Shown here in pieces: positions 1 through 64,000 of a stretch of DNA of 64,000 nucleotides. Source of the DNA: an uncultured virus (IMG/VR IMGVR_UViG_3300025821_000011). Taxonomy: Duplodnaviria; Heunggongvirae; Uroviricota; Caudoviricetes; Crassvirales. Every line of letters starts with the position of its first letter. Positions within the stretch are counted from its first letter, which is position 1. The notes under the pieces are model-generated. The model had not been told where the DNA came from and ran no database searches. It was given only the letters and a program-made list of their open reading frames with translations. A program made the position numbers and the translations under genes. Location of the stretch: the IMG/VR virus record IMGVR_UViG_3300025821_000011; one strand, 5' to 3'.

Positions 1-204
1 ATACACGAACGCGCTAGCGATAAAGCGTTTGCTAAAATGGAAATGTTATTTTTTGAAATCGGTAGCAACAAATTAGAACTAAAGTCTGGATCGTACGGTG
101 GTATAACCGAAGAAGAAATGATTATGATACTTGAAAGCAATCAAGCTGAGTTAAAAGTATGGAAATACATTGCGGAATTAATAGAAAAATCAAATAAAAA
201 CTAA
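1..204 (+). CDS. hypothetical protein, 5'-partial
   Basis: Frame 1 is open from the window start to TAA at 202-204 (own translation). Confidence 0.6.
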   Translation: MHERASDKAFAKMEMLFFEIGSNKLELKSGSYGGITEEEMIMILESNQAELKVWKYIAELIEKSNKN

Positions 205-209
205 ATATA

Positions 210-557
210 ATGGATAAACAAGCATTACAAGCAAAAGTAGATGAGTTAGAATTAACATTAAACTCTCTAGAGTCAACAGCTCAAACAACTAAAGATGATC
301 TTATGGAAGCTACTAAAAAATTAGAAGACGTTAGTAAACCTATAATTACTAAAGAAGTAGTAGAACAAATACGTGCTGCAGTGCATCATGCTATTAACGG
401 AATAGACTTCGGTGACGGATCTATGTATGAGTATGATTTTAATGTAGGTTATGACAATAGAATTGAAATAGAAAGTATAGAGTTTAACGACACTGATGGT
501 ATTGAAGAAGCTGTGTGTGATTATGTAGAAGATCTATTTAACATTATCGAAAACTAA
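210..557 (+). CDS. hypothetical acidic/coiled-coil phage protein
   Basis: 115-aa ORF with A-rich leader, coupled to the next ORF (TAATG). Confidence 0.8.
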   Translation: MDKQALQAKVDELELTLNSLESTAQTTKDDLMEATKKLEDVSKPIITKEVVEQIRAAVHHAINGIDFGDGSMYEYDFNVGYDNRIEIESIEFNDTDGIEEAVCDYVEDLFNIIEN

Positions 558-820
558 TGAAAACTAAAATCAATACAACACCTAAATGGTTTAAAGGAAC
601 TATATATGAACAAGGTGAAGAAGTTATAAATCCTTTTAGCGGCGAATGCTATACACTAAACGGTCTCGAGCTATCAATATACGACTTTATAATAGGATCT
701 CAATATGTATTTGAAGTAGCACCTAAAACTGTTACACCTAAGCAAGTTAATAACTTTCATAAAGCTTTAAATTGGTTTCGTAAAAATAACATTGATGCAT
801 ATATGATATTACTTGATTAA
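557..820 (+). CDS. hypothetical phage protein
   Basis: 87-aa ORF, overlapping stop/start. Confidence 0.8.
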   Translation: MKTKINTTPKWFKGTIYEQGEEVINPFSGECYTLNGLELSIYDFIIGSQYVFEVAPKTVTPKQVNNFHKALNWFRKNNIDAYMILLD

Positions 821-835
821 ATAAAAATAAAAATT

Positions 836-1036
836 ATGAGTTTACTATATAAACCTAAAGAAGAACAAACATTGACTTGTGATATTAAACAAGAAAACAA
901 TAAAATAGTTATAGACTTTTGGGCAGATTGCGGAAAGTTTGGAACTGATGAAATGCTTGACGGGTATGTACTTACTCCTGAAAGATTACTACAAATATTG
1001 CAAGACCGAGATGATTATACAGATGACGAGTTGTAA
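836..1036 (+). CDS. hypothetical protein preceding the first attC-like site
   Basis: 66-aa ORF; stop is followed by tattacttacAAC. Confidence 0.75.
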   Translation: MSLLYKPKEEQTLTCDIKQENNKIVIDFWADCGKFGTDEMLDGYVLTPERLLQILQDRDDYTDDEL

Positions 1037-1046
1037 TATTACTTAC

Positions 1047-1091
1047 AACGGTGAGTATAACACATCGTTTTAATGTGTGTTATACATTGTT
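1047..1091 (+). repeat. attC-like hairpin
   Basis: AAC ggtga GTATAACACA..cgttttaatg..TGTGTTATAC att GTT. Confidence 0.75.
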
Positions 1092-1130
1092 GTAGTAAGT
1101 ACGGAAAATTAAAAACTAAAATTAAATAGA

Positions 1131-1388
1131 ATGAAAATATTACATATTACACCGAGTACAAAAGGCTATGAAGAAGTTACTTTATTAGCAAATAGAATTA
1201 GCAAGACAAACGGCCTTAGTGCTATTGAAAAGAATGAAAAGCAGTTCATGACTGGTGGATTCTTAATAAACGATACACCACAAATAAGATCCGTATTGGA
1301 TGCGATACCAACCGATAAGCAATATGAATTTGTAAAGGAATTTAAGATGGAGCCTTTTGTACGGCTTTATTTAGAGGACGAAAAGTAG
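1131..1388 (+). CDS. cassette hypothetical protein
   Basis: 85 aa; flanked by gttgtagtaagtac / gtattcactacaac inverted repeat. Confidence 0.8.
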   Translation: MKILHITPSTKGYEEVTLLANRISKTNGLSAIEKNEKQFMTGGFLINDTPQIRSVLDAIPTDKQYEFVKEFKMEPFVRLYLEDEK

Positions 1389-1398
1389 TATTCACTAC

Positions 1399-1586
1399 AA
1401 CTTGAAAGTGTATGATTAGTAGCGTGAGATTAACAATAAATTAAATAAAAATGAACAAACTTGAATTTACAAACAAAGTATTAGACAACTTAAATGATTC
1501 TATAAGTGAAGATGGCAAAGTAGGACTTGCTAAATTTATAGAGCTGACAAATAAGCTGTATGAAGCTATTAATTATACGCATAGTT
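1399..1586 (+). repeat. attC-like hairpin with an ORF start in its loop
   Basis: Arms gtgtatgattagtagc / gctattaattatacgc, 6-nt and 3-nt spacers to AAC/GTT. Confidence 0.75.
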
Positions 1587-1678
1587 GTACGGAGGTTTGC
1601 GAGCATAAAAACGAAACTTTAAGACAAGGCGATGGTTTTACTTATAGCGTATGCTCTGATTGTGGAGAGGATTTATAG
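1451..1678 (+). CDS. chimeric small protein with Cys-rich (Zn-ribbon-like) C-terminus
   Basis: 75 aa; C-terminal AINYTHSC...CSDCGEDL identical to 2250..2477. Confidence 0.8.
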   Translation: MNKLEFTNKVLDNLNDSISEDGKVGLAKFIELTNKLYEAINYTHSCTEVCEHKNETLRQGDGFTYSVCSDCGEDL

Positions 1679-1694
1679 CAAACTTACTTACAAC
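1564..1694 (+). repeat. 131-bp direct repeat, copy 1 (copy 2 at 2363-2493)
   Basis: Identical by eye; identity ends exactly at AAC. Confidence 0.9.
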
Positions 1695-1779
1695 GGTTTG
1701 GCTAAAATGTAGTAGCCGACAAACGAAACTTAAATTGAAATATAAACTTTAACAGAGGCTATTCATTTTAGCTTTTGTT
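1692..1779 (+). repeat. attC-like hairpin
   Basis: Arms ggctaaaatgtagtagcc / ggctattcattttagct. Confidence 0.75.
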
Positions 1780-1795
1780 AGCAAATCGTAAAATT

Positions 1796-1942
1796 ATGGA
1801 CGAAGAAATACAATGTAATAATTGCGGTTGGACAGGAGATTCAACGATGTTAGTAAGCAAAACAGACTCTTTAGATGATAGAGACTTTAACTACTGCCCT
1901 GATTGTGGTAGTGATGATATTGAAGACATAGAAGATGAATAA
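1796..1942 (+). CDS. small Zn-ribbon protein (CxxC...CxxC), 48 aa, not in ORF track
   Basis: MDEEIQCNNCGW...YCPDCGSDDIEDIEDE; flanked by gttagcaaatcgtaaaatta / taattttatgtttgctaac. Confidence 0.75.
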   Translation: MDEEIQCNNCGWTGDSTMLVSKTDSLDDRDFNYCPDCGSDDIEDIEDE

Positions 1943-1955
1943 TTTTATGTTTGCT

Positions 1956-2082
1956 AACGTATATGGTTAAGTGTAGTACCGATAAAATCTACTATAACTT
2001 TAAATTACATACGATGAGAGATTTAAACTTTGACACTGGATATGATGTTATACTTGGATAGGTATTACATTTAACCTTTGTT
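1956..2082 (+). repeat. attC-like hairpin
   Basis: Arms ggttaagtgtagtacc / ggtattacatttaacc. Confidence 0.75.
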
Positions 2083-2197
2083 GTGCGCCGAAAGGCTTGT
2101 AGTGTGGTGCAATTCACAGACCTTATAAACGAGAGAGAACTTGCGAACAAACACGATGTTGGAGGTAGGCGACCAACAGCACCATATTACACACAAC
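2080..2197 (+). ncRNA. putative structured non-coding cassette
   Basis: No convincing ORF; gcc-GAAA-ggc hairpin, gtagtgtggtgc/gcaccatattac stem, gttgg..ccaac stem. Confidence 0.4.
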
Positions 2198-2385
2198 GAT
2201 TTGTGTATGATTAGTAGCGTGAAAATAACAGAACTTAATAAATAAAACAATGACAATAGACGAAATAAATACAATAAGACTAGCCTTAGATACACCAGAA
2301 AATAATAAGCACTACATAAAGCACACGACTGATGCAAAAATTATTTTAAACAAGCAACAAGCAGCTATTAATTATACGCATAGTT
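2195..2385 (+). repeat. attC-like hairpin with an ORF start in its loop
   Basis: Same arms as 1399-1586 around a different loop. Confidence 0.75.
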
Positions 2386-2477
2386 GTACGGAGGTTTGCG
2401 AGCATAAAAACGAAACTTTAAGACAAGGCGATGGTTTTACTTATAGCGTATGCTCTGATTGTGGAGAGGATTTATAG
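2250..2477 (+). CDS. chimeric small protein, C-terminus shared with 1451..1678
   Basis: 75 aa; different N-terminus, identical C-terminal 37 aa. Confidence 0.8.
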   Translation: MTIDEINTIRLALDTPENNKHYIKHTTDAKIILNKQQAAINYTHSCTEVCEHKNETLRQGDGFTYSVCSDCGEDL

Positions 2478-2493
2478 CAAACTTACTTACAAC
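2363..2493 (+). repeat. 131-bp direct repeat, copy 2
   Basis: Matches 1564-1694. Confidence 0.9.
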
Positions 2494-2546
2494 TAAAAGT
2501 ATAAGATTAAGCGTAGCGACCCAAAGGGTTAATTTTATACATTGTT
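2491..2546 (+). repeat. attC-like hairpin
   Basis: Arms gtataagattaa / ttaattttatac. Confidence 0.7.
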
Positions 2547-2585
2547 ATATTTTAGGGCGGGTTATTAACTATAAATTTTATTAAG

Positions 2586-2783
2586 ATGAACCAAATAGAA
2601 AAATTAAAAGCTGTTTTAAAGCAGGAAGAAAAACAGAATGAAGAAGTGTTTACAAAAAGTGCTTGGTGCAGAGAACACAAATTCGATATACAAGCAGATG
2701 TTTTGTATAAAGAATATGAAGCCAAAAGAAAACTTATGCAGACTATTAAGATGAAAGTTATTGATGAAATACTAGAAGTCTAG
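2586..2783 (+). CDS. cassette hypothetical protein
   Basis: 65 aa; flanked by gttatattt / aaatataac. Confidence 0.75.
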   Translation: MNQIEKLKAVLKQEEKQNEEVFTKSAWCREHKFDIQADVLYKEYEAKRKLMQTIKMKVIDEILEV

Positions 2784-2793
2784 CATTAAATAT

Positions 2794-2980
2794 AACGGAA
2801 TTGGGTATGGTTAGTGCCGTGAATTAACAAATAAATTTTATAAAAATGACAGAACAAGGAAAAAAAGTTTGGAAAGAATTAGAAAATATGGAGTGGAGCA
2901 ATGAGCCTAAAGATTTTCACTTAGAATATTTTGAAGACATTATAGAAGCAACTAAAAAGGCATTAACTATACCCGTTGTT
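2794..2980 (+). repeat. attC-like hairpin with an ORF start in its loop
   Basis: Arms gggtatggttagtgcc / ggcattaactataccc. Confidence 0.75.
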
Positions 2981-3151
2981 AGCAATAGTTTTATTTGCGT
3001 TAAAGACCAAGAACCACCCAAAAATACTGAACTAATAGCACAAGACCCTAAAGGCGGCAACTACCTAACGAGTTGGCGAGAATCTTATAAAATATTTATG
3101 TGCCAAAATAAACAAGAAGATTCTTCTGAATGGAAATGGAAGCAAATATAA
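2846..3151 (+). CDS. chimeric protein; C-terminal part resembles DUF551-type phage domains
   Basis: Reads through the junction as ALTIPVVSNS; C-terminal 'ICVKDQEPP...WKWKQI' pattern. Confidence 0.7.
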   Translation: MTEQGKKVWKELENMEWSNEPKDFHLEYFEDIIEATKKALTIPVVSNSFICVKDQEPPKNTELIAQDPKGGNYLTSWRESYKIFMCQNKQEDSSEWKWKQI

Positions 3152-3159
3152 TTATTGCT

Positions 3160-3224
3160 AACACTAAGATAAAGAACGTTTTAATGTTCTTTATTAACTG
3201 TTGACCAACGTTTTAATGTTGGTA
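3160..3224 (+). repeat. terminal attC-like hairpin plus CGTTTTAATGTTGGTA mini-hairpin
   Basis: gataaagaac-gtttta-atgttctttatt, then ccaac-gttttaat-gttgg. Confidence 0.65.
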
Positions 3225-3233
3225 ATTAATTAA

Positions 3234-3267
3234 TACAAACTAAATACGATCGCTAATTGATAATATA
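3234..3267 (+). promoter_or_regulatory. putative early phage promoter (TACARACTAAAYACGA-N9-GATAATATA)
   Basis: One of 7 similar copies, each shortly upstream of a + strand ATG. Confidence 0.7.
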
Positions 3268-3280
3268 ATAAACAAAAATT

Positions 3281-3886
3281 ATGAACCTACTTACACAAAA
3301 CTCTAAACTTAAAAAAACATCGAAAGAACTCGGGCTCCGGGTCTTTAACTTCGGTATTCCTGCCTACAAATCTGCTAGCGGGAAGCTGACATGCCCCATG
3401 GCCGACAGTTGTATAAAATTCTGTTATGCTAAGAAAGGAGCCTACATATGGAGTAACGTAAAACCTGCGTTTGAAAAGCGTTATGAATTGAGCAAGACTG
3501 ACGATTTTGTTGAAGCTATGAACGCTGAAATACGTAAGAAGAAACCTGATTATGTCAGAGTCCATGATAGCGGCGATTATTACTCTCGCGCATATCTAAA
3601 AAAGTGGATCGAGGTTGCTATACACAACCCTAACGTACGGTTTTACAGTTACACCAACATGATCGATATGATGCTAAAAGCTTCATTGCCAGATAATTAC
3701 GACATAATCTTTTCTGATTCAGGAAAACAAAAACATTTAATAAATGAAAGACAACACCGACACACCAAAATATTTTCTAGTCATAGCGATCTTGTTCATG
3801 CTGGGTATACTGATGCTTCATCTGTGGACTTATATGCAACTAGATGGTTTAATACCACCAACAAGGTAGGATTAATATTTCACTAA
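3281..3886 (+). CDS. Gp88-like phage protein
   Basis: TCPMADSCIKFCYA and VRVHDSGDYY motifs. Confidence 0.75.
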   Translation: MNLLTQNSKLKKTSKELGLRVFNFGIPAYKSASGKLTCPMADSCIKFCYAKKGAYIWSNVKPAFEKRYELSKTDDFVEAMNAEIRKKKPDYVRVHDSGDYYSRAYLKKWIEVAIHNPNVRFYSYTNMIDMMLKASLPDNYDIIFSDSGKQKHLINERQHRHTKIFSSHSDLVHAGYTDASSVDLYATRWFNTTNKVGLIFH

Positions 3887-3891
3887 AATAA

Positions 3892-4017
3892 ATGGATATT
3901 AAGCAAGAATTTAGAGAAGAAAAAAATATGGATGTTTACGCTACCAATGTAAACGATGGAAGTTTTAGCAATGTTTATGTAAAATGGCTTGAAGCAAAAT
4001 TAACTTTAACCGATGTT
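3892..4017 (+). repeat. 126-bp direct repeat, copy 1 (copy 2 at 6393-6518)
   Basis: Identical by eye, ending at ccgatGTT. Confidence 0.9.
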
Positions 4018-4140
4018 AGCCAACAACGTGAACTGTTAATTGCTTTTTCTGAATGTGTAGTAAAAGATGTTACAAGAAAAGGGCACGAAGAAGTAGTAGA
4101 TTATTTTTTAAAAAAGCATAAAGGAATTAATTGTGGCTAA
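3892..4140 (+). CDS. chimeric protein, N-terminus shared with 6393..6776
   Basis: First 42 aa identical; diverges right after GTT at 4015-4017. Confidence 0.8.
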   Translation: MDIKQEFREEKNMDVYATNVNDGSFSNVYVKWLEAKLTLTDVSQQRELLIAFSECVVKDVTRKGHEEVVDYFLKKHKGINCG

Positions 4141-4227
4141 CGGTTTGGCTATGATTATGTAGCCTTGAAACACAAAACTTTGAATTAAATATAAACTTTA
4201 ATAAGGGTATTAATTATAGCCCTTGTT
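4139..4227 (+). repeat. attC-like hairpin
   Basis: Arms ggctatgatta / taattatagcc. Confidence 0.75.
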
Positions 4228-4242
4228 AGCAACTTTGAAATT

Positions 4243-4533
4243 ATGGGACAACAGATAATAAAACAGCCAAACGGAAAGTATTGTTTATTTAGTAGTGTGG
4301 TTGATAACGTGACCTACTATGATATGACTAAAGAGGAAATTTTAGAAGTATGGACTGAAAAAGCTAAAAAAGACTTTGAGGAAAAGATTAATGACATTGT
4401 AAGTAAGCTTGATAAAGGCGAAAAGCCATACTTCCAATTTACGTTGAGTTATGAAGAAATGCTTCAAACAATACTTGAAGTACATAATGCTGATGAAATG
4501 CAGAATGTTAAAAGCACAATAGAAAGTAAATAA
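4243..4533 (+). CDS. cassette hypothetical protein
   Basis: 96 aa; flanked by gttagcaac / gttgctaac. Confidence 0.8.
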   Translation: MGQQIIKQPNGKYCLFSSVVDNVTYYDMTKEEILEVWTEKAKKDFEEKINDIVSKLDKGEKPYFQFTLSYEEMLQTILEVHNADEMQNVKSTIESK

Positions 4534-4547
4534 TTTTTATTGTTGCT

Positions 4548-4672
4548 AACGTAATTGTATAAAAATTGAAGCGTGTAAGTATGCTCCACGCATTGATGAG
4601 GGTAGCATATAATTAAACAAACAAAAGCGATTAATAAGACACTACAACTAGCTTTTGTTTTTATACTTTGTT
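4548..4672 (+). repeat. attC-like hairpin
   Basis: Arms gtataaaaattgaagc / gcttttgtttttatac. Confidence 0.7.
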
Positions 4673-4687
4673 GTAGTGCGTTTAAGG

Positions 4688-4933
4688 ATGAAAGAATTAC
4701 AGCCAACAAAAGCTAACAGAATTACAATACCAACAAGAGTAAAAAGGTTTGCAGTAGCTTATTACACAAATAGTATGGGTTGGGAAAATAGCCAACAATT
4801 TTTTACTACACCAGAAAGTGCAATAGAAAACTTTTTACGGTTTTATAAAGACCAAACTGACGATTATGCACCAAAGTTTTATAGTGTGTATGAAGTTGAT
4901 TTAGAGATACCTGTTATAAATGACCTAAAATAA
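4688..4933 (+). CDS. cassette hypothetical protein (start moved to ATG 4688)
   Basis: Flanked by gttgtagtgcgttta / taaatgcactacaac. Confidence 0.75.
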   Translation: MKELQPTKANRITIPTRVKRFAVAYYTNSMGWENSQQFFTTPESAIENFLRFYKDQTDDYAPKFYSVYEVDLEIPVINDLK

Positions 4934-4942
4934 ATGCACTAC

Positions 4943-5132
4943 AACGTTAAAGGCTATGATTTGTAGCGTGAAAATAACACTAACTTAAATAAATAAACAA
5001 TGAATTTAGAAACAGAAATTTACCAAATATTAAGAAAACATAGGTTAAGCCTAAAAAAACGTGAAGAAGTAATAGTTGATTTACTTGACTTTATTAAAAA
5101 ACGTGATGAAGCTATGAATTATAGCCAGTGTT
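4943..5132 (+). repeat. attC-like hairpin with an ORF start in its loop
   Basis: Arms ggctatgatttgtagc / gctatgaattatagcc. Confidence 0.75.
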
Positions 5133-5248
5133 GTATGAGCGAAGCTGAACAGTTGTTTTGCGATTGTGAAATACCTAAACCAACCGACCCATACGATGTA
5201 GTTGATAAACATATATGCCGTGACTGTAAGCAAATAATAGCAAAATAA
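5000..5248 (+). CDS. chimeric small protein with Cys-rich C-terminus
   Basis: Reads through the junction as AMNYSQCC; CxC...CxxC tail. Confidence 0.75.
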   Translation: MNLETEIYQILRKHRLSLKKREEVIVDLLDFIKKRDEAMNYSQCCMSEAEQLFCDCEIPKPTDPYDVVDKHICRDCKQIIAK

Positions 5249-5256
5249 TTGCATAC

Positions 5257-5317
5257 AACGACTCGTGTAAGATTTCGTTTTTGCCTTTTTCGGCAAATAT
5301 GAATTTTACACATTGTT
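5257..5317 (+). repeat. attC-like hairpin
   Basis: Arms gtgtaagatt / aattttacac, inner tttgcc/ggcaaa stem. Confidence 0.75.
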
Positions 5318-5369
5318 ACCCTTAGTAAGGGTTATTTAGAACTAAAATTAATTAAAACAATGAGAACAA

Positions 5370-5873
5370 ATGAAAAATATAGATTGGACAAATCAACATT
5401 GTGGAGTACATCAAGCATCTTTTAAACAGCTTGTAGAATTAATGCCTGACTTAGAGTGTATCAAAGAATCATTTCCTGAAAATGTAAACAATTTTACTTG
5501 GGACGTAAAAGTTCATATGCTTATGCCAAATCAATTCCCTTGCATACCTAACTGGCACTTTGACAATGTACCAAGATTAAATAATAAGCAGGATTTTGAT
5601 GCTGTAAAACTTGATAAACATATGTATTTATGGATTTCTAACGCTCCGTTTACAGAGTTCAGAAAAGACGGTGTAAACACTTTAGTTAAGCCTAAGACTT
5701 GGACTAAATTCACTCAAAAAGATGAGCATAGAGGAACTATGAGTAAAGACTTTCAATGGCGTGGATTCATAAGAGCTACACATCAAGATATTTTACCGCA
5801 AAATAAGAATGGATTAAACCCACATAGAAGACATTCACAGGTTTACTTAGACTCTGGAAACTTCTCTTGGTAG
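5370..5873 (+). CDS. putative 2OG-Fe(II) oxygenase-like protein (cassette)
   Basis: IPNWHFD (HxD), distal H (EHRG) and RGFIR; flanked by gttaccctta / taagggtaac. Confidence 0.55.
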   Translation: MKNIDWTNQHCGVHQASFKQLVELMPDLECIKESFPENVNNFTWDVKVHMLMPNQFPCIPNWHFDNVPRLNNKQDFDAVKLDKHMYLWISNAPFTEFRKDGVNTLVKPKTWTKFTQKDEHRGTMSKDFQWRGFIRATHQDILPQNKNGLNPHRRHSQVYLDSGNFSW

Positions 5874-5883
5874 TATTAAGGGT

Positions 5884-6006
5884 AACTGAATTGTGTATGA
5901 ATTGAAGCGTATAAATAAGCATTAAAAATTGAATATTAAACAACAAAAATAAATATTAACTGAACAACATATAAGCGGATAATAGCTTTTGTTTATACAC
6001 GTTGTT
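5884..6006 (+). repeat. attC-like hairpin
   Basis: Arms gtgtatgaattgaagc / gcttttgtttatacac. Confidence 0.7.
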
Positions 6007-6022
6007 CTTAACTTTAAAAATT

Positions 6023-6163
6023 ATGGGATTAAATAAACACAGATTTATAGTACAAATAATAGCAATGCCAATTACTTGGCTTTTAATGGTGCTAAAAGTT
6101 TTAGTTACAATACCTGCTTATATAGTAGCAAAATGTAACGATGTTTTAGATACTATAGAATAA
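6023..6163 (+). CDS. small membrane protein, 46 aa, not in ORF track
   Basis: MGLNKHRFIVQIIAMPITWLLMVLKVLVTIPAYIV... hydrophobic stretch. Confidence 0.6.
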   Translation: MGLNKHRFIVQIIAMPITWLLMVLKVLVTIPAYIVAKCNDVLDTIE

Positions 6164-6226
6164 TAATTTTTATTGTGGCCAACGTATGGTTATATGGTTA
6201 GATTTTTAACGAATAAATAAAACGAA

Positions 6227-6364
6227 ATGGAAATAGATATAGATTTAAACAAGCGAATAGAGTGGATTAAAGCAAGAGTTGAATTAGATGCACTTACTGA
6301 AGAATACATAAGATTGCAGATGCAAGAAGCTGTAATTGAAACGATAAACAAGTTAAATGAATAG
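6227..6364 (+). CDS. small hypothetical protein, 45 aa, not in ORF track
   Basis: MEIDIDLNKRIEWIKARVELDALTEEYIRLQMQEAVIETINKLNE. Confidence 0.6.
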   Translation: MEIDIDLNKRIEWIKARVELDALTEEYIRLQMQEAVIETINKLNE

Positions 6365-6392
6365 TTAAACAATAAATTAAATAAAAAAAACA

Positions 6393-6776
6393 ATGGATAT
6401 TAAGCAAGAATTTAGAGAAGAAAAAAATATGGATGTTTACGCTACCAATGTAAACGATGGAAGTTTTAGCAATGTTTATGTAAAATGGCTTGAAGCAAAA
6501 TTAACTTTAACCGATGTTGGCAATTGCCCATTTGAAGCTGATAATATATACAGGTTACAAGAAGAAATACGTAAACTAAGTAATGAAAAACAAGTCTTAA
6601 AGACAACAGTTAAGTTCTTAGAAGAAAAGATTAAGATAGATCCAGTATTAGATTTATTCTTTGATATTCCAAATGATAGGTTTAAAGATGTTATTGAAAG
6701 ACTTAATCTATTAAAGAAAAGCTGGGCTTGGAAGAACGAAGATAAATGCCAAATCATAGAAGGATCTGTATGGTAA
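6393..6776 (+). CDS. chimeric protein, N-terminus shared with 3892..4140
   Basis: 127 aa; ...LTLTDV followed by a different C-terminus. Confidence 0.8.
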   Translation: MDIKQEFREEKNMDVYATNVNDGSFSNVYVKWLEAKLTLTDVGNCPFEADNIYRLQEEIRKLSNEKQVLKTTVKFLEEKIKIDPVLDLFFDIPNDRFKDVIERLNLLKKSWAWKNEDKCQIIEGSVW

Positions 6777-6840
6777 ACATATTAATTTGGATAGTCTTAT
6801 TCCTTATATGTATTGTAATATTATTAGCGATAGAACATAT

Positions 6841-6874
6841 TACAGACTAAACACGAATTAAATTCGATAATATA
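6841..6874 (+). promoter_or_regulatory. putative early phage promoter
   Basis: tacagactaaacacga-N9-gataatata. Confidence 0.7.
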
Positions 6875-6889
6875 ATAAACAAATAACTT

Positions 6890-7111
6890 ATGAACAAAAT
6901 TGAAACAATTATGGTTGACTCTTCTGCTATATATAGTGCAGAATACAACACAAAGAAAAAAGAAATTATTGTATACTTTAATAACGATAGTATATATAAG
7001 TATCACAATGTACCAAAATTTATATGGCGTGGATTGTTTGATTCTGATTCTAAGGGTAAATTCCTTAACAAATATATATTTAAAAAATTCACTTATAATA
7101 GATTAGATTAA
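6890..7111 (+). CDS. KTSC domain protein
   Basis: VDSSAI..Y...YKYHNVP....DSKGKFLN pattern. Confidence 0.8.
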   Translation: MNKIETIMVDSSAIYSAEYNTKKKEIIVYFNNDSIYKYHNVPKFIWRGLFDSDSKGKFLNKYIFKKFTYNRLD

Positions 7112-7398
7112 TGACGGAAAAAGATATTACTAGAATTGCAGAAGCAACAGCTAAAATAGTTATAGATCATATTGAAGCTAAGCAAGACGAATGGAATAAT
7201 GAATTTGAAATAAATCTTAATGAATTTAATGTAAACCATACATTAGGTCGAACAGAAACACCAGATGAAAAACAACTATTAGAAACTACAATACTAGAAT
7301 TAGAAAAGCAAAGAACTAAAGCTATAGCTGATGAAGATTACTTGCTTGCTAGCAAAATTAATGCTAAGATAATTGATTTAAAAACAAAACTAAAATAA
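7111..7398 (+). CDS. hypothetical protein with UVR (UvrB/UvrC) coiled-coil motif
   Basis: KAIADEDYLLASKINAKI at the C-terminus. Confidence 0.65.
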   Translation: MTEKDITRIAEATAKIVIDHIEAKQDEWNNEFEINLNEFNVNHTLGRTETPDEKQLLETTILELEKQRTKAIADEDYLLASKINAKIIDLKTKLK

Positions 7399-7877
7399 TG
7401 AATATATTTTATTTATCACACGATCCTAAGAAAGCAGCTGAGTACCAGTATAATAAGCATGTTGTAAAAATGATACTTGAAACCGCACAACTATTATGCA
7501 CTGCTCATTATGCATATAACAATGGACACAACGTTCCTTATAAAAAAACTCATTTAAACCATCCATCAACTATATGGGTTAGATCATCAGCTAAAGCATA
7601 TATGTGGGCATATGAACATATGTTAGCACTAGGTGCCGAGTATACTAAACGTTACGGTAAACATCATCTAACAATCTCTAAGTGCAGAGATGTGCTATAC
7701 ACGTTGCCTAGCGGTATACCGGATAAAGCTTTTGAGCAGCCACCCCAGTGTATGCCTGATGAGTACAAAGTTGAAGGAGATAGCGTTACAGCTTATTGGA
7801 ATTATTACGAAAATGAAAAGCACACTGTAAAAAATAAGAATGAAGACAAGATCGTACGACCTCACTATATAAATTAA
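7398..7877 (+). CDS. pyrimidine-dimer DNA glycosylase (DenV-like) family protein
   Basis: MNIFYL...KHVVKMILETAQLL...HLNHPSTIW...PPQCMPDEYK. Confidence 0.8.
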   Translation: MNIFYLSHDPKKAAEYQYNKHVVKMILETAQLLCTAHYAYNNGHNVPYKKTHLNHPSTIWVRSSAKAYMWAYEHMLALGAEYTKRYGKHHLTISKCRDVLYTLPSGIPDKAFEQPPQCMPDEYKVEGDSVTAYWNYYENEKHTVKNKNEDKIVRPHYIN

Positions 7878-7879
7878 TT

Positions 7880-8068
7880 ATGCAGAAATTACTACGCAAA
7901 TTAAAAAAGAATAAAAGAAAAGCAAAACACGTTATATTGCTTCGTGAAAGAATAACAGAGTTACACGATAGCATTTTTCATAGGGCATTAAAGGGTGATA
8001 CACCAAAAATTATTGAAGCAAAGCTTCTTAAGAAGTATAACAGAAGATTAAAATTAATCTTATATTAG
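7880..8068 (+). CDS. small basic hypothetical protein
   Basis: 62-aa ORF within the operon. Confidence 0.65.
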   Translation: MQKLLRKLKKNKRKAKHVILLRERITELHDSIFHRALKGDTPKIIEAKLLKKYNRRLKLILY

Positions 8069-8071
8069 CAG

Positions 8072-8117
8072 TGCGACACTAGCTAGTATAATATAATAGT
8101 AAGAGGCTAATGTCACA
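8072..8117. promoter_or_regulatory. spaced palindrome (operator/origin-like), copy 1 of 3
   Basis: tgcgacactagc-N22-gctaatgtcaca, overlapping the ATG of the HTH gene. Confidence 0.55.
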
Positions 8118-8736
8118 GTTTGAACGAAACATGGATTATCTACATAAACATCGAATAACATATAAACGTAACCCTGTTACGGATAAACCTACAGAGGTAT
8201 TTGAATGGGGTAATTTCTATGAAGATGGAACGCATGAATGTTATGCATTGTTTAGTTCTAAGGCTAAAATTAACACATATAAGAGCCTTAAATGGCATTT
8301 GTATGTATTATGGTATCTAAATCCTAAAATGGATCAAGACAACTTTAATTTAATTTCTAAATATATATGCGATAATACAAATGGTTTTGTTACATTTGTA
8401 ATATCCGAAAGATTACGCGAGAAAATGGTATACGATGTTTCGTTGATGGATTTAGAAAAACCACCACCAAATAAACTGCGTAAAATTATATTTAAAGACT
8501 TTTCGGGTTTAGACATGAAACAAAAATTGTCTATAGTAGGTAAGATGGTTGGTAGAAAAAGTATATCTGAATCAGAAATATACGATGCTATGATACTATT
8601 GAATGACGCTGGAATTAAAATAACAATCGCTGGATTAGCTAAGTCATTAAATTGTTCATCAAGAACTGTTCACAGAAATATGGGCAATGAACTTAAAAAA
8701 GAAAAACAATTACTAAATCAGCAAATAACAAAATGA
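8110..8736 (+). CDS. DNA-binding protein with C-terminal HTH
   Basis: ITIAGLAKSLNCSSRTVHR helix-turn-helix pattern. Confidence 0.7.
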   Translation: MSQFERNMDYLHKHRITYKRNPVTDKPTEVFEWGNFYEDGTHECYALFSSKAKINTYKSLKWHLYVLWYLNPKMDQDNFNLISKYICDNTNGFVTFVISERLREKMVYDVSLMDLEKPPPNKLRKIIFKDFSGLDMKQKLSIVGKMVGRKSISESEIYDAMILLNDAGIKITIAGLAKSLNCSSRTVHRNMGNELKKEKQLLNQQITK

Positions 8737-8788
8737 CTTTAAATTATATACTTTGTTATATACTAGGCGGTTTAAAAAAGAGAATATT

Positions 8789-8989
8789 ATGGAAGCGCAT
8801 AACGTAAAATACGGAACAAAAGTAATAGTAACGAATAATGAAGTTAAAACACCACCTTCATCAATACCCATAAATAAAGGTGACGAAATTACAATATACA
8901 GACTTGATGGGATGTACTGCAATGGAATAGATAAAGATGGTAATAGAATTTATATTGCTGGATGGACTGAAGTTGAGCCTTGTATATAA
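8789..8989 (+). CDS. cassette hypothetical protein (start moved to ATG 8789)
   Basis: MEAHNVKYGTKV...; stop lies within the terminal tAAc. Confidence 0.75.
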   Translation: MEAHNVKYGTKVIVTNNEVKTPPSSIPINKGDEITIYRLDGMYCNGIDKDGNRIYIAGWTEVEPCI

Positions 8990-9046
8990 CGGCTACGTGT
9001 AACCGTAGTTGCGTGATTAATAACAGAATTAAATAGATATAAACAA

Positions 9047-9256
9047 ATGAAAAAAGCAGAATTTATTAAAAAATTTAGTAAGATAGAATATACTTTTGAA
9101 GATGAATTTAAAGCAGAATTTAATAGTCCTGAACTTATTTGGGAAGCACTTAAAAAGCAATTAACTTTAACCGATGATAATGAATTGGATTGCCCTTATG
9201 AATTTACAAGTAGATGTACAATGGGTAGATGTGGCTGTAAACCTAAAGCAAGCTAA
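9047..9256 (+). CDS. chimeric small protein with Cys-rich tail
   Basis: Contains the LTLTD junction motif shared with 3892 and 6393. Confidence 0.7.
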   Translation: MKKAEFIKKFSKIEYTFEDEFKAEFNSPELIWEALKKQLTLTDDNELDCPYEFTSRCTMGRCGCKPKAS

Positions 9257-9389
9257 TTGTTACCAACGAGAAAGCATAAGAGTATGTAGCGGTATCGTAC
9301 CAGTGCGTTAAGGGTTTGGATATTACCTTGACTTAGACGAAGACTAAAGTTCAGCAACGAACACCGCTATTAATTTTAAATAAATACAA

Positions 9390-10010
9390 ATGAAAAAAGT
9401 AACAAAAAAATTACAAAGATTTATTGATTCAATTTCTACAACAGGAGATAGTAAAATACCTAATGATGATGGTAAAATTTATTACTCTAAAGTAGATGGT
9501 TCTTACTTAACAAGAGTTGGAATGGAAAACGAGTTAAACTTCTTATTAAAAAGAGGTGTAACTGAACAAATACAAGATGGATATGGAGAGCCTAAAACTT
9601 GTTGTATTGGACTGAACCCATTAGAGCAAAAATGGTATGGTTGGTCGCATAGAGCAATATTTGGTTTTGGAATTGGGAGTGAGTGTAAAAAAGGAGATTG
9701 CGGATATGAAGCCGATAATAAAGAAAATTTTGCACAAAGTTGTTTAGACTTTTGGGGAGATAATGAATATAGTATTGGAGATAATAAATTTGAGTTTGGA
9801 GAAGGTCTTGACTATATGGGCGAAAAGGAAGTAAAAGGTGTTTGGGTAGCGTACACGTACAACAATAAAGTGCCAAACAAAAGTTTAAGAGGTACGGAAT
9901 ACACAAACTTCTCACAATTTCCAGAAAAATGGGGTAAAGGAGAATGGACTGCAAAAACTATTGAGGATGCTAAAATTATGGCGGTAGATTTTGCTAAAGG
10001 AGTTTCGTAA
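9390..10010 (+). CDS. hypothetical phage protein
   Basis: 206 aa; KWYGWSHRAIFGFGIG motif. Confidence 0.85.
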   Translation: MKKVTKKLQRFIDSISTTGDSKIPNDDGKIYYSKVDGSYLTRVGMENELNFLLKRGVTEQIQDGYGEPKTCCIGLNPLEQKWYGWSHRAIFGFGIGSECKKGDCGYEADNKENFAQSCLDFWGDNEYSIGDNKFEFGEGLDYMGEKEVKGVWVAYTYNNKVPNKSLRGTEYTNFSQFPEKWGKGEWTAKTIEDAKIMAVDFAKGVS

Positions 10011-10019
10011 ACTATACAC

Positions 10020-10055
10020 GGGCGTTCGAGCCACAACAGTGAGCGCCCTTTTTTT
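10020..10055 (+). terminator. rho-independent terminator
   Basis: gggcgttc..gagcgccc followed by a T run. Confidence 0.7.
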
Positions 10056-10121
10056 AAATATGTTTTAGAACGTACCGCAGATAAGATTAGTTGCGATTAA
10101 ATAACACTTAAATTAATAAAA

Positions 10122-10217
10122 ATGGCAGGAATAAATTTTACAGACGAAAGAGAATATAGTAAACCACTAACTTTTAAAAATAATGATGTTATACACGTTG
10201 TTAGCAAATCGTTTTAA
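10122..10217 (+). CDS. 31-aa ORF ending just after a junction (N-terminal module only)
   Basis: MAGINFTDEREYSKPLTFKNNDVIHVVSKSF. Confidence 0.45.
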   Translation: MAGINFTDEREYSKPLTFKNNDVIHVVSKSF

Positions 10218-10248
10218 TGTTGGTAGTTAAAAATTAAATTAATAAATT

Positions 10249-10282
10249 TACAGACTAAACACGAATAGGAATTGATAATATA
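10249..10282 (+). promoter_or_regulatory. putative early phage promoter
   Basis: tacagactaaacacga-N9-gataatata upstream of the sigma gene. Confidence 0.7.
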
Positions 10283-10287
10283 AACAG

Positions 10288-11052
10288 ATGAAAAAGTATA
10301 ACATACAAAACTACGTTAGGTATAAGAATGATGTTAAGAAATCCATGCCAGAAGATAAAGCCTTCAGCGAGTACACTAGAGATGAACTTATAATAAAGTT
10401 TATGCCACTAGTTGAGAATCTAGCTAGAAAGTTTTCTACAAGCGATCAAGCTTCTGGAATATTAAGTATTAACGATCTAATACAAATAGGTAACGAAGGA
10501 TTGGTTAAGTCTGTAGACAGGTTAGACTGGACTGTTTTAAAAGATTCTCAGGATATAGAAAAAACTTTAAAATCGTTTATAAGCAAAAGAGTTAAAGGGG
10601 CTATTAGAAGACGTATAGATATGAACAGAGGAGATATGCGAATACCAGAGCATAAGTTAAATGAAATACGTAATAATCCTGAAGATAAAAAAGCTGTTGC
10701 CCTGTTTTTTAATTCAATATTTTTAAGTATTGATTCTATAGCTTCAAGTGATGATGATATTGATGGAGAAACTTGGGCTAATAGTATTGAAGATAAGTCA
10801 GAAGATTATAATATACATTTATTAAATATTTATCTTTCAAGTTTAATGAAAAAATATTTAAATATAAAAGAATATGAAGTGTTAAGATTATCTTACGGAT
10901 TAGATTGTCCTAAGCACTCAGCAAAAGAAATTGCAGATAAATTAAACATAAAAGGAGCAAGAGATTATGTCACGGTTTCAGAGCTAAAAAAGCAAGCAGT
11001 ACAAACTCTTATAGACAACGTAGATCATACACAAGTGCTTGACTACCTTTAG
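10288..11052 (+). CDS. phage sigma-70 family RNA polymerase sigma factor
   Basis: LVENLARKF...DLIQIGNEGLVKSVDR (region 2), MRIP, LSYGL...EIADKL (region 4). Confidence 0.85.
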   Translation: MKKYNIQNYVRYKNDVKKSMPEDKAFSEYTRDELIIKFMPLVENLARKFSTSDQASGILSINDLIQIGNEGLVKSVDRLDWTVLKDSQDIEKTLKSFISKRVKGAIRRRIDMNRGDMRIPEHKLNEIRNNPEDKKAVALFFNSIFLSIDSIASSDDDIDGETWANSIEDKSEDYNIHLLNIYLSSLMKKYLNIKEYEVLRLSYGLDCPKHSAKEIADKLNIKGARDYVTVSELKKQAVQTLIDNVDHTQVLDYL

Positions 11053-11071
11053 GTTAAGTGCTTAAAGTAAT

Positions 11072-11100
11072 GTAAAAGAATAACTAAATATGTAATTATA
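11072..11100 (+). promoter_or_regulatory. putative middle/late promoter GTAA-N16-GTAATTA
   Basis: One of 6 copies upstream of transcription units. Confidence 0.55.
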
Positions 11101-11105
11101 TAAGT

Positions 11106-11657
11106 ATGGAAGAACAAACATTAAATAGTAAACTGGCTACCATCCAGACAAAATTTAAATCAAAGAAAAGTAGATTTAATTCATTCGGTAAATACAAATT
11201 CAGATCAGCCGAAGATATCTTAGAGGCAACCAAACCTTTCTTATTACAGTTAGGAGTAACGGTAACAATTCAAGAACAAATGTTAACAGCGGAACCATTT
11301 CCAATATTAGAATCAACCGCTACTATTACAGACGGTAAAGATGCTATACATGCTACAGCAGTTGTCGGTGTCGACCTAGCTCAAAAGGGTATGCAAATGC
11401 CTCAGAAGTTTGGCTCAGCTAGTTCTTATGGTAAAAAATATTCGCTCGGTAATTTATTTTTAATTGATGATACAGCCGATAGCGACGCAATAAATTCACA
11501 TGGTAAAGCACCAACAGCAAAAAGCACATTAACTTCAGAAAAAGACCCAGCATTTCCAAAAGCTGTAGAGTTTATTAAAAAAGGAGGTAAGCTTGAGGCT
11601 ATAAAAGCTAAATACGATCTATCCAAGGAGATAGAAACTAAATTAACAACACTATAA
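11106..11657 (+). CDS. ERF family ssDNA annealing protein
   Basis: KYKFRSAEDILEA and QKFGSASSYGKKYSL...DSD motifs. Confidence 0.85.
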   Translation: MEEQTLNSKLATIQTKFKSKKSRFNSFGKYKFRSAEDILEATKPFLLQLGVTVTIQEQMLTAEPFPILESTATITDGKDAIHATAVVGVDLAQKGMQMPQKFGSASSYGKKYSLGNLFLIDDTADSDAINSHGKAPTAKSTLTSEKDPAFPKAVEFIKKGGKLEAIKAKYDLSKEIETKLTTL

Positions 11658-11658
11658 A

Positions 11659-12399
11659 ATGGGAGAGTGGAATAAAAAAGAAGTGCTAGATAAACTTGTA
11701 GACGATGAGCAATATTATGGAGCTTTTGGTCGTCAATTTAGAAGCAATTCTGACATTATGACATTATTAACAAACCCTTTAGCGCTTGGCACGCCTCATA
11801 AGCCAAACATTAATTTTTTAGTCGGTGGCTACTTTCACACAGCAATACTTGAGCCAAATAAACTCAAAAAGTATAAGATCGTAGAGTCATCAACAAGAAA
11901 TACAAAAGCGTACAAGGAGATTTCAGGAGGGGAAATGTGTTTACTACAACATGAAGTGGATAACCTAGAAATGTTAATCGATACAATGAAGGCTAACAAT
12001 GTCTGTAAAGGATTAATAGAAGGTATCAATGTTGAGTATGAACAGCCTGGAATTAAAGAGATTGAAGGATTATGGTGGAAAGGTAAAGCAGATATTGTTA
12101 ATCACGACGAAAGATTAATTGTTGATTTAAAAACAACAAGTGATATAACAAAATTCAGAAGCTCAGCTTTCCGTTATAACTACGACAGTCAAGCATACAT
12201 TTATCGTAAGATATTCGGTTATGATCTAATTTTTATTGCAATAGATAAAAAGACAGGCCAAATTGGTATCTTTGATTGTTCAGATGCTTTCTATGAAAGC
12301 GGTAAGGACAAAGTACAACAAGCCGTAGAACAATATAAATTGTTTTACGATAACCCGGATTTCGATCCAAAAGATTATTTTATTAACAAGACTTTATAA
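11659..12399 (+). CDS. PD-(D/E)XK RecE-like exonuclease
   Basis: FHTAILEP, KGKADI..IVDLKTT, YDSQAYIY. Confidence 0.8.
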   Translation: MGEWNKKEVLDKLVDDEQYYGAFGRQFRSNSDIMTLLTNPLALGTPHKPNINFLVGGYFHTAILEPNKLKKYKIVESSTRNTKAYKEISGGEMCLLQHEVDNLEMLIDTMKANNVCKGLIEGINVEYEQPGIKEIEGLWWKGKADIVNHDERLIVDLKTTSDITKFRSSAFRYNYDSQAYIYRKIFGYDLIFIAIDKKTGQIGIFDCSDAFYESGKDKVQQAVEQYKLFYDNPDFDPKDYFINKTL

Positions 12400-12411
12400 A
12401 AAAAGGAAATT

Positions 12412-12729
12412 ATGGCAAGTATTATTAAAGCAAACATCAATTTAAATGAAATCCCTAAAGACAAGATCTACAAGGGTAAAAAAGGTAGCTACCTACCTAT
12501 TACAATTACTATTAACGATGAAGTAGACCAGTTCGGTAATCAAGGACCAGTTATTGTTGATCAATCAAAAGAAGAGCGTGATGCTAAAGCACCTAAAGTT
12601 TATTTAGGAAATGTAAAAGTTGTTTGGACAAACGGAGAAAATGTTAATGCAGCTCCAAGAGAAGACAGTCAAGGGCAGCAAGTTCCAGCTAATTCTTTTA
12701 CAGCACAGCCAGATGATCTACCGTTTTAA
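12412..12729 (+). CDS. single-stranded DNA-binding protein
   Basis: C-terminal DDLPF; located after ERF and exonuclease. Confidence 0.75.
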   Translation: MASIIKANINLNEIPKDKIYKGKKGSYLPITITINDEVDQFGNQGPVIVDQSKEERDAKAPKVYLGNVKVVWTNGENVNAAPREDSQGQQVPANSFTAQPDDLPF

Positions 12730-12854
12730 TGGCGATATACGCAAATGGAAAAACAGGTGTTATAACACATACCTGTGAAATGTGTGAAAAGATCATAACT
12801 GAAGAAGATTATGACTTCTGCGATATATGTCCAGAATGTTTAGATGGAGAATAA
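12729..12854 (+). CDS. small Zn-finger protein, 41 aa, not in ORF track
   Basis: CEMC...CDICPEC. Confidence 0.6.
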   Translation: MAIYANGKTGVITHTCEMCEKIITEEDYDFCDICPECLDGE

Positions 12855-12880
12855 TTAAATTAAATTAAATTAAATAACCT

Positions 12881-14593
12881 ATGCAAATAGAGACAACGGA
12901 AATAAATGGTTTCGTTATAGACGAGTTCAATCAACACAAACTCGAAGAAGGTAAGAAACAGGGGATATGTCCCCTGTGCTCTTCTGATAGAAAATCTAAG
13001 AATCAAAAAGCACAATGCGCTTCTTATGATTGGACAAGAGGAATAGGTACCTGCCACAATTGTCACAATTCTTTTCAACTACACACATACAAACGTAAAG
13101 GTAACGCTGAAAAAATATATGTAAAACCAGATAAAATAGTTATAAAAGAACCAGGATCTAAGGTCCAAGAATGGTTTAAGACTAGAGGAATATCTGTTGA
13201 TACACTTAATGATTTAAAAGTTACTGAAGGTCCAGAATGGATGCCGCAAACGCAGAAGTCTGAGAATGTAATAAAGTTCAATTATTTTATGGGCGGTGAG
13301 TTAACTAATGTTAAATACCGAGATGGAAGAAAGAACTTTAAATTATTTAAAGGGGCTGAGAAAGTCTTTTATAATATAGATAGCATTGTAGGTTTTGAAT
13401 ATTGTGTTATTGTAGAAGGTGAAATGGATGTGCTTGCACTACACGAAGCTGGTATAACAAACGCTATATCAGTTCCTAACGGAGCAACTCTTAATACAAA
13501 CAACTTAGATTACTTAGATGCTTGTATTGATTACTTTGAAGACAAAGATAAAATTATATTAGCTGTTGACTCTGATGAGGCTGGACAAGCATTACAAACA
13601 GAACTTATTCGTAGATTAGGTTCTGAAGTTTGTTATATAACTACATTTGAAGATTGTAAAGACGCTAATGAATATTTATTAAAGTATGGAAAAGAAAAAC
13701 TTACAACTAGAATTACGAAAGCAAAGCCTGTCCCACTTGAGAACGTTACAACGTTTAGGGATATTGAAGATGAGGTTACTGATTTTGTACGTAATGGTTT
13801 TAAACCTGGATTTCAGGTTGGCCTTCAAAATTTTGATGATATATTTTCAACTTACACTGGTCAATTTATTACGGTCACTGGTATCCCTTCATCTGGTAAA
13901 AGCGATTTTGTTGATCAAATGGTGGTCGGCTATAATGCGAATTACGGGTGGAAAACGGCATTTGCTTCACCTGAAAATCAACCGACTTATTTACATGCTC
14001 ATAAATTAATGCGTAAGACTTGGCAAGACATGCCTACTAAAGCAGATATTGGAGGAGATCGTTGGAACAAAATAGCAGATCACTGTAATGGTAACTACTT
14101 TCATATTGACATGGAAAAATATACATTAGATTCCGTATTACGCAAAGGAGCAGAGCTTGTTAAGCGTAAAGGTATTAAGTGTTTAGTTATTGATCCATTT
14201 AATAAAGTTAGAGACGTTGGCGGATCTGATGATGTCAATAGATATACTATGGAATACTTACAGAAAATAGAAATATTTGCTAAGAAGTACGATGTACTAG
14301 TATTTATTGTAGCTCATCCAACTAAAATGTATAAGAATAAAGACGGGCAAATTGAAGAACCTACCATGTATTCTATTAAGGGTGGTGGTGAATGGTACGA
14401 TGCTTCTTATCACGGAATATTGGTTCATAGAAACTATGATGATAACACTGTAAAAGCCAAAGTATTAAAAGTTAAGTTTCAGAACTTAGGTACCAATCAA
14501 GCTGAAGCACATTTTAAATGGGAACCAAAGTCAGGTTGTTTTATTCCTTATGAACCTTTAAATATAACAGGCGACGCAATGCCTTGGGAATAA
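12881..14593 (+). CDS. primase-helicase (T7 gp4/Twinkle-like)
   Basis: N-terminal Zn finger, TOPRIM (VEGEMD, DSDEAG), Walker A GIPSSGKS, IDP, VAHP. Confidence 0.9.
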   Translation: MQIETTEINGFVIDEFNQHKLEEGKKQGICPLCSSDRKSKNQKAQCASYDWTRGIGTCHNCHNSFQLHTYKRKGNAEKIYVKPDKIVIKEPGSKVQEWFKTRGISVDTLNDLKVTEGPEWMPQTQKSENVIKFNYFMGGELTNVKYRDGRKNFKLFKGAEKVFYNIDSIVGFEYCVIVEGEMDVLALHEAGITNAISVPNGATLNTNNLDYLDACIDYFEDKDKIILAVDSDEAGQALQTELIRRLGSEVCYITTFEDCKDANEYLLKYGKEKLTTRITKAKPVPLENVTTFRDIEDEVTDFVRNGFKPGFQVGLQNFDDIFSTYTGQFITVTGIPSSGKSDFVDQMVVGYNANYGWKTAFASPENQPTYLHAHKLMRKTWQDMPTKADIGGDRWNKIADHCNGNYFHIDMEKYTLDSVLRKGAELVKRKGIKCLVIDPFNKVRDVGGSDDVNRYTMEYLQKIEIFAKKYDVLVFIVAHPTKMYKNKDGQIEEPTMYSIKGGGEWYDASYHGILVHRNYDDNTVKAKVLKVKFQNLGTNQAEAHFKWEPKSGCFIPYEPLNITGDAMPWE

Positions 14594-14848
14594 ATGGGTA
14601 GCGGCAATAAAAAGAAAAATGTTAATATGGGTGATGCTCCTTATAAAGAAGAGTCATGGATCCCTTATAGATGGTGTGTAAGAAACAATATAGCTATTGC
14701 AGCTAACGCTAAAAACAACAGCGCTTGGCATATTGATATAACACAAAACGGTAAGACTACAACAAGTCCAGAGTCTTTTGGTAAAAATGAGATATGGCAA
14801 AAAATATTTGAATACTCTAAATATTATTATGATAAATATAAAGAATGA
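14594..14848 (+). CDS. hypothetical protein
   Basis: 84-aa ORF within the operon. Confidence 0.7.
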   Translation: MGSGNKKKNVNMGDAPYKEESWIPYRWCVRNNIAIAANAKNNSAWHIDITQNGKTTTSPESFGKNEIWQKIFEYSKYYYDKYKE

Positions 14849-15653
14849 ATACAAAGGATTATTATCAGAAATACTCGACACAGGAATGGATAAGTCGGAT
14901 AGAACAGGGACTGGGACAAAGTCTGTCTTTGGAAGAACAATCAGGCACGATATGTCACTTGGCTTCCCTATCCTTACAGCAAAAAAAATAAGTTTTAATG
15001 CTGCAAGAACCGAATTACTTTGGATATTACAAGGTAGAACAGATTTAAAATATCTTGAAGATAATGGTGTTAAGTATTGGCGACCAGATTATGAACGCTC
15101 AGGTAGAACAGATGAAACATTAGGTCCTGTGTATGGAAAACAGTGGCGTGATTTTAACGGCATAGATCAGCTTAAAAATCTTGTGTATAGCATTAATACT
15201 AACGCGCATTCAAGACGCCTTGTGGTTAGCGCATGGGCTCCACACGAGCTAGATGAAATGGCATTGCCTCCTTGTCATTACGCTTTTCAAGTTTATATAA
15301 ATAATGGTGTTATGGATTTGATGTGGCAACAACGATCTGCCGATGTTTTCTTAGGTTTACCTTACGATATTGCAATGTATGGTTTGCTATTAGAAATGTT
15401 AGCTAAAGGCGCTGAGTTAAAAGCTGGTCAATTAATTGGTCAACTAGGTGATTGCCATTTATACAACAATCATTTAGATCAAGCTAGGGAGTTTAGAAGA
15501 AGACACAATCCAAAGCTTCCTCAGTTAGAATTAGATAGCGGTATATTTTTAAGTATCAGCAATGATTTATATATACCTGAATCAAATAAAATTAAATTAA
15601 TTAACTACAATCCTTTGTCTGCAATCAAAGCAGAGTTAAGCGTTGGCAAATAA
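14829..15653 (+). CDS. thyA: thymidylate synthase
   Basis: DRTGTGT, LGPVYGKQWR, ALPPCH, QRSADVFLGLP, DCHLYNNH; start uncertain (track gives 14778). Confidence 0.95.
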   Translation: MINIKNEYKGLLSEILDTGMDKSDRTGTGTKSVFGRTIRHDMSLGFPILTAKKISFNAARTELLWILQGRTDLKYLEDNGVKYWRPDYERSGRTDETLGPVYGKQWRDFNGIDQLKNLVYSINTNAHSRRLVVSAWAPHELDEMALPPCHYAFQVYINNGVMDLMWQQRSADVFLGLPYDIAMYGLLLEMLAKGAELKAGQLIGQLGDCHLYNNHLDQAREFRRRHNPKLPQLELDSGIFLSISNDLYIPESNKIKLINYNPLSAIKAELSVGK

Positions 15654-15661
15654 AAATAAAT

Positions 15662-16426
15662 ATGTATTATATATACCACATTCCGGGTAAAAAAATTGGT
15701 GTTACACGTAATCTTAAGAATAGAGTTACCCTTATGCAAGGATATAAGGAGGGTGAGTACGAAGTTCTTGAACAGTCAACAGATATAGATTATATATCAG
15801 GCCGTGAAATAGAACTTCAAAAGTCTTATAGATATAAAGTTGACAGACAATCTTATAAAAATTTAATCAATAAAAATAATAAAATGAAATTAAATTCAAC
15901 AGAGCAAACAACAACATTTCCAATGCCAGTTAATAAATTAAAAGGCAATTTAATGGATAACATAGGCCTTAAATGGGTGACTGATCACGGTACATTTGGC
16001 TTAGACGATCAAACTATTAATTGGATATGTAAAAACGCTAAAGTATCTATGTTCAATGTAAATAGATGTTATATTTATAATAAAGCTTACGCTTCAGAGT
16101 TTTTAGAAAGCAAAGTAGAAGTTCCTTCTAACACCGTGTATGATGACATAAGAGCTTGGGCTAAAGCAAAAGGTATATACAAGTCTGGTGATTCTAGAAC
16201 TCAATATATAAAGTTAATGGAAGAAGCAGGTGAGCTAGCTCAAGCTTTATTAAAAAATGATGAGACAGAAGTTATTGATGCTATTGGTGATATGGTCGTT
16301 GTTTTGACTAACTTAGCAAAACTAAGAGGTCATAACATTGAAGACTGTATAACGTCTGCTTACAGTGTTATTAAAGATCGTCAAGGTAAAATGATTAATG
16401 GAACATTCGTAAAACAAACTTTATAA
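15662..16426 (+). CDS. MazG-like NTP pyrophosphohydrolase with N-terminal extension
   Basis: KLMEEAGEL...DAIGDMVVVL; N-terminal YYIY..KIGVT. Confidence 0.75.
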   Translation: MYYIYHIPGKKIGVTRNLKNRVTLMQGYKEGEYEVLEQSTDIDYISGREIELQKSYRYKVDRQSYKNLINKNNKMKLNSTEQTTTFPMPVNKLKGNLMDNIGLKWVTDHGTFGLDDQTINWICKNAKVSMFNVNRCYIYNKAYASEFLESKVEVPSNTVYDDIRAWAKAKGIYKSGDSRTQYIKLMEEAGELAQALLKNDETEVIDAIGDMVVVLTNLAKLRGHNIEDCITSAYSVIKDRQGKMINGTFVKQTL

Positions 16427-16689
16427 TGAATAAAAAACAAATAGAATTTAGAGACCCAGTTGTTGAAAGAGTTGTAGATAAATTTGTATCAAGATCTGAT
16501 GTTGGCTTTGCCAAATATGGTGTAACATTACAAGATGATCCATCAAAAATGTTTGAATGGCTTAATCATTTACAAGAAGAACTTATGGATGCTGTATTGT
16601 ATTTACAAAAAGCTAAAGAAGTTTATACTACAGATCTTCAAGAAGATTTATTAAGTGACTTAGATGTTGACTATGAGGAAGCCATTTAA
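16426..16689 (+). CDS. conserved phage protein (all-alpha, possibly NTP-PPase-like)
   Basis: RSDVGFAKYG..WLNHLQEELMDAVLY. Confidence 0.65.
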   Translation: MNKKQIEFRDPVVERVVDKFVSRSDVGFAKYGVTLQDDPSKMFEWLNHLQEELMDAVLYLQKAKEVYTTDLQEDLLSDLDVDYEEAI

Positions 16690-17131
16690 AAGAAAGAGCG
16701 GCAAGCGCGGTCCGGTAAGAGCAAAGAAAGTATCATATGATGGTATTGACTTTGCTTCAGGTCTGGAAAAATATATGTATATTGCTTTACAGAAAGCAAA
16801 GATAAAAACAAAATACGAAGGTGAAACTTTTGTTTTGTTAAACGGATTTCATTTTGAAAATGAAGTATATGAGAGGCAAGCTAATAGCAAGGGTGATTAT
16901 AAAAATAGAGGTTGTAAAAGAATACTACCTATAAAATATACTCCTGATTTTATTGGCGAAGACTTTATAATAGAAACTAAAGGTAGAGCTAACGAATCAT
17001 TTCCAATGAGATGGAAGATGTTTAAGTTATTAGTATCTAATCAGTTTCCAGGACACACACTTTACAAACCACAAAACCAAAAGGAATGCGACGAAACGGT
17101 ACGAATAATCCTAGAGAAGCAAAGATCATAG
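16673..17131 (+). CDS. endonuclease I / Holliday-junction resolvase-like nuclease
   Basis: FASGLE, YTPDF..IIETKG motifs. Confidence 0.8.
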   Translation: MRKPFKRKSGKRGPVRAKKVSYDGIDFASGLEKYMYIALQKAKIKTKYEGETFVLLNGFHFENEVYERQANSKGDYKNRGCKRILPIKYTPDFIGEDFIIETKGRANESFPMRWKMFKLLVSNQFPGHTLYKPQNQKECDETVRIILEKQRS

Positions 17132-17256
17132 CCAAGCAAAAGTATGCCGAGCGACAGATTGATAAATGGGTTAAATGGAGTTGGGAAGTTAAAGGTAGGA
17201 TTAGATATAAAGATTTAGTTAAATTACAAACAAAATACGGAATTACAAGCACATGA
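17086..17256 (+). CDS. small hypothetical protein, not in ORF track
   Basis: 56-aa ORF filling the operon gap. Confidence 0.5.
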   Translation: MRRNGTNNPREAKIIAKQKYAERQIDKWVKWSWEVKGRIRYKDLVKLQTKYGITST

Positions 17257-17405
17257 AAGACGACGAAAACAAATCAGCATGGTCAATTGAAATAGGGTTT
17301 TACCCAGGGTTTTTAATAGGCATAAGAAGTTATGAAATGGAAGATTCAAGAATACACGTTTTATACTTACCTCTTATAGACATAGCATTAACTATTTATA
17401 ATTAA
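17253..17405 (+). CDS. small hypothetical protein, not in ORF track
   Basis: MKDDENKSAWSIEIGFYPGFLIGIRSY...; ATGA overlap. Confidence 0.6.
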   Translation: MKDDENKSAWSIEIGFYPGFLIGIRSYEMEDSRIHVLYLPLIDIALTIYN

Positions 17406-17410
17406 AAAAT

Positions 17411-17782
17411 ATGGATTACACTATAACTAACAGTAGCAATACCAACTGCACAAACAGTAACATCGAGTATCACCCAATGTACAACGGTACTAATGGGAGC
17501 GTGGGCTTAGGTACATCATCTCCAAACGAAAAATTACATATTAATAACACAATAATTTCACAACCAATGAACAATCAGAATCAAATTAAAGTAGCAATTT
17601 TTAGAATAGAAAAAGTAGAAGATCAGATAATATCATCAGAAATGATACACGAAGGGTGGTTAGATAGAACAAATAAAGAAGGTTACATGAGTATCGACTT
17701 ACAAGCAGCAAAAGAGTTTAATATATCTTATGATGATTTAGATAAAATTGTTGTTAAAGAAATTCTAGGAGTTAAGTTTTAA
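17411..17782 (+). CDS. hypothetical protein with one tail-fibre-like repeat
   Basis: GSVGLGTSSPNEKLHI. Confidence 0.7.
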   Translation: MDYTITNSSNTNCTNSNIEYHPMYNGTNGSVGLGTSSPNEKLHINNTIISQPMNNQNQIKVAIFRIEKVEDQIISSEMIHEGWLDRTNKEGYMSIDLQAAKEFNISYDDLDKIVVKEILGVKF

Positions 17783-17949
17783 TGGATGAAGATCTTAAAA
17801 ACGTGGTAGCGTCTGTAGGTTTATTTATTGACAACATATTATATGATATGAGAAATGTATCTAAGTCTACAACAAAGCCCGTTATATTGGCTCATATAGA
17901 AGCCTGGAAGAATGAATTAGAAACAATTAAAAGCTTTACACAAACATAA
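17782..17949 (+). CDS. small hypothetical protein, not in ORF track
   Basis: 55 aa, TAATG-coupled on both sides. Confidence 0.6.
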   Translation: MDEDLKNVVASVGLFIDNILYDMRNVSKSTTKPVILAHIEAWKNELETIKSFTQT

Positions 17950-18917
17950 TGGGATTATTTGATAAAAGAATAGCATACAAGCCTTTTGAGTATCCAGAAT
18001 ACTACACGGAAGGTTGGTTAAAACAAGCTCAAGCATTTTGGTTACACACTGAAATCTCAATGCAAGGCGATTTAAAAGATTGGAATGAAAGACTTACAAA
18101 AAAAGAAAAGCACCTCGTTGGAAACATTTTACTTGGGTTCGCTCAGACAGAGTGCGCCGTGTCCGACTATTGGACTCAGAAAGTTGTTGGATGGTTTCCG
18201 AAACACGAGATCCAACAAATGGCAATGATGTTTGGTTCACAAGAAACTATACATGCAGTTGCTTACAGTTATTTAAATGAAACATTAGGATTAGAAGATT
18301 ATGAAGCATTTTTACACGAGCCGGCCACGTCCGACAGATTTGATAATCTGGTTGCTTATGACGGTAATAACCTTACTGGTATTGCGAGGAGTTTGGCTGT
18401 ATTTTCAGCCTTTGCTGAGGGAGTTAGCTTGTATTCTGCTTTTGCTGTTTTATATTCTTTTCAATTACGCAATCTCCTTAAGGGGGTAGGCCAACAAATG
18501 AAGTGGTCAGTAAGAGATGAATCATTGCACAGTAAAATGGGATGTCAATTATTCCGTCATATGTGCGAAGAAGATGATCAGTTACTACACTTATGTCGAG
18601 AAGATATAATAAAAGCTGCAGAAGCAATGGTTTCTTTAGAAACAAAGTATATAGACAAGATGTTTGAGATGGGTGACATTGAAGGCATATCGTCTAATGA
18701 TTTAAAACATTTTATAAAAAAGAGAACAAATGAAAAACTTGTGGAACTTGGTTACGTTGACCTGGGGTCGTATTTTGCGTATGACACTAAAGCAGCAGCT
18801 AATCTTGATTGGTTCTATCATCTTACCGGGGGCGTCACTCATACTGATTTTTTCGCAATTAGGCCAACAGATTATAGCAAAGCTGGTGAGGGTGAGGACT
18901 ATGAGGACATTTGGTAG
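17949..18917 (+). CDS. nrdB: ribonucleotide reductase class I beta subunit
   Basis: ETIHAVAY, EGVSLYSAF, RDESLH, TDFF. Confidence 0.93.
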   Translation: MGLFDKRIAYKPFEYPEYYTEGWLKQAQAFWLHTEISMQGDLKDWNERLTKKEKHLVGNILLGFAQTECAVSDYWTQKVVGWFPKHEIQQMAMMFGSQETIHAVAYSYLNETLGLEDYEAFLHEPATSDRFDNLVAYDGNNLTGIARSLAVFSAFAEGVSLYSAFAVLYSFQLRNLLKGVGQQMKWSVRDESLHSKMGCQLFRHMCEEDDQLLHLCREDIIKAAEAMVSLETKYIDKMFEMGDIEGISSNDLKHFIKKRTNEKLVELGYVDLGSYFAYDTKAAANLDWFYHLTGGVTHTDFFAIRPTDYSKAGEGEDYEDIW

Positions 18918-18955
18918 AATAAATATAACACAACAAGAAATAGATAAACAATTAT

Positions 18956-19168
18956 ATGAAAGAACAGACGCTACTTGAAATGAAGAACAAGATTGAGACA
19001 TTAGGAATGATCAATCAAAAAGTAATAGGAGAATTAAATCAGCTAACTACAATAGCTTTAGGAACCTTAGAAGCAATTAAACATATGCCAGGTTATGATG
19101 AAGCAATTGAAAAACTTAAGGAAAAAGCTGGTGAAGAAAAAGTTGAAGATAAAAAACTAGAATTATAA
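18956..19168 (+). CDS. hypothetical protein
   Basis: 70-aa ORF between nrdB and nrdA. Confidence 0.7.
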   Translation: MKEQTLLEMKNKIETLGMINQKVIGELNQLTTIALGTLEAIKHMPGYDEAIEKLKEKAGEEKVEDKKLEL

Positions 19169-19169
19169 T

Positions 19170-20888
19170 ATGTGGAACAATGATTGGATTAAAGGCGAGG
19201 ACTATCCTGCGTGGGGTGATACGAACGTATACAAGAAGACAATATCCGGGGGATACTTATATAACGGAGAAACACCTAGAGAAGCATACCATAGGGTCTC
19301 TAAAACGGTTGCTCGTAGATTATATAAACCAGAGATGGCTGAAACTTTTTTTAATTATATTTGGAATGGTTGGCTGTGCCTTGCTAGTCCGGTACTCTCA
19401 AACACGGGGACTGACAGGGGCTTACCTATTAGTTGCTTTGGTATCGATGTTGCTGATTCGATTCAGGATATCGGACAGAAAAATCTAGAGATGATGCTAC
19501 TCGCTAAGCAAGGTGGTGGTGTTGGTATTGGTATTAATCAAATAAGACCTGCGGGCGCTAAAATTACAGGTAATGGAACATCAGACGGAGTCGTACCTTT
19601 CTGCAAAATATATGACTCAACAATTCTTGCAACTAATCAAGGGAGTGTCCGTAGAGGAGCTGCCTCAGTTAATATCAACATCGAACACGCGGACTTTGAG
19701 GAGTGGCTTGAGATCAGGGAACCTAAAGGAGATGTTAACAGACAATCGCTTAACTTACATCAGTGCGCAATTGTTGGCGATAAGTTTATGCGTAAGCTTG
19801 AACAAGGGGATGCTGAAGCAAGGGGTAAATGGAGTAAATTGCTTAGAAAGCGAAAAGCAACTGGAGAACCGTATATTATGTTTAAAGGAAATGTTAATAA
19901 AGCAAATCCAGAAGCATATAAGCACAACGGATTAAAAGTTCATATGACTAATATATGTTCAGAAATAACGTTACACACCGATGAAAACCACAGTTTTGTA
20001 TGTTGTTTATCATCATTAAATTTATCAAAATATGAAGAATGGAAAGATACTAATCTTATATATGACTCAATATACTTTCTTGATGGGGTTATGGAGGAAT
20101 TTATTCAACGCGCCAAAGGGCTTCGAGGTTTCGAAAATAGTGTTAGATCAGCAAATAAAGGGCGTGCTTTGGGCTTGGGGGTCCTTGGATGGCACACATA
20201 TCTCCAAGAAAGAGGAATACCTTTTGAAGGTTTACTATCTCAGTTTGAAACTAGGAAAATATTTTCACAAATTAAGATTGAAAGTGAAAGAGCTTCTAGG
20301 GATCTTGCTGAAATTTATGGCGAGCCTCTGTGGTGTGTTGGTACTGGTATGCGCAATACTCACCTTCGCGCTGTTGCTCCCACTGTTAGCAATAGTAAGC
20401 TTAGTGGTAATGTTTCGCCAGGAATAGAACCATGGGCTGCTAATGTATTTGCAGAGCAAGGAGCTAATGGAACTTTCATTAGAAAGAATCCTACATTAGT
20501 TAAACTATTAAGAAAACATAAATTAAATAATGAAAAGATATGGAGTAAAATACTGGCTGATGGAGGTTCGGTCCAAGATATCAGTGAGCTTGATAATATT
20601 ACTATGGGCCATGACATACCTGCTAAGGAAGTGTTTAAAACGTTTAAGGAAATTAATCAACTAGAATTAGTTAATCAAGCAGGGTTAAGACAACAGTATA
20701 TAGATCAGTCTGTTAGTTTAAACTTAGCGTTTCCTTCTGAGGCAACACCTAAGTGGTTGAACAAAGTTCATTTTAATGCATGGAAGCAAGGTATTAAAAC
20801 TTTATATTATACTAGAACTGAATCTGTTTTACGAGGTGATATAGCTGCAAGCGCTATGAATGAAGATTGCCAAGCATGTGATGGCTAA
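19170..20888 (+). CDS. nrdA: ribonucleotide reductase class I alpha subunit
   Basis: PISCF, GGGVG, RRGA, TNICSEI, APTVSNS, KTLYY, C-terminal CQAC. Confidence 0.95.
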   Translation: MWNNDWIKGEDYPAWGDTNVYKKTISGGYLYNGETPREAYHRVSKTVARRLYKPEMAETFFNYIWNGWLCLASPVLSNTGTDRGLPISCFGIDVADSIQDIGQKNLEMMLLAKQGGGVGIGINQIRPAGAKITGNGTSDGVVPFCKIYDSTILATNQGSVRRGAASVNINIEHADFEEWLEIREPKGDVNRQSLNLHQCAIVGDKFMRKLEQGDAEARGKWSKLLRKRKATGEPYIMFKGNVNKANPEAYKHNGLKVHMTNICSEITLHTDENHSFVCCLSSLNLSKYEEWKDTNLIYDSIYFLDGVMEEFIQRAKGLRGFENSVRSANKGRALGLGVLGWHTYLQERGIPFEGLLSQFETRKIFSQIKIESERASRDLAEIYGEPLWCVGTGMRNTHLRAVAPTVSNSKLSGNVSPGIEPWAANVFAEQGANGTFIRKNPTLVKLLRKHKLNNEKIWSKILADGGSVQDISELDNITMGHDIPAKEVFKTFKEINQLELVNQAGLRQQYIDQSVSLNLAFPSEATPKWLNKVHFNAWKQGIKTLYYTRTESVLRGDIAASAMNEDCQACDG

Positions 20889-21004
20889 GGAGCTTTGTAT
20901 TATATTGGTCCCATTACTAAATAACATATAGTTAAATAGTAATATACTATTAATATCACACGTATATTTATACTTTTACCTGTTTTCGAGAGATAATTTG
21001 ATGG

Positions 21005-21034
21005 GTAAATAATAATTTATATGTGTGATAATTA
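21005..21034 (+). promoter_or_regulatory. putative middle/late promoter
   Basis: gtaa-N16-gtgataatta. Confidence 0.45.
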
Positions 21035-21038
21035 TATT

Positions 21039-21629
21039 ATGGATATATACTTTTACAGAACAAACAATAAACTTAATGGTAAATTTTACTATGGAACACA
21101 TCAACAAAACGGTAGGCCTTATTTAGGATCAGGCACAATACTAAACAGAGCTATAGATAGATACGGCGTTGACAGTTTTGAGTTTGTTATACTTAAAAGA
21201 TTTAATACTAGGCAAGAAGCGTATGATTTTGAAGATAGGTTCCTAAAACTATATAATATATCATCATTACCTAATTCTTATAACATAAAAAACGAAGGTT
21301 GTGGTGGGGATACTTTTACTAACAACCCACGTAAAGAAGAAACGCGGATAAAGCACCGTATCAACATGACTAAAAGAATGTCAGATCCAGCAGCGAGAGC
21401 TAAAATAAATGCGTTTAGAGACGTTTCAGATGCTAGGTTGACTTATCTTAAAGAAACTTGGTCAAAAGCCTCTACGGGTCGTCTAAATGGGCGCGCTAAG
21501 AAAGTATATGTTAAAGATAAACTTTACCACACTATAGATGAAGCTGCTTTAGGAGAAGCTTTAACAAGACAACAAGTAAAATATCGATTAAAAATGGATC
21601 ACTATCCAGATTTTAAATTTAGCGTGTGA
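21039..21629 (+). CDS. GIY-YIG (Seg-like) free-standing homing endonuclease
   Basis: IYFYRTNNKLNGKFYYG, YLGSG, YNIKNEGCGG; start at 21021 or 21039. Confidence 0.8.
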   Translation: MDIYFYRTNNKLNGKFYYGTHQQNGRPYLGSGTILNRAIDRYGVDSFEFVILKRFNTRQEAYDFEDRFLKLYNISSLPNSYNIKNEGCGGDTFTNNPRKEETRIKHRINMTKRMSDPAARAKINAFRDVSDARLTYLKETWSKASTGRLNGRAKKVYVKDKLYHTIDEAALGEALTRQQVKYRLKMDHYPDFKFSV

Positions 21630-21660
21630 CGGATAACAAGCATATGCTATACATAATATT

Positions 21661-21693
21661 AAAAAGGGGCCTCAATATGAGACCCCTTTTTTT
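21661..21693. terminator. bidirectional terminator between the converging genome halves
   Basis: aaaaagggg-cctca..tgaga-cccc-ttttttt. Confidence 0.75.
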
Positions 21694-21746
21694 ATAGGAA
21701 TTGCAGGTATGGTACGCCTGATAATCTTTACTCCTATTTTTTATTT

Positions 21747-22106
21747 TTAATAAGTCCATAATACTTTTGGAGCTTTGTCTTTATCGATATCTACATGTAT
21801 AAACGACTTGCCTATACCTATCCTTGTAAACCCAACTTCTCTTAATATACCTTCTAATAAAAATCTATCAGTTGAATTTGTGCACTTTATATCTACAGCT
21901 AATCCTTTTAAATGAGATGAGGTGGGTTTACCACCAACCTCGGCATTGTGTTCAATTGTTCTATAGCCAGAATTTATAGCCATAGATTTACCATACTTTT
22001 TTCTAGCAACATCTAGCATACTTATTAGTTCATTACTAACTAGCTTTCCGCTGCCTAAAGAATCTGGAGAATCAAATTCTCCGTAAGTAAAATATTTAAA
22101 CTTCAT
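21747..22106 (-). CDS. peptidase M15A endolysin
   Basis: INSGYR..HN..VGG..SSHLKGLAVDI..FIHVD. Confidence 0.88.
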   Translation of the reverse strand: MKFKYFTYGEFDSPDSLGSGKLVSNELISMLDVARKKYGKSMAINSGYRTIEHNAEVGGKPTSSHLKGLAVDIKCTNSTDRFLLEGILREVGFTRIGIGKSFIHVDIDKDKAPKVLWTY

Positions 22107-25100
22107 TATTTAAATTTAGGTGTTTTAAATTTAGGTGTTTTAAAAGCGTTTTTCTTCTTCTTTTTTGATGATTTCTTTTTATCTTTAGGAATATTTAAAT
22201 CGTATTTAGACCATCCTAATAATAAACCTAGCCTTTGTATTTCATCAAGCTCCATGGTAGTTGCATCAACTATATTATTGATTTTTCGCATAGCCCTATC
22301 TAAAGGAATATTAGTTAAAGCGGAAGTTACTTGAGCACCAGCCATTAAAGCTGGATTGTCTATAGAAAAACCTTTGTCTATTACTTCTTGTCTACTTCCT
22401 GGATATGTAAATTTACGACCAGCACTTTTTATTTGTTGATATTTATATCTTATTGGAGGAGAGAATCCTAATGCAGCATCGGCTACCCTGTCATAATCCT
22501 GAACAGTTTTACCTTGTTGTTTGTATATTTCAAGACCCATATCTTTTAGAGAATTTACGATATTACCACTAACACCACTTCCTCTAAGTAAAGATGAAGC
22601 CATACCATTAACTACATCTATGTACTTATTTTGTGTTTTTGCTTCTGCTTTTCTTTTAGCAGCAGTAGATGTGGTATCATCGTCGTCATCTCCCATAAGA
22701 TCCATAAATAAAGCTTTTTGTAAGCCATTAAACAATACATTTTGTAAAAATGAATAGTAAACTATTTTAGATATATTTGTTTTTTGATCTCCTCTACCCG
22801 CTTTAAGATCCATTGCAGATTTTTTAATTATTCTAGCGTACTGACTAGGCGTATTTGCAAATGATAATACAGTTCTTCCTAAAATTCCCGATTGTTGTTG
22901 GCTAATTTTATCAGGTCTACTTGATTGCTGTGATTCTTCTGCGGTTTCTTTGAAATCTAAAAAAGCTTTTTCTTTTGCTTCTTTTTCTGTATAAACTTTT
23001 TCGCCTTCAGCATTTGTTTCTTTTAAATAAGTTTTATATCTATTTCTAAAAAATGTAGATCCTCCTGAAGCAATAGCAAAACTATCTGCTAATTGCGTTG
23101 GTGTAAAACCTACTTTTAATATTTTAGCAATAACTCCATTAATACCGCCTGCTTTAGCTATATCAGCTATTTCTGATTCTGTTACATTAAATTCAAGACC
23201 TCCTCTTCTATTTTTTAGATATTCAGAATTAAATAACATTTTAAAGTCACTCCAATATTGAGGTTGATTTGCAAAGGCGGCACCAGCTTTAAATATGTTG
23301 TTATCAGACATGTTTACAAAGTTACTTGCAGATATTAATTGCAATACTGCAGATCTTTGATTTAAAAACATAATAGCTCCCGTTGAATTATTAACCCAGT
23401 CAGTAACTCTACCTCCTAAATAATCACCAGATATGTTTCTGTTTCTACCGGTTTTCATTCGATGTAACATGTTTTCCATTGCCTTGCGATAGCTTTTACC
23501 GTATACGCCTTCTAGTTTATTTAAGTTTTCTTTAGAAAAAATTTGATCTACATTAGCTTGCCATTGTTCTAAATGCTGAGCTCTTTTTGTAGTATTAATG
23601 CCTTGCAGTAAATCTGTAGAAACATTACCAGATACCCAGTTATTACTAGGCTCTGGATAAGGTGTACCTTTATTTATTAATCTAATTTTATTCGCAAACT
23701 CAATCAATTCTGGATTTTTAACAAATTCTTTAATAACAGCATCAACCTCAGCTTTGTCTATACTTGGTATTTCATTACCTTGCTTAGACCATATATACAT
23801 TCTTAAAGCATCTTCACCTGTATATTCTAAACCAGGCAATTTATCTTTCATTTTTTTAGTCAATGGCGATGTTCCTTTCCAGTCTTTACCAGCAATAGCT
23901 TCTGTAATTTCTTTTTTAATTTGCTTAAAATCTCTCATTAAAGCATTACGCTCATTTGTAACAGCGGCATCTCCTCTAGCAAATGGATCAAGTAAATTCT
24001 TTTTATACCAAGCTAATTGCGCATTACCTTCTTTTCCTTTACCTAATGTTTTATATAACAATCCAACGAAATCTTCTGCAGATGGTGGTATGAATAGATC
24101 AAGTCTACCTTTATTTTTACCTGCTTTTACACCTCGACTTTCGCTAAAAACATCTTCAGCTTTAACACCAGTTTTATTTTCTATTATTTTATTGAATGTT
24201 TTACTTAAATCTCCGGAATTTAAATCTTTTGATGCAAAAGCTTTTGCACTTACATCAATTTTATCCATTTCAGCTAAAGCTTGATCATTTGTTTTAATGT
24301 TTTTAATATCTGCCCCTGCTTCTTTTAATAATTTTAAATTTGTTTTATTTGGAGGAGTTGATTCTTTTATAGATTTTTTAACTAAATAATTTCCCAGCAA
24401 ACTTTTAGAGGGGGCGTGATAAAATTTATTTAGTTTTTTTACAATTTGTTTTGAAGTCATAACCAACGCATCTGCCCCTACAAGTTTTAAATATGATTGC
24501 ATTTGAGGTGAAAACACACTGCCTAAAGCTTTGTCAGCTTCTACTCTAGATGTATTGTCCACAAGAGCACTTTCATATCCTGTGTTCAATTTTTTTAATC
24601 CAGGTTCAAGATCAACTAAACCTTCTTTTAATAAGTTGATTGCATCGGTTTTATATTTTACCGATTCTTTTAGATGCTCATTAGAAAATTTACCTTTTGT
24701 TGTTAATTCAAAAATTGTAAAAGGTGATGCAAGTCTAAACCCAAATTGTCTATTATGAGTAAACATTAAAGATAATTTTTCTATAGCCTTTATTCTTTCC
24801 GCAGGTTTTCCCTCATATTTAGAGTTTAAACTTTTATTCATGCTTTTTATAATAGCATTGTGATAAGCAGTATTTAGCTCATTAGAAAATCTAAAATTTT
24901 CTTCGTATATTTTATCTATTTCTTTTTCTTTTGCTTTATCTGTTAAGCTTTCATTTGAAGTTATATTTCTAACTTTTCCAACACCTGTATTATTTGAACC
25001 CTGGGATATTTCTGCAAAAAACTTTTGTTGACTTTTTTCTACTAAATCAAAAACAGGTTTCCATATAGAAGCATCAGCCTTGCTACCTAAAGTGCTTTCA

Positions 25101-28100
25101 AAATCTTTTAAAAATTGCTTAGTAGATTTACCCATTCCTCCGTCGTAGCCAAATGTTTCAGCTATAATAAAACCTTTTTCTCCTGATAAAGTTTTTTGGA
25201 ACTCTAAGATTTTTTTAGGTATTAATTCTAATATTGAGGCAGCTTCTTCTCTAAATTCTTTATGTGCTTCAGTATTGTGCCCAATTTTATTATTGTTTAA
25301 TATATTTAAATTAGTTTCTGTTTTTAAAACTTCTTGACCTATTGCTTTTTTAATATTTTCAGCTATTAATTCTTTTGCTTCAGTAGTATTAATAAATGAT
25401 CTAACAGCAGCTTCTGATAATCTTCCTGATAATTCAGTATCTAATTCACCTCTTGTATATTGATTTATTAAAGTTCTATATTGCGCTTCGTTACTAACCG
25501 CAAGATCTTTCATTTTTAAAACTTCTTCATATAAGTCTTTAGACGAAAAAGATCTATCTGCTTCACCTGAAGGTAATCTATCTAATTCTATAGAAACTTT
25601 TGATATAAAGTTTTCTCCTACATCATTACCCAATTCAGTTTGTCGTTCTTCTACAATCTTTTTAAATGTGTCAGATTCTATTTTTTCCATTATAGCATCT
25701 TTACCTATTTCCATGGCTATAGTTTCTATAAGAGATCTTCTTTTACCGTCTAATCTTTCATTACCAGTACCATCGCCTCCGAAGTATTTTTTCCATTCCG
25801 CAGGTGTTATATTTTTTTTCTTAAAAATAGCGTTACCTTGATCCGTAGCTTCTCTGGCTTGCTCTCCTGTTTTAGAATCTATTAATGGCTCAGCAAATAT
25901 ATTAAATCTTTTATTTATACTAGACTGACTTATATAATTTTTATATAATTTAAAAGTGTTGTCAATAAATGCAGAATATTCCGGAGTGGGTATTGCATTT
26001 TTAAATGATTGACCAGGTATTTTAGGTATTTTTAATTTACCAGCTTCTTTTTCTATTTCTTTAAATAAACTTATTTTAAAAGCCTCTTGTTGATATTGAT
26101 TAAAGTTTTTAAGTTTAACGGGTTTTCCTTCTACGGATAATCCTTGCTTTGATAAGTAATCGTTTACTTCTTTGAATCCTCTTGCTTTAATGTTTACAGT
26201 TTTATCTCCAATAGTGATATCTGCATTGTCTCTGAATAAAGCATAAGTAGCTTCCTCGCCTGACGATAGTTTAGCTTTAGCTATAGATCTAGCTCCTAAT
26301 GTAGGAAACTTTAGCAGTAAAGTTTTTTCAGCTATACTCGTTGCCTTGTCGTTAATATTTTCCGATAATTTAGCCACAGCTACTGCAGCTTTTCTAGAAA
26401 CCCTGTCATTTTTAGATAAATCTAAAAAAGCAACGCTACCTTCACCAGAAGAAGCCTCTTGCATTATTGCTTCTTGCTGGTTTTCTTCCATCCCCCCTAG
26501 CTTAATAGACTGCATTTGTTCAGCATATTCAGGTTTTTGCATAATACCAAGTATACGCTTGTCTATATCTCTTTCAAGCATTGTAGTTAAGGTAGCCTCT
26601 GCTTTTGTTCCTTTAGCTATGGCTTCAAGGTTATCCAATCTAGAAGGCCCTTCGCTTTGTCTTATTTCACGTATTCCGTTTTCTTTAGCAAAGTTTTGAA
26701 TTTCTTGTTTGCTTGGATTGTTATCTTTAACATATTTTATAACTTTTTGCCCTTCAAAATAAGGTTTTACAATGCCAGGAACTCCTCCTCTGTCCATTAT
26801 TACAGCATCTGTAAGATTTTCAGCAAAATCGCTATCAACAGGTATGCTATTTCTATCTATATACCTTCTTATTTTTTGTAAAACTCTAGGCCTATATGCA
26901 AATCCAACCATGACGCCAGTTGCATCTATGTTTATTCTTTTTTCGCTAATACCTTCTTCATAAGCTTTATTTACTTTACTAAATATATCCTTATTATCTA
27001 CGTCTAATTCTTTAGAAGAAAAATCTTTAAGAGCCTCTGCTTTTGTTTTAATTTCAGCACCAGTTTCTAAATCTATTAATTTTTTACCATCAATTTCTAT
27101 GTTGGAAAACTTTTCAAACTGTTTAGAAATATTTTTACCTCCTTTTTCTATATTACCAAGATCATATAAAAATTCCAAAAGATCACTTGCTCTATTTATA
27201 TTTTTTTCTCCAATTTCTAAAGGTTTTTTAGAAGACAAGTCTAGGCCTATTTTACCCGCGGTATTTTTAACTATTCTATTTATCCCTGTTAATAAGCCTT
27301 TACTTAAAAGCAAATCTTTGTATTTAGGATTTTGTAAAAATTCCGCAATATTCATCACGTATTCTTCAGGTCTTTGTGATTTGTCTTTATACTTTTCATT
27401 AATAATTTCTTGAAAAGTTTTATCCCCTAGTTCACCGAAGCGCTCTCCTTCTAAAGCTTTATTAACAGTTGTTTCAATACCTTCTTTAAATTTTTGGGCA
27501 ACACCTTCATTATTTTTAAAAGCTAAATCCATTAAAGCATGCCCTACTTCTTGTGTAAAAACACCTGGTTTATATTTTGATAGATCAACTTGAAATTCAT
27601 TTGATTCTGGAAAGTACTTAGCCTTACTGCCATCTAAAGCATTAGGCTCTTTTTCGTTTCTTATTATTTTTAGTACAGGAGTTTTACCTTTAGATTGGAA
27701 AACCCCCGATTTTTTTACATTGTCAAATGATTTTTCTATACCAACTTTAGCTATTTCAATTTTAGACTCAGCAACAATAATTTCTTTTTCTAAAATTCTT
27801 TGTTCTCTATTTGAAATATTACCTTCATTGATTTTAGTTCTTGCACTGTTTATTTCTGAAGTTAATTCCCCAACATCTTTATTATAAAACGAAGCGTCCG
27901 CTCTTAGCAAGCTATTTTCTAATTCAATAGCATAATTTTCTTTTTGTTTTCTTTCTTTACCTTCTAATAAATAGTCACCCTCTGCATTTGTTTCAGTTAA
28001 TAAACGCATAGCATCAGTAAAATTAGCTCTTTTTTTAGCAACACTCATAAAATCAACTGATTTTAGTTTTGTGACACCCATGCCTGCAAATGTAAAGAAA

Positions 28101-30361
28101 TCTACTATTAATTTTTCAAAGCCTTTGCTTTGGTTTTCCATAGTATTTTCATTACCACTTTTTTTTCTTTCTTCAACTTCTTTTTCTGAAAGCAAAGCTC
28201 CAGTAGTTTTGTCATAATATATGCTACCATAGGTTTCGTTCATAAACTTTCCCCAATCAACATCTTTTGATAAAGATTTAAGCGCTTCTTCTGTAAATAA
28301 AGCTGCATTACTACCTGTCATACCACCTAATCCAGGCGCTACTATTTTTTGAAACACAGGTTCAAGAGCTTGGTATGGTCCACCAAATTTAACTTTACTT
28401 AAAAATTTATTTGCTAGTTGTCCACCCGCAAAAAACCCTACACCACCACCGGTTTGTGATTCACCACCTGTTACAATTTTAAATTTAGCCTCTTCTAAAA
28501 GAGCGTGATATATAAAACTTTCTGTTTGTTGTTTAATAGTAGGGGTAAAATTTTTAGTTCTTTTAAGGTGTTTAGCCATTTTAAGTCCAAACTTAGTGGT
28601 AGCTAAAGTACCTCCTGTTACCGCATTTAATACACCAAATTTAATAATTTCCGGAACAAACCCACCTAAACCCTCTGCTATTTGAGTAGGTAATGATCTT
28701 CTGTAATTTTCTCGCTGAGATTTAGACATGTCTATCCCATAATCTGTTTGGAGCTCTTCTATCGCATCCAATTCCATTCTTCGAGTTGTACCTATACTTT
28801 TAGTTAAATCCTCCCCTATTGTAGCCGTACTCATCGCTCCTACAAATTCGCCTATCTTGTCACCAACTTGATTACCTATAGTTGATTTAATACTACCTGG
28901 ATCTATGTTAAGCATAAATGTAGTAGTTAAAGCTTCTCTGTTTATATTTAACCTTATATTGTCTTTGTAAAGATCATCAAGCAAATTTGAAAAACCTGCT
29001 TGCCCGAGTGTTTCTTCTTTAGAACCTAATGTAGTTGCTTTACTTAATTCTTTGTTTATATCTGTTATGTTTCTAAGAGGTAATAAATCTTGATATTTTA
29101 CTTCATAAATACCATCTTTATTAGGTTTATATCCTTTACTTGATAAAGCATTTATTAAAGGAAAAAAAGATGATTTTAATTTTACTGTACGATTTTCTCT
29201 TTGTGTAAGATCTTGTGTTTCTAATACATTTAATACAAAAGCTTCCTCAAGCTGAGTAGCGGTTGATTTTTTGTATTGAGTAGTTTTAGCGTCAATTTCT
29301 TTTTTTAAATTTCTAGGTTTAGATTGCCCTGTAAGAACATCTTTTTCTTTTTGGGATAAAGACATGTTTTTCCCTGTAATAGGATCAATCCAGTATTGAA
29401 AGTTTTTATTATAATCTTTTATAGCATCACTAGATGCTTCAGACAATGTAGCTATCTCTTGCGAAGCCTCAGCAGCCTGTGAAGCAGTGCCGTTATCTCT
29501 TACATCTCTTAGTTTTTTTAAACGAGAATTTATATTTGCTATAGTTGTTTGTTTAGGTGAAAGGTTTTTTGAATAATCTTTTACGCCTAATTCTATAGTA
29601 GCTGTATATCTTTTAGCATCGCGTAAGTCTTGTATTACAGCACTTCTCTTTGTATTCTCTTCCTGTTTTTCTTTTTGTAAAGCGGTATCTATTCTTGCGT
29701 TTACAAGAGTGTTTATAGTGCTTTCTGCAGGGGCTAGTTGACTTGGGTTTAATCGATAAAAAGATTCTGTAATTTTATTTGTTAAAGCATTTCTCCACTC
29801 AGGATTTTTATTTAATTCTGTTATACTTTGCCCTTCAATAGGATCTTTAAATATCATACCTTCCTCCAGTTGATAAGGGATGTTTGTGTTAAAAATGGCA
29901 TCAACGGAAGAATTAAAATTGTCAGCTATTTCTTTACCTTCTGGTGTAGTTAGGTTTTTTTCTATTTCTATTTCATCATTTAGATCAGCAATTATTTGAC
30001 CCTTCATTGTTGTTCTAAAAGTTTTAGCTTTTTCAAGCCTGTCTTCTAATTCAATTAACCTTTCACTTTTAGGTTTAGGATCTAGTGAATCCAAAGAAGT
30101 ATCTACCGAAGGTAACACCGTATCTTCTGGTTCCACATACCCGGCTTGTGATGCTGTCATTGGTTGTTGCACTGCATCCGCATCCTCTACAGTACTTGTT
30201 GGAAAATCCACTTCTTCAGTTTTAACTTCAGTTACTTCTGTAACTTCTTCTTCAAAAGTAATATTATTTTTACTAGTATAATCTTCAAGAGATAATCCTG
30301 CTTTATCTGCTGCATTTTGAATCTCTTCTTCCGTGTACTTTGATCCGTCGTATATATACAT
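22106..30361 (-). CDS. giant internal virion / ejection (polyvalent) protein
   Basis: 2751 aa; last of three genes after the tail genes; zincin-like QEVGH. Confidence 0.7.
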   Translation of the reverse strand: MYIYDGSKYTEEEIQNAADKAGLSLEDYTSKNNITFEEEVTEVTEVKTEEVDFPTSTVEDADAVQQPMTASQAGYVEPEDTVLPSVDTSLDSLDPKPKSERLIELEDRLEKAKTFRTTMKGQIIADLNDEIEIEKNLTTPEGKEIADNFNSSVDAIFNTNIPYQLEEGMIFKDPIEGQSITELNKNPEWRNALTNKITESFYRLNPSQLAPAESTINTLVNARIDTALQKEKQEENTKRSAVIQDLRDAKRYTATIELGVKDYSKNLSPKQTTIANINSRLKKLRDVRDNGTASQAAEASQEIATLSEASSDAIKDYNKNFQYWIDPITGKNMSLSQKEKDVLTGQSKPRNLKKEIDAKTTQYKKSTATQLEEAFVLNVLETQDLTQRENRTVKLKSSFFPLINALSSKGYKPNKDGIYEVKYQDLLPLRNITDINKELSKATTLGSKEETLGQAGFSNLLDDLYKDNIRLNINREALTTTFMLNIDPGSIKSTIGNQVGDKIGEFVGAMSTATIGEDLTKSIGTTRRMELDAIEELQTDYGIDMSKSQRENYRRSLPTQIAEGLGGFVPEIIKFGVLNAVTGGTLATTKFGLKMAKHLKRTKNFTPTIKQQTESFIYHALLEEAKFKIVTGGESQTGGGVGFFAGGQLANKFLSKVKFGGPYQALEPVFQKIVAPGLGGMTGSNAALFTEEALKSLSKDVDWGKFMNETYGSIYYDKTTGALLSEKEVEERKKSGNENTMENQSKGFEKLIVDFFTFAGMGVTKLKSVDFMSVAKKRANFTDAMRLLTETNAEGDYLLEGKERKQKENYAIELENSLLRADASFYNKDVGELTSEINSARTKINEGNISNREQRILEKEIIVAESKIEIAKVGIEKSFDNVKKSGVFQSKGKTPVLKIIRNEKEPNALDGSKAKYFPESNEFQVDLSKYKPGVFTQEVGHALMDLAFKNNEGVAQKFKEGIETTVNKALEGERFGELGDKTFQEIINEKYKDKSQRPEEYVMNIAEFLQNPKYKDLLLSKGLLTGINRIVKNTAGKIGLDLSSKKPLEIGEKNINRASDLLEFLYDLGNIEKGGKNISKQFEKFSNIEIDGKKLIDLETGAEIKTKAEALKDFSSKELDVDNKDIFSKVNKAYEEGISEKRINIDATGVMVGFAYRPRVLQKIRRYIDRNSIPVDSDFAENLTDAVIMDRGGVPGIVKPYFEGQKVIKYVKDNNPSKQEIQNFAKENGIREIRQSEGPSRLDNLEAIAKGTKAEATLTTMLERDIDKRILGIMQKPEYAEQMQSIKLGGMEENQQEAIMQEASSGEGSVAFLDLSKNDRVSRKAAVAVAKLSENINDKATSIAEKTLLLKFPTLGARSIAKAKLSSGEEATYALFRDNADITIGDKTVNIKARGFKEVNDYLSKQGLSVEGKPVKLKNFNQYQQEAFKISLFKEIEKEAGKLKIPKIPGQSFKNAIPTPEYSAFIDNTFKLYKNYISQSSINKRFNIFAEPLIDSKTGEQAREATDQGNAIFKKKNITPAEWKKYFGGDGTGNERLDGKRRSLIETIAMEIGKDAIMEKIESDTFKKIVEERQTELGNDVGENFISKVSIELDRLPSGEADRSFSSKDLYEEVLKMKDLAVSNEAQYRTLINQYTRGELDTELSGRLSEAAVRSFINTTEAKELIAENIKKAIGQEVLKTETNLNILNNNKIGHNTEAHKEFREEAASILELIPKKILEFQKTLSGEKGFIIAETFGYDGGMGKSTKQFLKDFESTLGSKADASIWKPVFDLVEKSQQKFFAEISQGSNNTGVGKVRNITSNESLTDKAKEKEIDKIYEENFRFSNELNTAYHNAIIKSMNKSLNSKYEGKPAERIKAIEKLSLMFTHNRQFGFRLASPFTIFELTTKGKFSNEHLKESVKYKTDAINLLKEGLVDLEPGLKKLNTGYESALVDNTSRVEADKALGSVFSPQMQSYLKLVGADALVMTSKQIVKKLNKFYHAPSKSLLGNYLVKKSIKESTPPNKTNLKLLKEAGADIKNIKTNDQALAEMDKIDVSAKAFASKDLNSGDLSKTFNKIIENKTGVKAEDVFSESRGVKAGKNKGRLDLFIPPSAEDFVGLLYKTLGKGKEGNAQLAWYKKNLLDPFARGDAAVTNERNALMRDFKQIKKEITEAIAGKDWKGTSPLTKKMKDKLPGLEYTGEDALRMYIWSKQGNEIPSIDKAEVDAVIKEFVKNPELIEFANKIRLINKGTPYPEPSNNWVSGNVSTDLLQGINTTKRAQHLEQWQANVDQIFSKENLNKLEGVYGKSYRKAMENMLHRMKTGRNRNISGDYLGGRVTDWVNNSTGAIMFLNQRSAVLQLISASNFVNMSDNNIFKAGAAFANQPQYWSDFKMLFNSEYLKNRRGGLEFNVTESEIADIAKAGGINGVIAKILKVGFTPTQLADSFAIASGGSTFFRNRYKTYLKETNAEGEKVYTEKEAKEKAFLDFKETAEESQQSSRPDKISQQQSGILGRTVLSFANTPSQYARIIKKSAMDLKAGRGDQKTNISKIVYYSFLQNVLFNGLQKALFMDLMGDDDDDTTSTAAKRKAEAKTQNKYIDVVNGMASSLLRGSGVSGNIVNSLKDMGLEIYKQQGKTVQDYDRVADAALGFSPPIRYKYQQIKSAGRKFTYPGSRQEVIDKGFSIDNPALMAGAQVTSALTNIPLDRAMRKINNIVDATTMELDEIQRLGLLLGWSKYDLNIPKDKKKSSKKKKKNAFKTPKFKTPKFK

Positions 30362-30377
30362 TTTTTTAATTTAATTA

Positions 30378-31946
30378 TTATGGTAACTTAGGTCTATCTT
30401 GATTTCCTCCGATTATTGCTTTAAGCAATCTATCCCTTTCAGAAGGTTCTATTCCAGGAATTAATAAATCTAACATTGAATTATTTAGTTCTTTAGGATC
30501 AGAAATATCAACTGGTATTATTGCTCCAGAAGAAGTTCTATAAGCCAAATCTGTTTTGGGCCGCACATCTTCCCAGCTTTCTTCAGTATTTCCATCTTGC
30601 CTTAAATATAAAGCTTTTAAATCTTCTGTTCTTACAATTTTAGGATCAGACCCTCTGCGTTTAGAATTAATTACATCTACAAAAGCACCTAACTTATCTA
30701 AATTAAAATTTTTACTTCCTTTTTGTTTTTTGCTATCTGTTAAAGATTTTATTTCATTTAAGACTTTTTTTCCTAGAGATACTCTACCTTTAAATTTTTT
30801 ACTTGCTTCTGTTAATTTAGTTGTTTTTTCGTCACCTGTTTTATCATATACTTTTCTTAAAGGTTTTTCTACCCCCAAACCTTCTTCTTTTATAAGCATT
30901 TTAGCATAAGCTATTTGAGTTCTATTAAGAAAAGGATCAATTATTTTGCTAGTAGCATCCCTGTCCCATGTAGCCTTATCTGGGTCTATTATTTTAAAAG
31001 CATCTCCTAGATCAGGCATACCAGGCATTGTAGGAATTTTATCTATATATTCTAACATTTTGTTGTTACTTAGCCTAACAGCGGGTTGTGCTCCTATGCC
31101 TATTATATAAGAATCTGATTTTTTTCTAACATCCTCTATTAAACGAGCCATGTCTACTTCTTGATATTCTTGGGTGTAACTCCCTGTTACGTTTCCTTCA
31201 CTATCTTTAATTGGAACTCTTCTAGTTTTAACACCCTCTTTGTAATAATTTACTTTTGTTTCTTTAATTCCAACACCAACTTCTTTCATATTTTTAGTAG
31301 GGTTGGGTACTACAGGAAGATCAAAAGCTCTGTTAGCATCTGTACCTATTTTATTTCCTTCGCCGTCATACGAAACAACTTCAGTATATCCTCTACTTAA
31401 ATTGCTATCCCATCGCATGGTTCCAATAGATCTACCAGCTGTACTACCTACTTGCCCTTCAACATCTAATGTTTTATAAAGATTAGGTGATACAAATTTA
31501 TCTATTCCGTCAAAATCTCCTGGAGGTATCTCCATCGTATCATTGTATGACTGCATTTTTGCTTCCGTTTGCTTAGCGTCTTCTAAAATTTGATTAGGAA
31601 TTGTTTGAAGCCATGATAACTCTTTAGCATTATCTGTAGTAAATTTTAAAGGAGAATCGAGTTGTTTTTTTATTAATTCATTGTGTCTAGTTAAAGCTCC
31701 TTCTAAAGGGGTTTGCCAATCAGTTGCACTGTTTTTAATATCAGCAGCATTATAAGCATTTAAAAATTTACCCTGTGCAGAATTAAGCTTTTGAACTCTT
31801 TCAACATTTTCTTTTTCTCGCTGCTTGTAATTTGCTTGAATTGTTTTTATAGCACCAGTAGTTGCACCAGTAATTTGCTTAAGCATATTTTGTATATGTT
31901 GGCCTGACTGTGTGTCTACTACTTGTTGTGGATTTCTATAACTCAT
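30378..31946 (-). CDS. putative internal virion protein
   Basis: 522 aa; position in the ejection-protein block. Confidence 0.6.
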   Translation of the reverse strand: MSYRNPQQVVDTQSGQHIQNMLKQITGATTGAIKTIQANYKQREKENVERVQKLNSAQGKFLNAYNAADIKNSATDWQTPLEGALTRHNELIKKQLDSPLKFTTDNAKELSWLQTIPNQILEDAKQTEAKMQSYNDTMEIPPGDFDGIDKFVSPNLYKTLDVEGQVGSTAGRSIGTMRWDSNLSRGYTEVVSYDGEGNKIGTDANRAFDLPVVPNPTKNMKEVGVGIKETKVNYYKEGVKTRRVPIKDSEGNVTGSYTQEYQEVDMARLIEDVRKKSDSYIIGIGAQPAVRLSNNKMLEYIDKIPTMPGMPDLGDAFKIIDPDKATWDRDATSKIIDPFLNRTQIAYAKMLIKEEGLGVEKPLRKVYDKTGDEKTTKLTEASKKFKGRVSLGKKVLNEIKSLTDSKKQKGSKNFNLDKLGAFVDVINSKRRGSDPKIVRTEDLKALYLRQDGNTEESWEDVRPKTDLAYRTSSGAIIPVDISDPKELNNSMLDLLIPGIEPSERDRLLKAIIGGNQDRPKLP

Positions 31947-31965
31947 GTTTTATTTTTTATGATTT

Positions 31966-32703
31966 CTATTTACCCGCCGCTAGTGCTCCCATATATGCAC
32001 CACCAATAGATGTTAAACCTCCAATAGCACCTGTTATTGCCCCTGTTCTATCTGAACTTGCTTGCGCTTGTCTTGCTTGTGCACCTGCTAATTGAGCTGA
32101 TGCTCTGTCTAATTGAGCATCCTCTCTATTTTCTTGAGTCTGAAATTGAAATTGTCTACCTTGCATTTCCATACCTTGAACTCTACCTCCTTCAGCAATT
32201 TGAACACCTTGAACTCTTTGTTGTTCAGCCATCCTTCTAGCTTGTAAATCTTGCTCTCCTTGAGCTCTTAGTCTTTCATTTTGAGCTTCTTGATTTTCTA
32301 TACTGGCAGATACACCTTTTTTACTTTGTAATGCAGCTTGCGCTAAAGCGGTTGCTCCACCAGCTCCAGCCCCAGTTGCTCTTATAGTATCCAATGTATT
32401 AGCTAATGATATATCAGCTTGTTCTATTTCTATTTCAGCGGCTTGTGTAGCTACACTTAGATTAGCCATATTGTTAGTTAACTGTCCGCTTAAGTCTTGA
32501 GCTAATCCGCTTAGGTTTGTAACTCCTTCTGCTGGATTTATTATTGCTTGCCTATTGTTTTCTAAGTAGGTTATTTTTCTTTGTGCTGCTTGTCTTTCTC
32601 TTCTAGCTGCTCTTTCAGCTTTTTTAGCTTTTCCTGCTCCAAAAAGACCACCAACAACGTTAAGCACCGCTCCGCCTATTGCCACTCCTGCCATTAAACT
32701 CAT
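31966..32703 (-). CDS. putative internal virion/ejection protein
   Basis: Ala/Gln/Gly-rich, hydrophobic Gly-rich termini. Confidence 0.65.
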   Translation of the reverse strand: MSLMAGVAIGGAVLNVVGGLFGAGKAKKAERAARRERQAAQRKITYLENNRQAIINPAEGVTNLSGLAQDLSGQLTNNMANLSVATQAAEIEIEQADISLANTLDTIRATGAGAGGATALAQAALQSKKGVSASIENQEAQNERLRAQGEQDLQARRMAEQQRVQGVQIAEGGRVQGMEMQGRQFQFQTQENREDAQLDRASAQLAGAQARQAQASSDRTGAITGAIGGLTSIGGAYMGALAAGK

Positions 32704-32728
32704 AATTTATATTTTTTTAATTATTTTT

Positions 32729-34138
32729 TTATCTTCCATATGTTGCGCCTACTGCAAACAACTCTTTTAATCCACCTAGATCTGTTGTTGCATCTGTTTT
32801 CATAGTTACTGTAGCGTAGTATGCTTTTATGCCTGAGCTATCAGGTCCAATCAAAACTTGACCATCTATAGGTTGAGTTGAATTATTTTTAATAGCTGCT
32901 ACATATCTGTTTTGCTTTCTATTAAAACCAGCTCTATAAGGTATACCGCCTTCTGTATAAAGGCCTTCGTCATAACTCCATATTCTCGATGAAGTATCTA
33001 TTGTTTCATCCCATCCAGCTCCTCTTGCATCAAATCCAGTAGCATCAGAAACTAATGATGTAATCTCCCAACCGTTTGTTCCTTCGTAATTAACAGTATT
33101 AAATGTTTTAACTCTTGTTGGATCTGGATTAATAACAAACTTCAGTGTTGAAGGTAGGCTAGCAGCATCATAGAATGAATTTCTAAGTACTGGTGCTGGT
33201 GGTGCAGCTTTTGTTTGTAAAACGTAATGTTCCCAAATAGATGTTCCGTTTGTTGTAAAAAACTTACCTTGAGAACTAAATCCAGAACTTGGTTTATAGT
33301 CATAAAAACTTACCCAACCATTTGTAGCTTCTTCAAAGCTTAATGTATTATAAGTATTATCTGCATTTTGTAACGATAGTACATAGTTTTTATTATATAT
33401 ATCGTAAGCACCTACTATTTTACCAGTAGAACTAACAGTTGCTAACTTATCTCTAAAGAAATCAACCATACCGTAGCTAGATATTTCAGTAATGCCATCC
33501 ATTGATAACCTAAGCACAGCATTTCTGTTTCTATCTGTAAAGTATTTTTGATATCCGTAAACAGCAAATGATTCTGGGTTTGTGGATATACCGTATTCAC
33601 CAGAATAAGGTATTATCTGGCCAATAACTAAATTAGCGCTTGTTGTAATAGCTCCACCTTCTGCAGAGTATATAGCGTCTTTATCTATTAAAGCTCTATT
33701 TACTTTGTCTTCTTGAAATACAATTAAGTTAGTATCTTCAGCATAAAGCTTTTGTATGCTTCCGCTAATAGGATCAACACTTCTAGTTATTTGTTCAGCA
33801 ATACTAAATTGATTAGATTGGTTTACACCTGTTCTAGAATTAAATATTCCAGAATATATTAATGAACTTGATCTTCGTTGTTGCGCATCGTTATCTTCTA
33901 CTATGTATGCTTTTACGCCTAGATCAGTTGAAGTATTGTTATAACCACCTCGTATTCTTGATTCTTCAATATACCAATCTTCCTCTACTATAGAAGTAGA
34001 TGGAGCCACCCAAGGATATGGAACTAAGCTAGTATCAGGTAAAGAAACTACATTAGTTGGTCCCACTGGTACCGGTATATCAGCTATTCTCTTCAAATAA
34101 AATGAGTTAAAGTACCCTACTTCTAGTGTTATTGACAT
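32729..34138 (-). CDS. tail (stabilisation/nozzle-like) protein
   Basis: YGISTNPESFA, FTDRNRNAVLRL, GWVSFYDY. Confidence 0.6.
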   Translation of the reverse strand: MSITLEVGYFNSFYLKRIADIPVPVGPTNVVSLPDTSLVPYPWVAPSTSIVEEDWYIEESRIRGGYNNTSTDLGVKAYIVEDNDAQQRRSSSLIYSGIFNSRTGVNQSNQFSIAEQITRSVDPISGSIQKLYAEDTNLIVFQEDKVNRALIDKDAIYSAEGGAITTSANLVIGQIIPYSGEYGISTNPESFAVYGYQKYFTDRNRNAVLRLSMDGITEISSYGMVDFFRDKLATVSSTGKIVGAYDIYNKNYVLSLQNADNTYNTLSFEEATNGWVSFYDYKPSSGFSSQGKFFTTNGTSIWEHYVLQTKAAPPAPVLRNSFYDAASLPSTLKFVINPDPTRVKTFNTVNYEGTNGWEITSLVSDATGFDARGAGWDETIDTSSRIWSYDEGLYTEGGIPYRAGFNRKQNRYVAAIKNNSTQPIDGQVLIGPDSSGIKAYYATVTMKTDATTDLGGLKELFAVGATYGR

Positions 34139-34140
34139 AT

Positions 34141-34172
34141 TATATTAATTACTTGTTTTTTCTATTTATTAC
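34141..34172 (-). promoter_or_regulatory. putative late promoter
   Basis: Minus strand gtaa-N16-gtaattaatata. Confidence 0.55.
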
Positions 34173-37100
34173 CTACGCTGGAGCTGGAAAGCAAGATTGG
34201 CCAATATAGTTTTCGTCTCCAAAGTTAACCTTCAATGATGTTCCAGACTCGCCCAAACTACACATACCTCCTGTTATAGTAGTTGTTAAAACCCTATATT
34301 CTCCAGGAGTATCAAATACTTTTTTGCTACTTACCGTTGCGTTATTTCCTACTTGTAATGTTATATTTCTAATTTCATTACTACTTGAGTCAACAGCTTG
34401 AACCCATCCACCTGTTGTGCCTTTAAATTGTATTGTAAAAGTAACAGTGTCATCGTCTGATCCGCTACCACCTACGTTTGTCAATGTTGGTGTTATATAC
34501 AGCGTTCCTTGTTCTAAAGCCCCTGTAGTATGTATTACTGTAGGTTGGCCAAAATCTCCAGGCGAACTAGGATTTTTTGCAAGAACATTATAGCTATTGG
34601 ATGAATTATTAGCAGGGTATGCAACACTCGTGCCGCTAGTACCGCTATTAAAAACGGTAACTGAGCTTGTAGGAACTGATGTAGGTGTATTATACCCTGC
34701 AAAAACAACACCTAAACTTTCACCGCAACCTGTAAATGCTGATCCTTGCCATCCTTGACACAAGGCTTTATTTATGCGATTACCTGCTGCTGATCCAATT
34801 TGAAATTGCACAGAAGCAGATAAGCTATCTAATCCGTTCCCATCAGCATCAGTAGTCTTAACAACTACATCGTAAGAAGTAGCATCTGTTAAAATAGCAT
34901 CATTAGATAATTCACCTGTTGTTGCATTTATTTGAATTTTAGCAGGAGTTTCTACAGGACTAATTGAAACTATTGACCAATTAAGCTCTGTTGTATTAAC
35001 CGTTGCATCAGCACTACCGTTTTTACCAGCTAATGTTATTATAGTTCCTACGGCTGCGCTAACTGTTGGCTGTTGAAAGTTGTCTATTACCGGAGCAACA
35101 TTTGTTAATGCTATGCTTGGTAAAACAATATTATCCGCTGGGTTAGAAGCATAGGTAACATTTGCTGTTATATTATAAACACCTGTTAGAGGTGATTGTA
35201 AAATACTATCACTATAAAAGAAATCGGTATTCGTTGGTTTTATTTGAAAAGAAGTTTGGCTTGCGTTTTTCGTTATTGTAAAAAGTGTAGAAGATAAAAC
35301 AGTATCTGCTCCATCTTTTATTGTTATAGAGTTCAATGTAACCGCGGAAGCTGGAGCAATTTGTCCATCTCCTTTTAAAAAGTTAAAACCAAAGCCTATA
35401 ATATCATTGCTAGTTATACTCTCCGGAAAAGTTGTTGCTTGAAAATTAGAACCTATTAAACCGCTGTCTTGTGAACTTACCAGTGAATTAAGCGTCGCTA
35501 AATTACCTGATAACGATGTTTCCCAATATATATCTAGCAATGATTCTACAGGTTTTGTTTCCGCTATAGATAAAAACGGCACCATTGATAACACTGATTG
35601 AGCGGGCTCGTCTTCATTTACAGAAAGAGTTGTTACATAGGCTCCTATTGGATTATTTTTATTTTGTGATTGACTACCTTTAATAATAAATGGGTTTGAG
35701 TCTCCATTGTAAAAAGTAGCGTCTGGTCCTGTTGTACCCCATGGTATTGCACCTGTAGGTTCTGGCGTTTCATTAACGCTTGTTACAGTTGTTGGATTAG
35801 CCGTGTCATCATAATTATACGCTTGTAATATGCTAGACTCACCATACTCTCCTTCTATGGCGTTTGCTTTAAAAGGAATTGCTTGTATTTCTAAATCTCT
35901 AACTGTACCTATTTGTATTATTTCTTGTTCTATATTACCAGGATAGTATTGAGCATTCCACGCTCTGTCTTGAAGATACGGAGGGCTAGCTATTGTTTTA
36001 TTATTTATCCTAGGATTATTAATCCTTATCATTATGTTTTCACTACTAGTAAAATCTCTGTCATTAGGACCTACTTCTGATAAATCTCTAGGTATTTTAT
36101 TTATATTATCGCCTAGTAATGTTGTAAAAAAGCTAGTATCCCTTTCAGCATTTTGAATACCAGTTATAGGATATCCATTAACAAATCCAGGCAAATAAAC
36201 ATTGTAATACTCTTGCTCTGTTTGTTTTACAACTATTTTATAAGAATACCAACCTAAAGGATTAGTAGCTGAATATAAACCAGGAGAGCCTGTGCTTGGA
36301 CTATAAGCTGGATTTATTTGTTCGTATAAAGTTACGTTTAAAGCATTACCAAGCCAATCAAGTATTGGAGATTGTTGCTGTGTTGTTAAATCATTATAAG
36401 GGTTAAAAACAGTAGATCCAGGTGTATTAGCCACACCATCATAAGATGATAATATAACGTCTGATTGTCTTCCGTATTTATCTGACAGCACAAAACCAAC
36501 TTGGTAAGTTCTATCTTGTTTTAATTGATGTTTCGGAAATTGAGTATAGTTGTCAAAATTTGTAGACTTGTTAGACGCAAAAGCGCTAAAAGCTATTGAA
36601 TTAGGACCAGTGTGTCTATCTAAATAATTACCATAAACAACACGGTTACCTATTATTTCTTGAGCTAATGCTCTAATAGGCACTTTATCAGACACTCTAG
36701 TTATTTGGTTGTTAGGTAATGTTTTATATGGTTTTGTTGAGCTGTAGTCATAATCTATGAAATGCTTTGTATTATTTCCGTTAACAGCATCGTAAAAGTC
36801 TATTGAGGATTCAATAGGTGTGGGAGTTAATAAATTAACAGTTTCTAAAACTTTAACAGCCAACGCGTCAGACTCCTTATAAAGTATATCAACATCAGTT
36901 ATTTTTAATTCAGAAATCGTATTAGCAACACTTGTACTAGGTATTGGTATTTTTAATAATATATTATTTATATTATTTTCAAACCAATTAACAATAGTTG
37001 ATTTATAAGTATTGTCCATATCTTGCTCGTCTGAAAAAGCACCTCCGCCAAACTGACTATATTGCTTAGGTATAAACATTACTTGGCTAAATGGGGCCAT

Positions 37101-38420
37101 TAATGAATACTCGTTATCTTCAAACTTAAATCTATAGCTAAATCTTATAAACTTATCTTCTAGTAGTTTCTCATCACCTTGCCAAGCAGCGTCATAATTT
37201 GGATTATCACTTATAGATATAACACCGGCACTTGCTAATGTAGTTGTCTTGTTTAGAGTAAAAGTTATATCTTGCCAAGTACGAAATCTTTCAGGGGCTG
37301 ATGAATTTGGGGGGTTTGAATATTGATTAACTACGCTAACACTTGCTACCCTTGTGTCTGGGCTAATACCATCACCGCTAACTAAGTCTCCTATTCTAGG
37401 TATACCGTTGTCTCCTCCGTATATAAAATTACTAGTGTCATTATCACCTAAACCCTGACCTACAGTGTATGTAGCGGTTATCGGATTAGTTGCACCTACT
37501 GCTGGTATAGGATCAATTATAACGGCTCCAGACGAATGGTTAGCCATTTCAAAATCCCTTTTATTAGTCATACTAGGTCTGCTAAAATCAATTGCAGTAC
37601 CGTTTGTTACAGTAATAGCTTTTGATAGCGTTAAAGTATTTGCTAAAACAGGAGCAATTGCTGTAGGCTTTCCTATAACTGTAACTAATTCTGTTATTTG
37701 CTGTCCGGTTATCTTGTTTCTATCAGTAATTATATCACCTACCTTTATTTTAGCGTATTCACCATTAGTGTTATCTACAACTATAGTAGCGGATGCTGAA
37801 ACATCATTAAATATGGAAGTTTGAACCCTATCCATTACTAATATTGGCTCATAAGGAGCATATTTAGCTACAGATATTTGATCTTCATTTGTGTAGTGGG
37901 TTGGAATTTCTACCGGAGGGTCTGATGGATTTGCTAAATCAACGTTAATTTTTCTAGGTTGATTAAGATTGTCAGTCCAAAACAATAAATTTTCAACTAG
38001 GTTTACACCAGTTATTCTAAAGCTTTTATTAAAGTTTAAAAAGAATCCTGTAACTAATACTTTAGGCTTTGTTTTTTCAGATACTGATAAATTTACTCTA
38101 ATTATATAGCAATTATTAGCCGCAGTGGCTCTAACTTCAGCAGCAGAATCATGATCTGTTGCAAAAAAATACGCGTAATTACTATTTTCATCAATTAATT
38201 GTCCAATTATTTCAGTACCTGCAATAGCAGGAGGTGTTAAATCACTTAAGCTAGATATAGCTGTATTACCTAAAACATTTTCAAACTCACCTACTGTAGA
38301 ACTTTCTGATCTACTTATAGATAAGTTTCTAGCTTCTCTATATTCACCATTTGGTAATATACGAGAGTCAAGATCTTGATTCATTTTCCCTTTAAGAAAG
38401 GTATTTTTAATCTCAGCCAT
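34173..38420 (-). CDS. tail stabilisation/nozzle-like structural protein
   Basis: GKMNQDLDSR..GEYREA, LFWTDNLNQPRKIN, GNRVVYGNY. Confidence 0.65.
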   Translation of the reverse strand: MAEIKNTFLKGKMNQDLDSRILPNGEYREARNLSISRSESSTVGEFENVLGNTAISSLSDLTPPAIAGTEIIGQLIDENSNYAYFFATDHDSAAEVRATAANNCYIIRVNLSVSEKTKPKVLVTGFFLNFNKSFRITGVNLVENLLFWTDNLNQPRKINVDLANPSDPPVEIPTHYTNEDQISVAKYAPYEPILVMDRVQTSIFNDVSASATIVVDNTNGEYAKIKVGDIITDRNKITGQQITELVTVIGKPTAIAPVLANTLTLSKAITVTNGTAIDFSRPSMTNKRDFEMANHSSGAVIIDPIPAVGATNPITATYTVGQGLGDNDTSNFIYGGDNGIPRIGDLVSGDGISPDTRVASVSVVNQYSNPPNSSAPERFRTWQDITFTLNKTTTLASAGVISISDNPNYDAAWQGDEKLLEDKFIRFSYRFKFEDNEYSLMAPFSQVMFIPKQYSQFGGGAFSDEQDMDNTYKSTIVNWFENNINNILLKIPIPSTSVANTISELKITDVDILYKESDALAVKVLETVNLLTPTPIESSIDFYDAVNGNNTKHFIDYDYSSTKPYKTLPNNQITRVSDKVPIRALAQEIIGNRVVYGNYLDRHTGPNSIAFSAFASNKSTNFDNYTQFPKHQLKQDRTYQVGFVLSDKYGRQSDVILSSYDGVANTPGSTVFNPYNDLTTQQQSPILDWLGNALNVTLYEQINPAYSPSTGSPGLYSATNPLGWYSYKIVVKQTEQEYYNVYLPGFVNGYPITGIQNAERDTSFFTTLLGDNINKIPRDLSEVGPNDRDFTSSENIMIRINNPRINNKTIASPPYLQDRAWNAQYYPGNIEQEIIQIGTVRDLEIQAIPFKANAIEGEYGESSILQAYNYDDTANPTTVTSVNETPEPTGAIPWGTTGPDATFYNGDSNPFIIKGSQSQNKNNPIGAYVTTLSVNEDEPAQSVLSMVPFLSIAETKPVESLLDIYWETSLSGNLATLNSLVSSQDSGLIGSNFQATTFPESITSNDIIGFGFNFLKGDGQIAPASAVTLNSITIKDGADTVLSSTLFTITKNASQTSFQIKPTNTDFFYSDSILQSPLTGVYNITANVTYASNPADNIVLPSIALTNVAPVIDNFQQPTVSAAVGTIITLAGKNGSADATVNTTELNWSIVSISPVETPAKIQINATTGELSNDAILTDATSYDVVVKTTDADGNGLDSLSASVQFQIGSAAGNRINKALCQGWQGSAFTGCGESLGVVFAGYNTPTSVPTSSVTVFNSGTSGTSVAYPANNSSNSYNVLAKNPSSPGDFGQPTVIHTTGALEQGTLYITPTLTNVGGSGSDDDTVTFTIQFKGTTGGWVQAVDSSSNEIRNITLQVGNNATVSSKKVFDTPGEYRVLTTTITGGMCSLGESGTSLKVNFGDENYIGQSCFPAPA

Positions 38421-38425
38421 TTAAT

Positions 38426-39628
38426 TTATGATTTTATCCATTTAGATTTACCTCTCATTACTTGAACAATTTCATCAAGTTTAATATTAGATAATCTTAT
38501 TTTAGCATTTCTTAATTTAGCACTTCTTTCTTGCTTTAATCTTCTAACTACATATTCAGGTTGGTTAATCCTAGAAGCTATCACAGCGTGGCTTATATGA
38601 GCATACAGAGCCTCTTCTGCCATCTTAGGAACTTTAGTATCCATATCGGAAGCTAAACCATCAGAAATATACTCTAAAACTATTAATGATCCCGCTAAAT
38701 TACTTGAGAAAGACATTTTACCTTCTCTGTGATTTATAGTAAACCATCCATTTACTTGAGCATATTGAGGATCTAATCCGTAATTTTGACCTAATATTTG
38801 TTCGTTCCATCCCCAGCTATCATAACCTTGGTTATAAAGCGCGTCTGTTACATCTTGATTTATTAAAGAATCATTAGCTGTTCTCCAACGTTCTTCTGTT
38901 ATCGATGTTCCTTCAACGTTGTTGCCAAAATTATCTTGAGTTGGTACACCTTTAGAATCTTGTATAGGGTTTTCAAACGGGTTTGTAGTTAGATTGTTCG
39001 CAGGATATATAGGTCTTTTGACACCTAGTTGATCTATCCAAGATACTGCCGTGTAGTTTACATAGTCTTGTGGTATCACAACACTTAGTTCAGGGGGTAT
39101 ATTTAGTTCTTGGGATTTAATACTTTTAAGTGTATCGTAGCTAAACTCCTGTAGTCCACGTTTAGCGTGAAATATAATATCAGTTCTGTTGCAACTCGGT
39201 ATTAGTTTACCAGTTCCAACATAAGCTACTTGAAAGTTATTTATTATATCTTCTAAAGATATGTAACCGTAGCTACCATAGTTTTCTTCAACAGTATTAC
39301 CGTAAGCATCTCTGTTTCCATATTCACCACCGCTTAGTATTTTTAATTGAACAACAACACTTGTGTTTGCCGCTAAGTTACCGGTAAAAGTAATTGTATT
39401 TCCGCTAACAGTGTAAGCTGACGTATACTCTGTATATGTCAAAACACCGGCATTTGCGGTGTAAAGCTTAAAGTTGTTTAAAGCATAGTTTTGCTGAAGA
39501 GGATCATAACTACCAAATACTAATTCAGTATCAAATGTAGTAGTGAAGGCTTGGCCAGCACCAGCTGCAGATAGATATTTTTGAACTCCTGCGTAATATT
39601 GCTGATTATTTTCTGTAATTAAGCCCAT
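38426..39628 (-). CDS. structural protein (tail ring/adaptor-like)
   Basis: 400 aa; IPQDYVNY, LEYISDG; position. Confidence 0.6.
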   Translation of the reverse strand: MGLITENNQQYYAGVQKYLSAAGAGQAFTTTFDTELVFGSYDPLQQNYALNNFKLYTANAGVLTYTEYTSAYTVSGNTITFTGNLAANTSVVVQLKILSGGEYGNRDAYGNTVEENYGSYGYISLEDIINNFQVAYVGTGKLIPSCNRTDIIFHAKRGLQEFSYDTLKSIKSQELNIPPELSVVIPQDYVNYTAVSWIDQLGVKRPIYPANNLTTNPFENPIQDSKGVPTQDNFGNNVEGTSITEERWRTANDSLINQDVTDALYNQGYDSWGWNEQILGQNYGLDPQYAQVNGWFTINHREGKMSFSSNLAGSLIVLEYISDGLASDMDTKVPKMAEEALYAHISHAVIASRINQPEYVVRRLKQERSAKLRNAKIRLSNIKLDEIVQVMRGKSKWIKS

Positions 39629-39634
39629 GTATTA

Positions 39635-40330
39635 TTAAGATTTTTCGTTTATGTCTTCTTGTTGTATTTTTTGAGATGCTACTTGTATTATAGTAGGGTC
39701 TTGAATAATAACTCCAGAGTATAATAATATACCAGTTACCACATCTACTTGTTCCGAAGGGTGTAATTCAAAGTTTACTGAAGAACTAGCGTCGTATATG
39801 TATTGTCCTAATCCTCCAATTGTATATGCCCAGTTTATCATAGCTGGTTGTTTCAAATAAGATACTTGAACATCTGTAGTTATAGTTGTAGGGTATAAGT
39901 ATATTTTATTTTCTTCGTATAAAAATACAGGTTGTTTTTTTGTTGGTGCAACTAATGGTGCTTTTTTAATTTTATACCATTCGTTTCTTTCTACCATTTG
40001 GGCTTCAATAGTATCGTTGTATATAACGGTACCTAGTCTATAAAAGTTTGATAGTGAAGCAGTTGTGAAGTGATCTGTTGAAAAAGTAGGCGCGGCTATT
40101 CTTTTAAATATATCTAGTTTTTCTTCTAGGTTTTTAACTCTATTAGCATACTCATTATCATTTTCAGGTATACGTAATTGTTGATTCAAGTCGCTCATAT
40201 ATTTTTCAAATATACCTTGCTGAACTTGATTACCTACTTTATTAAACTCGTCTGGAGTTATATAACCTCTTTGTTGTTGGTTAAGTATTAATAAGACAGT
40301 TTTATAAACTAAATCTACATTTATAGCCAT
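39635..40330 (-). CDS. structural protein (head-tail adaptor-like)
   Basis: GYITPDEFN, FELHPSE; position after the capsid genes. Confidence 0.6.
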   Translation of the reverse strand: MAINVDLVYKTVLLILNQQQRGYITPDEFNKVGNQVQQGIFEKYMSDLNQQLRIPENDNEYANRVKNLEEKLDIFKRIAAPTFSTDHFTTASLSNFYRLGTVIYNDTIEAQMVERNEWYKIKKAPLVAPTKKQPVFLYEENKIYLYPTTITTDVQVSYLKQPAMINWAYTIGGLGQYIYDASSSVNFELHPSEQVDVVTGILLYSGVIIQDPTIIQVASQKIQQEDINEKS

Positions 40331-40396
40331 TATTTATTTTTTTATTATAATACCAGCCAGCCACGATAAGTGACCAGCTAATATTAATATTACATG

Positions 40397-41230
40397 TTAT
40401 TCTAAGTTTTTCTCTACTGACCTAAAAACTTCTACACCTTCATCGGTTTTAAAGTAAGCTGCCATTGCAGAGTAAGGGTTTTCATCAAAAGGTACAGTCA
40501 TTAATTTTCTACCGTTTGATCCCCAAGTAAATGTTCTTTGATCTTGTGATAATTTAATGATACCCATTTCAGAAGCTTTTATAGCTATGTTCCTTAAGTG
40601 TACATTATCATCATTTGCTAATTCCATAAATAAATGTGGATTTCTTTTAGCAAACAACATAAGATCTCTTTTTAATTCTTTAGATGTCATGCTTGAAACT
40701 TTAGAACCTATCTCAACACGAAGTATTGCTTCGGCTTGATCTACTTCCATTGTTCTTGCAGCAATCATTGCATCTACTTCAATCTCTAAATCTTCTAATT
40801 CATTTTCTGCAATAGCTACTGGATTGTGTTCGTAGTATTTATTGCCTAATAGTGGATGATATAAAGATAATAGTTTTTGTAAGTTTTGTTTTTCTTTTTT
40901 AACATAAAGCGCTCCGTCTTTGAACATTATATGTCCTAGTGTTGCTTCTCCTTTTTGCTCATCTATTAAAGGTGAGTTTTGATTGGTTGCGTATCTGATT
41001 TCTCTTTGGATACCTTTTTCCTTATCAAACCAAAGAAGTGGGTGCCTTGATGTATGTTTAGATGAAATAGTTAACGTCAAAGGTGCTTGACCTACAACGA
41101 TATACATTCTATCTTTAATTTCCCAGGTTGGTTTTACTGGTTCTTGTTTTTTTGGTGTAGCTACTTTTGCTACTACTTCTTGCTGAGGAGCAACCTCAAC
41201 TGTCTTTGCTGGTGCTTTTTTTGCAGCCAT
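40397..41230 (-). CDS. hypothetical protein downstream of the capsid gene
   Basis: 277-aa ORF. Confidence 0.75.
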   Translation of the reverse strand: MAAKKAPAKTVEVAPQQEVVAKVATPKKQEPVKPTWEIKDRMYIVVGQAPLTLTISSKHTSRHPLLWFDKEKGIQREIRYATNQNSPLIDEQKGEATLGHIMFKDGALYVKKEKQNLQKLLSLYHPLLGNKYYEHNPVAIAENELEDLEIEVDAMIAARTMEVDQAEAILRVEIGSKVSSMTSKELKRDLMLFAKRNPHLFMELANDDNVHLRNIAIKASEMGIIKLSQDQRTFTWGSNGRKLMTVPFDENPYSAMAAYFKTDEGVEVFRSVEKNLE

Positions 41231-41316
41231 AATATAATATAATAAAAATGTGAATAAGAGTAATAATCACCCCCGTCAGTTCAACGAGGGTAACTACTAC
41301 ATTAATTTAATCGGTA

Positions 41317-42795
41317 CTAGTCTGTGAATAACACAAAGTTGTTAGCCGCTTGAGTTACTAAACATCTTTCAGATAAGAAGTGAACTTCCATAGCATCTAA
41401 ATCAGAAGTAGCAGCGCCACCTACAGATCCAGTGATCCAGTTTTTCATTCTTCTATCATCAGCTTGAGAAGCTCTATATCTTACATGTAAGAAAGGTCTT
41501 CTGATGTTAGTTCCTAATATTTGATCGTAAACTGTAGAAGTTCCAGCAGGTACTAATACTCCTTCGATACCAGCATCAGCAACACCACCACGAGTAGAAG
41601 CGTCGTTTAAGTATTTCCAGTCAGTTTTGTAGAAGTCATAAGAACCTCTTCTAAAACCAGAGAAGCCTAAGTTCAATGCCATTTCTTCAGAATTTTCAAA
41701 TACACCATAAGAACTACCTCCTTGGTATATACCAGTTCCACCTTGTTGACCAACAGTAGCTAACATATCATCAAAATCTAAAGAAGTTTCTCTATTTAAG
41801 AATAACATGTTTTCTTCGATAGCTCCTTGAGTATCCAAGTTTTTAAGAATTGAATCAAACTGAGCTAAACCAGTTGCTGCAGTAAAGTCTACTAATACAT
41901 TTCCACGGCTTTTAACAGCAGCAAAAAGACCTTCAGTACCTTTAGCAGTTGTAGTTGAACTTCCAGATTTTAATTCACCTTCTACCATAGACATTTCTAA
42001 GTAGTCTTCAAAACGTAATCTTGTTTCAGATTCAGCTTTTAAGTACCATAAGAAACCTCCTTGACCAGACTCAGTAGCTACTTCAACCCATCCAATCTGA
42101 GCAGTGTCAGATCCGTTGATTGCATACTTGTCTTTGATGATAATAGGAGAATTAGAATACTGAGTAAAAGAAGGCGTTACAGAAACTCTGTTAGCATCTC
42201 CAGTTCCTTTTCCGTATTCAGATCCATATACAAAGATCTTAAGTGCTGGTCCACCAGTCACTAAATCTATTTCAGCAGCTCCAGCTCCAGTTCCATCTAA
42301 TGCTTCTTGAGAATAAGGAGCAACAGTTAATACACCAGCACCTAAAGCACTTCCAGTAGTAGCTCCAGAAGCAACAACGTAACAGTTTAATTCTGCTCCA
42401 GTTGCTGGATTCATCACTACAATAGTAGAACCAGGAGATACAACATTTTGAATAAGAGTTGCACCAGCACCACCAACAGGTATAGTTAAAGTAGAAACTT
42501 TTGCTCCTACAGCACCTGCATTAGTTGCTATTACATTCTCATAAGAGATGTGTAATCTATTTTGCTCAGACCATACTACTTGATCAGAAGTCATTGGCAT
42601 TTCAGCTCCTACCATTCTTAAGAAACCACTTAAGGTTCTATTTCCATAACGCTCTACTTCAGCTTCATAGATTTCTGGTAAGTACTGTTGTGCGAAATCA
42701 TTCGTCCCATCAGTAAAGTTTAAATAATTGCCCTCTAAGGCTTGCTTTTTTTGCGTTGGGATTAAACTCCCGAACGCTGGACTTACATTTGCCAT
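41317..42795 (-). CDS. major capsid protein
   Basis: 492 aa after portal and scaffold; strongly biased codon use; downstream hairpin. Confidence 0.8.
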   Translation of the reverse strand: MANVSPAFGSLIPTQKKQALEGNYLNFTDGTNDFAQQYLPEIYEAEVERYGNRTLSGFLRMVGAEMPMTSDQVVWSEQNRLHISYENVIATNAGAVGAKVSTLTIPVGGAGATLIQNVVSPGSTIVVMNPATGAELNCYVVASGATTGSALGAGVLTVAPYSQEALDGTGAGAAEIDLVTGGPALKIFVYGSEYGKGTGDANRVSVTPSFTQYSNSPIIIKDKYAINGSDTAQIGWVEVATESGQGGFLWYLKAESETRLRFEDYLEMSMVEGELKSGSSTTTAKGTEGLFAAVKSRGNVLVDFTAATGLAQFDSILKNLDTQGAIEENMLFLNRETSLDFDDMLATVGQQGGTGIYQGGSSYGVFENSEEMALNLGFSGFRRGSYDFYKTDWKYLNDASTRGGVADAGIEGVLVPAGTSTVYDQILGTNIRRPFLHVRYRASQADDRRMKNWITGSVGGAATSDLDAMEVHFLSERCLVTQAANNFVLFTD

Positions 42796-42810
42796 AATTT
42801 TTAATTTTTT

Positions 42811-43941
42811 TTAGTTAAATTTTTTTGTTTTAATTCTAAGTTTAGAGTTATCGTAGCCACTAATCGACTTAACTTTTATTCCATTTACAAACTCACCTGT
42901 CCCAGTTTGCCTAGGTTCTGTGCTTGGATTTTTAGATTTACTAATTATTTCTTTAGTAGCATCTGTTTTACCTTGTTCATAAAAATGATTAATAATCTTG
43001 TCAGCATTAGAAGCTAAATAAATAGCTTTGTGATAACCTTTAGTATCCTTTATATTACCGCTATCGTCAAGAAACTTTCCTACGAAGTTATTAATACTGG
43101 ATTGGTTTTCTGCAACTTTCGACGGATCTTGTAAACCATATCTAAACTTCTTTTCACCTACATTGAAGTCAAAACCTTTGAACTCCTTTGTAAAATAATC
43201 GTTTGTTTTTGATTTAAAATCTGTGTGCTGTTGCTCAGCTACTTTTTGATCCTCTTGGTATCGGTTGAAAAACTCTGTTGCTTTTTGTTGTTCTTGAGTA
43301 GCGCCGGGTCTCAACTTGATCTCGTCGTAATATTTACTCTTAGTGTTCTCTAAAAAGCCTTTTGCTTTTGCAACTTCTTCTTTAAACGCAATTTTCTTTT
43401 TGCGTATATCTCTTTCCTCATCTAGATCTTCGTCGTAATCATAATCTTCTAAAAGAAGACTTACGTCATCAGATTCTAAATATGGTTTTGTTTTTTTATA
43501 ATATTCTTTTAACAATGCTTTGTCATCGATGTTAGAATAGTCAGCGTTTAATCTAACATAATCTTCTACTGTACCGCCAGTATCTTCCATAAAGCTAACA
43601 AGCTTTTCAATGTTTTCCGGTAATACTCTTTGATCAACTACCGGTTGAGCTTGCTGTTCGATAATTGGTTCAGCATCATCTTCACTTTCTTCAATAACCT
43701 CAATCAAACCATCTTGAGCTTGTTCTTCTGTTTTAGTTTCACCAACTATAACAACTTCTTCTTGAGCTTCTGATTCTTCTTTTACTTCAGGTATTATTAC
43801 CTTAGCAGTATCTTCAGTTATATTTTCTTTAACCTCATCTATATTAACCTTTATGGGCTCATTAGATTGGTTGCCTAATTTTTTAGGGCTTTTTTTCTTG
43901 GATTTAATTTTAAAATCCCCTTCTTGTTTTACTTCTGACAT
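42811..43941 (-). CDS. putative scaffolding protein
   Basis: Very acidic N-terminus; between portal and MCP; HFYEQGK. Confidence 0.65.
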   Translation of the reverse strand: MSEVKQEGDFKIKSKKKSPKKLGNQSNEPIKVNIDEVKENITEDTAKVIIPEVKEESEAQEEVVIVGETKTEEQAQDGLIEVIEESEDDAEPIIEQQAQPVVDQRVLPENIEKLVSFMEDTGGTVEDYVRLNADYSNIDDKALLKEYYKKTKPYLESDDVSLLLEDYDYDEDLDEERDIRKKKIAFKEEVAKAKGFLENTKSKYYDEIKLRPGATQEQQKATEFFNRYQEDQKVAEQQHTDFKSKTNDYFTKEFKGFDFNVGEKKFRYGLQDPSKVAENQSSINNFVGKFLDDSGNIKDTKGYHKAIYLASNADKIINHFYEQGKTDATKEIISKSKNPSTEPRQTGTGEFVNGIKVKSISGYDNSKLRIKTKKFN

Positions 43942-43973
43942 AATATAATATAATTAAATAATTGTTTGTAATC

Positions 43974-46382
43974 TTACCTAGGCCCGAACTGTTCTAATCC
44001 AAACCCACCTAATACATCATTTCCTGATGATTCAAAGTCCTTAGGTAAACCATCTGTCTGTCTTTGATTTATTAATTCAGATTGTTGGGTACCTTGCATT
44101 TTAATTCTTTTATCTTTTCTATCTTCTATTTCTTGCTCTTTTGCTTGATCTGCACCCATTTGAGCTTGAGCTAATTGTATGTTGTATTGAAATTCTTCAG
44201 CCATCAACTCTCTTTTTATTTGAGCTTCTGTTTGCATTCTTTCTATTTCAAACTGAGACTTAGCTTGTTCAATGCTAACTTTTTCAGCGGTTAATGCTTG
44301 TTGTTTTTGAACTTCATACATAGCGGCTTTCTCAGCAGACTCTGCATTTGCTTGAGCTTGAGCTTGTATATTTTTTTGTTGTTGCTCTTGCTCTCTCTTA
44401 ATCTTTTGAGTTTGTCTAAGCTTTAAGAATTGATTAGCTAATTTTATATTTTTAATTTGTCTAATATCAATAGCATCAGATAATTGAATAGCTTGTGTTT
44501 GTAAAGCAACCTGTATATTTTGTTCTAATAAAGCTTTTTCTTCTTCTTCTGGTTCTAATTCTAAATAAATACCAAAGTCATGCAACTGTAAATTCATTAA
44601 CTCTTCTAGAGTTTTTGTATTAAATGTACTTATGGCATTGGTTAAAGCGTTTTCAGTTAAAGGATTTTCAATAACATCAGCAACTTTTAAACTAATATTT
44701 TCACAAGTTCTAACGGTTAAATATAATAAAGAGTCCAATACATGTTTGGTTGCAATGTTAGAAGCGTTAGCTGCCATTTTTTGTAAACCTACTAATGCAT
44801 CTTTGCTTGGAGCGCTGCCGTCTCTTGCTTCGTTTAACCCGGTTACGTCTCTTATCATTTGTAGATAATATTGATACGTACCTATTAAACTTTGTATTTT
44901 TGCTTGACCGCTTGAAGATGATAATTCTTGTACTGGTATTTTACCTCTATTTAATTCTCCGTCTTGCGTTAATGATCTACCTACAACAGAACCTGTTTGG
45001 AAATACATATTCAATGCTTCTGCTGGATTGTACGTAGTACCGTTACCTAAATCAACTTCAGCTAAACCATCCATATCTAAAAATACACCATCTGGTACTA
45101 TTCTAGACATTACTTGTTGTAGTTTAAGATGTGTTATTTGGATCATATCAGCAAAGCTAGTAATTTTACTAACTATAGATTCTATGCGTCCTTTGTACAT
45201 TCTAGGCGCTGATATACAGTAATTCATCATTACTTTTGTAGTATCCGCTGTAGGTCTGGTCATATTTTCAGCCATCTCCCACTTTAACATTGTATTTGTA
45301 CCTAAAACCTTAGCTCCTGAATATAGAACTTCTATTGTTCTTGATACTCTTTCAAAGTTATCGTTTTCAGGTGGGTTAAATGTATCTGACTTTTCTAATG
45401 TTTTTTCTAAGCCTTGTTCTGTTTTCTTTATTTTAAATACTTGGTCTGAATACGTTTTGTACTCAAAGTATAATACTTGTATTGTATTTTCATCATAATT
45501 ACCCCAGTTAGTTACATACTGAGAATTACCAGGCATATCCTGTATTTTTTCTAACTCTGATGCTGATAATGATGGGAATTGTTTTTTAAGTTCCGCCAGT
45601 GATATAGACTTAACCTCTCCTACGTAATATATATCCTCAAAGTTTGGATCCTCTGTATATGAATAAATCATATTAGCTGGATCAACGTAATCAGTTACTA
45701 TTCCTTCTGATTTATTGAAAGATGTTTTAACAGCCCCAATGCCTATAACTGTTAAATCTTGAGCTAAACGCTTTTTTGTTTGATCATACTTATTAAAAGC
45801 CAATACATTATTTATAACTTCTTCTTCTGCTATTTCAACGCTTTGCTTAGTTGTCATTTGTAAATGAACATCTAACTCTTCTTTGTTTTCAGGTAAATCT
45901 TCTAAGTTTCCAGTACGCGCCATGTCTATATTCATAGCTTGTTTGATATTTTGCAACATAATTTTGTTGTTCATATCTTCTTCCACTGCTGCAGCGTATT
46001 CAGTTCTGCTCTTTACAGAAAACGGATCTTGCGCAAAAGCACTTATTTCGTAAGTCTTGTTAGACATACCGTTTACAACGATATCTACAAACTTTGATAT
46101 TACTGGTATAGGCTTCCAATCTAAATTAAGATAAGACAAGTCACCATTTATAGATAATTCATCTTTGTATTTTTGTACTGACTGCTCGCCTCTGGCGTAT
46201 AACCGTAGTGTGTGAAAACTATTCCAATTGTTTAAATATCTATTACCATTACCTCTTCCTTGATTGAACCACTCTTGTTCAATAGCTCTAGAGACTTGTA
46301 AGCCATAATCGTAACTAGCTTTTACTTCGTCGCTAACAACTTGGTTAGGGAAAGAACTATCGGTATTTGTTTGTATTTTCAT
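43974..46382 (-). CDS. portal protein
   Basis: 802 aa directly after terminase; ISKFVDIVVNG, VTGLNEARDG, Gln-rich C-terminal coil. Confidence 0.8.
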   Translation of the reverse strand: MKIQTNTDSSFPNQVVSDEVKASYDYGLQVSRAIEQEWFNQGRGNGNRYLNNWNSFHTLRLYARGEQSVQKYKDELSINGDLSYLNLDWKPIPVISKFVDIVVNGMSNKTYEISAFAQDPFSVKSRTEYAAAVEEDMNNKIMLQNIKQAMNIDMARTGNLEDLPENKEELDVHLQMTTKQSVEIAEEEVINNVLAFNKYDQTKKRLAQDLTVIGIGAVKTSFNKSEGIVTDYVDPANMIYSYTEDPNFEDIYYVGEVKSISLAELKKQFPSLSASELEKIQDMPGNSQYVTNWGNYDENTIQVLYFEYKTYSDQVFKIKKTEQGLEKTLEKSDTFNPPENDNFERVSRTIEVLYSGAKVLGTNTMLKWEMAENMTRPTADTTKVMMNYCISAPRMYKGRIESIVSKITSFADMIQITHLKLQQVMSRIVPDGVFLDMDGLAEVDLGNGTTYNPAEALNMYFQTGSVVGRSLTQDGELNRGKIPVQELSSSSGQAKIQSLIGTYQYYLQMIRDVTGLNEARDGSAPSKDALVGLQKMAANASNIATKHVLDSLLYLTVRTCENISLKVADVIENPLTENALTNAISTFNTKTLEELMNLQLHDFGIYLELEPEEEEKALLEQNIQVALQTQAIQLSDAIDIRQIKNIKLANQFLKLRQTQKIKREQEQQQKNIQAQAQANAESAEKAAMYEVQKQQALTAEKVSIEQAKSQFEIERMQTEAQIKRELMAEEFQYNIQLAQAQMGADQAKEQEIEDRKDKRIKMQGTQQSELINQRQTDGLPKDFESSGNDVLGGFGLEQFGPR

Positions 46383-48593
46383 TTATCTTAATATTTTAGA
46401 CGAAGAACCTCTATTGTCATATCTTTTAATTCCTAAATCGTAAACTTTCTTTTGCACTGGACTAACTGGTGAATATAAATTTTTATTACAAGCCATTATA
46501 GCAAGTCCTGAACTTATAGAAGCATCATGCTTTGTCCTATTGTTTATATTAAATTTACCCCAATCTTCTAATGTTCTTTGGAAATACATATCTCCATAAC
46601 CAGCTTCTGTTTGCCCAACACAAGTTTCTATATAAGATTCTATAGCTGCAGCGTGCGCTTGTTTTATATCCTCACTTGAATTAGGTATTCCACCTATTTC
46701 TCTTTCAGTTACAGATAATTTGTTTAATCTTTTATCAGGTCTGTTCATTGAAAAACCTCTATAGCCTCTTCTTTTAAAATGATACAGTAACCTAGGTTTG
46801 TTATTTTCAGCAAGTATTGGCATTCCGTAAAATACACAAGCCATTAATACGTCTTCAAAAAATATCTCAGCGGTTTGTGGTCTAGCTATATATTCTAAAA
46901 AGAATCTATTAGGTGGAACATCTTCCATACTAAACTTTGTTAAACCGTGCAAAGCTCCATTAGATCCTCTTTTATCAACGGTTCCAGATATATCATAACT
47001 GTCACACCCGAAGGCACCACAGTGATCGTTACCAGGATATTTTACACCGCCTTTTACAACAACTCTATTTTGAAGTCCTACATGAGGAACCCAGCTAACA
47101 TTAAACCTACCGTTTTTATTTGGTACAAAAACAACCTTAGTATCTTTGATACCGTTTTCCCACATAAAACTTCCTGTGGTTATTATAGCTGTATTTCTTA
47201 AGTCTTCGTTATAATCTATTTGTTCGTATATCTTTGTTAAATTAAACAGAGATTGTTTTGCTTCGTCTCTAAAAGCATGTTGTTCCGTTCTTGGAAACTG
47301 ACGATAGTATTCGTTTAAACCATCTTGATCTCCTTTTAATCCTTCTACTTCATTACCCCAATAATCAATTACGCCTTGAGTTATTAGCGACCCATCGGGG
47401 CCTTCGGTTTGTTTTTTTGGTTTTTCAAATACAGGAAATCCATAAGAATCAATGTATCCTTCGTAGTTCCATTCCATAGGTATGAACAAACTATAGAGTC
47501 CTGAACGAGTCTGTCCGTTGGCGTTTCTTTTTGTTGCGTCGGAATCATAATATAATTTTTTAAAATTCTCACCACCTTTATCTAAAGCGTTTGATGTTGA
47601 TCCCATCATACACTTACCTATAATTCTCGAACCTAGTCTTAAACAAGTTTTAGTTACCCTCCAGTTGTTTAATATATTTGTTGGTCTTTCCCACTTTCCA
47701 CTTTCATCGTGTACTAGTAGTTTTAATTTTTCACCATCGTACGAGTTGTCCCCCGTGTTTTTCCAGTCGATCGTTGTATCGAGACCCGTGATCTCTTGTA
47801 GCTTTTCATTGGAGTCAAGTTTTTTACGGGTAAATTTGGACGCTGGTACCCTGTATGCAAGTTCCGTCTTCGGCCTGTCCATTCCGTCTTGGACTGGTTT
47901 AAAGAAAAAAGGATAGTTGACTGAGATGGGGACGACCTTATCAGTAAACATCTTTTTGGCATCTGGCCCGGACTTTGAAAGAATACCAAATCGTGAATCT
48001 GTGGATATTGTTGCCTGGTTAACTGTCTCACCTGACGCCATGAAAGAGAAACCTGATCGTCTGTTCTTAAGATAACACATTCCGTAGGATCGTACATCTG
48101 CTTTACAAGCTTCCCAGAATATAAAGAATAATCTGTTTGATTCCCTAAAATCTGGTTGCCCAACATCAATCTTGGACCACTGCAAGTACATGTAGTGAGT
48201 ACCAGTAATATAAGAAGGCTTGTCTTTGTTATAAAACCAAAAACCTTCTTCACGCCTTTTAAACTCTGTATCAATGTAGTCATACCATTTTTCTTTAAAC
48301 TCAACTGGGTATTCATCCCAATCAAATACTGATTTAATTCTATTTAGTTCTTTTGGATATTCAGAATATTTCCATCTATTTCCATCAAAAGCAACTACGT
48401 CATCTTCTTTAGGAAGAGCTATCTTAACACCTTGTATTTCGTAAACCTCTCCTATTTGACCTGTTCTACTAATAACAACTACGTCATGTTCTTGGTTGTA
48501 GCCATACTCCCATTTCTTATACCTATTTAATCTTTTAAATATAGTAGGCTTTATATGGTCTTTTAATATTTTTACTAAAGTTTGCTCGTACAT
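46383..48593 (-). CDS. terminase large subunit
   Basis: KNRRSGFS (Walker A-like), LLVHDESGK (Walker B), GCDSYD, ENN, HDASIS. Confidence 0.88.
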   Translation of the reverse strand: MYEQTLVKILKDHIKPTIFKRLNRYKKWEYGYNQEHDVVVISRTGQIGEVYEIQGVKIALPKEDDVVAFDGNRWKYSEYPKELNRIKSVFDWDEYPVEFKEKWYDYIDTEFKRREEGFWFYNKDKPSYITGTHYMYLQWSKIDVGQPDFRESNRLFFIFWEACKADVRSYGMCYLKNRRSGFSFMASGETVNQATISTDSRFGILSKSGPDAKKMFTDKVVPISVNYPFFFKPVQDGMDRPKTELAYRVPASKFTRKKLDSNEKLQEITGLDTTIDWKNTGDNSYDGEKLKLLVHDESGKWERPTNILNNWRVTKTCLRLGSRIIGKCMMGSTSNALDKGGENFKKLYYDSDATKRNANGQTRSGLYSLFIPMEWNYEGYIDSYGFPVFEKPKKQTEGPDGSLITQGVIDYWGNEVEGLKGDQDGLNEYYRQFPRTEQHAFRDEAKQSLFNLTKIYEQIDYNEDLRNTAIITTGSFMWENGIKDTKVVFVPNKNGRFNVSWVPHVGLQNRVVVKGGVKYPGNDHCGAFGCDSYDISGTVDKRGSNGALHGLTKFSMEDVPPNRFFLEYIARPQTAEIFFEDVLMACVFYGMPILAENNKPRLLYHFKRRGYRGFSMNRPDKRLNKLSVTEREIGGIPNSSEDIKQAHAAAIESYIETCVGQTEAGYGDMYFQRTLEDWGKFNINNRTKHDASISSGLAIMACNKNLYSPVSPVQKKVYDLGIKRYDNRGSSSKILR

Positions 48594-48868
48594 TACCTAG
48601 ATCTCCCTTCTGCAAAACCCCTAAAAGCTTTTTCTCCCGTAGCTTCTTTTGGTTTGTCATTTAGTTTTTCTTCTTCTTCTTCTATTCTAGTAAGTATTTC
48701 AAAGGCATCGAATATAGCTAGTTTTTTTGTAGCTGCAGCGTTTTTTAATCTGTCAGCAGATATATCATCATCAGAATCAATAATAGCTTCCTTAGCTACC
48801 TTAATTAATTCTTCAACTGCTACATGCCCAGCTTGGATTATATTCTTCTTCGTTTCCTTTGTGTTCAT
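48593..48868 (-). CDS. putative terminase small subunit
   Basis: Small helical protein directly upstream of TerL. Confidence 0.5.
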   Translation of the reverse strand: MNTKETKKNIIQAGHVAVEELIKVAKEAIIDSDDDISADRLKNAAATKKLAIFDAFEILTRIEEEEEKLNDKPKEATGEKAFRGFAEGRSR

Positions 48869-49418
48869 ACTTAATTACAATATCATTAGATTTCATACAA
48901 TAAACTCTCTGATCATCTATAATAAAATCCCATTCACTGCCTGGAGTAAATCCAATCGTGTCCCCTGGGTTGATATTAAGTGCTTTTAACGAACTATTAC
49001 CGATTTTTAGTATACCAATAAGTTCTTGCTCTTTTTGTGACCTTAAAGTGTCTTTGTTTTTCAAAGGCATTACAAAGCATCTGTCGCCAAATGATTTCCA
49101 ATCCCCGGTATTCTTATACAAATATATTTGATCTGCTGAACAAAAATATAAATCATCATTAAAGTATGATCTACTTTTTTTCTTATTACCTCGGATATCA
49201 TAAAAAACTCTAAATACATTATGATGTATTATTATTATGTCTCCTTTTTTAATATCTGTTTTAAAAGCTTTTGGAGTTTCAACTACTATAGCTAAATTAT
49301 TAACTGCTTTAAAGTTTTCAATTTTAGTGTTTAGTATTAGTGTAACGTCTCCTAGCTTTATTTCGTTGTCATATTTATCACCAAGCGGCTTGACGATAAA
49401 ATCATATAGACTTCTCAT
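48813..49418 (-). CDS. GroES-like fold protein
   Basis: FIVKP..., IKKGDIIIIHH, INPGDTIGF: tandem GroES-like patterns. Confidence 0.5.
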   Translation of the reverse strand: MRSLYDFIVKPLGDKYDNEIKLGDVTLILNTKIENFKAVNNLAIVVETPKAFKTDIKKGDIIIIHHNVFRVFYDIRGNKKKSRSYFNDDLYFCSADQIYLYKNTGDWKSFGDRCFVMPLKNKDTLRSQKEQELIGILKIGNSSLKALNINPGDTIGFTPGSEWDFIIDDQRVYCMKSNDIVIKYEHKGNEEEYNPSWACSS

Positions 49419-49646
49419 TTAATATTCTAAATCATATTCAACGGATATTGCCATGTTAGGATTAAACTTTTTCCATGGCATTACCTCATCTCCTTTTCTT
49501 ATATAAATACTGTAAGAATTAGATTGTTCATCATGTAAGATGCAATCTATAGTATGTCCACCATAAACGCTTTGACCTACAGAGTAGTGCATTGCGTCGT
49601 TCTTATAGTCGGAGCCTATACTTATTTTCCTTACAACAGAGCTCAT
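49419..49646 (-). CDS. hypothetical protein
   Basis: 75 aa, translationally coupled. Confidence 0.75.
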   Translation of the reverse strand: MSSVVRKISIGSDYKNDAMHYSVGQSVYGGHTIDCILHDEQSNSYSIYIRKGDEVMPWKKFNPNMAISVEYDLEY

Positions 49647-49909
49647 TACTTTACTATCTCAAGTACTTCTGCTTCTTCTACTTCTGCTTCTACTTTTTCA
49701 AAACTACCATCAGCCAAGTTTACAGTTATGTCACCATACTCTTCTTTTAATTCTGATTTAACTTCTTCTAAAGCTTTTACTGCCTCGAAGTGCGCTCCTA
49801 AAAATTCTGCTTTTCTAGCTTCTAAAAAACCAATCTCTACTAATATAGAATTGATTTTTCCTTGACCTTCTTTTACTGACTTCAATTGTTCATCTGTTAA
49901 TTTACCCAT
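49646..49909 (-). CDS. hypothetical coiled-coil protein
   Basis: 87 aa; ELKEEYGDITVNLADG. Confidence 0.75.
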   Translation of the reverse strand: MGKLTDEQLKSVKEGQGKINSILVEIGFLEARKAEFLGAHFEAVKALEEVKSELKEEYGDITVNLADGSFEKVEAEVEEAEVLEIVK

Positions 49910-49940
49910 TTTATTTAATTTAATTGGTTACTGTTATTAC

Positions 49941-49968
49941 TATTATTACTTGTTTTTTATCTTTTTAC
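49941..49968 (-). promoter_or_regulatory. putative late promoter
   Basis: Minus strand gtaa-N15-gtaataata. Confidence 0.45.
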
Positions 49969-50366
49969 TTTTTAAATAGCGGCCCTAGCTTGTCTACTAT
50001 TTTTTCACCACTTCTACCGATTACATAACCCCCAATACCTATTTCCAATAAGCTCCAGAATTCTGGTTCTAAAACAGGTGTTATTAAGTGTGCTGATAAC
50101 TGTGATATGAATTTTGTATATATAATTATAAAACCAAATGAAAGCATTAGTATTGGTCTCCAGCTTCTTTGCAACCAATTACCTTTAGCTTCAGCTACAA
50201 TAATTTCTGTTTGCATTTTCTGCAATTCTAACTGAGCATCTTGTAATACTTTAAATATTTGATTTCTAGCATTTAATCTTTCCTCTTCGCTAGTGAATAG
50301 TTTATCAACTACATCACCTACTTGTTTAAATACTTTAGTGCTGAAAAATTCTAATATTTTTTTCAT
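49965..50366 (-). CDS. holin (3TM, GTA-holin-like)
   Basis: WLQRSWRPILM, two TM segments, GGYVIGRSGEK. Confidence 0.75.
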   Translation of the reverse strand: MKKILEFFSTKVFKQVGDVVDKLFTSEEERLNARNQIFKVLQDAQLELQKMQTEIIVAEAKGNWLQRSWRPILMLSFGFIIIYTKFISQLSAHLITPVLEPEFWSLLEIGIGGYVIGRSGEKIVDKLGPLFKK

Positions 50367-50674
50367 TATGCTTTTTTATATGCCTCTGCCTCCCAGGGTA
50401 AGTTTTTAGCTCCTTCTTTCATTTGAGCTCTTGAATACTTTTTACCTTTCCAATACACATTGTTGTCATCGTAATCTAAATCACCACGTTTCATTTGATC
50501 TATGTGTATCTTTTCGTGGTTTACAACACCTTCTAACATAGCTGGTGAAAGATTTTTGTTTACTATAATAGTACCGTTATTATTAGCTTTTCCTAAAACT
50601 CCGTCTTCCATATCTACGCTATAAATAGGTGTGTTATCTATAGCGTATGGAGGATTTTGTAATTTAAAAGACAT
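50366..50674 (-). CDS. small zincin-like metallopeptidase
   Basis: HEKIH (HExxH) ... PWEAEAY. Confidence 0.65.
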   Translation of the reverse strand: MSFKLQNPPYAIDNTPIYSVDMEDGVLGKANNNGTIIVNKNLSPAMLEGVVNHEKIHIDQMKRGDLDYDDNNVYWKGKKYSRAQMKEGAKNLPWEAEAYKKA

Positions 50675-50678
50675 TAAC

Positions 50679-50843
50679 TTATTTCTTAACGTGCTTAGAC
50701 ATCCATGAACCTCCCATGTTAAGAGGTGATTTACCTAACTCAGAACCATATCCTTTGTTAAGATTTTTAATAGCGGATGCTTTGTCTGCTATTGCATTGT
50801 CTTTAATCAAGTCTTTCTTTTCTTGTTTGTTGTAATTTTTCAT
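50679..50843 (-). CDS. small hypothetical protein, not in ORF track
   Basis: MKNYNKQEKK...GKSPLNMGGSWMSKHVKK. Confidence 0.6.
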   Translation of the reverse strand: MKNYNKQEKKDLIKDNAIADKASAIKNLNKGYGSELGKSPLNMGGSWMSKHVKK

Positions 50844-50853
50844 AATTATTTAT

Positions 50854-51135
50854 TTACTTTTTAGATTTATTTTTTTGACAAAAACTGCTTGCAGCACCAA
50901 CGCTACCAAAACCCCATTTTTTTAAAGCCATTGCTTTTTTAGTAGGCTCTCCTTTTGAATCTTTCATAGCTCCTTTCATACCAGCAAATCTACAAGCAAA
51001 AGAAACTCTACGAGGGCTTGTGCCACTTGTGAGTCTTTTACCCATACCTGGATTTTCTTTTCGCATTTTTCTATTCTGCTTTTCGTAAGCTGCTTCTTTT
51101 ATTTGAAACGGTGAGTTTGAGTTTGTACGTTGCAT
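50854..51135 (-). CDS. small basic phage protein
   Basis: RRVSFACRFAGMKG..ALKKWG. Confidence 0.75.
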   Translation of the reverse strand: MQRTNSNSPFQIKEAAYEKQNRKMRKENPGMGKRLTSGTSPRRVSFACRFAGMKGAMKDSKGEPTKKAMALKKWGFGSVGAASSFCQKNKSKK

Positions 51136-51137
51136 AA

Positions 51138-51302
51138 TTATTTATCTTTTTTTTCTTCATCTTTTAATCCAACCCATTTGGACAAAGTATAACCTATACT
51201 GACTAATAATAGCAGTACTTTTAAATAGTTCTCAATGTTAGTCATACTAACGGATAATGCGGTTATGTTTAAAGCGTATAGTTTTATGTCTCCTATGTTC
51301 AT
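51138..51302 (-). CDS. small membrane protein (holin-like), not in ORF track
   Basis: 54 aa; LKVLLLLVSIGYT TM segment, charged tail. Confidence 0.6.
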   Translation of the reverse strand: MNIGDIKLYALNITALSVSMTNIENYLKVLLLLVSIGYTLSKWVGLKDEEKKDK

Positions 51303-51490
51303 TACATAGAACCTTTAGCAATCTGAGTAATAGGTCCTTTTATAGAGCTACATCCACAATGTGCTTTAGATAATTCCATGCCGTATTTTCCAGAACTAGA
51401 TCCTTTACCTTTTGGCAATGCGTCTAAATCTAACGGTCCATCCCATATAGCGTTCTGCCCTACTGATGCTTTGTTTTTATAGTCTTTCAT
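51302..51490 (-). CDS. small hypothetical protein
   Basis: Likely start MKDYK at 51490; GQNAIWDGPL. Confidence 0.65.
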   Translation of the reverse strand: MKDYKNKASVGQNAIWDGPLDLDALPKGKGSSSGKYGMELSKAHCGCSSIKGPITQIAKGSM

Positions 51491-51500
51491 GTTTTTATAT

Positions 51501-51755
51501 TTAAAATTGTTCGAAATCTTCTTTTTGCACACCAGGCTCTCCATTATGCATAGGATCTAACTTAGCAAAAGGTGTTATTTGCCTTTGAGGCATGGTTGCT
51601 TGTCTTTGATCAACTGTATCAAATATATACTCAGCATTACCTGCTTGGTTAGGATTAAAAACTGGTTTAGCAGCACCTAATTCATTAGAGGGCGTTGGAA
51701 CACCTGGATTTTGGAATATTGGTTGACCCAATATAGATTCATCTTGTTTTATCAT
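51501..51755 (-). CDS. small hypothetical protein
   Basis: 84 aa, Pro/Gln-rich. Confidence 0.6.
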   Translation of the reverse strand: MIKQDESILGQPIFQNPGVPTPSNELGAAKPVFNPNQAGNAEYIFDTVDQRQATMPQRQITPFAKLDPMHNGEPGVQKEDFEQF

Positions 51756-52179
51756 TGTTTACATTCTTTATAGAAACACTTAGCACTTTATCAGTATAAG
51801 TATCCCCCTTCATTATTTTATTTCTTCTACCAGTTGGTATATCTTCTGTACCGAGCATCATTCTGTACAACCTACTTATAAGTTGCTTACCTTTAAAGGA
51901 TACTTTATATATATGATATTTCTGTGTAGTATGATTTCTTTTTCTCCAAACAACTATCCAACCTTCTTTCAATAATCTATTCCATCTTCTATTATCCCAA
52001 CTATATGAAAAACAACCTGTTTTAAAATCTTGTTTAGTAAACATGTCCAAACAATCAAGGTATATTAACAATTCTAAATCAGCGTCGTTTAAATCATTAT
52101 TTCTGCATGCCCACTTACGTATTATTCTGTAGTGCTTTAATAATCCTAATTTTTTAACGTCACTGGCTTCTATTCTCAT
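51739..52179 (-). CDS. hypothetical protein, possibly winged helix
   Basis: DLELLIYL...RLLKEGWI...YKVSFKGKQL. Confidence 0.65.
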   Translation of the reverse strand: MRIEASDVKKLGLLKHYRIIRKWACRNNDLNDADLELLIYLDCLDMFTKQDFKTGCFSYSWDNRRWNRLLKEGWIVVWRKRNHTTQKYHIYKVSFKGKQLISRLYRMMLGTEDIPTGRRNKIMKGDTYTDKVLSVSIKNVNNDKTR

Positions 52180-52442
52180 AAAACTACAACTATATCTTGC
52201 ATTTTTATAACTTGATACGGATCACCGTTTATTTCTATGATATGACCGGCATGTCTGTCGTAATATATTAAATCACCTTCTTTCATACCAGCATTAATAG
52301 CTTCTTCCCCTGGAGATACTACAGATGCTTTAATGTACCTGATATCTTCTCTTTGTTTTTCAGCTAAAAGTAATCCTCCCTTTGTAGGAGTTATACCTTC
52401 TTTTTCTTTCTTTATTATTAAGTTTCTACCTATCGCCTTCAT
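52176..52442 (-). CDS. groES: co-chaperonin GroES
   Basis: TKGGLLL, VVSPG, KEGDLIYY, DIVVVL; adjacent to groEL. Confidence 0.85.
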   Translation of the reverse strand: MKAIGRNLIIKKEKEGITPTKGGLLLAEKQREDIRYIKASVVSPGEEAINAGMKEGDLIYYDRHAGHIIEINGDPYQVIKMQDIVVVL

Positions 52443-53979
52443 TTGCTCTTAAATTATTAATTACACAATCAGTTGATAATATCGTAGTAGCTACAGACGC
52501 AGCGTTTCTTAATGCACTCTTGGTTACCATAAGCGGATCTATTATTCCTTGATCCACCATATTTACAGGTTTACCTGTTAAAGCGTTTAATCCAATTCCT
52601 TCGTCTTGTATATCAGACATTTCTATTCCAGCGTTTTCTAATATTGTAAAGTAAGGAGCTTGTATTGCTTTTAACAAAACTTTTTCTCCTATATTTTTAG
52701 CTATTAGCTTTTGACCTGCATTTAGTAATGCAACACCTCCACCTGGAACAATACCTTCTTTAACAGCCGCTTTCGTGGCGCAGATAGCATCTTCTACCCT
52801 GTCTGTTTTTTCTTTTAACTCTACTTCAGAGTTTGCACCAACTTTAACCACCGCAATTTTAGCAGTTAGCATTGATAATCTTTTTTCAAGCTTTATAACT
52901 TCCCAACTTTTAAGCGTGTTATTTGTAAGCTTTTCTTTTATACTACGTATTACATCCTTTATCTTTTCGGATGCCTCAGAGACTGTTATAACAGTGTCCT
53001 CGTGAGACGTAACACTTTTTAGACAAGAACCTAAATAATCTAAATCAATAGAATCTGCATCATCTCCTAAATCTTCATTAAATATTGTGGCACCTGTTAG
53101 TAAAGAAAGGTCTTCAAGAACTTCTCTCTTACTTATACCGTAAGTTGGAGCGTTAATTACATTAACTTTTAAGTTCCCTTTCTTCTTATTTGTAGCTAGA
53201 GTTGATAAAACACCTTCTTCTAAGTCGCCTATTATAAGCAAAGGTTTGTTGTTTTTTATTACGTACTCCAGCACTTTTTGTATATCTCTTATAGTGTTAA
53301 CTGGTGATTCCATTATTAACACTAACGGGTTTTCTAATTCCGCTGTTTTTGTTTGAGGGTTTGTAATGAAATGAGAATTTGTTAAACCTTTGTCATAAGG
53401 AACTCCTTCAATTAATTCAGAAACAGTTTTACCGTCACCGGCAGTTTCCATCATTACAATACCTGTATTATCTACAGATCTAAAAGCGTCTGCTATAATA
53501 GATCCTAGTTCATTGTCATTATTTACCGATATAGAAGCTATGTGATCTAACATGTTACCTTTAACATCGGTAGCTATAGTATCTAAGTAATCTATAACTT
53601 TTTCTACAGCTGAATTTATACCGTCTTTAATTTCTCTAGAGTTTTTCTTTCCAGAAACAGCATAAGCTTCTTTTAATATAGAGTGAGCTAATACAGTAGC
53701 TGTTGTTGTTCCGTCACCGGCTTCTTGTACAGTTTTTCTAGCAGCTTCTTTTAATAAAGTAGATCCCATGTTTTCTACAGGGTCTAAAAGTATTATTGAA
53801 TTTGCTACAGTTACACCGTCTTTTGTTATAATAGGGTTACCTGCACTGTCTTCTAGCATTACGCATTTACCGCCAGCCCCTAGTGTAGAGCTAACGGCTT
53901 TTGCTAGTTTCTCTATACCTTTAAATACTTGATCTCTGGCGTCATCACCAAAGTTCAAGTTCTTGACAATTCCATTCAT
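52426..53979 (-). CDS. groEL: chaperonin GroEL
   Basis: ITKDGVTVA, AGDGTTTATVLA, GIVPGGG, GIIDP. Confidence 0.95.
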   Translation of the reverse strand: MNGIVKNLNFGDDARDQVFKGIEKLAKAVSSTLGAGGKCVMLEDSAGNPIITKDGVTVANSIILLDPVENMGSTLLKEAARKTVQEAGDGTTTATVLAHSILKEAYAVSGKKNSREIKDGINSAVEKVIDYLDTIATDVKGNMLDHIASISVNNDNELGSIIADAFRSVDNTGIVMMETAGDGKTVSELIEGVPYDKGLTNSHFITNPQTKTAELENPLVLIMESPVNTIRDIQKVLEYVIKNNKPLLIIGDLEEGVLSTLATNKKKGNLKVNVINAPTYGISKREVLEDLSLLTGATIFNEDLGDDADSIDLDYLGSCLKSVTSHEDTVITVSEASEKIKDVIRSIKEKLTNNTLKSWEVIKLEKRLSMLTAKIAVVKVGANSEVELKEKTDRVEDAICATKAAVKEGIVPGGGVALLNAGQKLIAKNIGEKVLLKAIQAPYFTILENAGIEMSDIQDEGIGLNALTGKPVNMVDQGIIDPLMVTKSALRNAASVATTILSTDCVINNLRANEGDR

Positions 53980-54029
53980 ATTTAATTAAATTTAATTTGA
54001 TTTGATTATACCTTTTCAGGTATACGAGT

Positions 54030-54057
54030 ATTATTACCCGTTTTAGGTTTTTTTTAC
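54030..54057 (-). promoter_or_regulatory. putative late promoter
   Basis: Minus strand gtaa-N16-gtaataat upstream of groEL. Confidence 0.55.
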
Positions 54058-54061
54058 CTAT

Positions 54062-54427
54062 TTATTCTTCAACAGGAGGAACTGGAGGCGTTGGATTTTG
54101 CCACGTAAAATATAAATCTTCATTTACTGGTGTAATTTGAGATTGTATATTTGCAGCTATGCTAGCTTGCATTGATGTTACGTCTAAAGATCCTTCAAGC
54201 CACCCAATAACTATAGCTTCAAAAGCTTCAGTGTTTTCATAAGGTGTAAAAGGTTCACCTGCTACATATGTATAACCCTGTGTTCCAATGTTAGTTGATG
54301 AATAAGTAACTCCTCCAGATTCTTCAGAACCTGTGTATCTGTAGTGTACTGTGTAAATTACGTTGTCTTGTCCATCCGCTTGAATGTGAGCATTCATTGT
54401 TGGGATATCCCATTTGTAAGTAATCAT
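54062..54427 (-). CDS. tail-fibre-associated hypothetical protein
   Basis: NVIYTVHYRY..FTPYE..VIGWL; follows the fibre genes. Confidence 0.7.
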   Translation of the reverse strand: MITYKWDIPTMNAHIQADGQDNVIYTVHYRYTGSEESGGVTYSSTNIGTQGYTYVAGEPFTPYENTEAFEAIVIGWLEGSLDVTSMQASIAANIQSQITPVNEDLYFTWQNPTPPVPPVEE

Positions 54428-54454
54428 ATTTATTTATTTATTTATTTATTTATA

Positions 54455-55195
54455 TTATGGGCTATCACAACCAATTTCTTTAATAACTCCTGACACTCCA
54501 GAAATTGACATAAAAGCAACAAAAGATGTAGTACAGTGAGTTGTTGTAGCTGAACTCCCGTTTTGAAGATAGTAAAGTGACGTATAATTTAGAGGAGTTG
54601 TTAATGCAGCATCTGTATAAATAATATCTCCAACCGATAAATTACTTGCATTTCCAATAGTACTACTATAATAATAATCAACAGGGGTAGACGTTCCGCC
54701 ACTTACACTGTAATAAACATCAGATAATACTAATGAAGGTAAACTACAAAACGTTACGTTTGAAGCAATACCTAAACTAGATAATTTAAAACTTGCAGAG
54801 TTTAGCCCTGTAAAAGCACCAAAAAACTGAAATTCTCCACCTCCTGGGTAGGGATCACCTGGTGACCCATTATCATCTTCCCAAAATTTATCTCCATTCT
54901 GAACTGAATTTGGATTATTGTTTTTCCAAGCAAGTACAGTTCTACTGGTCGAGCAGGCCCCTGTAGGATTAAATTCATCAGGTGTAATATACACTTGATT
55001 TTGAGCAGCTGTGTCATTACCGTAATCTCTAAAATTTAAAAGGTTGGTGTTTTGATTACCACCTGGATTGTAAGTATAATTAAAAGCTCCTTGAATCGCA
55101 TCTGTAAAACATTCATCTAAATCATTAGATGAAGGTAGCACCGCTGCTATAACATCTGCTAGCGTAAAATCTGTTGTATTTGGTACACCTGGCAT
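54455..55195 (-). CDS. putative tail tip/fibre-associated protein
   Basis: LLNFRDY, VGDIIYTD motifs. Confidence 0.6.
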   Translation of the reverse strand: MPGVPNTTDFTLADVIAAVLPSSNDLDECFTDAIQGAFNYTYNPGGNQNTNLLNFRDYGNDTAAQNQVYITPDEFNPTGACSTSRTVLAWKNNNPNSVQNGDKFWEDDNGSPGDPYPGGGEFQFFGAFTGLNSASFKLSSLGIASNVTFCSLPSLVLSDVYYSVSGGTSTPVDYYYSSTIGNASNLSVGDIIYTDAALTTPLNYTSLYYLQNGSSATTTHCTTSFVAFMSISGVSGVIKEIGCDSP

Positions 55196-58101
55196 TATAT
55201 TCCTGCTTTTTCTAATCTTGCTTCTAACTCAGCAATTTTAGCGATTAGTAAATCTATATAAGCAACTGACTTAAACCCTTGTGTGTCTTCTCTTACAAAC
55301 TCTGGGTTAGTCTTTTCTAACTCTTGAGCTATAACTCCGTATCTCTTTTGTCCTTTTTCAGTTTTTAATTCAAAAGTTTTCCAATCTGCTTTAATTCTAT
55401 TATCACAGGCTTTTTCAATATTTTCTTTTAGCTTTTCATCAGAAGATAGTATAAAGTTGGTTCCTGTAACTGTTCCTGAAAACACTGTGTTGTTATTGGC
55501 TCTATTCATAACCATTACAGCAGCTCCAGCAGCACTGTTGTTATGTCTAAGTATTCCAAATTGGTTTGCAGATAAGCCCCCATATTGAGCACCTTGTCCA
55601 TCATAAGCTACTGAAAATCCATAGTCTTTTGAATTGGTAACCCCTCCCTCTCCTTCATTTAAAAACACTCTTGCTGATTTGTCATTACCAGTTCCTTCAG
55701 CGCCAACTATTAAAGTTGTTTCAATAGAAGAACCTCCTGATACGTGAAGTTTAGCTTGAGGACTAGTCGTACCAATACCGACGTTGCCAGTGCCCTTAAC
55801 AATCATTCTGGTATTCAATGAACTGTATGCAGAGCCTCCTGTTTTAAATTTTAAATCACCAAAATAAGGTGAATTTTCTGTAGTAGAAGAAATAGCTGCT
55901 CTTATACTTGTACTACCACCATCTCCAAACATTAATGCAGTCTCATTTCCTACTGTGGTTCCATCGTTATTAATAACAATGTATCCACCTAACCCACCAC
56001 TATTTGATCTGTAAACTTCTAAAGGACCAAGTGGACTAGTCGTCCCGATCCCGACGTTGCCAGATCCAGATCCATAGTAAAGATCTTGACCGTTTCTAGC
56101 CCAATTGTTTACTTGACAATTAGAAATAGTACTTGCGACAACCCCTGGATTTGTTACGCTTATATCCATACTCCAACCACTATCCCATTTGTAGGCCTGG
56201 TAGTTTGAATGTCCTGGTTCATAGTTAATTACACTAAACTTACAGTAGGTCCACGTAGAACTTCCTTCTCCTATTGTAATATAGGGTCTAGTGCCGGCTC
56301 CAGCAGCCCCAGTCATTGCTCCAAAACGAACGGTAAAATTTCTATCATCATAAGATGAACTGCCTATCCAAGCAGTACAATTAGTCCAATTGTAACCCGA
56401 GTACCAGTATCCTGCAAAATGTATATCAAATGATTCGTGAAATGTATAATCAAAAACTCGTATTACTCCAGTCATCATATTATTTACTCCACTTGCTCCA
56501 TTATCTGGAAGTTTTGCTATTAAATAACCTGTTTGAGTTCCATTCCCGTTGTATGTTGCCCCTGCTGGTGCAAATATTCTTGATGATGCTCCATCTACAG
56601 AGAAAGCAGACCCTTCAACTGTACCATCAACTTCAAGTTTGTAGTTTGTTGGACTATCCGTTCCGATACCGACGTTGCCACTCGAGTCTATGCGCATTCG
56701 TTCGGATTCAGAACCTGCCGTACTAAATACTATCCCATCATATCCGTGCAGTTTAGCGTTTCCATTAACACCTAAATCCTCATTTTTAGTTAAATAAACA
56801 ATATTAGGAGAATTGTCACTTGCTCTCTCCCATCCAAGTTTTGTTCCTGTTCCTTTTATCCCGACGTTGCCGTTTCTATTAACAGTTACAGCAGTATTAA
56901 ATACGTTAACATCATTTCTTGTTGATAATTTAAACCCACCTCCATAAGTTCCTCCGTCAGCATAACCTTCAATAAAAAATCTTTCATTGTTTCCATTACC
57001 ACCTGTAGAAACCATATAAAGTTTAGCATCTGTTGTACTACCTATTTGTACATTTCCATCTACCTCTAATTTCTCACTAGGACCAGTAGTTCCAATACCT
57101 ACGTTACCGTTTACAAATAAAGTATTAGCCCCTCCTCCTAGTAATGTTAATTGTTGAGTGGAATATGGTCTAACTATGTTAGTAAATGTTGTTTGTCTTA
57201 AATAAACATCCCCTACTACATCTAACTTAACACCAGGACTATTAGTTCCTATACCTACGTTGCCTCCGTATAATTGAAGAGCTAAGTCTTCATTGTTACT
57301 TGTTCCACCAACGTTTTGAGCTTGAATATATGAGTGAGTATTTCCTGAACCGGAAGTTTCAAGAAGTAGCCTAGAACCTGTTGATCCCTGTACATAATCA
57401 GATGTAGTTGTTGAAATAGTTCCGTCTACTTCTAAAGCTGTATTAGGACTAGTCGTTCCGATCCCGACTCTATTATTTGGCTCATCTACATAAACTGTAT
57501 CAGACACTATAGTATTTCCATCACCTACCCATATTCTACCCTCAGGCAGGTTGGGTACATCGTTTGTACGCATAATAGAGGATACTGTAATAGACCCAGC
57601 GTTTCCACCAGATACTTTACCAACTAAACCTACGTTTTGTATAAAATTAACACCAGTTGGTTTTGTAAGAGTTAAGCCTCCACCGGGTTTTACATATATT
57701 GTATCTCCAACAGTAGGAGTCGATCCGTCTATAGGTGATGTGGTGATGTTTAAAAGCTCTCCTGTTACAACTACATATCCAAAAGCATTATTTACAAGGT
57801 CAGACTGTAAAAGTCCAATAGCAGCCATCTTATCTTCATCAGAAGCATCAGCTACCGCTATCTCTATAACAGCCGTAGCACCAACATTACCTGTTTGGTA
57901 AACTGGTGTGCCTTTTGATATAGTAACGCCTGAAGTGTTTTTACACTCTATAACCACGTCTGTTGCCGACGTGACTATGCTAGCTGGATCTATCCAATCA
58001 ACTTGACTACCAGTTGAAGCTAGTATTTGACCGCTGCTTCCTACCTGACCGTCTTTGTCTTCTAGGCCAGCTTGTATTTCTATATTACTTTTAAATTTCA
58101 T
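55195..58101 (-). CDS. tail fibre with GNVGIGT repeats and C-terminal intramolecular chaperone (peptidase S74)
   Basis: About 7 GNVGIGTxSP-like repeats; SSDEKLKENI, GVIAQEL, SVAY. Confidence 0.85.
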   Translation of the reverse strand: MKFKSNIEIQAGLEDKDGQVGSSGQILASTGSQVDWIDPASIVTSATDVVIECKNTSGVTISKGTPVYQTGNVGATAVIEIAVADASDEDKMAAIGLLQSDLVNNAFGYVVVTGELLNITTSPIDGSTPTVGDTIYVKPGGGLTLTKPTGVNFIQNVGLVGKVSGGNAGSITVSSIMRTNDVPNLPEGRIWVGDGNTIVSDTVYVDEPNNRVGIGTTSPNTALEVDGTISTTTSDYVQGSTGSRLLLETSGSGNTHSYIQAQNVGGTSNNEDLALQLYGGNVGIGTNSPGVKLDVVGDVYLRQTTFTNIVRPYSTQQLTLLGGGANTLFVNGNVGIGTTGPSEKLEVDGNVQIGSTTDAKLYMVSTGGNGNNERFFIEGYADGGTYGGGFKLSTRNDVNVFNTAVTVNRNGNVGIKGTGTKLGWERASDNSPNIVYLTKNEDLGVNGNAKLHGYDGIVFSTAGSESERMRIDSSGNVGIGTDSPTNYKLEVDGTVEGSAFSVDGASSRIFAPAGATYNGNGTQTGYLIAKLPDNGASGVNNMMTGVIRVFDYTFHESFDIHFAGYWYSGYNWTNCTAWIGSSSYDDRNFTVRFGAMTGAAGAGTRPYITIGEGSSTWTYCKFSVINYEPGHSNYQAYKWDSGWSMDISVTNPGVVASTISNCQVNNWARNGQDLYYGSGSGNVGIGTTSPLGPLEVYRSNSGGLGGYIVINNDGTTVGNETALMFGDGGSTSIRAAISSTTENSPYFGDLKFKTGGSAYSSLNTRMIVKGTGNVGIGTTSPQAKLHVSGGSSIETTLIVGAEGTGNDKSARVFLNEGEGGVTNSKDYGFSVAYDGQGAQYGGLSANQFGILRHNNSAAGAAVMVMNRANNNTVFSGTVTGTNFILSSDEKLKENIEKACDNRIKADWKTFELKTEKGQKRYGVIAQELEKTNPEFVREDTQGFKSVAYIDLLIAKIAELEARLEKAGI

Positions 58102-58117
58102 GTGTTAATTTTTATTA

Positions 58118-59365
58118 TTAACCTATCTTTTGTACCAAAACTCTAACACTATTAGTTGGTGTTGCAGCAAATGTAATCGTTGCTTCAGAGGTAGAACCTC
58201 TTTCAACATCTGCATAAACAGTTTCATTAGTTGTTACATCGTAAAGCTGTATAATAACATCTTTACTCCCTAAACTATGTGTTATAGTCGCCGTGTCCGT
58301 TATTGTTACAGCATATGTGTTTGAAGAATTTGTATCTGTATTTGTTACAGTTGCTGTACCTGATACATAGGCAACGCTTATGCCAGTACCGGCGTTTACA
58401 TTACCAATACCTACTGTTGTCAACGTAGCAAGATCCGTGTCTGATTGCACTACTATAAAATCTGCTTCCGTAGAAGCGCCGGCTACTGCGGCTGTTTGAA
58501 CTATAACTGAATCACCTGGAGTTAATGGTGTTGCTGCGTTTCCAAAGAAATCACCTGCAACGGTCACAACATAGTAATCACCAACTTCAACTGCAACCCT
58601 AGCTGCACCACTTGTTAGATTACCACCACCAACAATTGCGCCGGTGCTAGCATTGAAACCACCTTTGAATTCTAATAAACCTGTTACAGCTTCTTGCACG
58701 TAAGCGGTTGTTGCTATTTTAGTTGAACTATCACCGGATGCCGGTGTTACCACATAACCATAACCGCTAGAGTCTCTAGCTACTAACTTACTTACAGTAG
58801 CAGCTTCAGTTCCTTCGACGTTTACTATTGGAACAGCAGGAGTTGTATTGTCTATAGTTATATAAGTACCCGCTCCAATACCTGTTAATGTACCTACAAA
58901 TTGATCTGCTGAAGATATTGTTATATCCTTACCTGATCTAGTTATTGTTGTAGTACCTCCTTGTATGAAATCAACCGTTTCGTTATCTTCTACTGATTCA
59001 GCTGTTCCACCGTTAGCAGATAGATTCCAGCTATATATATCAGCTAAAGCAGCCCATGTGTTGTCTCCTCTTAAATATGTTGTTGCATCTTTAGTCCCAG
59101 TGGCAGATAAATCTACAGTGTAAACTCTTTTTATCGATGTTCCACTATTTGTTAGACTTACATAAGTACCATTTGCAAAATCAGTTTGAACTAAGCTAAC
59201 CCAAGTATCTGTTGCATTTGAATAATACTTAGCTATCGTATCTCCGGTGTTAAAATATATTTGACCCGAACCGGAATTTAGCGGCGGGTTGCTTCCATTT
59301 TGAAGTCTTACGTTTTGTATCTCATTGTTATTGAGATCAATGTTATTTAAAAAAGGTATCGCCAT
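58118..59365 (-). CDS. tail/structural protein
   Basis: TTYLRGDNTW, KIATTAYV, THSLGSKDV. Confidence 0.7.
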   Translation of the reverse strand: MAIPFLNNIDLNNNEIQNVRLQNGSNPPLNSGSGQIYFNTGDTIAKYYSNATDTWVSLVQTDFANGTYVSLTNSGTSIKRVYTVDLSATGTKDATTYLRGDNTWAALADIYSWNLSANGGTAESVEDNETVDFIQGGTTTITRSGKDITISSADQFVGTLTGIGAGTYITIDNTTPAVPIVNVEGTEAATVSKLVARDSSGYGYVVTPASGDSSTKIATTAYVQEAVTGLLEFKGGFNASTGAIVGGGNLTSGAARVAVEVGDYYVVTVAGDFFGNAATPLTPGDSVIVQTAAVAGASTEADFIVVQSDTDLATLTTVGIGNVNAGTGISVAYVSGTATVTNTDTNSSNTYAVTITDTATITHSLGSKDVIIQLYDVTTNETVYADVERGSTSEATITFAATPTNSVRVLVQKIG

Positions 59366-59367
59366 AA

Positions 59368-60225
59368 TTAATTCATATAAGCCTTACCAGATTCGGCAGA
59401 GGCAAAAGTTATTGTTAAGTTGTTTTCATCTATATATACTACATCCCCATAACCTTTTTGCCCGGTGGACAAAGCCATAGTTACAGAAGGAAACTTATCT
59501 AGGTTGTGCTGAACTGTCCACGTTGCACTAGCTCCTGCTTGTACAAATGTGTATGTTTCGTTTGCTCTAGCCCAAACATTATCTCCTCTTAGGAATTTAG
59601 TATTATCAGGCGTACCAGTAGCTGACAATGATGCTGTAATTTCTACGTTACCCGTTTGAGGTGTTGTAGGTGTCATATCTATAAACGTAGTATCAAGACT
59701 TCTAACGCTGTCAACACCTGTTGCACCGAGTTCTAGATAGAAGTTTACAAGAGTGTAATAGTTGTCCATTGCTATGGAACCATTTCCACCTAAGTATTCT
59801 AATGTTAATGTGTAAAAGTTAGTTGTACCTATCTGCGTGTACCCTCTCATTATATAATGCCCAAATGAACCTTTACCGGCTACATCTTGAAACATTACTT
59901 GTTCATCTACAAGATATTCTAAGAAAGGTGAAACAATCTGACCTGATAGATCCATGTTCGATATTACTATAGAAGTAATACTAGACCAAGGAGTGCCACC
60001 ACCGCTTCCGGCTGCAAAAGCAAAAGTACCTCCTTTAAAAGAAGGGTCTTGAACAAACTGATAATTCATTTGTCCTGCAATTGCTACCTTACCGTTTATA
60101 TTCAAGTAATCCGCTACCGCCTTTGCTGTATATTGCTTTGTCTGTCTATTGACGGAATCAGTACCTACCCATGCGTCTGTATCAGTTATAATCTGATCAT
60201 ATGGGTATGAATATATTATTGCCAT
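59368..60225 (-). CDS. tail/structural protein
   Basis: KFLRGDNVW, WTVQHNLDKFPSV. Confidence 0.7.
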   Translation of the reverse strand: MAIIYSYPYDQIITDTDAWVGTDSVNRQTKQYTAKAVADYLNINGKVAIAGQMNYQFVQDPSFKGGTFAFAAGSGGGTPWSSITSIVISNMDLSGQIVSPFLEYLVDEQVMFQDVAGKGSFGHYIMRGYTQIGTTNFYTLTLEYLGGNGSIAMDNYYTLVNFYLELGATGVDSVRSLDTTFIDMTPTTPQTGNVEITASLSATGTPDNTKFLRGDNVWARANETYTFVQAGASATWTVQHNLDKFPSVTMALSTGQKGYGDVVYIDENNLTITFASAESGKAYMN

Positions 60226-60228
60226 GTT

Positions 60229-61764
60229 TTAGTTGTATATTTTTATTTCAAAAGAAGCGTTTTCTAATTCATTATCATAAGTTAATAAATCAATAGTATT
60301 TGTATTGACATATTCCCAGTAAATAGGTAAAAAAGTGTTTTCGCTTTTCCCTGCATTAACAAACACAACAGTTTTATCAAAAGTAAATGGAGTATTAGTT
60401 GCTGTTATTCTAAAGGTTCCAGCGCCTGTTCTTGTCCATGTGTAAGTTTGTCCTGTGTTGTTGTAAACTTCTGTGGCTACAGGAGCATTAGTACTTGTTT
60501 GAGTTAATAGTTGAACCAAAGAAGTGTAAGGTAGACCTCCTATTAGATTTCCTGCAACCGTTACATCACCTTTTAAGTAGGTGTTTGTAATATTATCATT
60601 ACCTAGTGTAACCGTATTACTCCCTGCTCCGATAGCATCAGTCCCTATTACGATTTGATTTGTTTGTCCGTCTGCGTTTGCTCTTGTGCTTTTTCCTATG
60701 AAAATAGAGTTCCCACCTGTTTCATTTTCAGTTGCTCCGTCTGCAATAAATCTACCTGAAGAATTTCCTATTGCTATATTACTAGCTCCTGTTGTATTTC
60801 CAAACAGTGAAAAATAACCTAAACCTACATTTAATCCTCCTGTTGTATTTGAAAAACCTGAACTTAATCCAATAAAACTATTATTTAAAGTATCACCTAA
60901 AACTAGTTTTCCAGTTAATGTTAAAGTTCCTGTAAAAGTATCTGTCGTGTTTAGTAAATAACTTGTAAGATCAACTCCAGATACTGCGTTATCTACATAG
61001 TTTTTAGTAGCTGCGTCTTGAGCCGCACTTGGATCTGTTAACTGTTGAATAGTTCCAGTTACAGCTATTCCGTTTGTTTTTGTGTATAATTTTTGCCCTC
61101 CAACGTGATAAAGTGACACACCTCCTGCTGAATTAGCAGCAATCATATTTGTTAATCCGTCAGTCCCTTTAATTTTAAAGGAGTCAACACCTATCTGCAA
61201 AGGATTGTTAGGAGAGTCAATATAACTTGTAACTCCATCGTTATAAATTCGGACTCTGTCTGTTAATGATACAGGATCATAAATATTAAGAGTTCCGTAC
61301 GCATCAACTCCTGAGGTTGTTGTTTCTAATTTGAGATTACCGTAGTGATTTAATGACACAGATCCATTAGAACCATCACAAACAATATAGTTAGTAATAG
61401 ATCCAGCTCCATTGTCAGATCTAAGTATTATATCTTTATCATCAACAAGATTATCTATGAATAAATCTCCAACTGCTCCGCTTATGTTTTGTATATAGCT
61501 ATTATTTCCGCTGTTATATATTTGTAAATCATTTCCTGTACCATAAACAGACTTTACATTATCATTGTGGATAGTATTGCCAGTCATCGTACCGCCTGCA
61601 AGTGGTAAATATGAACCACCTCCTCCGCCTCCTGGAACTAAATCTACAATACTCTGTACTGTGAAGTTTTTTGTGCTTGGTATACCTGCCACATCTATCT
61701 GTGAGCCCAGTATTAGATCATCGCCATCTGGAATAGCCGTAGGGAAACTTGATATATTTGACAT
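60229..61764 (-). CDS. tail fibre-like protein
   Basis: YLPLAGGTMTG, DAATKNYVD, NTTGxxNxAIG repeats. Confidence 0.75.
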   Translation of the reverse strand: MSNISSFPTAIPDGDDLILGSQIDVAGIPSTKNFTVQSIVDLVPGGGGGGSYLPLAGGTMTGNTIHNDNVKSVYGTGNDLQIYNSGNNSYIQNISGAVGDLFIDNLVDDKDIILRSDNGAGSITNYIVCDGSNGSVSLNHYGNLKLETTTSGVDAYGTLNIYDPVSLTDRVRIYNDGVTSYIDSPNNPLQIGVDSFKIKGTDGLTNMIAANSAGGVSLYHVGGQKLYTKTNGIAVTGTIQQLTDPSAAQDAATKNYVDNAVSGVDLTSYLLNTTDTFTGTLTLTGKLVLGDTLNNSFIGLSSGFSNTTGGLNVGLGYFSLFGNTTGASNIAIGNSSGRFIADGATENETGGNSIFIGKSTRANADGQTNQIVIGTDAIGAGSNTVTLGNDNITNTYLKGDVTVAGNLIGGLPYTSLVQLLTQTSTNAPVATEVYNNTGQTYTWTRTGAGTFRITATNTPFTFDKTVVFVNAGKSENTFLPIYWEYVNTNTIDLLTYDNELENASFEIKIYN

Positions 61765-61767
61765 GTT

Positions 61768-62031
61768 CTATCTATTTTGTTTACGTTCGGCTTTAGTACC
61801 GTCTTTTTTACTTCTACTCTGCGTTCCACCCCTGTTATGAGACGATGTAACACATCTTTTGGTATTATGGTCATAATCATGGCCTTTAGAACAATTTTTC
61901 CTTTGACTCTCTGCCTTCATCTTCCTTCTTCTGTCCGTCATGGCATACTTCTTGTCTCTAATTGCCTTTGCTGCCGCTGCTACTGGACTTAATTTTTGTT
62001 TCGGTCCGCCTTTCCTTTTTGGTTTTGCCAT
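61768..62031 (-). CDS. small basic protein
   Basis: Lys/Arg-rich; HDYDH...SHNRG. Confidence 0.7.
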   Translation of the reverse strand: MAKPKRKGGPKQKLSPVAAAAKAIRDKKYAMTDRRRKMKAESQRKNCSKGHDYDHNTKRCVTSSHNRGGTQSRSKKDGTKAERKQNR

Positions 62032-62050
62032 AATGTGGTTTCTATATACC

Positions 62051-62082
62051 TTATATACTTACACAAAAGCCTCAATACTTAC
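62051..62082 (-). promoter_or_regulatory. putative late promoter at the head of the late operon
   Basis: Minus strand gtaa-N16-gtaagtatataa. Confidence 0.55.
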
Positions 62083-62094
62083 AATACTCAATAA

Positions 62095-62140
62095 TGCGAC
62101 GATAGCCTACTACTATTATATATAACTACCTATTGTCACA
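62095..62140. promoter_or_regulatory. spaced palindrome, copy 2 of 3
   Basis: tgcgacgatagc-N22-cctattgtcaca. Confidence 0.55.
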
Positions 62141-62199
62141 CTATTTTTTAAAAAAAAATATTATATATAGAGAGCATGGGGGTTACACCTTACCTTAAT

Positions 62200-62415
62200 G
62201 CCCTTAATCCTGTGGGAAAACGCGTTTCATTTTACCGGGCCCCCTGCCTTTTTTTGGGTTTTGCCGTACGGTTTCGGCTTTTGCGTGTGATTTCGTGCCT
62301 GGTTCTGGCTTTTTCTGTCCGGGCCCGAGCTATTGCGCTGGTGCTGGTTGTTTCGTTGCCGTGCGTTTTTGTTCCCGTGCCTGGTCCTGGCCTTGGCCTG
62401 TGGTCTGGTTCGCGA
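62200..62415. other. GC-rich, A-depleted non-coding tract between divergent early and late units
   Basis: Plus strand almost lacks A over 62235-62412, unlike the rest of the genome. Confidence 0.6.
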
Positions 62416-62425
62416 AGCATACGTT

Positions 62426-62459
62426 TACAGAGAGAATACGATACGATACCGATAATATA
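62426..62459 (+). promoter_or_regulatory. putative early phage promoter (divergent copy)
   Basis: tacagagagaatacga-N9-gataatata. Confidence 0.6.
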
Positions 62460-62786
62460 TATGAATCTAAAATGATATACAATATGACTACCGAAGACAA
62501 TTACAACGCCCCAAACAGAACAATCGCGGACTGGATCGCAGAAGGATATACAAAACCGTACGCAACCGCATTGTACAATCTTAACAACAGAACACAATGT
62601 ACAGATCAGAAATAGTAACCAGACCAGATGGAACCAGCTACGTGCAATGTATCAGGATCAATGGCCTGAGCCAGGATCTTACGCCTGAGCAGCAACAGAT
62701 AGCAGACCAGCTCAAAGCATGGGACACTACGGAGTAGCCCTATCGGGAGACCTCATCATGGACGGCTGTTAGCCATCTTAAAAATT

Positions 62787-62820
62787 TACAGTCTAAATAC
62801 GGTCTTATACCGATAATATA
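62787..62820 (+). promoter_or_regulatory. putative early phage promoter
   Basis: tacagtctaaatacgg-N9-gataatata. Confidence 0.65.
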
Positions 62821-62844
62821 ACTGAATCTAAAATAAATATACAA

Positions 62845-63018
62845 ATGACAATCTCAAATTCAATTTTTCAAAACAAAACTTACTTTCAAATTTACTATTG
62901 CTCAAAAAATAAAATGTATGATTTTACAATCTTCAACTCTAATACAAAAGAAGTTGTTTATCATTACCACTTTTCAAATCTAAATGAAATTAACAAATTG
63001 ATCCAAATATATAAATAA
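62845..63018 (+). CDS. small early protein, 57 aa, not in ORF track
   Basis: MTISNSIFQNKTYFQIYYC..., between two promoter copies. Confidence 0.55.
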   Translation: MTISNSIFQNKTYFQIYYCSKNKMYDFTIFNSNTKEVVYHYHFSNLNEINKLIQIYK

Positions 63019-63052
63019 TACAAACTAAATACGATCAACAATCGATAATATA
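63019..63052 (+). promoter_or_regulatory. putative early phage promoter
   Basis: tacaaactaaatacga-N9-gataatata. Confidence 0.7.
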
Positions 63053-63095
63053 AGTGAATAACAAATCAAATAATAATAACTAAATAAATTAAATT

Positions 63096-63434
63096 ATGTC
63101 AAATCAAGAATTAATTACAACTGCAATCGCAAAAATGTCAACTGAAGAAAAAGCTCTAATCTTCCCACCGATCACTCGAGCAAACTTTGTAGTCAGAAAA
63201 TCATGGCTAGGTAGAAATCAAATCATAACTTTCAACTCGAAAGCTACTAAAACAAAACCAAGTATCAAAGTAACCTACAATCATGATGACGTCTTACAAG
63301 CGATGTTACCTAAACTAAATATCATGCCATGTTGGATCAAACGCGGATACTGGTCACAGTCAACTGATATGCCAGCAAATGTTAGACATCTGTCAGAACG
63401 TGAAACAATTGAAACTGAGGCTACTGAAAAGTAG
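63096..63434 (+). CDS. hypothetical early protein
   Basis: 112 aa following a promoter copy. Confidence 0.8.
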   Translation: MSNQELITTAIAKMSTEEKALIFPPITRANFVVRKSWLGRNQIITFNSKATKTKPSIKVTYNHDDVLQAMLPKLNIMPCWIKRGYWSQSTDMPANVRHLSERETIETEATEK

Positions 63435-63456
63435 TCTTAGGATCAACCCCTAAAAA

Positions 63457-63503
63457 CGTGACAATAGCCTGCTATTATATTAATATAACAAGCTAACGTC
63501 ACA
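63457..63503. promoter_or_regulatory. spaced palindrome, copy 3 of 3
   Basis: cgtgacaatagc-N23-gctaacgtcaca. Confidence 0.55.
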
Positions 63504-63780
63504 CTTTTTATTCCGCTTCGAGTTTCCGTTGCGAGATCTTGGCCTGGGTATAAATGCTATACACCGGAAGAGTAGACTCCGCCCTACGTAACGTTCAAAT
63601 GCTATACACTTCACCTGTAACGATCAGTCGATCAAGTCTTTTTCACTACAAAACCTCCATTTCATAGGTAAAACAACTAAAATAACTACTATTTGTAGGT
63701 AAATATACTACTTTTACTTACATTTAGAGGTAGTATAACACTTTCACTACTATTTGTACCTATAAATAATTTTACACCTT

Positions 63781-63814
63781 TACAAACTAAATACGAAACT
63801 AATTCGATAATATA
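63781..63814 (+). promoter_or_regulatory. putative early phage promoter
   Basis: tacaaactaaatacga-N9-gataatata. Confidence 0.7.
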
Positions 63815-64000
63815 TATGAATCTAAAATAATAACGATTTCAACTAAAAAATAACCAAGTTATGAAAGAATATCACGGATTTAATAGCGAACAAGAGTATG
63901 AAGAGTATGCACAGTTAATGTGGTTAATAAATAACAATTAATAAAAATGAGTAGAACAAAAAGAAAAGCCTACACCGGATCTAAAGCGATTGATAAGAGT

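Follow-up and report, generated by a model that had tools for sequence, protein, structure and literature searches.

The hairpin sites described here, found in a window of 64,000 nucleotides (the whole stretch of DNA analysed), are by their sequence features part of an integron-like system found in Bacteroidota and in their phages. Their stems contain G·T pairs at fixed positions. The likely meaning of these pairs is that they distinguish the + strand as the preferred substrate, folded and then exchanged at AA|C, of a tyrosine recombinase that comes from outside the genome.

The detector used to locate the sites gives G·T and A·C equal scores, requires TA at positions 4-5, and allows one single-base bulge. 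It finds 11 complete hairpin sites in the genome, all on the + strand and all within 1047-5317, whereas shuffles of 900-10400 give 1 match per 100 on both strands together. Two further sites overlooked by the detector, 3160-3202 and 5884-6006, bring the number to 13. The layout is AAC, then 5-6 nt, a stem of ~16 bp, 3 nt, and GTT. All 13 have the boxes of a classical attC (..YYYAAC and GTTRRRY bounding an imperfect hairpin), one of them with GTTC. The sites and partial sites are:

1047..1091, + strand: site 0, AAC to GTT, 1 G·T, bulged T in the 5' arm; it lies shortly before the range covered by an earlier sequence-only reading.
1399..1586, + strand: site 1, arms 1408-1423/1565-1580, wobbles at positions 2, 7, and 12; the loop holds the start of ORF 1451-1678.
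1692..1779, + strand: site 2, wobbles at 1 and 13, bulged T in the 5' arm.
1956..2082, + strand: site 3, arms 1965-1980/2061-2076, wobbles at 7 and 12.
2195..2385, + strand: site 4, with the arms of site 1 and a different loop, which holds the start of ORF 2250-2477.
2491..2546, + strand: site 5, wobble at 7.
2794..2980, + strand: site 6, arms 2803-2818/2959-2974, wobbles at 7 and 12; the loop holds the start of ORF 2846-3151.
3160..3202, + strand: site 7, short and atypical, missed by the detector, 1 G·T and 1 A·A.
3996..4017, + strand: half site, only a 3' arm and GTT, within ORF 3892-4140.
4139..4227, + strand: site 8, wobbles at 7 and 13, bulged T in the 5' arm.
4548..4672, + strand: site 9, wobbles at 10 and 12.
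4943..5132, + strand: site 10, arms 4952-4967/5111-5126, wobbles at 7, 11, and 12; the loop holds the start of ORF 5000-5248.
5257..5317, + strand: site 11, wobbles at 7 and 13, bulged T in the 5' arm.
5884..6006, + strand: site 12, missed by the detector, degenerate GTTC box, wobbles at 7, 10, and 12.
6181..6518, + strand: degenerate site whose 5' arm, at 6181, and 3' arm, which ends at GTT 6516, are not cognate pairs.
8988..10202, + strand: decayed second group of half sites, AAC at 8988, 9265, and 10069, GTT at 10200.

The hairpin sites separate small early genes of a marine phage. Close relatives located by way of the GP88 gene mostly lack arrays; a site scoring at least 24 is present in 8/80 loci, and few junctions were gained from them. 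A first, loose stem finder was dropped, its output being mostly noise. At the gathering score Rfam gives no match in the window and only tRNAs in 10 related loci, and below that score it gives weak chance matches (E up to 10). The Flavo-1 RNA family, considered as a candidate, has no match in the window or in the 10 related loci. The RNA runs X23 and X24 yield contigs in which the shares are small and letters differ, uninformative on RNA ends, strand, or level.

Mismatches in the stems are one-sided. The first 16 arm columns of the 11 detected sites comprise 141 Watson-Crick pairs, 23 G·T, 0 A·C, 4 other mismatches, and 4 bulges; the G·T share expected from the composition of 900-6800 is 0.50, and G·T exceeds A·C in 11/11 sites (sign test p = 0.001). 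The 23 G·T are not independent events, as two sites have identical arms, and distinct arm pairs only (n=10) give 20 G·T versus 0 A·C. The two sites missed by the detector contribute 4 G·T and 0 A·C. Positions 7, 12, or 13 hold 18 of the 23. The degenerate pairings 6181/6516, 8988/9176, and 10069/10200, whose arms are non-cognate, are omitted from these counts; in one register of the last, A·C occurs twice and G·T once. The observation of the sequence-only reading that the arm mismatches are G-T on the + strand is borne out across the 11 sites, and the four arm pairs it cited (sites 1, 3, 6, and 10, with 3, 2, 2, and 3 wobbles, respectively) lie where it placed them.

Folding energies also favor the + strand. 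Folded as DNA, whole sites differ by -1.73 kcal/mol (+ minus -), with + favored in 10/11 sites. Shuffled sites give -0.81 +/- 0.38 and are equally low in 1/100 shuffles, indicating that about half of the difference, the part that persists after shuffling, is compositional. Stems alone differ by -1.8 kcal/mol, with + favored in just 7/11. The sequence-only reading had named the loss of any folding bias under control for composition as the outcome that would count against it; a + bias beyond composition is what is found. Elsewhere in the family, the wobble strand is the better DNA fold in 129/145 bacterial and 211/234 viral sites, with differences, taken without a shuffle control, of -2.35 and -2.45 kcal/mol.

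The wider family (277 distinct arm pairs, 85 bacterial and 192 viral, with query-matched sites excluded) repeats the pattern at the same positions. G·T outnumbers A·C by 190 to 7 in the bacterial and by 384 to 11 in the viral arm pairs. Among bulge-free sites, position 12 is G·T in 68/72 bacterial and 138/147 viral sites and position 7 in 52/72 and 107/148, with G in the 5' arm and T in the 3' arm; the reversed T·G is seen 0 times at position 7 and once each in bacterial and viral sites at position 12. By polarity, G·T versus T·G is 280 to 14 in viral and 142 to 15 in bacterial sites. Bulges lie mostly on the AAC arm (4 versus 0 in the window, 10 versus 3 in bacteria, and 36 versus 8 in viruses); within the first 14 columns, a 3'-arm bulge is present in 0/10, 3/85, and 8/192 distinct arm pairs, respectively.

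Such conservation might reflect two double-stranded protein-binding half-sites with slightly different preferences, in which case no hairpin would form and the wobbles would be a by-product. The 5'-arm G and the 3'-arm T are each conserved, and TA at positions 4-5, which the detector required, is like the TATA of attI. However, positions 8-10 take all four Watson-Crick types and yet stay paired, which is covariation beside the wobbles. Position 7 pairs that are not wobbles are Watson-Crick, including C-G, which needs two changes (3/72 and 11/148). In addition, G·T exceeds A·C outside positions 1, 7, and 12 (24:4 and 33:8), and site lengths in the family loci range widely. We therefore regard half-sites as very improbable. 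If mutation were strand-biased, with C-to-T and A-to-G changes on an exposed strand, perfect stems would become wobbled without selection, as both transition types yield G·T on one strand, and the + strand of the region is indeed G-rich. Yet the region is A-rich, not T-rich, and the bias is alike for either gene strand (136:3, 13:0, 290:2, 8:0). The wobbles at positions 1, 7, and 12/13, with their single polarity, refute this explanation unless the process is position-specific, and it is extremely improbable.

Relative to genes, the sites of bacteria and phages are opposed. The wobble strand is antisense to the gene in 56/62 bacterial cassette units with an ORF, as is the recombined strand of a classical attC, but sense in 136/140 viral units and in the window phage. 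Arrays are of single orientation; only 1/158 loci has sites on both strands. Since the same wobbles are antisense in bacteria and sense in phages, they follow site architecture rather than mRNA. The + strand of the window is the counterpart of the classical recombined bottom strand, and the reversal concerns gene polarity. Our best guess is that phage genes lie on the folded strand because transcription or replication leaves the sense strand more exposed as single-stranded DNA.

The RNA-level origin of the bias that the sequence-only reading had entertained fares poorly by the same comparison. The stems would be selected as mRNA hairpins, for processing, stability, translational control, or RNA-templated cassette genesis, with G·U pairs explaining the bias. 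The window phage has its wobbles on the mRNA strand, RNA folding of whole sites favors + in 11/11 by -8.05 kcal/mol, 4/13 sites have a start codon in the loop, and viral units keep their polarity. The antisense wobbles of bacterial units contradict this origin, however; G·T per site is no higher in viral than in bacterial sites (2.0 versus 2.24), the complementary boxes sit in different hairpins and match attI, and no Rfam family is found at gathering score. Selection as mRNA hairpins is thus hardly credible and an mRNA role unlikely as the cause of the wobbles, while an added mRNA effect in phages is possible.

Evidence on which strand would be exchanged comes from attI and from cassette joints. 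With patterns fitted after inspection of the sequences, an attI-like site is present in 51/63 bacterial and 28/72 phage recombinase loci. The attI box matches the adjacent cassette end in 21/23 bacterial and 12/14 phage loci (shuffles, 1.9 and 2.3 of 5), and in equal numbers the junction falls at AA|C of the wobble strand. Within the window, the GTT box of one site and the AAC box of the next are complementary at 4.6/5 letters, at least 4 in 10/10 adjacent pairs, compared with 2.15 when shuffled and 1.82 within one site; the GTT box of the half site 3996..4017 is complementary to the AAC box of site 8 at 9/11 letters. Complementarity of at least 4 holds for 39/46 bacterial and, more weakly, 70/118 viral adjacent boxes. 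The unit 4548-4946 (site 9 and gene 4688-4933) spans AAC to AAC and recurs with other neighbors in contigs of public runs X8 and X11; in the X11 contig the upstream sequence differs. Most of the joints listed from such contigs have sides of 20-35 letters and derive from related sites with common arms; these were left unused.

Comparisons of shared flanks among 440 sites give a break at AAC in 8 pairs (6 viral, 2 bacterial) and a clean break at GTT in 4 viral pairs, while in 6 more viral pairs the common stretch covers the body but just a portion of the site. A 136-nt duplicate in the window (3885-4020/6386-6521) terminates at GTT. These GTT-side breaks and the duplicate suggest that the other strand may also be exchanged, and strand selectivity is probably leaky in phages. 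A stronger version holds that the wobbles are recognition or flip-out marks for the recombinase on any substrate, that phage arrays exchange both strands comparably, and that no strand choice is set. The viral junctions (4 clean and 6 partial GTT-side pairs versus 6 at AAC), the GTT-ended duplicate, and a near-invariance of position 12 beyond what a small stability gain would need are in its favor. It is unlikely, given the attI junctions, the single-orientation arrays, and the appearance of the marks as A·C instead of G·T on the other strand.

The family recombinase is a tyrosine recombinase with PF00589 and PF13495, like an integron-like subgroup (PMC8138268) and archaeal XerA. Its best NCBIfam score is to NF040815 and its best PDB matches are XerA and IntI4; one tested protein is 48 aa shorter than IntI4 over the insertion region, and the associated recombinases, at 149-207 bits, fall below the TIGR02249 cut-off of 265. 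The insertion has been called essential for integron function (PMC8138268), whereas the insertion-less proteins here adjoin attI-like sites and cassette arrays. Relatives occur in 75/121 genomes sampled from one flavobacterial family. Viral loci found by pattern contain no recombinase but one weak fragment, and the recombinase of locus L147, which no attI-like site follows, was not counted as an array integrase. The window phage genome has no PF00589 match and no attI-like match near the array, which may thus be inactive.

Integron strand choice is usually explained by extrahelical bases read by the IntI-specific insertion. In the window phage, the + strand would probably serve, folded as single-stranded DNA, as the preferred substrate of a tyrosine recombinase from outside its genome, with AA|C as the point of exchange. 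On the other strand, positions 7 and 12 would be A·C mismatches that weaken and distort the fold. The wobbles and the unequal 5-6/3 nt spacer would then replace the strand-selecting extrahelical bases of classical attC, which fits a recombinase without the IntI insertion. It is conceivable, though doubtful, that Bacteroidota phages carry back-to-front integrons in which early-gene transcription or replication exposes the marked coding strand. Excision through the unmarked strand and reinsertion through the marked one would swap hairpins and loop-coded N-termini between gene bodies, making a site-specific protein-fusion generator whose polarity is set by two G·T pairs rather than by flipped-out bases.

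The closest known site is the classical attC, whose folded bottom strand IntI recombines (PMC5027507; PMC2727003). Both have an AAC...GTT hairpin in which the spacer is unpaired and the loop varies. Also common to both are complementarity of the cassette ends over the body (4.6/5 in the window versus 2.15 shuffled), a predicted exchange at AA|C of one strand, and a strand that is richer in G:T and folds ~2 kcal/mol better. In PMC5027507, G:T on the recombined classical strand is 1.24 versus 0.39 and its fold advantage 2.12 kcal/mol. The sequence-only reading is supported in that a folded + strand is the most likely target of selection, the reverse of the classical arrangement relative to genes; its further suggestion of a different strand usage by the site is not supported, since the attI junctions of bacteria and phages alike are located on the wobble strand at AA|C and classical attC is likewise G:T-richer on its recombined strand. 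Unlike classical sites, the family has wobbles at fixed positions, ~2 per site versus a mean of 1.24, and a 5-6/3 nt spacer. Most of its sites lack extrahelical bases, and existing bulges are on the AAC arm, a side that disfavors IntI recombination in classical sites (PMC5027507).

As in classical integrons, attI adjoins a tyrosine recombinase in the family loci, though not in the window phage. This recombinase has no IntI insertion. Its gene in bacteria points the same way as the array and has attI after it, whereas phage loci carry their genes on the folded strand, with attI and the recombinase coming after the array. Clusters of attC that lack an integrase (CALINs) are known in phages, for example, in Polaribacter phage P12002L (PMC9892861). 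The window, with at least 2 sites and no integrase nearby, is like it at the level of layout: a phage lacking an integrase of its own has hairpin sites clustered among small genes. The published phage CALIN sites were found by IntegronFinder/HattCI, 5/6 recombined with IntI1 as bottom strands, and TJE1 and PH101 have the typical orientation (PMC9892861).

The surprise is limited, in that a G:T bias on the cut strand is already known for attC. The fixed wobble positions are what appears new; neither they nor the site family were found in the open-access literature searched. Complete integrons are almost absent from Bacteroidetes in the results of IntegronFinder 2.0 (PMC9024848), suggesting that a large gene-capture system may be overlooked. 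A widespread family that seems to lack extrahelical bases and the IntI insertion, and to have two fixed G·T pairs instead, bears on how an Xer-like enzyme selects a folded strand and on how IntI-type recombination arose. Its systematic reversal in phages raises the question of how cassettes are made and how they pass between host and virus.

The hairpin sites of this phage sit amid small + strand ORFs, most of which belong to no family. A detector for AAC, 5-7 nt, an arm, a loop, an arm, 3 nt, and GTT, which weights G·T and A·C alike, requires TA at arm positions 4-5 (stem pairs counted from the AAC side), and takes orientation from spacer asymmetry, finds 11 sites between 1047 and 5317, every one on the + strand. 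It returns one false positive in 100 shuffles of the region and none in 658 kb or 870 kb of shuffled related loci. The four arm pairs quoted in the sequence-only reading are present, and its claim that arm mispairs are G·T on the + strand is confirmed: the first 16 arm columns contain 23 G·T, no A·C, and 4 mismatches of other kinds, and all 11 sites lean to G·T, for which composition predicts a share of 0.50. These counts exclude three degenerate pairings, one of which, aligned in its best register, shows 2 A·C. The 10 distinct arm pairs alone give 20 G·T versus 0 A·C, and two sites overlooked by the detector add 4 G·T and no A·C.

The predicted folding difference between top and bottom strands also holds when composition is controlled by shuffling. 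Folded as DNA, whole sites are more stable on the + strand by 1.73 kcal/mol (10 of 11 sites; shuffles 0.81 +/- 0.38). Stems alone favor this strand in 7 of 11 sites, and RNA folding favors it in all 11. For classical attC sites, PMC5027507 gives G:T values of 1.24 versus 0.39 and a strand difference of 2.12 kcal/mol.

The same wobbles mark a wider family. A pattern made from site 8 (4139-4227) retrieved 77 stretches from a genome collection, with titles mostly of Bacteroidota, and two patterns retrieved viral stretches, 26 with one and at least 129 with the other; this kinship suggests a Bacteroidota host. Counted as sequences rather than independent events, and omitting sites that match the query patterns, 85 distinct bacterial arm pairs hold 190 G·T versus 7 A·C, and 192 viral pairs hold 384 versus 11. 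In sites free of bulges, G·T occupies position 12 in 68 of 72 bacterial and 138 of 147 viral cases and position 7 in 52 of 72 and 107 of 148, respectively, with the G nearly always on the 5' arm. All four Watson-Crick pair types occur at positions 8-10; such covariation of arm positions supports a real fold. Mutation bias as the source of the wobbles is ruled out by their fixed position and polarity. A search of the open-access literature found nothing on this site family, fixed wobbles, or reversed phage arrays. One 2.2-kb contig titled Mycoplasma sp. (L144) carries a nearly identical copy of site 8, has its ORFs in the sense direction, and is probably a mis-binned phage fragment. In four other loci (L165 at 2804-3117 and 6787-7032, L238, L181, and L234), sites of 200-290 nt are followed by bodies of ~25 nt; the long loops of these near-empty cassettes may hold the gene.

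Gene polarity, taken from the longest ORF in each unit between adjacent sites, differs between bacteria and phages when read against the wobble strand (the strand on which mispairs are G·T). The ORF is antisense in 56, sense in 6, and absent in 2 of 64 bacterial units, versus sense in 136, antisense in 4, and absent in 3 of 143 viral units. Across the four classes (bacterial or viral, antisense or sense), G·T:A·C is 136:3, 13:0, 290:2, and 8:0. Thus, the wobble bias goes with the site and not with the transcript. The sequence-only interpretation, that selection acts on folded top-strand single-stranded DNA or on mRNA, is partly supported: folded DNA is the reading we infer, and the bias, tracking the site, argues against the RNA level.

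A tyrosine recombinase (PF00589 + PF13495) lies at the end of three bacterial arrays, and 75 of 121 genomes from one flavobacterial family, as well as 36 of 201 genomes from the phylum, contain relatives (E <= 1e-60). Array-associated recombinases score under the integron-integrase cut-off, and in the one aligned, 32 residues span IntI4 residues 180-260. Of the 65 bacterial loci read, 28 (including a few duplicates) have downstream sites whose wobble strand runs antisense to the recombinase, and none has such sites upstream. Three of the 65 (L372, L375, and L376) show the phage-type layout, a 280-293-aa recombinase with wobble-strand-sense sites upstream, and are possibly prophages. Searching viruses with the recombinase alignment gave 72 distinct phage recombinases. 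Wobble-strand-sense sites lie upstream of 28 of them, one also has such sites downstream, and one has sites on the opposite strand.

Of 63 distinct bacterial recombinases, 51 have an attI-like TATA..A|GTT after their stop codon, and in 28 of 72 phage loci an attI-like ..AA|CTATTATATA lies immediately 5' of the gene. These patterns were fitted after inspection; box matching is independent of that fitting. The bacterial attI box is complementary to the first site's AAC box in 21 of 23 cases (mean 4.70 of 5; shuffles 1.92), and the phage attI box agrees with the GTT box of the last site in 12 of 14 loci within 900 nt (shuffles 2.31), with 4 loci beyond that distance left out. Because the two attI motifs are of one kind when read on the wobble strand, both kinds of array join at AA|C of that strand.

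Adjacent boxes in the window are complementary at 4 or more of 5 letters in 10 of 10 pairs. A 146-nt duplicate (1549-1694 / 2348-2493) stops at AAC, giving proteins with a common C-terminus and differing N-termini. Contigs from two public sequencing runs, X8 and X11, neither of them flagged as a potential source, span exactly 4548-4946, with differing flanks (25 letters before it in X11; the sequence after it in X8); therefore, site 9 (4548-4672) plus the next gene occurs as one AAC-to-AAC unit. A shared-flank comparison of 440 sites gave 8 pairs with the break at AAC. In 4 viral pairs, a common body lies directly 3' of GTT behind unrelated sites, with 6 more partial cases, and a 136-nt duplicate in the window (3885-4020 / 6386-6521) stops at GTT, its proteins sharing an N-terminus and differing at the C-terminus. 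These GTT-side cases may stem from exchange on the unmarked strand, from one gene having been captured independently, or from Erf-type annealing. Together with the bulges, which lie on the AAC arm where found, they weaken a strict reading of the predicted wobble-strand exchange.

The window covers 64,000 of the record's 65,839 bases and encodes a sigma factor, Erf, an exonuclease, a primase/helicase, and thymidylate synthase, as well as a Cpn10 and Cpn60 pair (52176-53979, - strand). PF00589 has no match in the phage genome and no attI-like match lies near the array, which is thus without its own recombinase or attI and may be inactive. Of 80 close relatives identified by the GP88 gene, only 8 have a site within 10 kb, so the gain of this array is recent or specific to the lineage. 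A 33-nt promoter-like repeat lies 5' of early genes (3235, 6842, 10250, 63020, and 63782; 5 matches, 0 expected), two copies falling directly after array ends (~3230 and ~10230). At 9390-10010, directly 3' of a decayed half site at 9265, lies an ORF with a match to the type I Thoeris inhibitor family Tad6 of Pfam (132.9 bits against a cut-off of 27); this anti-defense gene may have arrived as a cassette.

CALINs occur in phages and recombine with IntI1, according to PMC9892861; the comparison also drew on PMC8138268, PMC9024848, PMC9723704, and PMC11054128. In its likely way of working, the + wobble strand resembles the classical attC bottom strand. In classical sites, the first extrahelical base is the main director of strand choice (PMC2727003), and opposite-orientation cassettes are said not to be observed (PMC5027507). 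The array departs from classical attC sites and integrons in extrahelical bases, IntI, and gene polarity. Site anatomy, wobble positions, the junction side at attI, and gene polarity are established by sequence. The wobble strand would fold as single-stranded DNA and be cut at AA|C, its complement being disfavored by A·C at the wobble positions. Wobbles and the unequal spacer would stand in for extrahelical bases, for an enzyme that lacks the IntI insertion and would come from the host or a co-infecting phage. In classical integrons, an attC bottom strand on the lagging-strand template gives more excision (PMC5371416). We would guess that phage genes are kept on the folded strand because that strand is more often exposed.
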